Position numbers and translations under genes: made by a program. DNA of 63,596 nucleotides, filler included, from Basidioascus undulatus (lineage: Eukaryota): NCBI GenBank assembly GCA_000826855.1. It is 6 parts of 6 records of this genome, joined end to end, with 100 filler letters (N's around TTAATTAATTAA, not from the genome) between each part and the next. Parts side by side here need not be neighbours in the genome. Positions count along the whole stretch, not along the records: positions 42,097 to 49,198 come from JTLS01001614.1; 5 more parts are not named here. One strand, 5' to 3'. A model generated the notes under the pieces. It saw only the letters and a list, made by a program, of their open reading frames with translations, had not been told where the DNA came from and did not search any database. Positions 1 through 63,596 of this stretch are shown piece after piece (the stretch's first letter is position 1; every line of letters begins with the position of its first letter).

Positions 1-503
1 ACATAGGGGGAGGGACTGGGGCTTCTGTTGCTGCTGCTGCTGCTTCCGTTTTCCGAGTAAGCAAATCCGCCTATGGTGATCATAGAGAGTACGAAACGCA
101 CCTTGCCCTTCTTAGGCTGGTACAGCGACTTCTGGTACTTTTGCTCCTCCGAAATGCACTGTGTGTGGCCCCTGCCACACCCACGTGCCAGATGAGTCTA
201 CGGGAGCCCTGTGGGGGGAAGGGGAGGGAAGGGAAGGAGAGCGGACGCACTTCCAGCTGTCACCCGGGAAGGTGGTCGAGCAGTCGATGCACGTGAACTG
301 CGCGCCGTGGCAGCTCCGTGCGTGCTGTGCGAGCTTGGGCTTCTTGATAGTGTCGGCCTAGAGGGCGGGTGGATGTTCAAGATCTGCTGATTCTAGATTA
401 CTCGGAGTTTTCACTCACGCAAGCCTCGCCTGCAGCACGGGTCAGTAAGACGAACCAGCTATACGCAGAATGGGCAAGAGCGCGTACACTGGAAAGAGAC
501 CAT
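1..503 (-). CDS. LYAR-type C2HC zinc-finger nucleolar protein (5' part, runs off window start)
   Basis: Spliced reading MVSFQC|EAC|ADTIKKPKLAQHARSCHGAQFTCIDCSTTFPGDSWK|GHTQCISEEQKYQKSLYQPKKGK matches the zf-LYAR pattern. ATG at 503; 11-nt exon at 419-429 between GT-AG introns. Confidence 0.9.
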
Positions 504-1265
504 AGATAGGGAGCGGATGTCGGTCCAAAGCTGGATAAGGGTGTATGAAAATACGGATGGGGTGTGAGTAGGTAGAGAATTTGAGTAGGGGGATCTGGGA
601 GGAGGAAAAGGAGGCGAGGCGAGAAGGCAAGGCCAGAATTTGGTTTTGCCGCGAGCGGCAGAGTCGCGTGGGAAACTTCAGGGCAGGGCGGGCTGAATGC
701 ACACGTCGCACGTTTGTGCTTTTCCTCAACACGAAAACTGGCGTCAAGGCGAAATACACCGCCCTTTGAGGCGAAATCCTGCCCTCTTAACTTAAGAGAA
801 AGAGTAGTTTCTCGCACGTTGGGCAACATTGAGTGTAGAGTAGTCCCAGAATGTCCGGTCCATGATGCCCACGTGTGTCTCGTCTTTTTACCCATTTGAA
901 TGGAACCGAGGCTTGATTCTGTAACTGAACTACTGAATGTGCATTGAGGCTGGTGAGAAGGCCAAAGAAGACGTGCCCCTGAGGAGGAGGGGAAAGCAAC
1001 AATACCCGAGACCTGGCCGAGGTCGCATGGACGAACTGATCCTTCGTAGTCGACGTCGAGGATGCTTCTTGTCCTCCAACCATCACCATCGCGGTGCCCC
1101 CCTCACACAAGCTCATTAACTTACATTCGCTTGCCACTCTGAAAAGCTTACCGTCCGCTCACTGACTGCTTTCAACACATCCCACTGAGCCTTCGCTCAT
1201 TCGAATCCCTCGCACTTATTTCCTCCCGGTCGGGCTCGCTCGCATCCGATCCTTCGCGCTGCAGC

Positions 1266-3882
1266 ATGGCGACGCTCCCCTTCCCCTCTGATGCGCACGA
1301 CTCCGAGCTCGCGCTCTTCTACACGACGCACGTCATCACCATCAGCCATCGGCCCAAGGCGATCGGGCTCGCGTGCCTCTGCGAGTGGCTCAGGTGGTGC
1401 GCCCCCCGCAACGACCGTGTGGCCATAAAGTGTTCGGTTCCCTGGAAGCTTAACATGGGATGCGCTTGGTTGCGGGGGTGGGTATCTTCGAGGCGCTCAT
1501 GCTCTCAGGCGCAGGGGCTCGTACGGCAAGGGCGCGGGCTGGCGGAGCAGGGACGAGGTCTGGCTCGGTTCGGCCGTGACGACGTTCGCGTTGGGCGCGT
1601 TCGGCTTCCACTATATCGCAGTGCGCTTCCTTTTCCTGCCCAGGCCCGACCATATCTGGTGGCTGAAGGTGAGCACACCTGCATCTCGCCAAGACACGGT
1701 CGACCAACCAAGGCTGGCGAGCTGTCGCCTCTCCTGTACCACAGCGGCTTCACCGTCCTCGCGCTCGTCCTGCCCGTCACCCCGTGGGTATCTGTTTCTA
1801 TAACCTGGAGGACCAAGCCGCGCTGTCGCGTAGACGCGTCGTGGTCAGTCCTGCCCTCTCTGGGACCGGTATCAGTCAGTGGAAGCGTTTACCTATTCAT
1901 CCCCCAGGTGTGCGGCCTGGGCATCGGGCTTGTAATCTCTACGATGCACTGTGCGTCGAGTTCCACACCTCCGTGTTTGTCTCGGTGCGTCCCTCCCCTC
2001 TCCCTTCTCAACCATACCACGCGCTGAGAGCGCCCCTCAACAGCGCTACATGCCGCTCAGCATCGTCCTCTCCATCCTCACCTCCTGCACGAGTTCCACC
2101 GTCATCCTCTTCTTCTTTTCCTACTTGCGCTCCGTACGCATCGCCTTCTGCGACCCTTCCCGTGAAGCCCGCTAATGTTCTTCGCGCGTCTCGCAGTCCT
2201 GGCGCGACTCGTGGGTCCGGCGTGTCGGCCTCGCGACGGGATGGGTGGGCGGGATCGCCGGCAAGCACTGTGCGGCGCTATGGGGAACGACGTGCGTTTG
2301 ACGAGATCTGAGCGGACATGTCGCGTAACTGACGGTTCCCCGTGCAGGTGGTTTGTCTGCCGCCGCGTCGTAGAACGGAAGCTGTACGCCGACCTCGTCA
2401 GCGGCCATATGGCCATGAGAACGTACATCATATGTGCGCAATTCCACCCCTCCCGTGGACTTTAAGCAATCGACTGATCAGCGCAACCGCTTCCAGGCAT
2501 CCTCACGTTCACCCTCCTCGCGTGCCTCATCGGCTTTGGCCTCGTCTTCGCGTCCCCCTACAAGGCTCGCGCCGCCCGCCGCGCCACGCGCGAGCGCAAG
2601 ATCATCCTCTGCAGCATCACGCTTGAGGCTGGCACGGGCCGGATGGTGTGCACGCCGGGCGGCGAGGCGCCGTGGAAGGTGCTCATAAACAGGCGAGGAG
2701 GTCGAGGTGCGTTTCGTTCTTTGCTACCTCCTTGAACCCTAGAATCACACTGACATGTGGGGCTCCAGGACCTTATGCTCGTCATGCAGCAGAGCAGCGA
2801 GCTGTTCAATACTCGCTCTCGTGGGTTTGGTCGACCGTCGTCCCTTCCTCCCCCGCATCCGCTCGGAGGCGCTGCAGCCGGCTCGAGCGTGTCGGGAAAG
2901 AGGATCGCCCAGTCTCCTTCTGGCCGGAGCCACCGCGTGCTGCAGATGAGCCGCCTGTGCGAGCTCGAGATGTTCAAGGCGCGCTTCGTCCAGGCTGCCT
3001 GGAGCTGGCTCGTGAAGCACAGGTGCGGCTGTTTTCGCGCTGCCACTGCGTTCCATTAACCGCACACTGAGCGCATTCCCCCCTCTCCCAGCTCGGCGTG
3101 CTGTACGACATACCGTTCGCTTGCGGCTCGCCTATCGTCCCCTCATAACGCCCGCCACTCGGCGTTCACCCCGACTTCTTCCCTCGCGGGTTACGGAATT
3201 CAGAACCAACCGTGTTCGATAGGCCGCTGGATGGCAAATTTGCGCTCAGGAGCCTCTCTTACTTTCCTACTTTGAGCTTGAAACCTTCTCGCGCGGATTG
3301 GCAGCATCGAAGCTCCACCGCCTCCGCATCGTGGGCGGATTCTGCCTTGGCGAGCCCGCTGACATGCTGTTGCTTTCCAATTTCACGTCTCTGACTTCAC
3401 TAGTCCTCGCCTACTCATCGTATGTACCGAGACCGGGCGCCATAGCTCTGCTGAGTGTGGTCCTTGTCAACATGCCTCTGCAGGACTCGGAGGAGTTATC
3501 ATTCCTGCAGGACGAGGTCTCCTCGCCCGTACCCTTCAGGCTGAGGGGAAAAGCGGCTTAAATCTCGGCTTCATTTTTGACTGCACCTCCTCTAGACAGG
3601 GAGCGAGCTACTGGGCACGCTCGAGCTTGATTGATGGCTCCTTATGGGACTGCCCGCCTCTAGCTTGGGAAGAAGCCTTGTCTCGAGGTCAGGAGGAGGA
3701 GGAGGCTCGCTTCTTGTCGCTGGAAGAGAGTGAGTTCCTAACCGGTTACATTTCCATCTAATATTCAAAACCAGACTGTATTAACACAACCTTGTGATCC
3801 CCATTCCTTCCAGATTCACAGCGGCTCAGAAGGGGAGCTTTCGACGAGACGTGGTGTCCTGCGGTCAATGTCGTGTTTGTGA
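1266..3882 (+). CDS. Fungal MHYT-domain membrane signalling protein (degenerate motifs; 3' end approximate)
   Basis: Multi-TM exons GAFGFHYIA, LLYHSGFTVLALVLPV, GLVISTMH and SWRDSWVRRVGLATGWVGGIAGKHC, then IILCSITLEAGTGRMVCTPGG and LEMFKARFVQAAW. This follows the order of fungal MHYT proteins. One junction near 1985-2045 is hard to keep in frame. Confidence 0.7.
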
Positions 3883-4538
3883 ACCAGTGTCAAGAGATTT
3901 TGAAACCTTGAAGAGCGGCGAAATATTAGGAGAATAGTTTTCATGAGACTGGAATGTGGAAGAGCGTGGATGAGATGTCCGCAAAACAGCAGACGCAAAG
4001 CCACAGAAGGCCAAAATTCGGGTAACGTGAATGCAGCGTACCGGCATTGCCGATTGGATTCATTGCCGTCTGGCGGTGAAAATGATCCAAGATCTTCAAG
4101 GGTTTTCCAGTATCTCCTACGTACCTGCTCGCAGTCAGAGAATGGCTTGGGGTGGGCTGCCGAAGCCTTCGGGTTGGCGCAGTCTGCATTTCAACAGCCG
4201 ACAAGTGCTCCCGTCCTCTCTTGAGCGGGGCATGTTGCATCGAAACTGACACAGGCCATAAAGCAAATCTCATTACGCAAAGCCTCTGGCCTAGCCAAGC
4301 GAACGCACAGCTTACACCCAGGACCGACTGACCCAACAGCGCTATGTCGCATGGCCTTGGTCCCAGGAGCGACTGCCTGTCTGGAATGACCCAACGAGCG
4401 TCCGGACATATATACACCTGAGGTTCTGGCCAAGCAAATCCCCACAATGACTTTCTCGCTTCACTTTACTCACTCTACCGATCCCGACAGCACCATCCAC
4501 GCCCCCGCCGACACACCCCACGACCACTCAAGACCGCA

Positions 4539-5514
4539 ATGCGTTTCACCTCGTCCATCCTCACCCTCTCGCTCGTCGCCACCTTGACCCTCGCTGAGGC
4601 TCTCACTGGTGATCAAGAACAAGTGGCCCTAAAGTTGCACAGTGCGTTTTCTTCCTCCCGTAGAGCTGTACGACATCCAAACCTCCTGACACGCGCTCCC
4701 TTGTCCCACTGCAGACGATCTCCGCCGGAAGCACGAGGCGCCCGACTTAACGTGGGACGACTGGGTCGGGGGCGAGGCCTCCAAATGGGCGGCGGGGTGC
4801 AAGTGGGCCCACAGCCATCGGCAGGATCTGGGGGAGAACATCTCGGAGGTTCATCCCTGTAACCTTTCGTATACCGTCAGGCCGACTCAAGGCTGACTTG
4901 TTCTGGACAGGGGCCGCTCATGAGTCTTGAAACTGGGATCCAGATCTGGATTGACGAGGAGGGTGAGTGTATCTTCAAATTCTGGGGATGGAGCAGGAGA
5001 GTTCAGTACTTACAGTCGGGTTCGTTGCTTAGGCAAGTACGACCAAAGCAAGCCGGGTTACTCGCCGGAGACAGGGCACTACACGCAGATGGTCTGGCGT
5101 TCCACCAAAAAGTGCATCCCTCCTTCCCAACTTCAGCCCGGGGGAACGCACTAACATCGTGTCCCTCTCGCTCAGGCTCGGCTGCGCCATGCAATACTGC
5201 CCCAACGGCCTCGAAGGCATCAGCGTGTGTCCTCGTTCTCTGTCCTCGATCCTTCTATCCCCTTGAGTACTGAAAGTCAGTCGGGTGGATATCACAGAGC
5301 ACCCCCGCCAACTTCGTGCGTCGACGCTCATCCAGCGGCTCTCGCAAACTGTGCTGACATTGGGGTGGTAGCTCGTCTGCAACTACGGGCCGCCAGGCAA
5401 CTATGTGGGGGAGAACAACTTCAAGTGCGTTTTCTGTCAATTGAAGTTCTAGAAATAGTTCGGCTGACATCGGGATCGGTGGCGAACTTGGCGAATAGGG
5501 AGAATGTACACTGA
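4539..5514 (+). CDS. Secreted CAP/SCP/PR-1 (Pry-like) protein
   Basis: Signal peptide MRFTSSILTLSLVATLTLAEA; CAP motifs LRRKHEAPDLTWD, HSH..LGENI, GHYTQMVWRST..LGCA and LVCNYGPPGNY across several exons. Confidence 0.92.
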
Positions 5515-5981
5515 GGAATGGGAAGGCGTATTGCGTCGTCTAGGTGGCGCTTTAATAGAGACCCGCTGTTTCATCGTTTATCGTCCGATTGTGTTTTTAG
5601 ACGCAGTATGCCCCGTAGCAGTCCCAAAGAACTTGCAGTGATCTTCCCCATGCTCGGCGACCGATTGTGTGCCGAAAACTTGACAGAGCCCTTCTGCAGC
5701 AGCGTTCTGGCAAGCCATGCCGAAAGTAGACGCTGACCAGAGCAGAATCGTCATAGCTAAGTCAGATCTGTCTGTCTCGTATGTCTACCTTTGCGTGCGA
5801 CAACCTTCAATAGGCAAAGTCCGAGGCTGCACGACGAAGATGTGTACATCGTCGCCTAACAATCCAGCTAAGCCATGACCGCTTGCTTTGATACCAGCGT
5901 CAAGGCGGACAGGGCGACGCCCGAAGTCGTACCTGATCGCACGCCACAGAATCTCTCAACCCTCATGTCATTTACGGCAGC

Positions 5982-6730
5982 CTAAGCATCTTCCTCCAAC
6001 CTCGGCTCTCCCTTCGTCACCTCCCGTTCCTGTCTTCTCATCCTCCACGCCACAACCCCCCCAGCCGCCGCCGGCAGCCCAAGCGCAAGCACGCCAACGC
6101 CCGCCCCACGCAGCCAAAACCACCACTTACCCCTTTCCCCATCTTTCTCGCCTCGCCCAGGGAATGCAACGTGCCCGAGGAAGAAGATTAGGGCCAGGAT
6201 GGCGAGGACGTGCAGGTGTCGGGAGAGGATGAGGCGGGGGCGCGGGTGCCGAAGGAGGAGGGAGAGGAGGGAGAGGATGAAGAGGTAGATCTGCTCGGGA
6301 AAACGGGATGACGTGATATGGACTGGCGTGCTTTGAGCGGGTGAACATGAGAAGGACGCACGTAAAAGGCTAGAAGCGCGAACTGCACTGCATGCTGCCC
6401 TGGTGGACGCCGGCGCTCGTCGAGCACGGCAAAGACCGAGGACAGCACGAGTGCTGCGCATAGCATGACGCGCAAGACAGAGATGCCCAGAAGAGAAGCC
6501 CCACCGTGGAGCTTGACGTAGCCACCCTCAGGAACGGGCTCTGGCTCGGAACGCTGCACGAGCGGATCGGACTCTGCGTGCGATTCCCATGGGGTGGATC
6601 GCCGCCAGAAAAGGCGCCCGAGGTAGGCAAGGAAGCGTTGGAAGGGCGGGGAGATGAGAAGGAGGTGGGAGGTGAGGATCTTGAGGGAGTAGAGGGCGAG
6701 GAGGGGAAGGAGAATGCGGGTGTCCGGGAA
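5982..6730 (-). CDS. Small multi-pass membrane protein resembling the N-terminal extension of basidiomycete ABCC transporters (start uncertain)
   Basis: Two exons with hydrophobic helices (YVKLHGGASLLGISVLRVMLCAALVLSS; IYLFILSLLSLLL..RHLHVLAILALIFF), stop at 5982. No Walker A/B or LSGGQ follows. Confidence 0.4.
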
Positions 6731-7425
6731 CCTGTTTGTGGATTCGGAGGGTGAGCTTCCACCTTCGAATGGATACGGTGGGAATGAATGAGAGCGCCTC
6801 GGTGTTGACGGACCAGCTTGGGAGCGCTGTTGATATGTCCATTGTACTGGTGAGTAAAGCTGTGGTGTATAGTCCTGATGAGGGCCGCGGCTAGAGAGTG
6901 GTTGAGGAAAGAGAGCAAGGGGCCGCTTCGCGAAGTGACGACAACCGCGATAGCGCCTCAATATCTAATCGGATCTGAGATGGAACCTCGACCGATGACA
7001 GCGGCTGGAGTAACAGCGTCAAATGTCAGGTTGTTTCTGGCAATGTCGTGGACAATTGAACCTCCAAAACCTGCATGCTCTAATTAAAAACGCACTCTGT
7101 TTACGTACTCAACGTTGCATGTTCATAGCCGCGGGCTTCGGGCCCGCCTTGTTGCTGCGAACCTGCCGAACCTGGCCGATTGAGCTGGCGCATACGCGCA
7201 TTGGCCAGGTAGGATCAACGAGACATAGTCCACGGATAAGAATGACAGATGGGACAAAAATCAAGCTCAAAGAGATAGTGATGGTAGGGGAACTGTTCAC
7301 AGCTACCTATTATGTTCAGTGAGAAAGCGCTCCGCGAAAGTGTCTCTGGCGATCAATGAAAGCTTTAAAAGACGAGCAGCAAAATATATTTGGGGAACCT
7401 GAAATACCGCGGTACCTCCTCAGAA

Positions 7426-8088
7426 TCAGACGGTCCAAAGCTGGTTCGTGTTCAAGTCCGTGCACTGGTAAGTCTGAAGGATGTTGCCGTTCTCGAGGCT
7501 GGCGTCCGTGAAGTCGAGGCATTGACCTGTGGACGTTGCATCAGAGGCGTTCTGGTTAGCGACATCTTTAATTTCGATGAAGGATGATTTAACGGAAGAG
7601 ATGCCTTGTCCCCCCAATGCAATCCGGTTGTCGTCCGTGTAGAACCACTGTTGCGCTGCCAGGCCGTCGTAGCACTGCCAGATCTTGGCCTCGACGTTGT
7701 TCCCGGCGCTGGCAGCGATGTGAGTGTGAGAAGAGCCACCGGAGTGTCACCTGAGAGACTTACAGGAGCCGGCGTCGAGGCAGAAAATTGTGTTGCCCCA
7801 AAACGACAACGGGCAGGGGAGAAGGAGAACTTACACCCGCACAAGTGTGCCGTTGGTGGGCTGCTCAGCCGTATGACCCACACACTTGTCCAGGTTGCCG
7901 TTGGGATGAATAGTGAACACGGTAGGCTCTCTGTCTGCAATTGTCGTCGACCACATCGACAAGGCAGTGTCCGTTGGCGTGGCCGACGTGCTGGTGAAAG
8001 GGGTCGTCACAGCCGTCGTGGGGACGTTCTGAGGGAGGGCTGCAGCGTGAGCGGCGAAGGCCATGGGGAGAATGGTGAAGGCCAGCAT
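7426..8088 (-). CDS. Secreted ricin-B (CBM13, QxW) lectin with Thr-rich linker; middle exon appears damaged
   Basis: Signal peptide, IHPNGNLDKCV..NGTLV, FCLDAGS, KIWQCYDGLAAQQW, CLDFTDASLENGNILQTYQCTDLNTNQLW. Confidence 0.85.
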
Positions 8089-10457
8089 GATGGGGTGTTT
8101 GGTGTTGTAGTGGCTTTTCAATAGTGGTAGAAGGAAAGTGGTCGACTTGCTGTATGGGGAGACTCCTCGCTGAGGGAAGACGGATTCTTATGCCATCAAG
8201 AGCAGCGCACAACCCGGAAGGCCGGTCAATACTGCAACACCCAAAAAAAGTGAGGTCACTCGTCACTCCGCCTCTGAGATGCGGACGGGCAGCAGGGTTT
8301 GATCTTGCAGCGACAGTAATGTCGCGTACATACTCGTGCACCAGCTCCTTCCTGATAAACAGTATCTGGTTTAGAGCGCCCGTCCGACAGCCTAGCACAA
8401 ACACACTGTCCTCGGGGATCTTTCTGGCCATGTCGAAACCAACGCTCACAGCCTCGCGCCCGTCCGCCGCATAGCCTGCGAGCTGCACGGCAACTTGCCC
8501 GCACTCTCCGCACCGCGCCGCCTTCTCCGTAGCGGTGCACTTGCACGATGGCGGTACCTGATGTTTTAGACGTACGTGTCAAGTTTACAGGCTTGTACCA
8601 CCTTGACCTATTTCTGAAGGTTGATATCTGGTCGTGCAGCAAGCATTGCAACAAGGACAAACCCCGATGCCCGACGCTAGATTCGGAGCGCATGATGAAG
8701 ATTCCTTCCCAAGTGCTAGTCCAAGAAGGGCTTTTTTATTTTTTGTAGAAACGCGCGGTCGCCGAGCCTGTGCTCTCCCACTCCGCGTGTCAACTGCAGG
8801 TTGGCACGATGCGGTCTCAAGACAACCTCCTGCCGTTGTCAAGCAGTGCGTCGGGGAACACACCCCGGTTTTGGTACACTATAGCCTTCAAATTTTTGTT
8901 CCAGCTACAAAAAATTCTCTGACTGAAGAGGTCGGGCTTGAAGCAACTAAGGCTGCCTACCTGAATGCTAGAGCGGTGGAGCCCTTTTGACCAATTGAAC
9001 TGCAATTTCAGAATACCACTGTCATATTGCGGCGAGGCTTCACGGACCAGGTATTCATGCTCTTGGGTACGGCAATCCGCTCGGGACTGCCCGTTGTCTA
9101 TCTTCAGATATATATGCAAAAAGGTAGGCTCCAGGAGTACGACTGCGAGTTCAGCCGTGCGGTTGCTGTTCGCTTGCGACCACAATCCACCGACAGATGA
9201 AAGCGATTTAATCGCAGTTTAGAACACAATATGCGTGCAACAAAAGATTGCCTTAGATTGTATTCGGAAGCATCTTGCCCCACTTGATCTCCACCGCATC
9301 AAACGCGTCGTTTATGGCGCTCACACACGCGTAGCACAAAGTGGCGGGGTCCAGCCTTATGCGACTCTCACTCGACGAAGAGTAAGCAAGTCAAAGTGCT
9401 TTCCTGTCTTGAAGCGCGAGCATTGATCGCAAATGAAAATTCGAGTAATACTCTCGGAGCAAAGATGTTGATCAACGCCGCCGTGACAGTGAGTGGCTTC
9501 GACCGTGCATTCGCCAATCCCGTGCTAGTCCAAGATGTCGATAGCCTGGCGGTAGCGATTGCGGTGGAGCTGCGTGAGGCGATACAGGTACGTCAAAGGC
9601 ATCATCGCTGCCTGCTCCAAGGCCAGCTTGTCCAGATCGAGGTCGAGAGTGAATTTAGACCTGAAGACAACGTCTCACCAGTCCCAACCATGCCGGGTGG
9701 AAACGCAAAGACGTCGAAGGGGTGCGACTCCACGAAAGTGAGGTTGGGCCCACGCCAAACGAGCAGTACCCCGCGAGCACCATACTTCTCTGATCCTCTT
9801 CTAACTTGGTGTATATATTTTGAACGTAGACAGGCGAGATGAAGGCACTGGAGAGCGAGAAATGGTTCTACTAGCCGACGCTATCTTGAAGAGTGTTGAT
9901 CCAGAGAGAACAGAAGGGTGGCGGGGCGGGGCCGGCGGGGGAAGGGGGCCGAAGCTGAGCACAGGCTGCAGCTCATTATATTGGAGCTCAGAAGCACTAA
10001 AAGAAGCCTATGCTAAACAAACAAACAAATCTCTGAGCGGATTCAAGCTCGTCCCAACTCGCCCCCACAATCAGGACTTGCCACCAGACGATGTTTGTCA
10101 GACGTCGACGTTGGCCAGCACTGTCGAGTCAACATCAACTCCACCAGGTGCATCAATAGACCATTTCAACTATAGAGAAAGAGATCTACAGAACACGACA
10201 TACCGCGTTCGAACACGCATCCGGCCTTCATGCGCTCGCCTCTTGCACCGCATTTGGCTTGCATACACCTTGCTTGTTCTGCGCGACGGCATCGAAAAAG
10301 GGCGTACAAAGCTATTTTAAGCCTTTTAATAGCCTTAAATTCCTGTAGGGCTTACGTCTACCGCCAAATGGACGGAAGAGGGTGAACAGACCCGGTACAA
10401 AAACCCTGTCTCCCTACTGCTTTCCACCTCTCCATCTCAGCAACTCCATCTCCCATC

Positions 10458-11431
10458 ATGCGAAGACCCACTCTCCCCCACTCAATCCTGATTATCCTCC
10501 TCGCTACCATCTCCCTCTCCCGCGCAAGCGACCCGACCCCGACTCCCACACCTACCGTCTCGATCCTCGATCTCGACAGCGCCGCCACGCTTCCTCGCTT
10601 GGCGGTCGCTACACCGACAGCAAACGCTATGGCAGCGCCGAGCAACGCTGCCGACGAGGATTCGGATCAGGACGCAGCAGACGACGGAGACGATGAGCAG
10701 GGCGTTGCAGGCAGCGACAGTAGCGCACCGAGCAGCACCGGAGATGACGACGGCCCGGCGGAGGGCGAGGGGACGATCTCGCCTTCAGACGACGAGGAGG
10801 ACGCAAATGATAACAACACGGCTGCGTCAATGACGAGCGTGAGCGCTACGCCTGGGGGAGGTGGTGGAGATGGGAAGGACGGTGAGGAGGGGGGCGGTGG
10901 GGACGAGGAGGACGGCGGCGAGGAGGACGGGGAGGATGGTGAGGATGGGGATGAGGACGAGGGCGAGAGCGAGAGCAACGGCAAAGAAGATCCGGCCAGT
11001 GACGGGCAGTCGGAAGACAACATCCCCGACGTAGGAGAGGCCGAGGACGACTGGGAGGCGGACGAACCGTTCGAGGCCGCGGCCGAGCCTGAGGAGCCTG
11101 ACGCAGACTCGGATGACGCGGATGATGGAGATACGGAGGAGGCGCGCGAGGAGGGCGGAAGCGAGGAGAAAGGGGACGAAGAAGAGGGGGATGAAGGGGG
11201 TGACGAAGGGAAGGACGAAGACCCCGACTTCAGCGACTTCGACGACTTCTTTGACGAGGTGAGTGGTCCATGAAGTTGAAGAGGAAGAACTAAGTAGCTA
11301 GGTAGCTGATATTATGGTTTGTTGGTCAGGAAGGCGAAGGCGAACTTGGGGAGAATGATAAAGATGGTGCGGACGCGGGTGGAGGTGTCGGAGGTGAGGC
11401 TGGAGGCGACGAGGATGGCGGGAAGGAGTGA
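10458..11431 (+). CDS. Secreted, extremely acidic (D/E/G-rich) low-complexity protein
   Basis: 271-aa ORF with signal-peptide-like N-terminus and PTPTPT; GTGAGT donor near 11259 and a final exon EGEGELG...GGKE*. Confidence 0.75.
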
Positions 11432-11530
11432 GGACGAGGACGCCGGCAGTTGAGCGAGCTGTAGAGAAGGATCGAGGAGATGTAGAACAATAGATTGGTC
11501 AAAGATAACAATCGCGGGCATGCGTCGCAG

Positions 11531-12710
11531 TCAAGGTGTACCTCCATCGCGCTCCCAAGCTGTACAGCCCGTGCGCGTCCAGAATGCACAGCAGTGCTCG
11601 CCCTCCGCCTCCTCCTCTGCCCTGTTCCTCAGCGTCTCCACATCCTCAGCATACCGCACCACGCGCTGGAACTGCGCGTCCGTGACCCATCCGAGCGAGT
11701 CGATCGCTCGTAACACCGCGAGCTGCAGCTCGCGCGGGAGGTCCAGCACCCCAAAGTGCCCATGCTCGTGTTCGTCACTTCTGTTGCACTCCGGCGCAGG
11801 TGCACCATGGAGGACAACCCGCGCAGCAACGAGGATCCTGCACGCCGCCTCACGCACGGCGTCTCCGCGTTCGGCGTTGCGCGTCAGCGCAGCACGCATG
11901 ACGGTCATGCGTGCGTCGGACCCAGGGCCCGTGAGCGGGCTCCCCGGGACGTTCCCTGCGAGCTGGCAGTCCCACATCCGCGTGCTCTCCCACACGGACC
12001 AGATCAGATCCTCCACCCCGGGGGCGCCGAGCGCGTTCTGGCTCACGTCGAGGCGGGACAGCGGGACGCGCGCGCGGGCGCGCACGAGCGACGAGAGGAG
12101 CGGCGCGTGCGAGGGGGTTAGACATGCGGCGCTGAGGGAGAGATCGTAAAGGTGTGGGGTGTGCAGGTGCGTGAGGAGATGCGTTGTGGAGGATGGGATG
12201 AGCGGGTTCCGATCCAGAGATAGCGAGGCGAGGTGGTGCGTCCGCAGGAGCGCGACGAGATCTGGGATCGAGGTGCCCTGTCGTTCGTTTCAACACCCTC
12301 AGCGCACCTGCTTCCACAACACGGATAACAAGAAAACGCACCGTAATCCCATTATCCCTCAACCTCAGTTCCCTGAGCCTCCTCCCCGCCCTCGTCGTGC
12401 CCATCCACCTTACAATCGCCTCCAGCCCCTCATCCCCAACCTCACACCCAAGCAAATTAAGCGTCTCAAGATTGTCCAGCTCGAGCTGCTGTTCGTCGAT
12501 CCCGCGCAGGAGCGCACGCACGCCCTCGGACCCGAGCGGGTTCTGGGTGATGCTGAGGTTGCGGACGAGCGGGCGCTCGCGCAGGCTGGACAGGATCACG
12601 TCCGCCCCTGCTTGTCCAGAGAGCGCGCGGTTGTGCAGCCAGAAATTCGTCTCGGTGCGCAGCTCGGCGGTGGGCGAGCTGGGCCAGGTGGGCAGGGTGA
12701 GCGCGGACAT
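11531..12710 (-). CDS. RNI-like leucine-rich-repeat protein
   Basis: Repeats LSITQNPLGSEGVRAL, LETLNLLGCEVGDEGLEAI, LRELRLRDNGIT and LDVSQNALGAPGVEDL; one intron near 12280-12340. Confidence 0.8.
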
Positions 12711-13235
12711 GATGGGGGACGAACGTCAAGGTGGAATTCAGCGGCTGTGCAGCGCCTTCAATCCACTCAGAACAACGCTCGTTCGTCCCGCTCCAGAGTG
12801 AGCAGGTTATATCTGCATTGAGATGTTTTGTTGACTTTCGGATTATCTGCCATGGCTGACTTCCTGCTACAAATCCGGGATGGTATAGCCCTTCGAGTGC
12901 CACGCTGCTGAAAGGAAGAGTCAGAGGGGCCGGCTTACGGCTGCGCCTGCCTGCTTACTAGTCAGTCTCCTGTAACCTTTCTGAAAGATGCATGTGCATG
13001 TCAATCGACAGTACATCGTTACTTAAAAGTAAATTACAAAATCGTAAGGTGCTGAGCAGGTCCAGGCAGTGTCCATGCTCGCTTTTGACGCTGCAGCGTG
13101 TGTGGGTTTCACGTGTTTGCCTGGCCGCGCTTGCCAACGCCTCAGTCGCTCCTCTCACCGTTCCCTCGCCCATCCTCACTGTTGCGCTCATACCCTCCGC
13201 TGCATCGCACACCCGACACCGCATAGACAAACGGG

Positions 13236-16076
13236 ATGACGACCCGCACTCCCGAGTCTCTCCACGAGACCATCAGGCTGTGCGTAGCCGTCTCCAGGCC
13301 CCCTCGGCTTCCCTTCCCCTGAGCGCTGGCGCTGATGGTCGGCTTGGGTGGTTGATGCTGAGCAGGTACATCGGCCCGGACGCGTATACCTTTGAGCCTG
13401 CGTCGAACGATCCGCAGGAGAAGGGAGAGACGCTCACTATCGATCGGAGGACGTACGATATCTCACTCAACTGTGCGTCGCGGTATCTTCCCCAGCACGC
13501 AGCTCCTCGCGCAGTGGTCGATCGGTTTTGGGGAGCACTCAACTGATATGCGTCTTTCTTTTGTTTGGCAGCTGCCGGTCGGGTTGTGCCTTCCTCGCAG
13601 GAGAAAGTGCTCACCACCTACGGCCTGTTGGGCATCATCTCGCTCTCGACCAGTGCGTCCCCGCTCGCAAGCCGCCTCTGCCTGCTCTCTCGCTTACCTC
13701 CACACCACCCTTCTCTCCTCAGCCGACTTCCTCATTGTCATCACCGGCCGCCAGCACGCAGGCACGATCCGCGGGCACGCCGTCTACCGCGCGACCGAGT
13801 TCAAGCTCTTCCCCTTCGACCGGCTCTCGACGACGCGCCAGCTGCTCAAGCACCCCGTCGAGGGCATCCTCCTCGGCCTCGTCAAGGCCCACCTCGACTC
13901 GGGCCGCTTCTACTTTACCCACGGCTTTGACATCACGAGCAATGTGCAGCGCCAGCGCGGAGAGGCGGGCGAGGGGAAGGCGGTCTGGGAGAGGGTGAGT
14001 GGGGCGCATGAGCTGGGTTGGGTGGGCGGAGTGGATGGGGCGGGGACATGGGAGGAGCGTGGCCGCTGACGTGGTGGAATTGTGCGCTACTGGAAGGCGG
14101 ACGACCGCTTCTTCTGGAACAGGCATCTGCAGTCCAAGCTCATCGGCATCACCTCGTCCAACCCCTCTCAAGATGTGCGTGCCCTTTGTCCTGCACTCTT
14201 CACCCTCCTTATCTTCCGCTCACCCGGTGCTTCACAATCCAGCTCTCCCGCTTCATCCTCCCCGTCATCTACGGCTGTACGCCTCTGCCCCTCCCTCCCT
14301 CTCTCTCCTTGTCCACCAATCCGTCTCCTCCCTAATTATCCTCCCCCCCGCAGTCCTCGAGATCAAGCAGACCACTCTCCTCGGGCGCCCACTCACGCTC
14401 GCGCTCATCGCGCGCCGCTCGCGCTTCCGCGCCGGCACGCGCTACTTCTCGCGCGGCATCGACCCGCAGGGGAACGTGTCCAACTTCAACGAGACGGAGC
14501 AGCTCGCCGTCGTCGGCGACGACCTCTGGTCGCACGTCCAGATCCGCGGGAGCGTCCCCGTCTTCTGGAGCGAGATCAACACGCTCCGGTACAGGCCTGA
14601 TCTGCAGATCATGGAGCTGCCGTCGTCTGTGCGTCGCTTCCCCATCCCATCCCTCCTTGTTTTTTTTGGATGTAACTTGAATGTCGTTTGCTGATGAATG
14701 GATGGGAACGGGGTGTGGGGTCGATCCAGACCGAGGCGGTCCGCATGCACCTCTCGAACCTGCTGTCCAACTACGGCGCGGTGACGTGCATCAACCTCGT
14801 GAACCAGCACGGGTATGAGAAGCCCGTGAAGGAGGCGTTCGAGACCGCACTCAAGAACATCAAGCACCCGAATGTCGACTACGAGTACTTTGACTTTCAC
14901 GCCGAGTGCTCCAAGATGCGCTGGCACCGCATCCAGATCCTCATTGACCGCCTCGAGGAGACGCTGCTGCAGCAAAAGTGGGTTCCTTTTTCCCACGTCT
15001 CTCTTCCCCAACGTCCCTGCGCACTCCCTCTGCCCGGTGAGTTCCAGAACGATGCTGATAATGTGGATTGTGAAAACAGGTACTTCCACGAGACGCCCTC
15101 GGGCGAGGTCAAGTCGAAGCAGTCCTCGGTCGTCCGCACCAACTGCATGGACTGCCTCGACCGCACCAACGTCGTCCAGTCCGCGATCGCCAAGTGGGTC
15201 CTCACGCGCCAGTTGCGCGAGGCGGGCATCCTCCGCGAGGGCGACGCGATCGAGCACGACGCGGCGTTCGTGAGCGTGTTCCGGAACAGTACGTTGCACC
15301 TCCCCCTCTGCTTCCCTTCGCCCGTCCTCCCGGGATTGCTTTGCTTATAGGGAAATATGCGTTTTTTTTGGTGGGCAGTCTGGGCCGACCACGCGGACGG
15401 GATCTCGACGACGTACTCGGGCACGGGCGCGCTGAAGACCGACTTCACGCGCACGGGCACGCGGACGAAGATGGGCGCGCTCGCGGACTTGACCAACTCG
15501 ATCACGCGCTACATCAAGAACAACTACCTCGACGGGCCGCGCCAGGACGCGTTCGATCTCATGATGGGCGCGTGGGTCCCGCGCAGGAACGTGCCCTTCC
15601 CGCTCATGGACGAGCGCGCACTCGCCGTCCGCGCCGTGCCGTACGTCCTCGCCTTCTCGCTGTTTATGATCGTCAGCGCGCTCGTCTTGCCGCGCACGCA
15701 CGGTGCGTTATCCCTGTTCTGTCCTTTACCTGTGCGCACGATCTGATTCCTCCGTCGACGCACAGAAACCTCCCTCCGCCCAGTCTTCATCCTCTTCACG
15801 ATCCTTTTCTTCCTCGCGGCGTTCTACATGCTCCAAAACGGCGTCGAGTACGTCGCCTGGCCGCGCCTCAACCCACCGCACGAGGTCCTCTCGTACGAGG
15901 GGCCCGGCTTCCGCTCCCCCCGCCACGGCCGCGGGTGGGCCATGTGGGGCGGGCTCATCCCCGCCGGCACGAGGGGCATGGGCGAGAAGGTCAGGAGGAA
16001 GGTAGGGGAGATCGAGATGGGCTTGGGCGTCGGGGGCGCTGGGGAGGCGGGCGCGGAGAAGAAGAGGAGCGATTGA
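13236..16076 (+). CDS. SAC1: SAC1 phosphoinositide (PI4P) phosphatase
   Basis: DDRFFWNRHL, RRSRFRAGTRYFSRGID, QIRGSVPVFW, catalytic RTNCMDCLDRTNVVQS (CX5R), YSGTGALKTDFTRTG, two C-terminal TM helices. Confidence 0.96.
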
Positions 16077-17248
16077 GTGGGCGCACGTAAGGGAGGCGGC
16101 CGGGCTGGGCCGCGGAGGTGCTTTTTTACAGGGTTATGCGGACGAGGTGGGCCGGGGCAGAGGGGGCTTCTTTCGCGTTCCGAACTACACTCTTTCGTCC
16201 TGCTCTTTATGCACTTCATTGTGGACTCGCGACTGTCGATACATGGGCTGAAGGTGGTGTCGATCCTGACTGTGAGTCTTTGGAGAGAGGTCTCGGTAGA
16301 TGGTACTGCGAAGGCGGGCGCTAGAAGACGCCTGCGATGTCGATGTCATGTACTGCCGGGCCTGAGTGAGGTGATAAGTCTTGCACAGAGAAGACACATA
16401 GAGTGTCGTTTGCCTGTGATTGAATGGCAGCTTTTGTAGTCGGTTTGGACTGTCCCCATTAATGCACGCTCGAGTCGAAAAGGCCCGATAGCTAGAGCGA
16501 TAGTTCTGGAGAGAGTACGCCATGTATGGCAGTGCTAAAAAATGGACTCGAGTTATATATTCACACTGAGAAATGGAGCATGGGAACCGTCATGATCCGT
16601 GATGCAAGAGGGAGCTGCAATGGAAGCATGAACAAAAAAGCCTGGGGTTAACGCTTGTAACGCTGGCTGGCAGGCTAGACCCCCCCGGCACTGTCGAACA
16701 GTACCGTGTCCCTCCGTTTCAATGATTGGTTCAAATTCGTTTGGGAGAGAGGCTTTGGCCTATAACAGGAATCCTAGGGGTACCACGGTCTGCTCTGAGG
16801 TTGGATAGGGGTAGAATTTGAGTGGCGCTTCGCGAGGGGAGTGACCGTCGTTTGGCAAGTTCAGGATGTACTACACTCCGCGATGCTCACGGCGCACGCT
16901 CAGACACAACGCTCGGGAAACTTGCGCTCGTTGAGCGGAAATTATTGTTGCATAAGCGTGCGTGAGTGCTAGCGAGTGATTCCGTTGGAGTCGAGCCGAG
17001 AGCTCCGCGTGCGACCCCTGGGCGCCAGCCGTCAACCTGCGGCGGTGGATCATTTCATCCCGCTGCTTTGAGACCGGGCTGCGTCACTTATCCCTCGCAA
17101 ACTCCTGGAGATCCAGAGTCCACCTTGGCGACCACGAGCGCCATCTTCACTCTCCAACTCTCACTCATACGCTGACCTCGGATTCCCTCTATCCCCCTCT
17201 CACTCGCACCCTTACCTTCGCTCTTCCAATGCCTGGACTGGCTCGGTT

Positions 17249-18940
17249 ATGGGCCTCTTCAGCTATGTCGCTTCGGTAGAACAGTCTGATCAGCCCGTGC
17301 GCTTGCTCGTGCCCTACTTCGTCATACAGCTCGCTGGCGCGGCCTGCAACATTGTGTGTGTCTCTTCTTTCCATCCAAATTGCAGACCAAAGGAGGCTTC
17401 TCCAGGTCCTCCTGATTACTATCCTCGTATCCGGGCACACCACTTCCCTCGCGAGCTCGCCAATCTTGACCCACGTCCTTTGCGTTTTCGCGGCCACGGG
17501 CTTCGTAAAGTAATTCCTGCTTCTCGCTGGAGAGTTGACCACGACGGACGGGCAACTTGGGGTCTGTCTGGCGCAGGCCGGCGGCGTGATGGTTATCCCG
17601 CCTTTACAGGCTGCGACGCGTTTGACCTCGGTCTCAAAGTGCGAGCAGTCGATACTAATTTCCCGATAAATGATGAGGCACAGGGCCCCGGAGACTCATT
17701 CTTCACGAGAGGGACAGGCGTGGGCAGTTGTGAGGAGTGTGGTGAAGGGGAAGGAGGTGCCGCTGGTGGATCGCAGTTGGGATAAGTGGGTAAGTAGCTG
17801 ATTGCCGTATAGCGCTCAGCTGGACATGGGGGTCCGGCCTGCTTGCTTACGAAAAGGTTCTGCCAGGTCATATTGACCTCCTATGTCGCCATTACGCCGC
17901 CGTATGTGTCGGCGATTGTGGTGAGCCCTGTTCTGTCGGGGGCTCTATGGGTGAGCCTGACGCCAGGTTCAACTACACAGCGGGTGTACGACAGCCCTGG
18001 CATGTCGCTCGAGGTCAATGGAGCAGGGAAGGCGAGCGGAGAGGAAGCCCAAGGAAGCCGCTGATATGCCATATCATGGTCGTGCGACAGCTGTCTTTTA
18101 CTGCTACTTGGCAGACCCGGTAGCGTACGCAATGATCTTTCCAGCTTGACTCAACCAAGCTGATCCAAAATCAAACCAGCACGTTCACGACCAACGCCAT
18201 CACGGCGATGTTCGCTTTCGGCTTTACCGTATTCGGCAGTAAGCATTCCCAAGTCACACTTACTACGTCCCCGTTGATATCTGTTCGTGGCCAGTCTGGA
18301 CCGCTATCCTCCTTCGCATGCAGCGTAAAGAGCTACACAGGTTTGCTGCTGACCAACGGGACGGCATGAATCGGCTGTTTGTCGTCCGAGTGTTGCTTCT
18401 CTCTGTGTGCGTTTGTCGCCTCCGACAATTTGCACACGTTCACACTCGGCGACGAAAAGCCGTACTGACAAACCCACTGATTTGAACTTCGCAGCCACGT
18501 CGTCGTCGCTTTGATCGTTGCAGTCTGTACGCTAGGCGACTTCACCTCTCCCATGGACGACCTGACTATGGCACCTACGGGCGTGACGGTGTTCTTTATT
18601 TTTTCGCGAGGTATGTGACGCTTCAATCCCGGTCAAAAGAGAAGCTGAATTCTGAACATCTGCAGAAGTCCTCCAAACTTGGCACTGCCCTGCCTTCCTC
18701 GTCGCCTCCCGTGCGTCGAACCGCACCGGCACCATGCCGCCAGACATCATCCTGCCTGTCATTCTCACGCCTATTCGGGTGAGCGGTGCGGTTGATCAGG
18801 ACGCCCCATCCCCAAACTTTCTGGCTCTCCCACCCATGAGGCCGATGAGCATGTTTGGGGACGCAATGGCAGGAAGGGTGGGAGACGGGACGGAGGACTA
18901 TGTGCGACCGGCTCGAGAGAGTGAAAATGGCATCACTTAA
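17249..18940 (+). CDS. Multi-exon 7TM/GPCR-like membrane protein of basidiomycete type
   Basis: Hydrophobic exons YFVIQLAGAACNI, AITPPYVSAIVVS, FVVRVLLLS and PTGVTVFFIFSR|EVLQTW followed by a hydrophilic tail. Exon chain only partly resolved. Confidence 0.45.
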
Positions 18941-19417
18941 CACGACCGGTTTGCACTGTGCCGAGGGTTGAGCAATAACATCTGTATTCTTCTGCTGAGT
19001 TCCGCGGTCTGCCTTGTTTGCCGAGAATGATGCGGCCACCTGCCAGTCAACGCCCAGTAACTATTGCAGTCGGCATGCGTCCCCCTTTCCAAAAGACCTC
19101 AACCAGAGGTGCGCATTTGGGAACTCGCACAGTTTAGCTTGTGAAGATGCAAAGCGTGGTTTCCGTGCTCCCCGAGACTGAAATACTGGTTAAGCAAAGA
19201 TCTATTTTATCAATTCTCTGGCCAGTATGCTGCTCTCTGTTCAACCTGCTAATACAGTCCACATGTTCACTACACTCGGGAGCTTTTGATTTGTTCAAAC
19301 TCCAACCTCGATTAAGTATGCCGGCACCTGGCATGAAGAGTTTTGGAATGGGCGCACTCAAAACACGCAAAGATTCACGACGAATATTCCCACGCACCCC
19401 GTGTTTGAGTCGTCTTC

Positions 19418-20433
19418 ATGTCGCCTGTCCCCCCGGCCTTTATCTTCCGCCTTCACCTCGTTCCGACTGTCCACAGCTTAGCGCCTGCCCGAGCTTCCCA
19501 GTATTGCTCGGTATACTATACCCCGCTGAAATGTACAAACTTCCGGAGGTTCATCTTCAGATCATCCCATATGGCTCGTTGCGTCCCTTGATCAGATTCG
19601 AGCTTCGCCGTAGCCACTCATCGTTGCTTTGCCTTCCGGCGATGAGCGTCGTCTCGAAGTCGAGCTCCGACCCAGAGTTCCTTCGGCCGCGCTACTCAAG
19701 GACATGGGGCGCATGCAGAGCTGGGCGCAGGGCGTGCTGATGAGTCTTGGGAAGGACATGTAAGCACACGCAGCGGTGGGGATGCGAGAAATGCGGTGAG
19801 TAAACGTGTATGATATGTCTCCAGGGTGGCTTACTGATTGCAAAGGTCTGCAATCCGTAGACAAGCGAGCGCGAGAGACGAGCTGTAATATCATATCCTG
19901 GCTCCATCTCCCCCAGGCTTGTCGTTTATGTGCATGATCCCTCCCGCTCTTGCGCACCACATAGACTCACGAAAGTCGTTATTCCCTCAGGTGCATCACT
20001 TCTGCGACGCCGGTGGCGGTCCATGCCTCGAGGCAACCGAAGCAGAGCGCTCACTCGCCCTACTCATGGCTGGTACTCCCCCCGGTCCGCCACCCCCACG
20101 GTATCCCAAGGCCCCGGGCGAGCTATTCCCCCTCTCGAGCAGCTGCGGAAAGTTCCATTGGGAAGAGACTGGAGCCATGAAGATGAGTAGGTGCGGAAAG
20201 TGCAAGCTCACTAGGTGCGTTGCTCTGTTTCCTGTGCCGATGGCCGTCTGAACAAAAGAAAAAAAAAATGCCGATCGTGCTGATCCTGACATGTCACCTC
20301 TAGATACTGCCAATAGTCGTTCTTCGCTGGCATGTCTCTAGCTGTCATAAGGGTGGACTGTCAGAAAGCCGACTGGACGAGGCACAAGGATATTTGCAAG
20401 CTGGTCAAGGGCGTCAAGTGGTTCTGGCATTGA
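19418..20433 (+). CDS. Small protein with C-terminal MYND-type zinc finger (possibly disrupted; start uncertain)
   Basis: MSRCGKCKLTRYC..VDCQKADWTRHKDICK. The splice after YC seems to create a TAG. Confidence 0.65.
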
Positions 20434-20773
20434 AATCTTTGCTCTTGTATCGATAGAAATGCTCCGATGAAGGTGCATAACCTCATTTGAGACCCGAGAA
20501 GAGGTTGCGACGAGATCATGATCTGTTGCGTCTCCGAAGCGAAGTCCGTCGTCATATGGATTCGTCGTGTTCGTCGTAGGCTGACTGACCGGAGTACAGC
20601 TGTGTATTTGCCTGGAATGTTTCGCTTTTCGTATCTTTCGGCGGAATTCATGACGTGTTGACCAATGTTGACAGTCGCTGAAAGTTGCGTGTGGGGCCGT
20701 GCAGACGTGCCGTGAGGTCCGCTGCATCTCCGTCCTTTTGTTATGATGGGTGTGCTTGGCCAGGAGCTGAACT

Positions 20774-21897
20774 ATGCCTTGCGCGGGGCTGTTTAGACCT
20801 CCAGCCATTTATCTTCTCTTCGTGACCAACCCGAAGCTCCTGAACAGCTGCGACATTATCAACCATGTCTGCAAAGTTTCCGGGGCCGGACATCTTTCAC
20901 CACGACGTGGAGGCCTCGAGAGAGGCGTCGCCTGCACATCCCTCTCTTACGCGCCTCACAAAAACGTTTTCTATATCTTCTCCCGACCCCGAGTTTCGCT
21001 ATAGTCCCGTAGCGCAGTATCTCTACGGTGTAAGCGGGCCATATTGCCGGGCTACAAGCAATTAATGCCCTGCGCGACACCATCTGACGATCCTCTTCGA
21101 GCCAGACCTCCTACCCCTACCTCAAGTCAGGCGTCCTTCCGGGCGCGGTAGCTTGGCAGCTCGTCTCTTCTTTGCACGGCGAAGCGGCGAAGCACGTCAC
21201 GTACCTCGAGATGCGCATCGACACTTTCACGACCCTCTTCCTCTCGCACATCGCGAAGACGCTCAGGGTTCTTCGCACGCTTAAGCTCGAAGCCCAGCAG
21301 ACCGAGCCAATGTTTTGGGCGCAGGGCAGCCGCGTGGGGTGGACCCACCCAGGCATGACGTTCGAGTACCTCAAGAACGCGGACGCAGCAGCGCCGTGGC
21401 AGCCGGCGTTCGCGAACGCCGCACGGTACCCGATCCAGATGCAGGCGCTCGCATACCCGCCGGCGTGGTTGGCTCCGGACGAAGCGACGCCGACGTTCCT
21501 CCTGCCGCGGATGCCAGCGAAGGACACGATCGCGTTCTCGACCTACGCGATAGTCAACGGACTCGTCGAGATCCTTAAACCGCTCAAGCAGCTCGAGGCG
21601 CTCGACCTCAACATCGACCTTGACGCGCTCGTCGGTGACCGCCCGCTGGGAGCAGAGTACCTGAACCGCAATGCCGCGGCTCGAGGCGAGAGCGTGAAGC
21701 GCGCGACGGACGCGATCGAGATGATCCGGAACAGTATCGCGTCGCTCATGTTCGTGCAGTTGGGGCGGAGGCCGCTCGAGAAGGCCGAGGTGAAGCCGCC
21801 GCAGAGGGAGGAGCTCAAACCGGACTACCAAAAGGAGTTGGGGTGGTCGGACAGCCATTGGCCGAGGGTGCAGAGGGAGATTAAGAAGAAGATGTGA
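20774..21897 (+). pseudogene. Lineage-specific F-box/LRR-like gene with a frame-disrupted 5' half
   Basis: 241-aa open frame with coding-like codon bias (LRVLRTLKLE, LKQLEALDLNI); upstream pieces lie in different frames with stops. Confidence 0.35.
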
Positions 21898-22654
21898 GCT
21901 GCGAGGGATGTCGGGTGGGTCATGGAGTACAGTCCAGAGTGCGCGAAATGTAGCGGCGCTTGCGACGCAGCGGGTGTGAGCGCGTGAGAGTCAATGTGAC
22001 GTTCGCAAGAGACAATGTAAGATGGAGACGAAGTGATGATTGAAGCGTTGCTGCTGTGAATCTCTGTTTGACGCTCCGAGAGAACCGCGCCGAGATCTCG
22101 CGAACACGTCGATCGAGATCGAGGACAGATAAGCAAGCAAGTCGAAGTACGCTTGTGTGAGTTTCGTCAGAGTGTACTTTTCTGGCAGCGCACCCAAATT
22201 GCGGCAACAGAGATGGATGCGGCAGCGATCATGATGGGCACTGGAGGCGCGAATTGCTCGCTGCGCGCTTCGTGACTCGACAAACGCCGAGGTGAGCTGA
22301 GGTTAACTCAGGAATGAGGCAAAATACGAACCGCTGCGCTCGTATATGCGCCACGGCTACGAGCCTCCGGACGCGATGCGAGTGGTGCAAGGCGGAAGGA
22401 CGGGGACCCGTTGAACGCTTCGGGGCGCTCAGGACACGGGGTTCCGTCGCTAGGTGTGATAACATATCAAAGTGTTCAGCAATTTATTCACATTCGATCT
22501 ACTTCAGACTTACCGCAGAGGAGCTGTGCTTGGCACGGCCAAGCGTGCGTCCGGCAGCAGGATTGGAAGCGTCCTGCGATGTCTCCTCCGACAGTCAGGA
22601 AGCCATCCCCATTTCTCGATCGGTATGGCGGTGCTCACCGGTATCGGAGGTCTT

Positions 22655-23199
22655 CTACTCCCTCTCCTGGATCGCCATGCCCCACTCCGCTAGGTCTAGC
22701 TCATCGCACCTACTCATCAAGATGGCGCTGAGCACGACCCCCGCCTCGACCTGCAGTCCCTCAGCGCCCACGACCACAGGCAGATACTTTTGCTCCTTCT
22801 CGACCGACCTCTGCCCCACGTTCACAATCGTAAGCAATCCCTCAACACATGGGAGCGAGAGAATCCACTGTGAAGCGCTCACCGGCTCGAGGTCGCCCAT
22901 CACCATCACGGAGCTCTTGAGCGGCGGACACGCCGAGGCAAGGCTGCCCGCGAGGCACAGCGAGAGGTCGACGAGCAGGGCGTGCTTGTCATAAGCCATG
23001 ACTGCGAGCGTTCGGGATGGGTCCCAGGCTACCACACTGGAGAAGCGGCAAGGGGATGAGCGATTCGAGGCGCGACTTCGCACGAAGTTGAGAGTTGTGG
23101 ATCGCACCGTCCGGCCGTGCGAATCTTCTTTCGAAGATGCTTAGATGCATCGATCGAAGGGAGCGCGATGTTCTGGGCTGGATCAGGTAACCGGGACAT
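22655..23199 (-). CDS. TEN1: TEN1-like OB-fold subunit of the CST telomere-capping complex
   Basis: Spliced MSRLPDPAQNIALPSIDASKHLRKKIRTAGR|VVAWDPSRTLAVMAYDKHALLVDLSLC..SSVMVMGDLE..VVLSAILMSRCDELDLAEWGMAIQERE parallels human TEN1 (LPKPG..LRTFGRL..YD..IVLGEL..ARVL..AIREQ). Confidence 0.7.
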
Positions 23200-23358
23200 T
23201 TGTAGACTTGATAGATTGAAGACGAGGATGAGGACGTGGATGAGCGAGATAGGCAAGACGCGTCATCGACGCGGCGTTGATATCGATGCAGCGCTTACGT
23301 AGGCAAGGCCAACAGCATAAACCTCGCAACGAGCAATCGCCTTTTCACTCCCACCGCC

Positions 23359-24935
23359 ATGTCCACCCAGCCCACGAAATATATTTGGCTCGATTGTGAC
23401 CCGTACTGACCATTCGATCCACTCCGATGTTCACCGATCGCCCAGCTGACCCCACTCACCTGCCCAGCGGTCACGACGATGCGCTCGCGATCCTCCTCGC
23501 GCTGCACACTCCTGGTCTCAACCTCCTGGGCATCTCGACCGTGCGCTACTAGCTTTCCAGCTGTATATATTTCGGATTTGATGAGAGCCCATTTGATCAG
23601 GTGCACGGGAACGCCTCGCAACGCAACACGCACATCAACGCCGCCCGCCTCGCGGAGGCGTTCGGCGCTCCTCCCACGCTCCCCATTTTCGCAGGCGCAA
23701 GCCTGCCGCTCATCCGGTCATCGCGCGTTGACCCTGAAGTCCGCCTTAAGCCTCGATCAAATTTCTACTTCACATGCTCATGACCCTACCGCAGATCCAC
23801 GGCGCCGACGGTCTCGGGGGTGTCGAGGGCCTGCCTCCCTTCTCAGACCCTAACGTCCAACGGCGTATCCAGCAAAGTGCGGGTGTAGATGCGCCTTCCG
23901 GGGCCATTCAGGCGCTCGCGAAAGCCGTTCGCGAGACCTGGGCGGGCGGAAAGGGGGAGAAGGTCACGATTGTCGCAACGGGCAGTCTGACGAACATTGC
24001 GCTGTTCGTATCGCTGCACCCGGCGCTGCTTGAGGGTGTCGAACAGATTGTGTTCATGGGCGGGACGATCGGGGTAGGCAACCGGGGGCCTCTTGCGGGT
24101 GCGTTAATTGCTCGTCGCAGTAAGCCGGCACGCGGGCGACGACGCTTACTGTTTGACCTGCCTTCAGAATTCAACATCCTCGTTGACGGTGCGCCAAAAA
24201 TTCTTCTATCATTCAAGAAACGAAAGCGCCTCGTATCTGACTGGATCGTACCATCGCAGCCGAAGCAGCCCAGATCGTGCGCCCCTCTTCTACAGCGTCC
24301 TCGCTCCCGTCTCCCCACTCAACCCACCTTCCCATAGGTCTTCGACGCCCCCGTCCCCTGCGTCATGGTCGGATTGAATGTCACACACCAAACGCTCCTC
24401 ACCCCCGCGCGGCACCTGACTCTCCTCGGCCATCCTCCCTCCCCCGCATCCTCCTCCGCCCCGCTCCCAGCACCGACCACTCCCCTCCGCCACATGCTCC
24501 ACACCCTCGTCTCCTACTTCCGCGACTCCTACCTCCACACCTTCAACTTCACGCACGGCCCGCCCCTGCACGACCCGCTCGCGGTGGCGGCCGTCGCTCG
24601 CCCGGGCGTGCTGGGCGGGAAACGGTACAGGGTCGATGTGGAACGCGCGGGGGAGAGCACGCTGGGTGCTACGGTTGTTGATGTGTGGGGCTATCAAGGC
24701 GCGAGGGAAGGGGAGGGGAGAGAGGATTGGGGAAGAGGAGGGAAGAACGTCTGGGTGAGTTTGTGACCTGGCATCATAGGACCGCGCACCGCACGGGCTG
24801 ATGAACGGATCTGATCTGGTTTGGTGGTTGGTTGGACAGGTTGCAGAGACGGTCGACGCTGTTGCGTTCTTCGAGATGCTTTTTACCGCTGTCGACGCTG
24901 CCGAGCGAGTCTCTCCGCTATGCAGGGCACCGTGA
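23359..24935 (+). CDS. URH1: Inosine/uridine-preferring nucleoside hydrolase (URH1-like)
   Basis: WLDCDPGHDDA, STVHGNA, IHGADGLGG, ATGSLTNIAL, FMGG, EFNILVD, GLNVTH, GPPLHDPLAV. Confidence 0.93.
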
Positions 24936-25279
24936 GGATTAAAGACTCCAGTGTAGCCTGGCGTTCTAATGAGGGTAACTTTGGCTGAAGTCAGGCGAAA
25001 GACGCAAGGGCCTGCCCGTGGTCTTCCAATGCCCTCAACAGGCCTTATGACAGTCACTGGTCGGTATTTTCGCATGGACAACATCTACCAATATAGATGG
25101 CAGAAACGTCTATGAGGCAAGACGGGCTTGACGGGATACTGGGTGCCTTCCCAAGTCAGGTAAAGTGCATGTTTTTGAAAATATCACAACAGCCCGGTCA
25201 TTTCATGCAAGGCTCATAAATAACATACAGCGCCACACCACCGCAATCCACCGCCCCGGATTCAGACACTCTCAAGCTT

Positions 25280-26160
25280 CTAGATCGTTCCGTTTGCGAT
25301 GCGCTGATCAAACCACTGGCGCTCAGAGAGGGGGTGAAAGGGCATAACAAGACCGAGAAGATCTTGACCTTCCGAGGTCCGGCCCAACGCTCTCAGAGGA
25401 CGCCGTCGAAGTTGTCCTTCAGAGGGGGCGTGTTGCAATTCAGCATGAAATCTGTAGCGGCCAAGAAACGCGAACACGATCCGGAGCAACGAGAGGATCT
25501 CTTCAACGAGCGTGCGGATGCCTGCGATGTAGCTATCCATGTCGCTCATAATACTTCCGAATCGGAGCGGCAAGACCTAAACTACGCGCCTGAGATTTTG
25601 AAAGGGATGAGAGCCTGCAGGGCGCCGCTGTTAATAAACTCGATGATGTTTAGCGGTAGGGCGATCGAGCGAGTGTCTCCCAATGGTAGTCCGGAAGTGC
25701 GAGCTGCGAGCAGAATCTGCCGCAGGCGGTTCAGATGCTCCTCCATCATGGCGTCCATGGGCGGCAGTCAAGCAAGAGGCGCAGAGCGCGGCTGTGGCGT
25801 GCCAGAGCCTTTGCAAAGTCTTCATAGCCATCCATCAGCCCTGGTTTCTCGTATCCGTATCGAACGTTGACATGAGGTAAGAACAGCGCCTGGGTGTGCG
25901 CGAAAAGCTTGGGGTTGTCCTCCGCCGTCCGGAAGAACTGAAGGAGGCGGTCCACGCAATCGCGGCCCCAGTATTCGAAACGTCCGAAATGTCGAAGAGT
26001 ACGGCTTCGCCGTGGCGGGATGTTGAAAAAGCGCGAAACGAGACAGAGCGTGGCTAGAGTGGCAGAGTCCTGCGCGAGGGTGAGACGACGCTGCGACCTC
26101 GTCGATGATGAGCTTGTGAATCTCGAGCGGGAGCTGCGGGGCAGTCTTGGTGGGCGTTCC
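25280..26160 (-). pseudogene. F-box-like pseudogene
   Basis: QLPLEIHKLIIDEV continues as TLATLCLVSRFFN only after a frameshift; further stops downstream. Confidence 0.6.
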
Positions 26161-27371
26161 CGAGACTTCTGGAAAAGTAGATAGAGGTATACTGGTTTGA
26201 TGTCGGGATACGGTCGTGAGGGGGATGTTCGTGGACGGTTGGGTGGCGAAGGACGGTTGGACTAGCTCGCAGGCCCTACGCCCGTAACGCCACGGACTAT
26301 GCCGTCAAAGACCGCCTCTTGCAAGCATGGACCGTTTCACTTGGGTGCCGTCATGGCGTAAGCTTCTGCTGCTCTGACAGGACAGGTCGACACTTGACCA
26401 CATGGACAGTCGACATTCAAGCAGCGCTCGGCACGCTCCCTTGTAGGTGTCTGCGGTGTCTGCGCAGGCATGATTCAGCCAATGCAGGATGCTTACCTCA
26501 TTATAATGTGAAAGCGATAATTTATAGAGCATAATGAGGTTATGGCTGTGACAGTTGTGGGACGATGCAAGGTCACAACTCACCCGACCGACAGACAGTG
26601 TGCGCAGCGCTTTCAACCCTGCCTGCAACCACAACATTCTTGCTCCTATATTGCGTTTATCGACTGGGATTCCACGAATACTCTATTTTCGAACAAAACA
26701 TATGCCGTTCCGCCCCTAACATGGCTGCTCTCAGGCGAACTGTGCTGCTCAATTGAGTCGCGCGGAGGCGCGGTAGGGGCTTGCTGTACTGCCTCCCTGG
26801 CAGGAAGCCTCGGGGTAGTCCCATAAAATGCAAGAGTCCGAAGGGTTTTGAATTGAATATCTGAAGGCAGGGATATGCTGGTCGATTAAAACAGTATGCA
26901 AACAGAGGATGCCAACCATGCATCCCATCGAAAGCGAACCTGCAACCTGCATGCAACCTGCACTTGGTCTGCGCCCGCACAGGACGTCCAGTTTGCCGGA
27001 AACGTATACACTCAAAGGCAACGTTGATTGGCTCCGACGAATACGCCTGCTCACATGGACTTCACCAGAAAACGTCGGTGCATGACATGCTTAAAACGAC
27101 CATCTCATCGCAAAAGCAACCCGAAGACTAGAGCCAAAATCAAAATCGAAGACATTAACTTCCCCCCCCGCCTTCTCCCGCAGGTACAGTAGGCCAGAAG
27201 CGGAGGCGCGGGGAGGAGGAGGAAGAATGAGAACGAAGAATGAGCGTGCGCGTGTGTGTGTGCGAGCAACAAAGGGGGTATCATCGAGTGCATGTGGGGG
27301 TGTTACTTGTGCGTGCGCGATGGTGGGAGAAGCGGAATGGAAAGGAGAGAGGAGGGGACGCGGGGCAAGGG

Positions 27372-27588
27372 TTAGATTCCGGTGGTTGCTGTGCGCGGGG
27401 AGGATTTAGCATGAGGGGGAAGAAAGAGGAGGGAAGGAGATGAGGCGCACCGTCGACTTCGATCGTCGGCACGATGGAGGCCATGAACTTGAGGACTGGA
27501 TGTGGCGGGTATGATCAGCTGGGAAACAGAGAGGAAAGAAGGTTCGTCCAGCCGTCCACGACTCACAGACGACAAGGTACATGTCGAC
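27372..27588 (-). CDS. ATG3: Autophagy E2-like enzyme Atg3, 3' end (contig-truncated)
   Basis: Three spliced pieces give [27 protein letters not shown], the conserved Atg3 C-terminus. Confidence 0.88.
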
Positions 27589-27688
27589 NNNNNNNNNNNN
27601 NNNNNNNNNNNNNNNNNNNNNNNNNNNNNNNNTTAATTAATTAANNNNNNNNNNNNNNNNNNNNNNNNNNNNNNNNNNNNNNNNNNNN
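27589..27688. other. Artificial contig linker
   Basis: 100 nt: N run + TTAATTAATTAA (stops in all six frames) + N run. Confidence 0.98.
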
Positions 27689-28216
27689 CGCTCCGAGCAG
27701 TCATTCGGCGGCACCTACGGCGTCTGCGGCGGCGACGCGCCGTCCTCCTCTACCCCGGACTCCGAGCCCAAGTGCCAGAACATCACGTCCGCGGCGGCCG
27801 CGCTGGAATGGACGACGGCGTTCGTCCTCGCGTTCTACTTCCTCACGCTCGCGCTCGACCTCTACCCCGCCGCCAAGTCCAGTCCGCGGTACCTGCGCCG
27901 TCTGGCGAAGTGGGAGGAGAAGGTGCGCGGTTCTTTCCCTTCCCCTCCCCCTTTCTCTTCCCCTTCCCCTTCCCCTTCCCTTTTCCTTCCCGCTTTCTCC
28001 GTTCTTCTTCTCCCTCATTTCCACCCCTTGCTAACGCATGCGCTTGAACAGCACATGGCCCACATCGACCACGCCCTCACCTCCGGCCCCGCCCCCGCCG
28101 GCCCGCCCGCCGGCCACGCCACGTCCATCCCCGACGACCGCACGGTCGTGGGCGACTCCGTCCCCATGCAGGAGGCGAAGGCCGGCCGCTGGGGAAAGCC
28201 GACGAAGGTCGTCTAA
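27689..28216 (+). CDS. Frag1/DRAM/Sfk1-family membrane protein, 3' end
   Basis: SAAAALEWTTAFVLAFYFLTLALDLYPAAK followed by one intron and a last exon ending GKPTKVV*. Confidence 0.8.
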   Translation, partial: RSEQSFGGTYGVCGGDAPSSSTPDSEPKCQNITSAAAALEWTTAFVLAFYFLTLALDLYPAAKSSPRYLRRLAKWEEKVRGSFPSPPPFSSPSPSPSLFLPAFSVLLLPHFHPLLTHALEQHMAHIDHALTSGPAPAGPPAGHATSIPDDRTVVGDSVPMQEAKAGRWGKPTKVV

Positions 28217-28899
28217 AACCCCTCCCACCTCCCCATCTTATTCACCATATCCTCACTCCTTCCACTCATCCCTTTCATTCCTTCGCTTTCTCCCTTCACT
28301 CCCGGAACGGCGAGATCGGATTCCGTTACCGCACGCTGCACTAGAACTCTTCTTATCTAATCCCCCTGATATGCTCCGCAGCGGGAGATACCTTATTCGC
28401 TAGTCGCTAGCTGTACTTTTGTTGACGCGAACTTCTTGTACGGATAGAAACGACTCGCGCGATACAGACTTGATCGGTTTGGAATGGTGGGCAAACGCAG
28501 TGTGCAGTGGGGTGGGCGGATGCCCTGGCCAGGGCACGTAGGCCTGGACCGAAGTCATGCTGGCTGTATCAGGTGAGTCGGGCTTGATACCATCAAGCTG
28601 AAATTATTGTTTGCGGCGCTCGCTGATGGGCGTCCAGAACCTTCCTACTCGATTCAGCCGTCCTCCGACACCGCAATGTCACCCCCGCAGCGCAGCGCAC
28701 GGTGAGCCGTCTTCCTCTTGTTGACGAGTTCCTACGTACCCTTGTTGATTGCTGTAAGACGGTCAAGGGGTGCTGTTAGGAACGCGGCCTGCGACTACCT
28801 ATACGAGACGCGGATGCAGGCGCAAGCTGCAGGCATGACCTGCGTGGCAAGAACAAAAGGTGCAAATCATATACGGATAAACATTCGAACAGGTCGCAT

Positions 28900-29650
28900 T
28901 ATGTGGTTTCTTCACGGAAACCACCAAATCCTTCTCCAAATCGCCCATTTCATCGATCGCCCAGCCCTCGCTCGAGGGAACCGCACCGACAGGAACGCTG
29001 CGATAATGACATACTCCTCCTCGTACGCTTCTCTGACGCGATCCTCCACAGCCTGCACCACAATCTCGTCCAAACACGCGTCTCTTTCAATTCAAAATGA
29101 GCCGTAGTAATACGACAACATCGGCCACGAATCACCTAACCCTCGCACGCGAACGACGACCTCACGCAGGGCCGGGAGGTTCAGGCCTTCGAGCATGGGC
29201 CACAAGATCGGTGCGCAAGGATCACTGGCCCCGGGGTTCCCCTCCGGGTAAAGTTCCACAGCGAACTTCTCTATACACTGGCCCTCGCGCGAGAGGATCT
29301 TGTTCCACTGCTGCGGGGCTTTGAGCGACTCGGCCGAGGTGACCATGTACAGAGGGTGAGCTCCCTGGGAAGCCGAAACTCGAGCTCCTCGGCTGAGGTG
29401 GAAGTGACATGAAGTTGGCGCGAAGTGAAGCGAGATGCTGAAGCGAGGCGATGGCGGGCACGAGGTCTCAACGGTTGGCGGATGAGAAAGTCCACAGATT
29501 CGGCATCGATCGTAAGGCTAGCGCTGTGGCTTTCGAGAACTGACGGTGCGCCAGGGATTATTAAGCTGGGCTGAAAAGGTCTTGTGGTGTAAGGGCGAGA
29601 AGTACCAGGGCTGGAGTGAACTCGGGGTGACATGGAAAGACGGCTTTATT
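28900..29650 (-). pseudogene. Degenerate gene remnant (F-box/LRR-like fragments)
   Basis: Coding-like pieces (LQHLASLRAN, LNLPALREVVV) in different frames with stops. Confidence 0.25.
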
Positions 29651-30179
29651 TCCCAAGCGCCGCACTTCTGCGCCGCGGGTCACAGGTAATCGAAGCTAGC
29701 TCGTTCGAAAACGAAGTTTGACCAGAGCCGAAGTTGATCTGAGTTCCAAGTCAATGCGAGCTTCGCGAGCCTCCATGCGAATGCCGAGTGTCGACATCGG
29801 ACAATGAGGAACAACGAAAGCGAGCGGACGAAACAACCTGGTCACGAGCATCGGTGGCGACGAAGGTAAGACTTGGTGAGAGTAAAGAGTATATGAAAAC
29901 CGAAGGGCGTAAGTTATAATGGCATTGGATGAAGCTTGAAACCAGACCTTTCTCTTCCATCCTTGAGATCAACCCATTTGCAGTGTCTCCATAAACCGGT
30001 CCGCTCGCAGCGCACGCAGCCCAGGCAGCCGGGGAACTGCGCAGAACTTCGCTGTCTTTCCGCCTTGCTAGAACCGAGCCAGCAATATGTGTGCTTGCCG
30101 GGCTGTGCTTGCCAGGGCCATCCAGCCCATCGCCCAGCCTCACTTTGGTGGCCGCTGCGTGCCGCAGCCTTGTCGCAGT

Positions 30180-30187
30180 ATATAAAC
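30180..30187 (+). promoter_or_regulatory. TATA box
   Basis: TATAAA about 90 nt upstream of the ATG at 30275. Confidence 0.5.
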
Positions 30188-30274
30188 CTTTACTAGTTGG
30201 TGTCTACAAGCAGACCAGCATCCACCCACTCCCAATTCACTTCTAACTTCCACCTTTCCTTAAAACCTGTAGAT

Positions 30275-31040
30275 ATGCGCACCACCCTCATACTCTCGGT
30301 TCTCTCCCTCTCGGCTACCACGGCCTTCGCCGCTGCGCTGCCAGGCTTCCGCACTGGCACGTCGGGCATTCGGCAGCTTGTGGGGGGGGGATGGGCATAA
30401 GGGCGAGCACCATAAGAAAGAGGTGATTTTCCCCACATCTGTAAGGTATACACTGGCTAACATTCGTGTCCGCAATCTTCAGCACTACAAACCGAAGCAC
30501 TATGTCAAGAAGGTCAAGCACAAGCCCAAGAAGGTCGAGTCCAAGCCGAAGAAGGTAAAGCACAAGGTACGTTGACACTTTACCTCTTATATCCAGGTCG
30601 CAAGAATACTAATGATTATGAGACAAGCAGCAGGAGAAGCCGAAGGAGATTGCGAAGATCGTTGAAAAACCGGTGTACAAGGTTATCGAGAAGCCCGTGA
30701 TCAAGGAGAAGATCGTGGAGAAGCCGGTGGAGGTCATCAAGTACATCGAGAAGCCTGAGAACAAGAAGGAGGAGAAGCCGAAGGAGAAGAAGAAGGACGA
30801 GAAAAAGGTGCAGTCAGGGCTTCGGTTCTTCCATTGTACACTCGGAGACAGTTGCTGATGTTTGGGCGATAGGATGACAATAAGAAGGATGGCAAGAAGG
30901 ATGGCAAGCATGACGATGACGAGAAAGATGACAAGAAGAAGGACGATAGGGACGGTGATGAAATGAAGAAGGGTGGCAACGGCGCCGGGGACACCGATGG
31001 TCAACGCGACGGCGACAACGGCAACGATGGCGGCAACTGA
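30275..31040 (+). CDS. Secreted Lys/His-rich repetitive protein, frameshifted in a G9 run
   Basis: Signal peptide MRTTLILSVLSLSATTAFAAA. Downstream exons HYKPKHYVKK.., IVEKPVYKVIEKPVIKEKIVEKPVEVIKYIEKP and DDNKKDGKK.. join only if G9 (30382-30390) is G8. Confidence 0.7.
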
Positions 31041-32081
31041 GCGCTTTCACAGTCTCCCTGTAGGATTGCTAATTGTACTGGAGCTGCATTTACGGATCTT
31101 CTACGGAATGTCGAGCCGGGGCTCAAGACCTCTCGTGCAGTCTTGAGCAACGACCTCGAGCTCGTCACTGCGTTGGAGCAAACATTCGTCCTGATTTAGT
31201 GAGAGCTGTATCAAAGAACTTTGTGCCTCATGGAGAAGAAGATCGGATGGTGGTTGTTTAAAGTATGCATGATGACTCGAGAACGCAGCGTCCTTTCACT
31301 TGCACCCATCGTCCATCTTGCAAGCAGTCGCAGCCCTCGTTTAGAAACGTTGCTGATCTCTGAGAGAGAGAGCAAAATTGTACAACTTCTAGGTCTGTCC
31401 TCAGGGTTGGATGTTGTATACTTTTTGCTAGCTCTTCCGGATTCGAGTGCAGCCGCCGAGGGAGATGACAGGTGCGAACTTAATGGAGTGCAGTCCAGGC
31501 GTACAAGCTATAAGGAGGAGAAATTTATCGATCCTAGTGGCCAAATTCGACATCGACTTGTCCTGGTCGGTCAAGATCTCGACTTGATCCGACCGCGCAA
31601 CCGCCTGCAACCCGCGTCCGCTGTTGCCGGAGACTGCTGCGCTTTTCACGCACCTTCGCGCCTCCCCGACGCAATTCTGGGTGTCTGAATTAGTAAGAAA
31701 TATTTCAGAAATAATTCGTAGGTAGGTTGTAGGTGTGTTGCACGGGGCTGAGGAGCCGACTCGGAGACTGCGACGGTCACCCTAGCCGGCCACATCGAAG
31801 CAGGAATTCCCTTCGCCCCGTGGAACAGAGAATGCCCCGGTATTGGGCTCCTTTGGGTTCCACCAGCTGGGTATATATAGTAGTACTGTTAGCTACTCAC
31901 ATCTTCGATCGTGTTCGCGTTGCCCCGACGGGCCCCGCCGTGCAATCGGCCCGCACCTCCTTCCTGACATGCACAACTTGGCACTGCAAGTCCTGTAAAA
32001 TCATGACCAGCCTGCGTCCTCAAAAACTTCATCCACTTCTTCAGTCAACCATTCTACGATCATCCTTGAAGCTTCTCCCAA

Positions 32082-33362
32082 ACGGCCAACCGTCTTGTCT
32101 CCATCGTGACCGGTGAGTTGTTTCTTTTGACCACGCCGCTGTCGCCCTGTCTGATTGCATGCACGCACTGGCATGTTCCATAGGCGGAGCGTCGGGCATT
32201 GGTCTTGCCCTCACTCGCCATATTATCAAGCAAGGGTGAGTAGAATTTCGCTTAGTTTAACATGTCATTAAGCCTTGACAACCCTGACTGCAGAGGCCGC
32301 GTTGCCGTTGCCGATGTGGAACCTCGCTGCCGGAGAAGAGCTCGTCGCAGAGCTGAACAGGGACTCGCTCGAGTATGTATTCTGCATACAATAATTTTAA
32401 GAAGATTGACCTTTAATCTACCTTTGTAGTTCCGCCTCCTTCCACAAGACCGACGTGAGTGAATTCGAGCAGCAAGTCGCTCTGTTCCGTGCTGCACAGA
32501 CTGCCTGGAGACGCATTGATCAAGGTGTGTCGTATGGGCACCTCCTGCATTATCTCTCACCGTAGTAATAAAATAGCCCTTTCCCTCCTATAGTCTTCGC
32601 CAACGCCGATATCTCCGAGGAGCCGCACGCGTTCCTGCAGGTGGGGTTTGCGGATGCATCCCAAGACTACGTGAAGCCCCCGACGGCCGTCCTTGACGTT
32701 AACATCAACAGCGCCTTCTACACTGCGTCTCTGACTCTCCAACACTTCAAGAAGTACAACAAGGATCAGGACGGCAAGATCGTTGTGACGGGGTCGATGA
32801 CGTGAGTTGTTGAAACGCCTGTAAGCGTTTCCCGTCGATCTTAGCTCGTTCTACGCGAGCAACCCCTTCGTACAGTACCCTGGCTCGAAGCACGCTGTGG
32901 CGGGTCTGTTCCGGTCTCTGGGCTGCGACACCCTCAAAGAGGGCATTACCGTGAACGCTGGTGAGCATGCGACAATGCTCCTCGAGACTGCGCACTGGCT
33001 TGATCCTTCCCATCGGAATAGTCTGTCCGAACGTGATCTGTGTGTCCAACTTTAGAATATACTGAAAGCTCATATATGCGCCATTTCTAACGCTTCGGTC
33101 ATGCCAGATACTCCGATGGCAGAGGTGACGGGGAACCCGCTCTTCAACGCCACGCCAATGGCCACAGTTCTGCAGACCTTCGACCGGGCTTTGGACCTGA
33201 ATGTAGGTAAGTTGTGGACTACTGAAACTTACAAGGCGCTTGCCCGGTCTTCGACCAGGCACTTGCATCGAGTGCAGTGGCGAAGACGTCGAGATTCGGG
33301 AGCAGACACCTTTCTTGAACGAGGCCGCTCGCGTTTGCATCGGCATCATGGACTCCCGCTGA
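32082..33362 (+). pseudogene. Short-chain dehydrogenase/reductase (15-PGDH-like), disrupted
   Basis: IVTGGASGIG, FANAD (for NAG), VLDVN, YPGSKHAV (YxxxK), VNAVCP. One extra base near 32319, and ACG at the expected start. Confidence 0.8.
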
Positions 33363-33807
33363 GGGTAGCCACTCCCACGTTTTACATGTCCTGAATAGCC
33401 ACGTTCTTCCTTTCACTTGATTCAGTACTTGTCATAGTCCACTTCATACTTCTTTCTCCGATCCATCGTAAAAAAAGTTTCCCACCCGTGCCGCTAGCGT
33501 CCATTGTCCTGCCCTACACTGCTGAAGTGAAATCATGGTCCTGTTACTTTTTCGTTCCAGCCTGTGCTCGCTTTGTAAGGAGTTCAACAGGAGGTTTTAG
33601 TAGGCAGGCTGCCGGTCTTCGCGCCGCTCATGTGGATACTGTCCGCAACGAGACCAAACCTCCGCCATGCAGACAGGCGCATCGTTGAAAACCGAGATCA
33701 ATTGTACAAGCATTGCAGAAACAAAAACAAAAAACAAAATGCGAAAATAAAACGACCACTCCCCTCGTCCTCACCACCCTCCTCCTATCCTACTACTCCG
33801 CCCGGGC

Positions 33808-34793
33808 TCAGCTAGGCAGCGCCCGCTTGACTGCCTCCTTCTGGCTCTCAGACAGCTTGTCGGGGAACTGGATGTCCCAGTTGATCTTTAGGTCGCCCTT
33901 GCTCTTGCCTGTTCAACCAAGCACCACGAGAACAAAGGGAAAAAAAGGTCAGCACAGATAAATGAAGGTTATGAGGGAAGGGAGCAGGACGACGCACCAC
34001 CACCCTTGGAGATGGGCATGCCCTCGCCGACCTTGATACTCTTCTGGCCGGGCTTGACGACGGGGGGTGGGACGGCGATGTTAAGCTTGCGCCCGTCGAG
34101 GTGCTCGAGCGTCTTGGTCGCCCCGCCCGTGAGCGCCTCGACGAGCGGCAGCTTGAGGGAGGCGATCAGGTCGTCGCCGTCGCGCTGGAATCTTGGCGCG
34201 GTGTGAGGTGGGGTGTCAGTGGGAGGTTTGGGATGAGGGAGGAAGATAGAGAGAGAAAAGGGGGAGGAGGAGTAGCTTACCGAGGATGGGGCTTCTGCTC
34301 GACGACGAAGACGATATCTTGCGTCGATCCGTCGGGAAGGTCGTTCCCCGTGTGCGCGAACCGGACCTTCGTCCCCGGCTTCCAACCCGGCTTGACCTGC
34401 ACATTGCCCAAAAAGAACAGTGAAATGAGCGAGAGTCCTGCGTGCGACGGACATGGATCTGGTCGGACGCACCTGGATCTCGAGGATCTTCTCCTCGGTG
34501 CTGCCGTCGAGGAGCTTGCGGCTAATCTTGAGGCGCTTCTGCGTGCCGTGGTAGAGCTCCTCGAGCGTGAGCGCGAGCGGGCGCGTGATCTCGCTCGGCT
34601 GGGACGGCTTCTCGGGTTGGGCCTGGCGCCGGGCGGACGTGCGTGGGCGCGAGCTGCGAAAGCCGCCTGGCAAGTCTGTACCTTCCCCGTCAGCATCGTT
34701 CCGTTCCACCCTCGTGCTCTCTAAGCCAGACGACGCACCGTCCGTGTCCATCGGCATCCCCCCGAACCCGCCGCCGCCACCGCTCCGCGTCGT
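33808..34793 (-). CDS. SIS1: Type II Hsp40/DnaJ (Sis1-like), 3' part
   Basis: G/M-rich linker, LTLEELYHG, VKPGWKPGTKVRF, FQRDGDDL, LVEALTG, GEGMPISK, KGDL..FP. Confidence 0.9.
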
Positions 34794-34893
34794 NNNNNNN
34801 NNNNNNNNNNNNNNNNNNNNNNNNNNNNNNNNNNNNNTTAATTAATTAANNNNNNNNNNNNNNNNNNNNNNNNNNNNNNNNNNNNNNNNNNNN
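34794..34893. other. Artificial contig linker
   Basis: N + TTAATTAATTAA + N, 100 nt. Confidence 0.98.
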
Positions 34894-36115
34894 GCTCCTA
34901 CGCGCGCGCGTGGTGGGCGTCGGCTGTGGTGTCGGTGGTCCGGCGCGGGAGATTGCACGCTTTACGGACGCGAAGATCACCGGCCTCAACAACAACGCGT
35001 TCCAGCTCGGCCGCGCGCGCAAATACACCGAGAAGGCGGGGCTCTCGGGGCAGGTGGACTTTGTCAAGGGGTGCGTCTTCTCTTTCTGGCCTCGGGGCGA
35101 ACGGTAAAGTGAACAAACCTAACGGGTGGGTGGGTGTCTGCAGCGACTTCATGAAGCTGTCTGAGCAGTTCGGCGAGAACTCGTTCGATGCGGGTGCGCT
35201 TTGTAATGGCGACCACAAAGCGCGTTCTTGCCGGCTGACATGCGAGGAGGCACGCAGTCTACGCGATTGAGGCGACCGTGCACGCCCCGGTCTTCGAGGG
35301 TGTCTATGGCGAGATCTTCAAGATCCTGAAGCCCGGGGGTGTCTTCGGTGTCTAGTGAGTCTTCGCGGCGTCTTCCTTCCCAAAGCTGAACACGCCAGCT
35401 AATCATCCCTGGCGCAAAACAGTGAGTGGTGCATGACGGACGCCTGGGACCCGTCCAACCCTGAGCACAAGAAGATTGCGCACGGCATCGAGGTGCGTGC
35501 ACCCTTCGTGGTAGAAGTGTGTTGGACACGCGTGTGACGAGACCCGATGGATGGCGTGCAGGTTGGCGACGGTATCCCCGAGATGCGCAACATCGCCGCT
35601 GCCCGGGAGGCGCTCAAGAAGGTCGGCTTCGAGATCATGCACGAGGAGGACCTCGCCGACCGGCCCGACCCGATCCCGTGGTACTACGTGCGTGTCTGTT
35701 CGTTTCCAGCAGTCCTTATCTCCCTTCCGTCACCCTCCTACCTTGTCAATGCCCTCATCCTTTGTCGCTGATCATCGCCTGCGACTTTTCCGTCCGCAGC
35801 CGCTCGAAGGCGACATCCGCAAGATCCAGACGCTCTGGGACGCGGTTATGGTCTGGCGCATGACGACCTTCGGTAAGTTCGTCACGCAAAATACCGTCAA
35901 GCTGCTCGAGAAGGTGGGCCTGGCGCCGAAGGGCACGTACGAGGTCGGCGAGGCGCTCAAGGTCGCCGCCGACGCGCTGGTTGCCGGTGGGCAGACCAAG
36001 GTACATCCCAGTCACTACTCTCCCAATCTACCCACAGAACCGCTCACGTTTCCGTCTCAATGTCGAACAGCTCTTCACCCCCATGATGCTCTGGGTCTGC
36101 AAGAAGCCGCAGTGA
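34894..36115 (+). CDS. ERG6: Sterol 24-C-methyltransferase, 3' part
   Basis: [68 protein letters not shown]. Confidence 0.97.
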
Positions 36116-37440
36116 GCGACTTGCTCGCGCCCGGCCGCTCCCTCCTTTCGAGAGCGCCAGGACCATTCACCTTCTTTCATTCGTTCCTCCTGCTCATTTG
36201 CGTATACCCATCATGTTATCACACTTTTGTAGTACTGCTTTTCGTCTTCTCTCATTGGGACACGGACCTAGAATCGGATGCACATGCACTGCTCGAACCT
36301 CGACTTTGTTTGAATGTCGGCCGAAATGTGTGCTCTGTCTGCTCCTGCCACTCGACCCGTAGCTGATGGGCAAAGTCGTTCGAAGTTCAAGAGTTCTTGA
36401 ACCGGGATGCTCCCCAGGAGAGCAGGATGACAGCGGCGGGGGTGAATCTGACTAGGGCACCTGCATGCTTGGGCTTACGCGGCTCCAGGCATGGTCCACC
36501 AAATACATCTCTAGATCAATGAAGCTCTAGATCAATGAAGCTAGTCAGGAATGGCACCCAGGTCTGGCAACTCCGTTTCCACGTCATTGCGGTATACATG
36601 AACAAACAGACTTGCAGCGAAGGAAGGAAACGGAGCAACCACGAGGACGACTGACCCACCCCACCCACAACACGACGGAAGGGCACGCAATAGCTCTTGG
36701 GCCAGCAGAGGATCACGGAAAATGTATTGACGGGAGAGCAGCATTGCAGTACAGAGCTGTTGGACGGGAAGCAGCGGGGAGACGGAGATCTGTAGAGCAA
36801 CGGAGAAGTCGAAGTCAGCACACTTGGATTTCATCAACAACCACCGCAGGGCTCGTCCGGATGTGATCAGGGACTTGAATGGGTAGGTAAACCCCCATGT
36901 TGGTGCACGATTCCTCCTCCATCCCGAAAGACTTCGCAGAAGCCGCACACCTCGGGACCTCGTATGTTTTCATCTCTTCGCTCGCGGACGAGCTTTGTAA
37001 ATGCTATGAAGAGTTGCGCACTCACCTCGGACTGGGAAGGACTGAATGGCGGACGAATGATGGGAGATGTGGTGCAAGAGAGGTGAACGACGTGAGCAAC
37101 GAAGAGAGCAGACGTCGGCGGCGGCGCTTCGGAAACTTGAGCAGGACGAAGACGCGCTAACCCCGCAATTTAGGGTTCCGCACAGAGCAGGCGCGTGCGA
37201 AACGCAGTGTGGCAATTCACAACGCCGACAGGGCCAGGGTATAAGAAGGCCTCGCCCCTTTACCTCTTTGATCCCCATCTTTGTGCTCGGGCACGAGCTC
37301 TTATCAGTGAGGAGAAATCCGAGATAGAGCATTTGCTGGTTGCAAACAAACATCCTACCCACTCGACTGTTGCCTTCGTGCACTTTCGGACTTTTTTGCG
37401 GCCTCCGGGCCATCGTTCTTCTTTCTCTTTATTGGTGTCG

Positions 37441-37510
37441 CAACCCTAACCCTATTGCAACTAACCCTATTGCAACCTATCGAGTGCTCTATCAAGTCTA
37501 TCGAGTGCTT
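37441..37510 (+). repeat. Short tandem duplications including telomere-like AACCCTAACCCT
   Basis: CTAACCCTATTGCAA x2 followed by CTATCGAGTGCT x2. Confidence 0.6.
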
Positions 37511-38219
37511 ATTATTCGTCTGAAGTGACTAGGATATCTGCATGGGAAATCAGTCATAATGCAGAGATCAGAAGGCAGACATGAACAACAAAAGGGCGGT
37601 AGACACCTGCAGCGTGCAGTCCATGCGCGGAGGCTGCGCGGTGAGCATGGTCGCGAAGGGTCGTCCAGGTGAACACAGTGCGCGATACGAACATCATTTG
37701 ATGTTTCGGGATCTCCGCAGGCCTCCTGTAAACTTCTGGGCAGATGATTCCTCGAGCCCGGGGTGTTTGATAGTGCTTCGGGTATGCAGACCTTCCGCAG
37801 ACACGCAGGACCGACTCGAGAAAGTCGAGCTCAAGTGGTCCGGCCGCCTGGCAATGACTGGGCGGCATGATACAGAAAATTGGAAAAGATGGAAATTCTT
37901 TGCCATCACTCTTATGTTTTCGTGTGAAGTGGTACATGGAGATACACAGGAAACAAAACGGTGTGTGTTCCGCTACACAACGGCGCCGTCACAAGCTGGC
38001 TGGATCATGACCCATAGCTTCCCCAGGGCACGCCTTACTTTTTTCCAGAATTGATGTGACGGTGCTGAAGGTGGTAGTCATGGCAGAATGGCACACGAAA
38101 GAGCATTCCTATGTAGCAGGAGCACGCCATGTGGCCCCCTTTGATCCAAAGAGCAAATAACAGCAAAGCTAAGAACCCTAGACAAGAAAACACCACCATG
38201 TGATTGTCCCTCGACATGT

Positions 38220-38483
38220 TCAAACGTTGCCAACGTCCTTGACAAGGTTCTTCAGCAGGGTAAGGACCGTGTTGGCGTGTCATTGAAAAGGCTCGCCAAT
38301 GACCTGGCCGACACCGGTGTTCGTTCCGTTGCCAGTGTTGACTGTACACCAGACGCCAAATGTAAGAATGTTTTTTTTAAAATGGCGAAGAAGTCGAATC
38401 GTACTGGCACGAGGCTGCAAGGCAGCCGGAAGGGCCGACCCAACGGCGGCGACCGCGAGAATGGGCGCAAGGGAGAACTTCAG
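38220..38483 (-). pseudogene. Small secreted peptide gene lacking an in-frame ATG
   Basis: (CTG)KFSLAPILAVAAVGSALPAALQPRA, GT-AG intron, INTGNGTNTGVGQVIGE; TATAAAA at 38572-38578 on the same strand. Confidence 0.5.
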
Positions 38484-41400
38484 TGAAGCGCGATGTCGTG
38501 AAGGTCATCGGGGTTCGTTGAAGAAATCGTGGTTGGGAAGTCAAGCGGTGGGGTCACGCTTCTGTTAACCGTTTTATACGTGCGGTGGTTCTGAGCATAC
38601 ACCTTGAGCGAGGACCGGACGTAGATCGACATCGTGTAGGAATGTCGAAACCACGCCATCCCACCCGTGCGCTTTCTATATTTGCGCAACCTGAGGAGAT
38701 GACAAGGTCCGAATGTCCGAAGCATATGGGATACCCCTTACCCTTTGCCAGTCGTTGAGCTTCAGCCTCCCGCAAAGGGAGGCTTTGAGGCCTGTCAGAT
38801 CGCAGGAAGCACGAGCGCCACATTGCCGACTGTGCTCTGCTTTCAGGTCGCTTTGGATGCCCTCCCCTGCAAAGAAACAGCAAGGTACACAATGTACCTC
38901 ATTTGAAGGATCAAATGTGGGGATGCTGGCAGTCTGCCCTTGTTGAACAGGAGAACGCTTGAAACGGCGGAGAGGAGCATGTAACTATAGCACTCTAGCC
39001 GGCCTCTGGAGGGCGGTTGCCCCGTTGCCCCGTTGCAGGAGCTGATAATGACTGTTGCCGAGAGTTCAGGCTTAAGCTTGGACCTACATCTTACAGGGCT
39101 TCTAAATATTGGAATTGACGAGAAGAGAGGAAAGCAGGTCTCCGCTGCCGGGGAAACTAAGCTGCAGCATTTTTGTCTGAGCCCATTTCCCACTGCCCTG
39201 TACGGGGCGTACTACAGCTTCTCACAAATTCAGGCCGCCAGAGACAATACAATTACACAGTTGAGACTCTTGTGCAAGCAATGGTAGTAGCGATGCCTCC
39301 CACTGATCGCTGAACGGAAGGGGGTGTAACTCAAGGTCGGAGCAATCACCGATTCCTTGTTGCCACGAACGGGTCAGAACAACGGAAGGGATTCTGGATA
39401 ATTAAACCAACACCCGCAGTCTGTAAACACACTCAAGCACTTGGAGGGCTGAAAGTCCGAAATGATGTTGGCGCAAAGTCTGTGGACGCCAGCGGGAAGT
39501 TGACATTGCCGGTCGCAGGGAACACGAAGAAATCAATAGGAGGCCCAGGGAGAACTATAATCCGAAGGGTTTCAAATTTCAGTCGATTATGGGTGTGCCA
39601 AGTGGATCAGAAGCGAGTCCAGAGGTCGGGGCAAAGTTAGCCTCCGGACGGGTTGGCAGCGAGTGGACGCTCGGTTACAATCCAGTGGACATTCAGATGA
39701 TCTTTAAGAATGAGAACACCATAAGGGGAAAGTTGATGTGCTTCCTCTTCCCCATTTCAGGTACAGGACCAGTCTGGCGCTGCGTTGCGATGCACTAGAA
39801 GCGAATGTTCCGAACCCGCGCCACAACGGCGTGCCACATCGATGGCCTCTTAAATTCGATAAGCAAGAGAGTACCGCTCTAATTCATAGCTATTGCGAAG
39901 TTCCAGTAAGTCAAAAGAAGTTGGTCTTCACTCAGAAAGAACGGTTAAGCATGTTTTTGCACAGTCAGACAGGGTTGGTCGAGAAGATCCATATCGTTTC
40001 TCCCAGAATGAGGGAGCCCTAAAAGACCTTAAAGCACGGGAGGAGCATGGACGACATAATTCCTTCCAAGGCCTTCACCCACACCGACACAAGTCAATAA
40101 ACACGAGATGGCGCTACCAGGAGAGCGGTGGCAATTTCCCCTGTCCCTCATTGATATAATTCTCAATGCTTCAACCAGAACCTGCATAATTTTTTATACA
40201 ATAAGGCTTAGGATACGGGATTCGGTTTCCTTGCTACGGATCTAAGAGCACACTCCCCCTGAGCACCTCAGCAGAACGTCGCTGTGGCACACGTGTTGGT
40301 AAGGACCTGAAACGGTGTGCACCGTGTGCTGTCAGTCCACCATGTTTGAAAGCATGTTCAGCAAAAGTTTCCTATACAAAGTGGCTTTATATCCACGTTA
40401 GCAATCAGATACCTGGCAAGCGACAACGCCTCGAGGTTCAAGTTTCTTTACACTGGTTTTCCCTCGGGAAACCACCAGACTGTCACATTTCTCTCTCTAT
40501 CAGGCATCGAGGTATCAGGGGACACAACATGAAACCTGCAAAAATTACCTGATATCTTTGCTTGTCAAAGTTATTTTTCAGATAAGTATTTCAACACTGG
40601 AACAAACACGCGTAGGTTCTTTAGCTCATCTGGGAGAGCGTCAGATTGAAGTCCTGAAGGTACCGTGTTCAATCCACGGAAGAACCAAACCATTTCTTTT
40701 ACTCTGGCAGTCTGATTGTCAGCTGAGCATCGACCCCCACCACCACTGCCTTTTTTTTTTTGCTTGAAACATGCATGGTGGCTTCATTCCTTTTCCTGTG
40801 GTCGATTGTAATGCGCGCACGTGTTGACACAGTAGGGCACTTACAGCTTTGAACCTTTTTTGTGCTCTCTGTATCCTTCTGACAGCTCCAGTATTTGCCA
40901 CCTGAGGAACACTAGGGCATAATGTTTTCCTCGCTCAGGCAGACCCAGACGCAGCTTGCCGGGGCAAGTATGGCGGGGCAGACCAATTTCAACACACACT
41001 GTGTCTTGCCCAGTTGCCCATGGCGAAAGCGACATACTGCTGGGAGAACCTCTCGAGCACTAGGAATTTTGATGTATTTCACCTGGGTGCATGCTTACTT
41101 TGCTTCCTGAACAACAACTATCTCCTCGGCATGCAGGCCCTGTTGGTCTGTTGGCCAGCTCTTGCGAGGCGGTATTGCCAGCGGATGGGTGGGCCTTCGA
41201 TTTCGTAAGTCTGCCGTAACTGATACATTCTGTTTTAGGCTGAACAGACACAGCGGTGACCAAGAGCTGTTACAATGAAGGTGAGCCCAACGCAGCGTCG
41301 CAAGATACAAGGTTGCAAAGGCCGGCTACGCTCCTGCTTGCCTTCTCTCCCGTGATTTACGAGGAGAAAAACTAAACATGACTCGAAGTTATCGGTTTTC

Positions 41401-41996
41401 ATCTCTGCCTCGTCGGTTGTCCCGGCAGCGTTGTGCGTTCTGCACTGCCGGCTCCCTCCCCCTGTCCTTCGCAGCCCCTCAGCCCTCCGCCCTACAACTC
41501 TGAGTCGGCGCTTCCAAATTTGACTAGGGCCGCTGGAATTTCACGTCAGCCATCGAGAGCTTGCGCTGGTGAAGTCGTTGATAAAGTGTAGCGAGAGCCG
41601 CAGAAAGTCGCGACAGGTGCCGAGTTACGCGCTGTGGCGCCTCATCTCCACACCTCTTAACGGGAACCTGAGGAGAACACCTTTTCGGTCTGCCCTAATG
41701 CCCACAAACCCTTGCCTACATTTGCCGAACACCAACAGGCTCGGCCTTGCGGTGGCCAGCGGTGGAATAATGTCTTCCACCCAAGCTCACTTCGATATGC
41801 GAACGCCACTCAAGCTGAGGAGTCTTCCCTGTTCCCAAACGGGAATAAACAGAACGAGTATAAATAATGCGATTAAGATGCAGCACGGTCGAAGCGGAGA
41901 CTTTCGCCCCAGACAAGCACGGCATGCAGGTCCCTTTTCAGTCTCCGCCCCACTCCCACTACCACTCGTACACCTCTAGCTCCCCCCCCCCCTGGT

Positions 41997-42096
41997 NNNN
42001 NNNNNNNNNNNNNNNNNNNNNNNNNNNNNNNNNNNNNNNNTTAATTAATTAANNNNNNNNNNNNNNNNNNNNNNNNNNNNNNNNNNNNNNNNNNNN
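41997..42096. other. Artificial contig linker
   Basis: N + TTAATTAATTAA + N, 100 nt. Confidence 0.98.
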
Positions 42097-42260
42097 CACT
42101 CCTCTCCGCCTCACGCAGTCTCGCGCTCACTTCTTGGCGACTGCATAGGATCATCGAGCCCTTCTTGTACAAAGACGTCAGCGTGGACGACAGGCGCATA
42201 GTACTACTCGCTCGTACTCTACAGGAAGGCCGAGAATTACTTAGGAACACACATCCACTC
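42097..42260 (+). pseudogene. F-box-like fragment
   Basis: SLALTSWRLHRIIEPFLYKDVSV..LLARTLQE, then runs into the opposite-strand remnant. Confidence 0.5.
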
Positions 42261-43138
42261 ACTCGAAGTCGATAAAAGATCCAAGCTCCACGTACATGTC
42301 TATTATAGTCAAATTAGTGAGAGATTCCTGTGAGTTCAGAAGTCCCCAGTGCAGCATGGCGCCGTCCAGGTGGAATGGCGCGGCAGCATGGGCCCCAATG
42401 GACAAGCGACAGAGCGCGTGCGGAATGAAGAGCAGGAGCTGAATGAGGATGCTTGGTTCCAAACCGTCTGTTGTCCGGTGCATAAAACTGAGGTTGGTGA
42501 CGCGTGAAGTACTACGGAGTGCTTCGAGCACACTGGGGTCCACCTCCTCTTCAACTTCGATATCGAACGAAAGCCACTCGAGTGAAAGCGTGAGAAGGGA
42601 GGGAGAGAAAAACAAGGAAGAATTCTGCGTTGGGTGATTCCTTCGGGGCTATCAGTAAGATGGAGCGTGCTCAGAGAGCGGAGGCCTTGAGCGAGCGATA
42701 CCAGAGCTGCGCAAAGCCCGGTAGAAGAGGTGGGCATCGGAAGGCAGCTGCACCTCGAGCGCATGAAGCTTCGGCAAAATCTCAAGAAGGGCGACGACTC
42801 TAGCCGAACCGTCTCTCGTCTGGAGAGCCCCGGGCTCTGCAATCGTTGTCGTAGTCAAGGTCGAGTTCGAGTCCGTCTCCTCGACGATCGGGTTGACTGA
42901 GAGAGTGGCCGCGTCGGCCGACTCGACATGGAGCCTGTCCACCAGCTTGCCGACCCTCTGGAACGCATGTAAACTGGGTACAAATAAACTCTATATCCTC
43001 GTTGGAGAGCTTAGGGCATCTATAAATCAGTGGGTGGAGTCGGTGGGAGACGAGCGAGTCGAGGCGGGCAAGGTCAGCGGCTTCAGAGACGTGCGAGGCG
43101 ATCTCCGCAAGTTTCTCGTTAGGAAAGACGTTGAGTGA
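42259..43138 (-). pseudogene. F-box/LRR-like pseudogene
   Basis: SLNVFPNEKLAEIASHV..LVSHRLHPLIY, frameshift, GKLVDRLHV, LLEILPKLHALEV, stop, VTNLSF..SQESLTNLTI. Confidence 0.55.
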
Positions 43139-44681
43139 GAGCTTTAATTTGAATTATATGGGGCAGTGAGATATGGGGAGTTTGTAATAGCGAGCTGAGT
43201 ATTGCGAAGCTGATGGGGGGAACAAGTGAAGGGCTAGGGCGCGGTTATCGTGCACGCACAGGGGTAGGTCTCGGAACTTCTCCTCCTGGAGCGAGGTCAA
43301 AGTAAAAATTATAGCTTCCACGAGCTTGGTTCCATGCAGGTCGATAAACCGCGCTTCCATCTACTCGTGTTATTCGTAAAAGCGAGGTGATGCCGGTGTT
43401 GCATGTGTAATCGTACTCAGCGGTTACTTCGATAGTCGCGTCCATTGCTCTGAGTCGAGACCACCGGCTTAAAAGGTTATAATGCAATATATTGTATTAT
43501 ATTCCATTAAATAGATAACATACGGGGGACTATACACCGGAGATATCGCCAATCTGAGAAAGTGCCGCACATTGCCGTCTTCCCCGTCCTACACGAACGA
43601 CAGCGCCGAGGAGAAGCAAGCGAAATGAGTCCCCGCTAGGAGATCCTTCAAATTGGAGGACCGAGCACCCCTATATGTCTGGCAGAAATGCAGCTCCGAC
43701 TGCGGGACTGAGGCGAGTGAAAGTCTTGAGGTGGAAGGAACACAGTACTCCTCGAGGACCGCAATTTTGGTCCCCCGATAGTACAGGAGGAGGACACTGA
43801 TTTTCATGCTGTATTGTAAGGTCTAATTTCGTCAAGGAAAACGGGCTTGGGCTTGGTCTTTGGTCCTGCGCAATGGAGATGCAAGATTGACATCTTTGGC
43901 CGTCGGTGGCCTTGGGTGGAACATGGAGATTCAACAGACTCACCTTCATCCAGTATCAGAGTGCATAAAGCAAATACTTGAGACCTAATGTGAACCTACC
44001 AAGGGGAATGAGCTTTCACTAGAATGCAAAGCGGCGGTGAAAGCGCACGGGGGAAGTATAATGAGCCCATACGTTACACTATGGGCGGGCATTTCCATGG
44101 GCGAATTGCGACGGTTACGATGGCTAGCGGTGAATGGCTCCCAGACTGAGAAGGAAGCGAGCTTGACGATTACAGGCTCCGTGGTTTCCGTGCCACGCAC
44201 CAACTGTTTTCTACCTTCCTGTCTGCGTTTCTCTCAAACACGATCTATGTGCTTTACGACACAAACAAGCCCGGTGCAGGCAATGAGCCCAAGTCGATGA
44301 GGCCCCGTGGTCAGGTCCACTTGGCCATCCTTGAGCTTCAAAGCCTTACATGAAAACTGTTCAATTTGGTATGATCACGTGTGGCTTTACAGTAATGCTC
44401 CATAAACTTCCCTATATGTATTTCGAATAATAAAGCACTACGGCCAGACAATCCTGCCGAGTTCGAGTTTTATTCGCGAAACGTAAAGCTGCAGCGTGAC
44501 GCGCGATTGCTTTCCGCACCTCGGCAAGGGCTCCGGCCGTCCCCAGCCCGCAGGTCGCCTTCGGACCGCTATCATCCCTCCTCGCCCGACTCGCGTGCCC
44601 GCCGTTGGGGCCGCCGTCGTGGCCATCTCCCAAGGCAAACCGAGACCGTCGACTATACCGGCGACGACGAGCACGCCCTCC

Positions 44682-46387
44682 ATGTCGGCAGCGCCCTCGA
44701 CCCCGATCACCTTCAGGGTGCAGCACCCGTACGCCGGCTCGACGAACGCCTCAACCAACGAGCATCCTCTCTTTGAGCTTCGCCATACGCCGTCGCCGTC
44801 CCCGCCAAGGCGTGCTCTACAACCGCCGATCAACCTCGAACCGCCGACTACTCCCCCTCTGTCTCCCTTCGACGAGCTCGTCTCACGCCAGCCTGAGGCT
44901 CAGCGGCCCGGCAACGGCCAAAGCCCGCGCGAGCGCATGAAACGGACTTCCTTGGGACGTGTGCACAGCTTGCAGGACGATGCCGGTCCCGTGGACTTTG
45001 AGGAGGAGGTCACCAATGTTTTGTGGGGGGCGGCTGCTCCGAACATTAATCTCGGGTGAGATCTCTTGCACTTTGGCTCCAAACGTCTCGCTGACATCCC
45101 TTGCTGTTTACTTAGGGGGCGCGGCATCACCTGCATCCCGCGCAAGATCGCAGATCTGCGACTTTTTACCTCCTCCCTGTCCGAACGCCCGCCAACTCCG
45201 CCTGCCTCGCTCTCTACTACCATCCCCTCCATCACTCCTCCGGCATCGCCTCGCATCAGCTCCCCCGGCAACGAGCTTCACCGCTTTGCGGACACCTCAC
45301 CCGCGCCAAGCTTCTTCTCTTCAGTGCAGACCGAGGCCCCTATCATGGGGCGCAGGACGTCCGGCGGCGGCCGACGGCTGCAGGACGAGACGCTTGGCCT
45401 GCTCCTCGCGAACAACCAAATCTCAGTTCTCCCCAGCGCGCTGTTCGCCGTTCACGACCTGGTCACCTTGTCTCTTCGTGCGCACCAATTCGTTAATCAT
45501 TCGGGTACTCGGTTGGGCTGAGATTGCCAGCTTTATAGGTTTCAATCAGCTGGAGGAGCTCCCTCCTGCTATTGCGCAGCTCAGGAATCTTCGAGAGCTC
45601 AACGTCAGCAACAACAAGCTCGTATGTTGGGCCTCTTCCAGTTCCGCTCGGATACATTGCTAATGAGCCACGTTCACAGAAATATCTTCCGGCTGAAATT
45701 CTCACGCTCGATTTGAAGGTCTTCAACCACCACCCTAACCCGTTCTACACGTTCTCCGCCGCACCCCCCGACGCCGCCCAGCCCTCCGCCGTACTCGCCC
45801 GGCCCCACACCATTCTCCTTGACCCATCGTTCCCACCTGTTACCCGCTTCCTCTCGCCCCTCAACCGCCGCGGATCCCGCCGCGTGCCTGCGCTTACCGA
45901 GCTCTGCCTCCGGAGCCTCCTCTCCCCTGCCACCGAAGGACCGGCCAAGCTCGTCCTTAGCTCACTTTATGACGGCTCGGGACCCTCCGAGGACCCCTTC
46001 CAAGTTGGGCAGTACGCGCAGCTTATCAGGGCATTCCGCGTTTCCGCGGAGGACCTGTCATGGGACGGTCTTCCCGAAGACTACGCTGACGACGCGAGCG
46101 AGAACGCCTACTTCAACCGCTCGCCCACGCTCGCAGCGTTTCGCGCGTTCAACCCCGCCCGTGCGTCCTCGTCAGCGGACGGCGCTCCGCTGCGCTTTGA
46201 GGGCGGGCAGTTCTGCGACGTCGCGGAGGAGCGTTTCGAGTGGGTGCAGAAGCTGCCCGGCAAGCCGCGGTTCGGCGCGTGGCGAACGGATGCAGAGGGG
46301 ACGGTGATCGCGCCGGGCTACGCATGGGTCCCCGTTCGTTGGAGGAGCGGGCAGAGTGGCACCCTGCTGCTGGAGGACGAGGAGTAG
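44682..46387 (+). CDS. Leucine-rich-repeat protein
   Basis: LLLANNQISVLPSALF, LSLR|FNQLEELPPAIAQLRNLRELNVSNNKL|KYLPAEI, VPALTELCLR. Confidence 0.85.
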
Positions 46388-47644
46388 AGGGGGGAGGAGG
46401 GATCTCATTCGCAACGCATACACATCGCATACTCATTGTCGTCTTGTACTTTTCTCTAATTTCTGCATCTCCTGCAATTTCGCTTCGCAACATCGTGTAC
46501 AATGTATAAGAAGCGCTCGAACAATTCCCTGGGGCATACAGCCGACTGCAAAGCCCCTCGCGCATGCAAACCAGACTCTATGATTGCCAGTCGCAGCTAA
46601 CGAAGTACGATGATAACGTCCGTCTAGCTCGGACTCGGCCCACAGTGTCATTGAGTCCGCAACTACCTCTCGCAGGTCCCGATCCGTAACAGCGTGCTGC
46701 TCCCGTTGTCTGCAGGTTTCCGTTCAGCCTCGTAATTTTCTTACTCGCGGGCAATGCATACGATGGATTCTAAAAGAGACCCAAGGTACAGATCATATTT
46801 ATTAACAGATATCGTGGATGTCAGACAGGCGAGACTGACCAGTAAGGGGAGACATCCTTGCACCCACAGTGTTATCGCAGCACGGCAACCATACCTCACG
46901 AGAACTCGCACTGACGAGTCATGAGGAATCATTAAAAAATTAAATTGAATTGAGTGGCTTGATCGGTGTGCGCAAAGCTGAAGCAAGCTGAAAGTCGTCA
47001 GAAAGCACGACGCGTGAGCTTCAACCGGCTGTAATGGCCCGCTGGAGCTGTTGACGTTCAGCGGAATGAACGGAGGGCCTTTCAGAGTGCTTAGCTAGTG
47101 TGATGTAACTTGAACTGTTGTTCTGGAATGAGGCAACTTGTACAAGCACTGTCAAAGAGCGCACACCTGATCAAGCATGTACCGTACATCAAGCTTTCCA
47201 GTGAATATCCTTCGCTAGCTGTGCTTAACTTTGTCGCCTCTGTACATTCTGTCCAGTACACCCTCTACTGTATCATACATCCCTGGGGTTCCATGACTTC
47301 GAGGTTTTGCTGATGTGGAGCACTCGAGTCGCCGGCTCGACGCACCGAGCATCGCCTCGTCTGGTGCACCGCTACTGACTTCGGGCTGATCTGATCGCTC
47401 GACCTGAGGTTCTCCCGCTTTACTTTATGAATTCCTGTACTTGATAATTGAAAGCATCGGGATTTATAGAACAAATCTGCTGTACAAGTGTCGTTTCTTT
47501 CGCTCTTTCGAAATCACGACATCACGTGCAAATAATCGCGACTTCAATTCAGGCGCGTGTTGCGGAGACGCGTCTTCTTCCTTGCTCTTCCCGCGGCTCA
47601 TTTTCTCGTTCCCGGGTTAACGTCGCGCAGCCCTCATCGTCGAT

Positions 47645-49198
47645 ATGGGCAAGCAAAAGTATTACGCTGTATGGAACGGACGGGCGGGGAAACCTACGGT
47701 ATACACCACCTGGTTGGTCTTGCCGTGACCAGTTCTAAAGCTCTCCCAATCCTTCGCAGGCTGATTGGATGGCGACGGGGTAGGTCGGAGACTGAGGCGA
47801 TGGTATGCGTTTAGCTAGAGAATTCAGACACGCGTGGTTCAACACACAGACATGATAACAGACTAAAGGCGTACTTGGGATCAAGCACAAGTCGTTCCCG
47901 ACAAGGGAGGAGGCGGAGCTCTGGCTTCAGCAGGTCCCTAAGATGGCCAGCGGTCCAGGTAAGCCTTTTCTGCAGTCGATAGAACCGCAGTATACTGAAC
48001 CCAGTGGACACGGACTGCGTGCAGTGGCCGGGATTAAGAGGAAGAAGCCTGCGACCAAGAAGGGTGCGAATCTCCGTTCTCGTTCTGGTCGATCCGCTGA
48101 ACCCTTACCCGCAGCGAAGGAGAACACGCCATCGGTGCTTCAATACTTCCGAGCGGCTTCCCCTTCTACTCCTCTCGGCGCTTCACCTCGTCCTTCGCGC
48201 ATCCTCGATGCCCTTGACGCCGCTTTCGACGTCTCTGTCGGCGCTCCGATGCCCAAACCATCTACCTCCCCCCGCCCCGCACGCCAGGACGACTTCATCG
48301 ACCTATCGTCGGACGACGAAGGGGACTCGTCGGCCGGGCTATCTTCTTCGAGCGCTCGCGATCCGCCTCTGTCGAAGGAGCAGGCTGCCATCAGACGGCT
48401 CGTCGTGGATGCAGGGCAGTCCGTCTTCTTCACTGGCTCTGCGGGTAAGTTTATGCTCGTTTGAAGGGGGGGTAGCATCGCTGATTTTCCGCTCTTGATG
48501 AACAGGCACTGGGAAGTCCTTACTCCTCCGGTCGATCATCTCGGGCTGCAAGCACAAGTACGGCTCTCATGCTGTGGCTGTCAGTGCGTCGCTTGCTTTT
48601 CCCTCTAAGCGAAGCGACCGCATGCTTACCTAGAGCCGCACCGGACTTCAGCGGCCTCGACTGGAATCGCAGCGCAGGCTATCGGCGGTACCACCATTCA
48701 CAGCTGGTCAGGTGCGTCGCTCGATGTTACCTGCTGTGTGAGGGAGCCGCTAAGTACTATGGCACGCAGGCATCGGCTTCGGAAATGGCGGAACTGCTGC
48801 GGTGATCGCGTGCGGTGAGTTTACGGATGGCTTTTATATCCGGCCCCAGCCCCTGACACGCACCTTCGACAGTTCGGCATAATCGCAAAACGCGCGACAG
48901 GTGGAAGGAAACTCAAGTGTGCGTAGCTCAACCGACCTGAATTAGCTCGTGACCTGAGCCTTGATACCGCAGAATCATCATCGACGAGAGTGCGGGGTCA
49001 TTTGTGGAATGCATTTATGCAGAAGTTGACACACATCGGAACAGTTTCGATGCTGGACGCCAAGCTCTTCGAGCTCTTATCGGAGGTCGGGCGGGCCATG
49101 CGGAGTTCATCACGACCATTCGGCAGCATCCAGGTCCGCATGGCTCCTGTTGACTCTCCCTGTTGACGAAACATGGACCCTTACGCATGCCAACCCAG
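47645..49198 (+). CDS. Pif1-family SF1B helicase with N-terminal RNase H1 hybrid-binding (Cauli_VI) domain; 3' truncated by contig end
   Basis: MGKQKYYAVWNGRAGKPTVYTTW|SETEAM|TKGVLGIKHKSFPTREEAELWL, then LSKEQ..SVFFTGSAGTGKS, VAVTASTGIAA..IGGTTIHSWSGIG, IIDEISMLD and RPFGSIQ. All nine junctions are GT-AG and in frame. Confidence 0.9.
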
Positions 49199-49298
49199 NN
49201 NNNNNNNNNNNNNNNNNNNNNNNNNNNNNNNNNNNNNNNNNNTTAATTAATTAANNNNNNNNNNNNNNNNNNNNNNNNNNNNNNNNNNNNNNNNNNNN
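49199..49298. other. Artificial contig linker
   Basis: N + TTAATTAATTAA + N, 100 nt. Confidence 0.98.
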
Positions 49299-49518
49299 CC
49301 AGTCCTCCGCCGTCCTCGCCCTCCAGGAGGCCTCCGAGGCCTACCTTGTCTCGCTTTTCGAGGACACGAATGTTAGTATAATGTTATTATACACGAATTT
49401 ACGAAAGTCAATACTGACAAATACCTTCCTCCAGCTCGCTGCCATTCACGCAAAGCGTGTCACCATCCAGACCAAGGACATCCAGCTCGCCCGCCGTCTC
49501 CGTGGCGAGCGTCTCTGA
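49299..49518 (+). CDS. Histone H3, 3' end
   Basis: [51 protein letters not shown]. Confidence 0.95.
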
Positions 49519-50090
49519 GCGCTTTCCATCTGAGCTGCGGCATTCCCCTCTTGTACCACATACGTTTCTGAGGTTGTATTAGTAGGTTTTGATGATTGAA
49601 AGAGCTTCGATCGTCCGTTTTCGTGTGTTGTCGTCTGCGGCTTCACGGGTTGTTTGGTCAACTCAAGGGAAGACCGTCCAGTTAAATTGTGCTGTAACTT
49701 GAAACCAACCACGAGCATACTCAAATTTATTCTCTTGTGGTCGGCCCATGAATGCATGGGAGTGCAGTGTTTGTGAAACTGCTTGCGGAGAGGCAGGCAC
49801 GACGCTGTTGCACTTTTGCGCATGCTGAAACCGCTCCAAGAAACAAGAGGTAGTTACAGTGTGGAACTGAGCGGTTATAAACGTAAGGCTGTTTCAACAC
49901 ACGTAAAAAAGAAAAAGAAAACCCCTGCTGATAGAAAGCAATGAGAACAAAGCCGCATGTTGTCTTCGAGAAGGCACGTACCTAAACGTGACCGTGACGC
50001 CAGCCGGCATCGCACAGGCAGCTCCGCGCATACAACCAAGATCCACACATGCGCAAGACGTATAGAATAAAGCAACCGATAGTGTCAGAT

Positions 50091-52832
50091 CTACGACATC
50101 CCTCGGAACACGTTCTTGCTCGCGCTCCTCGCGATCTGCCTCCTCCCCGTCCTCCCGCCCTTCCCGCGATCCGCGTCCTCCTCCAGCGCGCCCTTCTCCA
50201 AGCCCGCGCCGAACTCCTCCCTCCTGTGCATCTTCTTCGGCCGCGCCGGGCGGTGGTCATCCTTCTCCGTCGTCTTCGGGATCCAGGACATCTCCATCCC
50301 GCCACCCGCAGTGCGGCGGATGCTGCCCGAGTCGTCGCCGCCGCCGCCGCTGCGGCGCGAAGCGCCGGCAGAGGACGATCTCTGCGCGTGGTGGCGCATC
50401 CGGTCGCCAAAGGTGTCGGACGCGGATGTGAGGGAGGTGCCGTCTGCGCCGGCGACGAGGCGAGGGCGCAACTTCGGTCGAGATTCGGAGGCGCCTCGGG
50501 ACATGTTGGTTGTCCGTCGGTTCGTGCGGTTCGTCTGCTTCGGTTGAGCGGACTGCTGTGAGAACGACGAGCGCTGAGAGGGTTTGCCGCGTTGCAGGCG
50601 GATGTCTGTCCCAGATTGCAGGTAGAAAAGGTCGGTATTCAACCACGGGATACACAGTAGCCAGGGGGGAGGGAGGGGGGAGCGCCGTACCGTCGGGATC
50701 GCTGCTGTCTCCGTCCGACTTGTCCTCGGATCCGCTTCGGCTCTCGTCTGAGTCCGCCAGCGAGTCGCGGTCGCTCTCCTCCTCTTCCTCCTCGACAGCC
50801 GTCTTCCTCCGTTTCTACAAACTCCGATGTGTCAGCCTCCGTCCGTTCCTCGTGTCTGTACTGCACAGCGACGTACGACGTTGTGGCCCGCCGTAGCAGG
50901 GTTGAGCATACCGAACTCCCTGCTCTCCTCGTCGACCTCGAAGTCGGGGTCGGCAAACAGATCCTTGAAACGGTCGTCGGCGAGCACGCCGCTGTCCTCG
51001 TCCGCAGCAGCGGGCTCCTCGCCGGCCTTGCGGGCGCGGCGCTCCTCGACGCGCTGGAGCCTCTCCGCGAGCGCCTTGTTGACCTTGACGTTCGGGTTCT
51101 TGCGCACGGCGCGGATGCGGGACTCGGCCTGCTTGTCGAGCTTCGCCTGGACCTCGCGCTCCCGGTGCTCGGCGTACGCGAACGGGTTCGACACCAGCCG
51201 CGCGGTGTTGTAGAGCTCGAGCGAGACGAAGAAGCCGTGCATGTACGGCTTGAGCGCGGGCGTGCCGACGAGGTGGTCGAGGCCGAGTCTGTGCATCCGC
51301 AACCGTCTACAGCGTCAGCAATCTGCGAGCAAAAGACAGGCTGTGATGGGAGACAAAGGACGTACCCGGCCAGCTCGCCGCGCTCGACGAACTTGTAGTC
51401 GTCCCATACGCTCGGGCCCTTGGAGGCCCCCGCCGCGTCACCCTCCATCTCCTCCGTGACGTTGTCGAGGAAGCGGCACCACTTCGGCGCGGGACCGAGC
51501 TGCGGGACGTAGTACGCGGCCATGTCCGTGCTCTCGTTCGCGAGCATGAGCAAGCCCGTTCGCGGAATGATGTGCATGTGGTTGATGTCATCGGGAGGGG
51601 TGATGGAGACGACGTTTTCCGTCTGCAGGGGTTCGTGCTCGGTCAGTCTCAGATGCCACGTCCAACGCGCGAAAAACGTGGAACGCACAGTGTCCTTGTC
51701 CCAGATTTTCACGACCTTCGCGTCCGCACTCGCAACCTTGCCCTCCGCTTCGCCGCGCCTGTCCGACCCGCTCTCGAGCCACTGCACCGTCTTCACCGGC
51801 AAGCCGTAGCCCTGGTCCTTCGTCGCAAACGGCCGGTTCGCCCGAAGGTCGTACAAGAGCGTGTGGCCGGTGCTGGTTCCCACCGCGAGGTTGAGACCGC
51901 CATGGTGGCTCGCGAGCGCGGTGACCGCGAGCGGGGGTCCGCCGAGCGCGGCGATGCCCGTCGGCAGCAGGCTGCGAGCGGGCAGCTGAAGCGCGCCTAC
52001 CTCCGTCCGGCTTCGAGGGTCCCAGAAGCGTACGCCTGGCTCGTCGCCCTCGGTACCGAAGGCGAAGAGCTGATGTGCCGGATTGACGTCGATCGCGTTA
52101 ACAGCGTCGACAAGGTGGGAGGGGAGCTCGAGCGAGTTGAGGAAGCGGCCTTGGGAGAGGTTGAGGCGGTAGACGGAGGAGCCTGCGCCCGCGACGAGCG
52201 CGTCGCAAGAGGGGAAGTGGTAGGCGATGGCGCGGCCGAAGCGGGGAATGCGGGTGGTGTAGTGGAGGGCGGATTGGGAGTGGACGGAGACGGTGCGGTC
52301 GTTTTGGAGGTGTACGGACTTGGTCCAATCGGAGGACAAGATCTGAAAGGGAAAGTGAATGGGTATGTCAGCTCCCTTGGCAGGCTACGCAACAACTGCG
52401 AAGACGGCCGGAGAATCGGTGCATCCAGCCCCGCCACAGCGTCTTCTCTGGTCGACCGCCCAGCCCTCGTAGCCATAAACTCACCTGGAAGTCCACGTTC
52501 TCCGCATCTGTATGCCGCTCCCACTTCATTCCCAGCTCCCTCAGATCGTACACCCGCACTTGCGGCTTGTACGTCCCCGTCGCCATCGCGAACTCGCCGT
52601 CCGGCGTCGTACGGATGCGGTTGCTCGCCTCGGGGAATCCGAAGTCCTGGATGAGCGAGAGCTGGTGCTCCTCAAGACCACGCTCCTTCGTGCGAGCCTT
52701 GCTGCGCTTTCGCGACTTTTGCCCAAGCTTCTCGGCGGCCAGGCGGCGCTTGTTGAGCCACATCGAGAGAGAAGACGCGCCCGAGGCGGACGCGCCATTG
52801 ACGGTGTACACTTGCACCGCCGGCTGCTCCAT
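50091..52832 (-). CDS. ENP2: Ribosome biogenesis WD40 protein Enp2/NOL10
   Basis: LIQDFGFPEASNRI, ATGTYKPQVRVYDL, SSDWTKSVHLQNDR, LGPAPKWCRFLDNVTEEME, YMHGFF, NUC153-like DDRFKDLFADPDFEVDE. Confidence 0.95.
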
Positions 52833-53599
52833 GTTTGGTGTCGCCGAATAGAAAGAGAGGTGGGGGACGGAGGATGAAGAGTGCAGGTGGTAGAGGATTA
52901 GGAATTGAAGAAAATATGGGTATCGGGAAGCCGAGCAAACGGCCAGAGGGTGCGAGGAAAGGCAAGGCGCACTCTCGAATCTCGATAAATCTCTTGTCGG
53001 GCGAGATCACGTTTTCATGGACAAGATGATAGGCGCCGAACAAGAAACTTTGCATGCTCAGATTTTTGATGACTTTTTATTAGCACTTTCAACAAAGGCG
53101 GTGATTCGGAAAACTGTTCCATGTATTCTTCCAGATGTTAGTTGGACCGGCAAATTCCAAATTGCCAGGCGGTTCGCATGGTAGCCAGTTGGTAGGATGC
53201 TTCCGAGCGGACTGCTGCCTGCACAGAGCTGATGAGCCAAAGGCAGCTTTCTAAACCTAGTTTAAGTCGTCAAATTTGTAATTGTTGGGGTTAAAGAAGA
53301 CCCTTTCTGTGGTCACATCCTTCATCCTGGGTCGCAGACACTGAAGCGTTGCAGCGAAGCCAACTGCCAATGCACGTTGCGCCAGATAAATGAATTTGAA
53401 CACAACAGCCACAGATATACAAGCACGTCAACTCATTATACCAGAAAGTAAGAGTGAGAATAAGTATTTTAAGGCTGGTAGGCAGGAGCAGGTTCATGCT
53501 GCGGCTCCGTGGCAGCCAGGCTCGCCGCGTACGCAGCCTTGCTTAAACGGGCCAGGTTCACATAATTACGAGCGCCGTTCAATATGCGAGACTGGTTCA

Positions 53600-54864
53600 T
53601 GAGCTCCGAGTCCCACGCCAGACCTGCAGTCAACATGTCAGCCAGAGCCGGGCCGGCTCGACAGACCAAAGATGGGAAACTGCTGATTGAAGTACCCGGG
53701 TATCACCGCCCCGCTCGACGACGGAGTTGACGCCCGGGAGGGCGAGAGCACCTCAGGCGAGAGGCCTTCATACGTCTCAATAACGAGGCCCCCATTGCCG
53801 TGCCTAGACATCACGGGCTCCCAGCGCTCGGAATGTCTGCGCGAACGGCGCCAGATGAAGATGGACAAGGCGCCACCATCGCGAAGCTTAACGACTATGC
53901 CGCCAGCGAAGCCGCCTGCGACGGCCCCCAAGGCGGAAGCGCTGGAAGAGGAAGAATCCGCCGGCTATGGTCATGGTGAGATAAGTGCTCGCGACGAAGG
54001 CAGTTAAGACTGGCAGACAGCGTGTTCTTCATCGACTCCAGGACGCCAACAGGCCTAAGCACTGTACTTACCGAGCGATGCTTATGAAGCGGTTTCTGAG
54101 CAATTGCTAGCTCGTCCGTCGCGTTCTCCCGAGCCGTTTCGATCGTCCAGTTCGGCAGCGCTTCGTCCATGCACGCCCAAGGCGGCACGCGTTGCTCTTG
54201 AGCAATTGAAAGAACGTAGAATTCCGCCCTTGACGGAGAAAAGGATATTAGGGGTGAGCAAACTATGGTATTCAGAGCGTTCCGCTTACGACCAGTTGAC
54301 CAAGCTCGTCGAAGAGCAGCTTGGGCGAAGACGTTGTACAGGGCAAAGCCACCGTTAGTATTCTGGTGGAAGGCCAGGCAGGCTGCGTTTTGTCGAGCCA
54401 GCTGCTGAACGTGAGGAGCGTCTCTGACTCGATGTGCCACACTGACTTACCCATGTTAAGAGAATAGTACACCGAGCTCCATTGATAAGAGTCGCCCCTT
54501 GCGAAATGGTAGAACACGTTCTCGCTCTGCGGCATGCTCTGGGGGAAGGGCCTCGTCAGTTGCGAACCGATTTCCAGTTGGGTTATATGTGATGGTGTAA
54601 ACATCCGAGACGCAGACCCGCAGAATCATGGTGCCCATTTCGCATTTAGTTGGGCAACGTTAGACAGGGAGAGTGGAATAGCGTTGGGACAGGAAATGTC
54701 GGGTTAAGTCTTGCGCTGTGGGATATTGTATAGAGCAACGTACGGACTCTTGTGATCTTGATCACCCACCCGTAGATAGCGTTATGATGATGGCATCGCA
54801 TCACGCTCTGGGCCAAAGCGACGGCGAGGGTCGAGCAGAAGAGCAAGACAGTGACCGCTTTCAT
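53600..54864 (-). pseudogene. Signal-peptide, single-TM (type I membrane) protein with in-frame stops
   Basis: MKAVTVLLFCSTLAVALAQS; Ser-rich stretch then GAVAGGFAGGIVV..IFIWRRSRR; stops just before the TM segment. Confidence 0.4.
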
Positions 54865-55399
54865 GGCGCCTGAACAGGGTTATGCGAGATCGATATGGCT
54901 TCAAAGCGGGCTTTCATACTTTAATATGCAAGTCTCGGTGCTCAAGGGGTATTGTGGTAGACAGACAGAGAAATGCGGAAGCCAACGGGGAAGGAACAGC
55001 TTGCAAGGCAAGACTGCGACGACGCGTTCCGAGTCCCGAATGGCGACTCCACGCCCCACTATTGTCTGTTGGGCACCACGACCATTTCCAGAGGTTCAGA
55101 ACACATCGACTTGCATAGTGTTTGTAAGAACCACAGTTGTCCGCCTTGTCTACCGCTTCAGGCGCGCGGCGGAGACATTCTGGTAAACCGGTCGGAATCT
55201 ATAGAGACATAGCTCGGGCGGTGTGTTCTGACATTTTCTCCCAAACTTTCCGGCTTGTGGAATACAGAAATTGTTTGGCTCGTCGGTTCTTCAAGCAGTG
55301 CAAATCTCAAGGCAGTGTCACCCGACAGCTGTACATCGTCCCTGGACGCCCCAGATGTGGCCGTGCTTCCGAAAACTTATGGCATTCAACCAAAATGTA

Positions 55400-55900
55400 T
55401 CATTTGAATATAACCCCCAGATCTTCCCACTCCTCGCGCAGTACCTTCACCACCTTATCCGCCTCCTTCCTCCCAGCCCGCTGTGCCCTCTGCCCCAACT
55501 CCTTCCTCCACTCCGGGCCACCCTCCAAATCCTGCATCCTCCAAACACCACGGAAACCCTCCATCTCAAGCCTCACTATTTCCTCCCCGGTTTCAATGTA
55601 TAGCTCCCACATCATTCTCCTCCGCCCAGCCACAAGCGCTCTCCTCGCCAGGGACGCCTCGGGTCCCTCCTCGACTAGACGCAGCGCGGCTTCGCGCTCC
55701 CAGGTCAGGACGTGGTAATTTCGGCCCAGCAAAAACAGCACAAGGGGTGTTTCAGTCCAAGGGTTGCAGAACGCTGAGGTGAGGAGGGAGATGAGGAAGA
55801 GACGGGCGGCGTGTGCCGATAGACGGGTGGAGAGGGCGAGGAGCGCAAGGAGCGCGTCGACGGCGAGGGCGATCTCTGGCTGGGGCCTGTTGTACCATGA
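55400..55900 (-). CDS. Hypothetical protein or remnant
   Basis: Open frame with helical, charged composition; no family recognised. Confidence 0.3.
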   Translation of the reverse strand, partial: SWYNRPQPEIALAVDALLALLALSTRLSAHAARLFLISLLTSAFCNPWTETPLVLFLLGRNYHVLTWEREAALRLVEEGPEASLARRALVAGRRRMMWELYIETGEEIVRLEMEGFRGVWRMQDLEGGPEWRKELGQRAQRAGRKEADKVVKVLREEWEDLGVIFK

Positions 55901-56398
55901 GATTAGACTCTCCAGGATTTAGGGGAGCTCAACATACCAGTCATATGTCAGAGCGATGAAACCTTCCCATTCTTCCGGCGAGTCGCCCGGAAACAGGAGA
56001 ATGCTGTCCACGCTGGCGTCGATGAGCTCGCGCAGCACAGGGGAGGCACTGGCCATGCGAGAGCGCGAGACGTGAAAGCGTGTGTGACCGATCTAAGACT
56101 CTCGTTGTCAGTGGGGTTATTCGCATGTTGCTCAAATAGATGGGGGGAAGAAAGCGCACGATGAGAGCCAGGTTGGCCTCGGGCCAGTCGGTGCGCAGTG
56201 AGCTGACACGCATTGCTGTGCTGAGCGGCAGATGTGTTCGAGGGAGATAAAGCACAGTTCCATCAATCTGGTCTGTTCATTACGTGTTCTTCCAGGCGGC
56301 TGCAAGCCTTCTTTTCGCGAGGCGGGAGGAGGCGAGAGCACTGCGGGAGCGGAACTGCCGTCTGTGATACTCCCTCAAGACTCCACAACCACTATCGG

Positions 56399-56498
56399 NN
56401 NNNNNNNNNNNNNNNNNNNNNNNNNNNNNNNNNNNNNNNNNNTTAATTAATTAANNNNNNNNNNNNNNNNNNNNNNNNNNNNNNNNNNNNNNNNNNNN
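56399..56498. other. Artificial contig linker
   Basis: N + TTAATTAATTAA + N, 100 nt. Confidence 0.98.
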
Positions 56499-57632
56499 GC
56501 GCGGGCGTCTCGCGAAGGACCGCCGCGCTCGAGGTCCTCCAGCGCGGCGCGGAGAGCGTTGCACTCATCCTGCGCCTCCTCGGCTTTGTCCTTCCACGCT
56601 GCGACGTCGCGCTCCTTCGCGCGGTTCGCGGCCAGCGCCTCGTTCTCCGCCTTCAGCAGGCGCTCCTGGACCTTGTCGAGCTTTTCGCGCGTCGCAGCAA
56701 GCTCGCGGTGTACACCTGCGTCGGCGACGGACGAGAAGGAGGAAGAACGGCGGCGGGAGGCGGCGTTGCGATTGCAAAGAGGGGAGGGGGCGGGGAAGGG
56801 TTCGCGATTCTGAGGGTCAAGCATGCGTAAGCGATGGCTCGTTGGTGATAAAGTCGGCGCAGGGCGCACCTCCTGATCGACGTTGTTCGGCTGATCGTGC
56901 TTGGCTTGCAGAGCGGCGAGCTGGTTCTCGAGTTCGAGGATGCGAGCGGAAGCATTGGCAGAGGACCGAGAAGGCTGATCGTCCCCCACAACTTCTCAGT
57001 CCCTGCGTCCCTTGCCATAATCCATTGCGAGAGACCAAAACGCACCTTGGCTTCCAACGGAGTCCTCCTCAGCTCCTCCCTCTCGCCCTCCGCCCTCTTC
57101 AGGTCCTTCTTTAGCTGTTGTACGCGGAGCTCAAGTCGTTCGCGCTCCGCGCGGTCCGAGCCGGCGCTCTCGTCGAGCTGCGACTGCAGACGGTTGCCAG
57201 ACTTCTGCGCAGCCTCTAGTTTAGCCTCCTTGTCGCGGAGGGCGGTCTCGAGGTTCGCGGACTGGACGCGGAGCCGCTTAAGCTCGTTCGACTTGTGCTC
57301 GACCTCCCTCACGGCGTCCACAGCACGTTGAGCTTCCTCCGCGGCCTGTATAAAAGCACTTTCAGGATGAGCTGTGCTAATGGAAAAAGTTGAACAGCAG
57401 TACAGACCTTAGTGTTGGAATCCCGGTGTTGCAGCTTGAGCGCCTCGAGCTCCTCTTGAAGTCCATAGATCGTGTTGGCCTGCGACTCAATTTCGGAGTC
57501 TACAGCGACCAGAATTAACTTTGATTGAACACCCGCCGCGGACAGGATAGCTCGCATACCCTTCGCCCGGCCCTGCTTGATGAGCTGAGCGATTCTGTCG
57601 TCCTTCTCGTCCGGCCCAAATTGGAGCGACAT
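56499..57632 (-). CDS. Long coiled-coil protein, 5' part
   Basis: MSLQFGPDEKDDRIAQLIKQG then heptad-rich E/K/R/Q/L exons; truncated at the linker. Confidence 0.75.
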
Positions 57633-59371
57633 GGCGTCTAGGCGCGTATGCTGTTTAAACAGCGCACTCGCAACGGCCTCGTCGTAGGATTGGCGATAAA
57701 TATGCCGTTGGCGATGGTGCCGACGCCGAAGAGAGCGAGAGGTGGTGGTGGTCGACTTGCGACGCGTCTTGATTTGTTCCAGGCGCGTAGCGGTAACGGT
57801 CACGTGCCGTTCCGTGAATGATCCGTGGACGCTCGTCTGGTTAGCCGCGCTGCTAGAAAGGGTAAGCTTTTACTACCTTACTTGAGCCATTTATCGATCG
57901 ATTTTCATGCTATAGAAGGAGATGATGCAAGAGGACTAGCAATTGCTATCGAAAAGAGATAGGTGGCCTTTTGGTGATTGGCTTTCGGTGATGAACTGTT
58001 GCGCCGATAGACCTGTTCGGCCTGGTCACGGAAACAAGGCCCGCCAGTGCATGGGAAGACCGATTCCCACTTCGTTCCTCAGGGGAATCGGAATACCCAA
58101 GGGTTGTTGGTTTGAGATACCCTATTTCTCAAAGAATTCCCTCGGACTGCATTGTAACATGCTGGGTAGAGCATGCCAATCCCGCCCGCAAGTTTCTTTC
58201 GGGAAACGCACATTCCAAGCTACCAGCAAGCCTGTTGTCAGAAAGTCAAGGGGAATATGCCGGAGTAGAGATCCGTATGCCTGTACAGCTCTCGATGATT
58301 GACATCCTTACGCTAACGGGGCCGTCACTGGAACTGGGATCAGGTGCAGTATCGAGTGCTTTCGGCGCAGGCAGCTGTCCTGGGTTGAGACCCAGACTTC
58401 TCGACATCTTTGATGGGCAGAATTGCAGCGTAGAATTTCGTTTTTAGAAGTGCAATCGAAATGACGACCAGAAGCTAAGGGTTGCGGAACGCCGACAGCC
58501 TTCAGCGCACGTTCGACAATCTGCGCCTGCATGTCTGGTAGCAATACATCCTCAGTGATCGCTCTGAATTGACTCGGCCTAAGATGAAGAACTCACTCCC
58601 AAACATCCACATCCCCCCGTACTTCTTCAGCGCCTGGAGGCACAACAGCGCGAACATGCGTAGACTGTCCGCCTCGCTCCAGGCATTCCGCTGCTGCGCG
58701 GAACACCATCGCCCGGATCGAGTGCTGTCCGTTTGGGGAGCTGAAGTGGTGTCATGTCAACTTGCTCGCCCAGCAGATGCGATGAGAAGGAAGGTCACGT
58801 TGTGCGGCCTGCGAAAGGTTGGGCCGAGAGTGCGCCGGGGGGACGTCGGTGTCTTACGACTTCCATCACCTCGAGCGCTTTTGTGCGGGCGGTATTGAGC
58901 TTTGGCAACGAGCGATCTCTAAAACGAACCAACGCACGATCTTCCGAGTGCGCCAAGGCTGGCAAACCACTCCGTATCCGACTTTGCGAGCGCGAGCGAG
59001 CCTGTTCGACGCTGGCATGTTGGTGTCTAGGGGATGCAGGCACGCAAGCCGAAGGCAGGCGTTCTGAAGAAGGAAAAGAGAGGTCAAGGAATCATCGCAG
59101 TTGCCCTGAGAGACTTGACGAGGGTTACATAACGGCCTGTGGGATGTTGAACCCGCCACATGCACGTCGTACGCACATGCACAGCATCCCGGCCTTGTCC
59201 CGGCCTGTCATGGCCGCGCGGTCACTCACACCTTTCACACCTTTCACTCCTTGTCCAACAACCACGCCCTTCTTTGCTCTTCCTTCGCATCCAGCTGGCA
59301 AGCTTACCCAAAGTTCAAGGATGCTACCACGACTGCTCTCGCAGATTCGAACTCGTATCGTTGCCTCGAGA

Positions 59372-60207
59372 ATGACTGTCCCATCGCTGCCTCTCGAACT
59401 TCTGCACAGCATTGTCGTGCTCGCCCCTGAGCCGCCTCACCCACTCGCCTACACCCGCGTTTGGCGACACTGAGTTCGCTCTGCCTCGTATCCCACTCGC
59501 TCCTCCCTATTGCACATAAGGAGCTCTACGCCGCTGTCGTCATCTCTGCTGAACGTCAGCTCCATGCGTTCTCGAGGACGCTGAAGAGTCATGCCGGCCT
59601 TGCCTCAAACATCCGCTCGCTCGCGGTCATGGATTCGATGGGATCTTTGATGAGGGACCCATCAGGTGACTTGCTTCCGTCATCAAAGCGGCGGCGGGGA
59701 CGCTGAGACGCCTGGCATTGGCTCATGACTTCGATGACTCTTCGCTGGAGAGCCTTCAAGACGAGCTTATGCCTGTCCAGCGTAGCGCTCTTGCACTGAG
59801 GCTTTTGGAGGAGTTCGTCTGTCCAGGACCAGTCGGCACAGTGCTTGATGCCAGCAACGACACCTTCCTGCAACGTCTCGCCACATATTGGCCCATTGAT
59901 TTCAAGGATGAGCCCCGGTAGACTTCATGCGTGCACTTGCCGCAGCATACTACATTACCAGCGCTCACCGTCCTTGTGGCGTCCGACGTTTATCCCAATT
60001 TTTGACGTCCACGGCTACCCGCATGCGCATGATCTCATCGTGTTGAGCAGTCTCACTCTTAAACAGTTCACTTTCCTACGTGACGAGAGGTACATTGGGG
60101 CATCACGCTCAGTCAAGCCAGGGAACGTTTTGCAGGCTCCTGCACCTCTGGATATAGAGCTCACGTTGTCTCCGTTCCGCCGTCACACACGTTTGAGTCG
60201 TAAATGA
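59372..60207 (+). pseudogene. F-box-like pseudogene
   Basis: MTVPSLPLELLHSIV, frameshift near 59460, ATLSSLCLVSHSLLPIAHKELY..LHAFSRTL..LASNIRSL, further stops. Confidence 0.65.
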
Positions 60208-60384
60208 TGCAGGTGACTGTTGAAGGGACGCTCTGGGAGCAGCGCGGGGAGATGTTGTGAATGGGGCGAGAGGGCAATGGGTGCTGACTGTCGTCGTTTC
60301 TGTTATACTCAACTGCGAGGAACGTTCGCTAATTATCAATCTGTTCACATCACGATTTACTGCATCTCCCACTATCCTACCACT

Positions 60385-61334
60385 TCAGAGGCTGTCCCCC
60401 AGCACCATCGGCCCCTGCACCTCGTCGCGCTTCTGCTTGCCGACCAAGCGCTCCACGAGCGCGAGCGCGAAGCCGAAGCTCGTCCCCGGCCCGCGGGACG
60501 AGATGAGGTTGTCCGCGTCCGTGACGACGCGGTCTTCGGAGTACTGGTAGTCTGCGACCGTATCGAGTTGGTATTACACGTCAAGTGTCAGTAGGTAAGT
60601 AGTGAGAACGTGTGAAGGAAGGAGAGGGATGGGACGCACCGCCCTCGAGCTCGCCCTTCACAGAGGGGTGGCTAGTAATATTCTTCCCCTTCCCAATACC
60701 GGCGCTCTTGGCCGCCAACGAGCCTGTCGCATCCACCCCAACAGGCGTGAGCATCCCTTCCCCGCCCGCGCATCTACCCCGAGCCGCCCTCCGACTCACC
60801 AGCGCAAACAACCCCCACAACCTTCCCCTCCTCATACTTCTTCCTCAAGATCCGCTGCACAGCCTCGCTCCCTGCGAGCGTCTCCGCGCCCTTCGCCCCG
60901 CCAGGAACAACGACCGCGTCGAAGGCGTCCTATACCACCCCAACCCCGCCTTTCAGCCTCAGCGATCTCCCCCCATAGGCCCAAAAGACGAACGATCTGA
61001 GCCTCAGAAAGCTTCTCCAGCGTCGCGTCGGGCAGGATCCGCACGCCGCGCGAGCACGTCGCGTACGGCGATGTGCTGAGCCCGACAGATGCGGACGTCG
61101 TGTCCACGCCGGCGCGCACGAGCGTATCGTACGTGATCGTGCTGCGCGACCCAACCCAATCTTTAGCACCGCTTTCACATTGCATTCAGTGTAGAAGGGA
61201 CAGAGACGCACAACTCCATCTCCTCCGTCCCGCTGCGCGTGTGCGGCCAAGGGCCGGCGTCAGCGTTCATGCCTGCGCCTGTTTTCAGGCAGGAGGGGGA
61301 CGCACTCGGCGATCAGGACCAGTGCGGAAGGCAT
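60385..61334 (-). CDS. DJ-1/PfpI family protein
   Basis: MPSALVLIA|DGTEEME..YDTLVRAG, CSRGVRILPD, FDAVVVPGGAKGA, VCA|GS (catalytic Cys), ITSHP, SSRGPGTSF. Confidence 0.93.
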
Positions 61335-61573
61335 TTTGTATGTTTTGTAGATGTGGATGTCGTGTAGGTGTGAAGTAGCGTGGAAATTAGAGGTCAAGAG
61401 GTGCAGGGGGCATCGAGCTCGAATCTTGAGCTCCGAGATGACGTCTTCTGCATGTTTCTTCAAAATCGCCAAACCACTGGCGTCTTGACTAGTTGCTGAT
61501 GTTCGCTAAAACGCACGATTCTACGATGCAGAAGCAGCTGAGTGCAAAGTAACGCTCATGAGGGGTATAGCAT

Positions 61574-63596
61574 TCAAGCAGCGCCCTCCTCTTCCCCCTC
61601 CTTCTCCTTCGCCTCCTCCTTCGCCCCCTCGCCCTCATCCACCGTCCCCGACTCCCGCATCTCCACCTCCCCTCCCTGGGCCTCCTCCGTCTTGTCCGCT
61701 CCACCCTCACCCTGATCCTCACCCTCCTTCTCCTTGCCCTCCGTCTCTTCCTCCTTCTTCTCCTCCCCTCCCCCTTCCCCTCCCTCGCCCCCTCTCCGCA
61801 CCTGGCCCCACTCAATCTCCTCCGCCCTCGGGATAATTCCCTTCTCATCTTTCTTCTCCTTCTCCTTCTCCTCCTCCTCATTCTTCTTCTCCCCATTCTC
61901 CCCATTCTCCCCATTCTCCCCATTCACCGCCCCCGCCCCCTCCTTCTTCTCTTCCACCGGCGTGCCCGGCGTGCCCGTGGGCGTGCCGTTTGAAGTAGCA
62001 GGGGGAGCGGGCGGCGGGGGCGGGTTGCGGATGAGGCCCTCGAGCTTAACGAGGTCCCACGCGCTGCCGAGGCGTGGGGGCACGTTCGGCTGCGTCTCCG
62101 GGAGGGCGGAGAATAGGTGGAGGTGCGTGCGCGCGGCGAGGCGGAGGCCGCGCCAGGTGGCGGACTCTTTGGTCTGTGGCCACCACGACCCCATCAATCA
62201 GTCTGCGCAATCTTCGTAAAGGCAGCCCTCCCAGCGCAAGAGAGAATTAAGCGGCGCACCTCCTCAGTCCTCCTCAGCTCCGCATCCCCCTCCCCCTTCT
62301 CGCCCTCCTCCAGCCCCAGCTCAGTCCTCCTCTTCTTCCGCTCCAAATCCGTCCTCTTCCACAGCCTCGCATAGTGTCCCACAGGCGGGAGCCTATCCTC
62401 CCCACCGCACCGCCATCAGCATCCTCTCCTCTCTTCTCCTCTCCTATCTTCTCCTCTCCTATCTTCTCCTCTCCTATCTTCTCCTCTCCTCTCTTCCCCT
62501 TTTATCCTTGAGACCGAGAAGAAGAACGCACCTCGGCGGCTCCGACAGGTCCTCCCTCCCCCCGTACCCCTCCCCCCACGCATCGCTGAGCGCCGGCGTG
62601 CCCCACGGGTGCGTAAGCGGCGGGTGCGCCGAAGGAGCGAAGAGCTTATCCCGCGCGGCGCGCGAGTCGAGGATGATCGACGGCGGGAGCGGCGCGAGCT
62701 CGACCGCGGGACAGTTTTCGGCTTTCCAGATCGCCTGAGCAGGGTCGGCGCCCCCGTCAGTTTCGGTGTTAAGGTGGAGAGAAGACAGGAGACCCACCCA
62801 GTGTTTCTCTCGCTTCAAGAGGTTGATCACCGCCCGAGTCAAGCGCGGTCCGTGCGCGGTGGGCGTGTTCTGCAGGGCCTTCACCGTGCGGGAGCGCATG
62901 TTGAACACCCAGTTACCCTGTTCCACCCACGCCACACCGCATCAGTTTTTCTCTCTTCTCGTCTCGGCACTAGGAAGGCCGGGCCCAGAAAGTGCGTTGA
63001 ATGAAAGAAGAAAGAAGAAAGGAAAGCAGGAAGGCAGGAAGGCAAGAAGCGCGCAAGGATGAAAGGGAGCGAGCAACGGAAAGAGAGGGAACGGAAAGAG
63101 AGGGAAGCCCGCGAGCGACGCACCAGTTCCTCCCCCGTCCTTACCCCGCTCTTGATGACCTTCTCGTTGGAGTTCTTGAGCACGTCCGCGCGCAGGCGCT
63201 CGCCGTCCTTGAGCGAGAACATGAACTGCAGCACGATCAAGATCTGGACGAGGATGATTAGGCGGAAATAGGGGTCGGCGATCTGTTCCATCCTCTCCAC
63301 AATCATTTAGTTGCCATCATGAAGAAAAAGCGAAGAAGGGGAAAACAAAGGAAGAGAACAGGGAGAGCAGACGCACCTCGAGCGGCAGCAGTTCAGGCGC
63401 TGTCAAGAACTCCGGGAAGAAGTAACCCCCCCCTTTCTTCCCCCGTTCCTCCACCTCCTCCTCATCCGCCGGTGCACTCCGCTTCACCTCCGCGGAGCCG
63501 TTCCCGCCCCCGCTTCCGGACAGCGCAGCCTCCTTCTTCGACTCGTCCTCGAAGAGCGCGAGAACCTTCGTGCAGAGCGTTTTGAAGCGCTCGACT
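61574..63596 (-). CDS. THOC1: THO complex subunit 1 (Hpr1/THOC1), 3' part
   Basis: FFPEFLTAPELLPLE|IADPYFRLIILVQILI, HGPRLTRAVINLLKREKHW|AIWKAENCP, WGTPALS; acidic tail. Confidence 0.85.
62424..62495. repeat. Intronic pyrimidine minisatellite (CTCCTCTCCTATCTT)n
   Basis: Directly visible 15-nt tandem units. Confidence 0.85.

What the first reader, a model, noticed from the sequence alone, without database searches (positions are those of the whole stretch)
47645..49198. RNase H1 hybrid-binding domain fused to a Pif1 helicase: candidate dedicated R-loop helicase
Seen: exons 47645-47712, 47784-47802 (19 nt), 47862-47958 and 48025-48444 onward splice in frame. They give YYAVWNGR..VYTTWSETEAMTKG..KHKSFPTREEAELWL followed by intact Pif1 motifs (GSAGTGKS, TASTGIAA, GGTTIHSW, DEISM). 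The domain is split over three small exons, so the ORF track misses it. Known: this pattern is the RNase H1 N-terminal/Cauli_VI domain (human FYAVRRGR..FLTW..RFKKF..EA), which binds RNA:DNA hybrids. Yeast Pif1 prefers to unwind RNA:DNA hybrids but carries no such domain. Inference: a Pif1 paralog targeted to R-loops, Okazaki primers or telomeric hybrids, unwinding them rather than cleaving. I cannot tell whether this architecture is already catalogued in fungi.
Basis: partly seen in the sequence, partly recalled or inferred. Interest (0 to 1): 0.85.

Follow-up and report, generated by a model that had tools for sequence, protein, structure and literature searches.

The report
Hybrid-binding domain fused to Pif1 helicase

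Summary
Exons 47645-47712, 47784-47802, 47862-47958 and 48025-48444 splice in frame with GT..AG introns of 54-71 nt. Exon 1 matches Pfam Cauli_VI positions 1-16 and exon 3 positions 24-44. The 19-nt exon supplies exactly the seven missing residues. The spliced product matches an N-terminal-domain profile built from Pif1 relatives end to end (57 bits, E 1e-19). Pif1 motifs I, Ia and II follow. The gene is cut at 49198 by the end of a stitched contig, so motifs III-VI are missing.

The architecture is not new to databases. 60 of the 120 closest relatives of one such protein list PF01693 with PF05970. They include Coprinopsis cinerea, Kwoniella and Puccinia. In trees all domain-bearing proteins lie apart from a well-supported clade of canonical fungal Pif1, so this is a basidiomycete paralogue lineage.

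No homologue carries an RNase H catalytic domain. My ten searches found no paper describing the fusion. Targeting of the helicase to RNA:DNA hybrids is plausible but untested. The key Trp and first Lys are kept; the second Lys is Ser or Gly.

The parts
47645..47712 (+). Exon 1: start codon and first part of the hybrid-binding domain (aa 1-22 plus 2 nt of Trp23)
   Evidence: Pfam Cauli_VI 21.9 bits, profile 1-16. In-frame stop 8 codons upstream. Donor GTTGGT.
47784..47802 (+). Exon 2: 19-nt micro-exon that completes Trp23 and encodes SETEAM, the middle of the domain
   Evidence: Supplies exactly the 7 residues for Cauli_VI profile positions 17-23. Skipping it gives TGA. Covered by the end-to-end profile match.
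47862..47958 (+). Exon 3: last part of the domain (to about 47927, aa 30-51, with H38 K39 S40 F41) and the start of the linker; holds the internal ATG at 47943
   Evidence: Pfam Cauli_VI 22.0 bits, profile 24-44. Residue mapping.
48025..48444 (+). Exon 4: Ser/Ala/Pro-rich linker with a basic stretch (KRKKPATKK) and an acidic stretch (DDFIDLSSDDEGDSS). From about 48363 the helicase begins (LSKEQ...SVFFTGSAG, first half of motif I).
   Evidence: Translation and composition. Colinear BLASTP to fusion proteins of other fungi. Same open frame as exon 3 and intron 3.
48506..48583 (+). Exon 5: second half of motif I (TGKS, Walker A) and following residues
   Evidence: Motif I is invariant in alignment A1.
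48652..48711 (+). Exon 6: motif Ia (TASTGIAAQAIGGTTIHSW)
   Evidence: Weak stand-alone PIF1 hit of 15 bits on this fragment, below the cut-off.
48770..48814 (+). Exon 7 (GIGFGNGGTAAVIAC)
48873..48918 (+). Exon 8 (VRHNRKTRDRWKETQV)
   Evidence: The donor at 48919 is needed to keep the frame; the choice broke it.
48973..48989 (+). Exon 9: 17-nt micro-exon, IIIDE of motif II (Walker B)
   Evidence: D206 and E207 are invariant in A1.
49045..49133 (+). Exon 10: ISM of motif II and a Pif1-type stretch (LDAKLFELLSEVGRAMRSSSRPFGSIQ)
   Evidence: Matches the A1 consensus DGxLFDKLExIARxxRxxxxPFGGIQ.
49134..49198 (+). Probable intron 10 (GTCCGC...CCCAG, 65 nt) that runs to the end of the contig piece. 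The rest of the gene (motifs III-VI, 2B domain) is not in the window.
   Evidence: Spacer at 49199-49298. No remaining Pif1 motifs in any frame of the window.

Best explanation
The locus is the 5' part (313 codons in 10 exons) of a protein-coding gene of an intron-rich fungus, most likely a basidiomycete. The protein starts with an RNase H1-type hybrid-binding domain (aa 5-51). A linker of about 120 residues follows, probably disordered. Then comes a Pif1-family SF1B 5'-3' DNA helicase.

It belongs to a paralogue lineage found in Agaricomycetes, Tremellomycetes and Pucciniales. This lineage exists beside the canonical, domain-less fungal Pif1.

Proposed mechanism (inferred, not shown): the small domain binds the RNA:DNA duplex through the conserved Trp and Lys. 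That tethers the helicase, through the flexible linker, to R-loops, Okazaki primers or telomerase-RNA:DNA hybrids. The helicase then unwinds the hybrid rather than cutting it, since no nuclease domain is present.

The domain starts at residue 5, which leaves no room for a mitochondrial presequence, and the linker carries a basic stretch. I therefore expect a nuclear enzyme.

My odds: real fusion gene and member of this family, about 0.9. The domain binds hybrids and targets the helicase to them, about 0.5.
For: Shown:
- Exon structure, with 9 of 9 introns GT..AG and 54-71 nt long.
- Cauli_VI hits on exons 1 and 3, with the micro-exon filling the gap exactly.
- The spliced product matches a profile of Pif1-linked domains end to end (57 bits, E 1.2e-19, model 1-46, aa 5-51).
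- The second half of the domain and the start of the helicase lie in one uninterrupted open frame (47859-48464).
- Colinear BLASTP of aa 2-312 to fusion proteins: P0066 37% identity, E 6.6e-53; 55% identity to Pif1 over the helicase part.
- 60 of 120 relatives list PF01693+PF05970. 48 of 48 rechecked carry both.
- The Coprinopsis N-terminus hits solved RNase H1 hybrid-binding domains 1qhk (E 1.1e-8) and 3bsu (E 2.5e-5). Its helicase hits yeast Pif1 5o6b (E 5e-118).
- The AF2 model of P0008 gives beta-beta-alpha-beta-alpha at residues 9-58 with pLDDT 88-97. Residues 59-93 fall below 50 and the helicase is confident.
- The canonical Pif1 clade is separated from all domain-bearing rows (FastTree 100, IQ-TREE SH-aLRT 99).

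For the mechanism:
- The equivalent of human W43 is Trp in 51 of 60 family domains and in the window (W23). The K59 equivalent is Lys in 49 of 60 and in the window (K39).
- W43A abolishes hybrid binding by human RNase H1, and K59A/K60A lowers it about ten-fold (passage read in PMC6846478).
- Yeast Pif1 and Rrm3 suppress RNase H-sensitive instability at tRNA genes (passage in review PMC5541304).
Against: - No transcript evidence for the splice junctions or the start codon.
- The gene is truncated, so an intact helicase is assumed from relatives.
- The K60 equivalent is Ser here, and Ser (43) or Gly (14) in 57 of 60 family domains, never Lys among the three commonest residues. The F58 equivalent is His (31 of 60). 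The binding surface therefore differs from RNase H1, and specificity could differ too.
- The complete spliced product was not scored against Pfam itself.
- The window protein's place inside the domain-bearing side of the tree is unresolved (support 88-89, 28-29% of columns filled). Its highest helicase identity (56-57%) is to a canonical-clade row, P0105.
- Both trees are unrooted and use hand-picked rows.
- 53 of 120 close relatives show no domain by the profile. Many of these have short N-termini, which may mean missed exons or real loss; I could not tell which.
Confidence: 0.6

Rival explanations
1. The fusion is real, but the domain no longer reads RNA:DNA hybrids specifically. With the second lysine lost and Phe replaced by His, it may bind dsRNA or duplex DNA in general. 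It could act as a processivity clamp or an autoinhibitory or regulatory module. It could be a protein-contact surface.
For: The family signature is H-K-[S/G]-F in place of the F/Y-K-K-F seen in the two solved RNase H1 domains. K59A/K60A lowers hybrid affinity about ten-fold in the human domain (passage in PMC6846478).
Against: Trp, the first Lys, the Gly-Arg motif and the final Phe are strongly conserved over three basidiomycete groups. The fold is predicted with high confidence. That pattern argues for a retained nucleic-acid-binding surface.
Confidence: 0.25
2. Gene-model artefact: the three small upstream exons are not part of the helicase mRNA. They would belong to a separate small gene, or translation would start at the internal ATG 47943 and give a plain Pif1.
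For: There is no RNA evidence. The intron 1 donor, GTTGGT, is weak. A 19-nt exon is unusual. An in-frame ATG exists at 47943.
Against: - The second half of the domain is in the same stop-free frame as helicase motif I, whatever happens to intron 3.
- The three exons restore a complete domain without a residue missing.
- 59 proteins from other fungi carry a full-length domain at the same place, residues 5-8 onward.
- An alternative internal start could still coexist with the fusion.
Confidence: 0.05
3. A transposon-borne (Helitron-type) Pif1-like helicase that captured a Cauli_VI fragment, not a cellular genome-maintenance gene.
For: Helitrons carry Pif1-like helicases. A Pleurotus Helitron was reported to carry a captured gene with a PF01693 domain (passages in PMC4289320).
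Against: - No Rep or other transposase family is among the Pfam families of 120 relatives or of the 48 rechecked.
- Relatives hit yeast and human PIF1 structures at E 1e-118 to 1e-90, against 1e-14 for Helraiser.
- 47 of 48 have the Pif1 2B domain.
- The gene has 9 spliceosomal introns.
- In that paper the PF01693 gene is a separate captured gene, not fused to the helicase.
Confidence: 0.03
4. A decaying or truncated copy: a pseudogene whose 3' part is lost or broken.
For: Only 313 codons are visible. Tandem duplicates of this gene family are common in Agaricomycetes, and duplicates often decay.
Against: No stop or frameshift in 10 exons. All catalytic residues of motifs I and II are intact. 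The cut coincides with an assembly spacer, not with a lesion.
Confidence: 0.05

Closest known systems
Annotated basidiomycete 'ATP-dependent DNA helicase PIF1' proteins carrying PF01693+PF05970, e.g. Coprinopsis cinerea okayama7 (P0008), Hypsizygus marmoreus (P0007), Kwoniella newhampshirensis (P0127), Puccinia striiformis (P0190)
   Same: Same order of parts: the domain at residues 5-8 onward, a variable linker, then the Pif1 core. Same H-K-S-F signature. Colinear alignment over aa 2-312.
   Different: Only 33-37% identity over the whole visible part. The linker is longer (motif I at residue 199, against a median of 145). No close orthologue was found in the protein collection. None of these proteins has been studied, as far as my paper searches show.
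Canonical Pif1/Pfh1/PIF1 helicases (S. cerevisiae Pif1, PDB 5o6b; human PIF1, PDB 6hph)
   Same: SF1B helicase core. Motifs I, Ia and II and the stretch before motif III are present in the window. Relatives match these structures at E 1e-118 to 1e-90.
   Different: Canonical fungal Pif1 proteins have no hybrid-binding domain (no hit in the 16 canonical-clade rows). They form a separate, well-supported clade. That yeast Pif1 prefers RNA:DNA substrates is recalled from the literature and was not read here.
RNase H1 hybrid-binding domain (human, PDB 3bsu; S. cerevisiae, PDB 1qhk; Pfam PF01693 Cauli_VI)
   Same: Homologous small domain at the N-terminus, tied to the catalytic part by a flexible linker. 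The conserved Trp and first Lys are kept.
   Different: The effector is a helicase, not the RNase H nuclease. The second Lys is Ser or Gly, and Phe is mostly His.
Other R-loop helicases (Sen1/senataxin and similar)
   Same: Proposed job: removing RNA:DNA hybrids by unwinding (mentioned in review PMC5541304).
   Different: Different helicase families. As far as I recall they have no RNase H1-type domain; this was not tested here.

Membership tests
RNase H1 N-terminal hybrid-binding domain (Pfam PF01693, Cauli_VI) | Sequence match to the family profile above the curated cut-off (21 bits) | tested here: met
   Exon 1 scores 21.9 bits (profile 1-16) and exon 3 scores 22.0 bits (profile 24-44), each alone. 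The spliced product was scored only against my own profile of Pif1-linked domains (57 bits, E 1.2e-19), not against Pfam.
RNase H1 N-terminal hybrid-binding domain (Pfam PF01693, Cauli_VI) | Conserved Trp of the binding surface (human W43) | tested here: met
   W23 in the window; Trp in 51 of 60 family domains. Mapping goes through the 3bsu alignment of P0008.
RNase H1 N-terminal hybrid-binding domain (Pfam PF01693, Cauli_VI) | Lys pair of the binding surface (human K59, K60) | tested here: inconclusive
   The K59 equivalent is kept (K39; Lys in 49 of 60). The K60 equivalent is Ser40 (Ser 43, Gly 14 of 60).
RNase H1 N-terminal hybrid-binding domain (Pfam PF01693, Cauli_VI) | Small beta-beta-alpha-beta-alpha fold | tested here: met
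   AF2 model of the homologue P0008, not of the window protein: E9-14, E20-22, H25-32, E39-43, H46-58, pLDDT 88-97. That this is the fold of the solved domains is recalled; I ran no structure comparison.
RNase H1 N-terminal hybrid-binding domain (Pfam PF01693, Cauli_VI) | Binds RNA:DNA hybrid in preference to dsDNA | not testable with these tools
   Needs a binding assay.
Pif1 family SF1B helicase (Pfam PF05970) | Walker A (motif I) and Walker B (motif II) | tested here: met
   GSAGTGKS (split by intron 4) and IIIDEISM (split by intron 9). These residues are invariant in A1.
Pif1 family SF1B helicase (Pfam PF05970) | Family-level sequence similarity to PIF1 proteins | tested here: met
   BLASTP of the spliced product gives 50-57% identity over 136-140 aa to PF05970-positive proteins, E 1e-42 to 1e-44. 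Single exons do not reach the Pfam cut-off: 15 bits against 25.9.
Pif1 family SF1B helicase (Pfam PF05970) | Pif1-type stretch between motifs II and III | tested here: met
   LDAKLFELLSEVGRAMRSSSRPFGSIQ fits the A1 consensus DGxLFDKLExIARxxRxxxxPFGGIQ. That this stretch is the family's 'signature motif' is recalled.
Pif1 family SF1B helicase (Pfam PF05970) | Motifs III-VI and the 2B (SH3-like) domain | not testable with these tools
   The contig piece ends at 49198. No genome is held. 47 of 48 relatives have Pif1_2B_dom.
RNase H1 (complete enzyme) | RNase H catalytic domain after the hybrid-binding domain | tested here: not met
   A helicase follows the domain in the window. PF00075 appears in none of the 120 rows, nor among the 24 families found in 48 relatives. 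The window's own 3' end is unseen.

The most novel reading that the evidence does not exclude
Basidiomycota own a second, lineage-specific Pif1 helicase. It captured the RNase H1 hybrid-binding domain before the split of rusts, Tremellomycetes and mushrooms and has kept it since, with a remodelled H-K-[S/G]-F surface. It would be a nuclease-free enzyme aimed at RNA:DNA hybrids, removing R-loops, primers or telomeric hybrids by unwinding. That would make it a natural experiment showing that hybrid removal is a core, selectable Pif1 activity.
Probability: 0.45. Interest if true: 0.6.

Novelty: new member of a known kind. Interest (0 to 1): 0.4.

Why it matters
Pif1 helicases are implicated in R-loop and hybrid removal, but in the model yeasts nothing in the protein points it at hybrids. 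A conserved natural fusion to the module that RNase H1 uses to find hybrids is independent, evolutionary support for that role.

It also offers a ready-made test system. One can compare the enzyme with and without the domain in a tractable mushroom such as Coprinopsis cinerea.

There is a practical lesson for annotation. The domain is split over micro-exons (19 nt here). Public gene models therefore often miss it or break it, and surveys of domain architecture undercount it.

The gene in this window adds a divergent member, but it does not reveal a new kind of system.

Tried and rejected
- Whole genome for the 3' end: none is held.
- RNA evidence: no RNA holder was listed for 46800-49198.
- Earlier findings of this scan: nothing by place, words or sequence.
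- Protein search with exon 4 alone (139 aa, longer proteins): 4971 candidates, none at E 1e-3 or better. The linker is too divergent.
- Metagenome scan with exon 4: 600 pattern matches, none confirmed.
- Motif regex over six frames for the missing helicase motifs elsewhere in the window: nothing. Motif I itself escapes such a scan because an intron splits it.
- PDB searches with single exons: nothing useful. P0261 turned out not to be an N-terminal fragment.
- ESM Atlas: the best named cluster was 'ATP-dependent DNA helicase family protein', Basidiomycota, score 0.78. That is below the level that counts, so it is a lead only.
- First exon 8 donor choice (48916) broke the frame; 48918 restores it.
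- Upstream ORFs in 42097-47400: no informative Pfam hit beyond a weak LRR match.
- Paper searches: no paper describing an RNase H1-domain-Pif1 fusion. The only paper holding both PF01693 and PF05970 concerns Helitron-captured genes in Pleurotus (PMC4289320, passages read). PMC4556806 mentions Pif1-like helicase gain and loss in Cryptococcus gattii without domain detail (passages read). The library lacks most subscription journals, and no supplements were consulted.
- I did not identify the organism.

Full report
**What the window is.** The window is not one stretch of genome. Five spacers of N44-TTAATTAATTAA-N44 (27589, 34794, 41997, 49199, 56399) stitch six pieces together. The finding lies in piece 42097-49198 (55.8% G+C). 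Its reported end, 49198, is the end of that piece. No whole genome is held.

**Check of the observation.**
- I extended the model to ten exons: 47645-47712, 47784-47802, 47862-47958, 48025-48444, 48506-48583, 48652-48711, 48770-48814, 48873-48918, 48973-48989 and 49045-49133. The nine introns are 54-71 nt long and all GT..AG.
- The product (312 codons translated, plus a 313th, CAG, ending at 49133) reads: N-terminal domain, linker, then GSAGTGKS, TASTGIAA..GGTTIHSW and IIIDEISM.
- Pfam on single, unspliced exons gave Cauli_VI for exon 1 (21.9 bits, profile 1-16) and for exon 3 (22.0 bits, profile 24-44), against a cut-off of 21.
- The 19-nt exon 2 gives exactly the seven residues for profile positions 17-23.
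- Without exon 2 the frame hits TGA. With intron 1 or intron 2 retained it hits a stop. A stop lies 8 codons upstream of the ATG.
- Intron 3 is 66 nt and stop-free. Exon 3, intron 3 and exon 4 therefore form one open frame, 47859-48464. The second half of the domain and the start of the helicase are in one reading frame whatever the splicing.
- As a control I scanned all six frames of the 63.6-kb window with a profile of the domain. Only these two pieces scored (E 6.5e-6 and 2.5e-4). Everything else had E above 1.

**Relatives.**
- A search with exon 4 alone found nothing.
- A search with the open frame 47859-48464 found four weak hits. One was P0004 (Ephemerocybe angulata), listed with PF05970 and PF01693. 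A fresh scan confirmed it: Cauli_VI at residues 46-86 with 42.6 bits, and PIF1 with 142 bits.
- With P0004 as query, 60 of the 120 best proteins list PF01693 together with PF05970 (my count from the table). Among them are Coprinopsis cinerea, Hypsizygus, Paxillus, Phanerochaete, Grifola and Serendipita.
- A profile that I built from these N-termini finds the domain, whole or in part, in 67 of those 120. It finds it in 19 of the 150 representatives returned by the exhaustive search.
- Named representatives show the fusion outside the mushrooms as well: Kwoniella newhampshirensis, two Cryptococcus sp. strains, Puccinia striiformis and, as a partial hit, Austropuccinia psidii.
- 48 of 48 selected fusion proteins carry both families on rescanning. 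47 also carry the Pif1 2B domain. No RNase H catalytic family is among the 24 families found.

**The window protein against this family.**
- The spliced product matches the domain profile from first to last position (57 bits, E 1.2e-19, aa 5-51).
- It aligns colinearly over aa 2-312 with fusion proteins. The best is P0066, at 37% identity and E 6.6e-53.
- Over the helicase part it is 50-57% identical to Pif1 proteins.
- It has no close orthologue in the collections searched.

**Paralogue or standard Pif1?** I built two trees on the helicase columns only.
- The first is a FastTree of 72 rows: 71 proteins hand-picked from the 283 fetched, plus the window. I chose named species, the best hits and nine representatives.
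- The second is an IQ-TREE quick search on 49 of those rows.
- Both recover a strongly supported clade (100 and 99) that holds only rows without the domain.
- Lookups show this clade contains Eremothecium, Microsporum, Spizellomyces, Wallemia, Microbotryum, Pseudozyma, Thecaphora, Jaapia and a second Mycena chlorophos protein. It is the canonical fungal Pif1.
- All domain-bearing rows, including the window, lie on the other side.
- Mycena chlorophos has one protein of each kind (P0032 and P0096).

There are caveats:
- The trees are unrooted.
- The window row fills only 28-29% of the columns, and its exact neighbours are unresolved.
- 'Domain-less' rows scattered inside the domain-bearing side often have very short N-termini (motif I at residue 32-106, against a median of 145). 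That fits missed micro-exons as well as it fits real loss.

**What the domain is likely to do.**
- The N-terminus of the Coprinopsis protein hits the solved hybrid-binding domains of yeast RNase H1 (1qhk, E 1.1e-8) and human RNase H1 (3bsu, E 2.5e-5).
- I mapped residues through that alignment onto 60 full-length domains from 59 proteins; 15 proteins with only partial hits were left out. The equivalent of human W43 is Trp in 51 of 60. K59 is Lys in 49 (Arg in 5). K60 is Ser in 43 and Gly in 14. F58 is His in 31, Phe in 10 and Tyr in 8.
- The window has W23, H38, K39, S40 and F41.
- A passage in PMC6846478 states that W43, K59 and K60 form the binding surface. It reports that W43A or deletion of F58-K60 abolishes hybrid binding, and that K59A/K60A lowers it about ten-fold.
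- The family thus keeps the most critical residue and one lysine but has a remodelled edge. Hybrid binding is plausible, not assured.
- An AF2 model of P0008 (alignment of 48 sequences, mean pLDDT 81.9) shows a confident beta-beta-alpha-beta-alpha unit at residues 9-58. Residues 59-93 have low confidence, and the helicase is confident. This suggests a small reader domain on a flexible tether.
- In the window the tether is 123 residues rich in Ser, Ala and Pro.

**Mechanism proposed (inference).** The tethered domain docks on an RNA:DNA duplex and raises the local concentration of a 5'-3' helicase, which strips the RNA. There is no nuclease. With the domain at residue 5 there is no room for a mitochondrial presequence, so I expect nuclear action. 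The canonical paralogue would keep the mitochondrial role. This last point is untested.

**Comparison with what is known.** The helicase is a Pif1 family member as far as it can be seen. The domain is a member of PF01693. The combination is catalogued in public protein sets but appears undescribed. My ten paper searches found no paper on it. The only paper holding both Pfam numbers is about separate genes captured by Helitrons. The library misses most subscription journals.

**Verdict.** The architecture is real, conserved and ancient within Basidiomycota. It is not new to databases but is unstudied. The window adds a divergent, truncated member. The functional reading is a good hypothesis with one structural caveat.

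Noticed in passing
window 27589-27688, 34794-34893, 41997-42096, 49199-49298, 56399-56498: The window is a chain of separate contig pieces joined by N44-TTAATTAATTAA-N44 spacers. The five pieces after the first are each about 7.1 kb and shrink by 1-3 bases from one to the next. Features that touch a spacer are cut by assembly, not by biology.
   Followed up: partly
window 49299-49518 (+): 3' end of a histone gene with one short intron. It gives a Pfam Histone hit at profile 76-99 and ends ...[12 protein letters not shown], which by recall looks like H3. It is cut at its 5' side by the spacer.
   Followed up: partly
window 50639-52384 (-): Gene for a NOL10/Enp2-like nucleolar WD40 protein: Beta-prop_NOL10_N 98.8 bits, NOL10_2nd, NUC153.
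   Followed up: partly
window 47959-48024: Intron 3 is 66 nt, in frame and free of stops. Retaining it would insert 22 residues into the linker rather than truncate the protein.
   Followed up: yes
proteins P0054, P0042, P0005, P0124, P0006: In two public models the domain is split in two by an insert at profile positions 19-21 (P0054) and 24-26 (P0042). These are the places where the window has introns 1 and 2. This looks like introns retained in the public gene models, with conserved intron positions. P0005 (905 aa) holds a second, broken copy of the domain at residues 541-608 and looks like two tandem genes merged; P0124 (1165 aa, four matched stretches, no domain hit) may be another merged model. 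P0006 has two complete domains in tandem.
   Followed up: partly
table (locus tags): Pif1 paralogues sit next to or near each other in several mushrooms: Marasmius oreades E1B28_001399 and 001400; Tetrapyrgos nigripes D9758_000091 and 000092; Volvariella AX16_002573 and 002577; Rhodofomes EVJ58_g60 and g64. Phanerochaete sordida has four on one contig. This points to repeated tandem duplication of this helicase.
   Followed up: no
window 48280-48330 (linker, DDFIDLSSDDEGDSS); P0004 and P0001: A short hydrophobic core followed by an acidic, Ser-rich run recurs in the linkers of relatives (IIVVSDSDDDE and VIVIDSDSEDE in P0004, FIDLTDDDD in P0001). By recall this resembles a SUMO-interacting motif. 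Not tested.
   Followed up: no
window 48973-48989 and 47784-47802: The gene has two micro-exons of 17 and 19 nt. Motifs I and II are each split by an intron, so ORF- or motif-based scans miss the helicase as well as the domain.
   Followed up: yes
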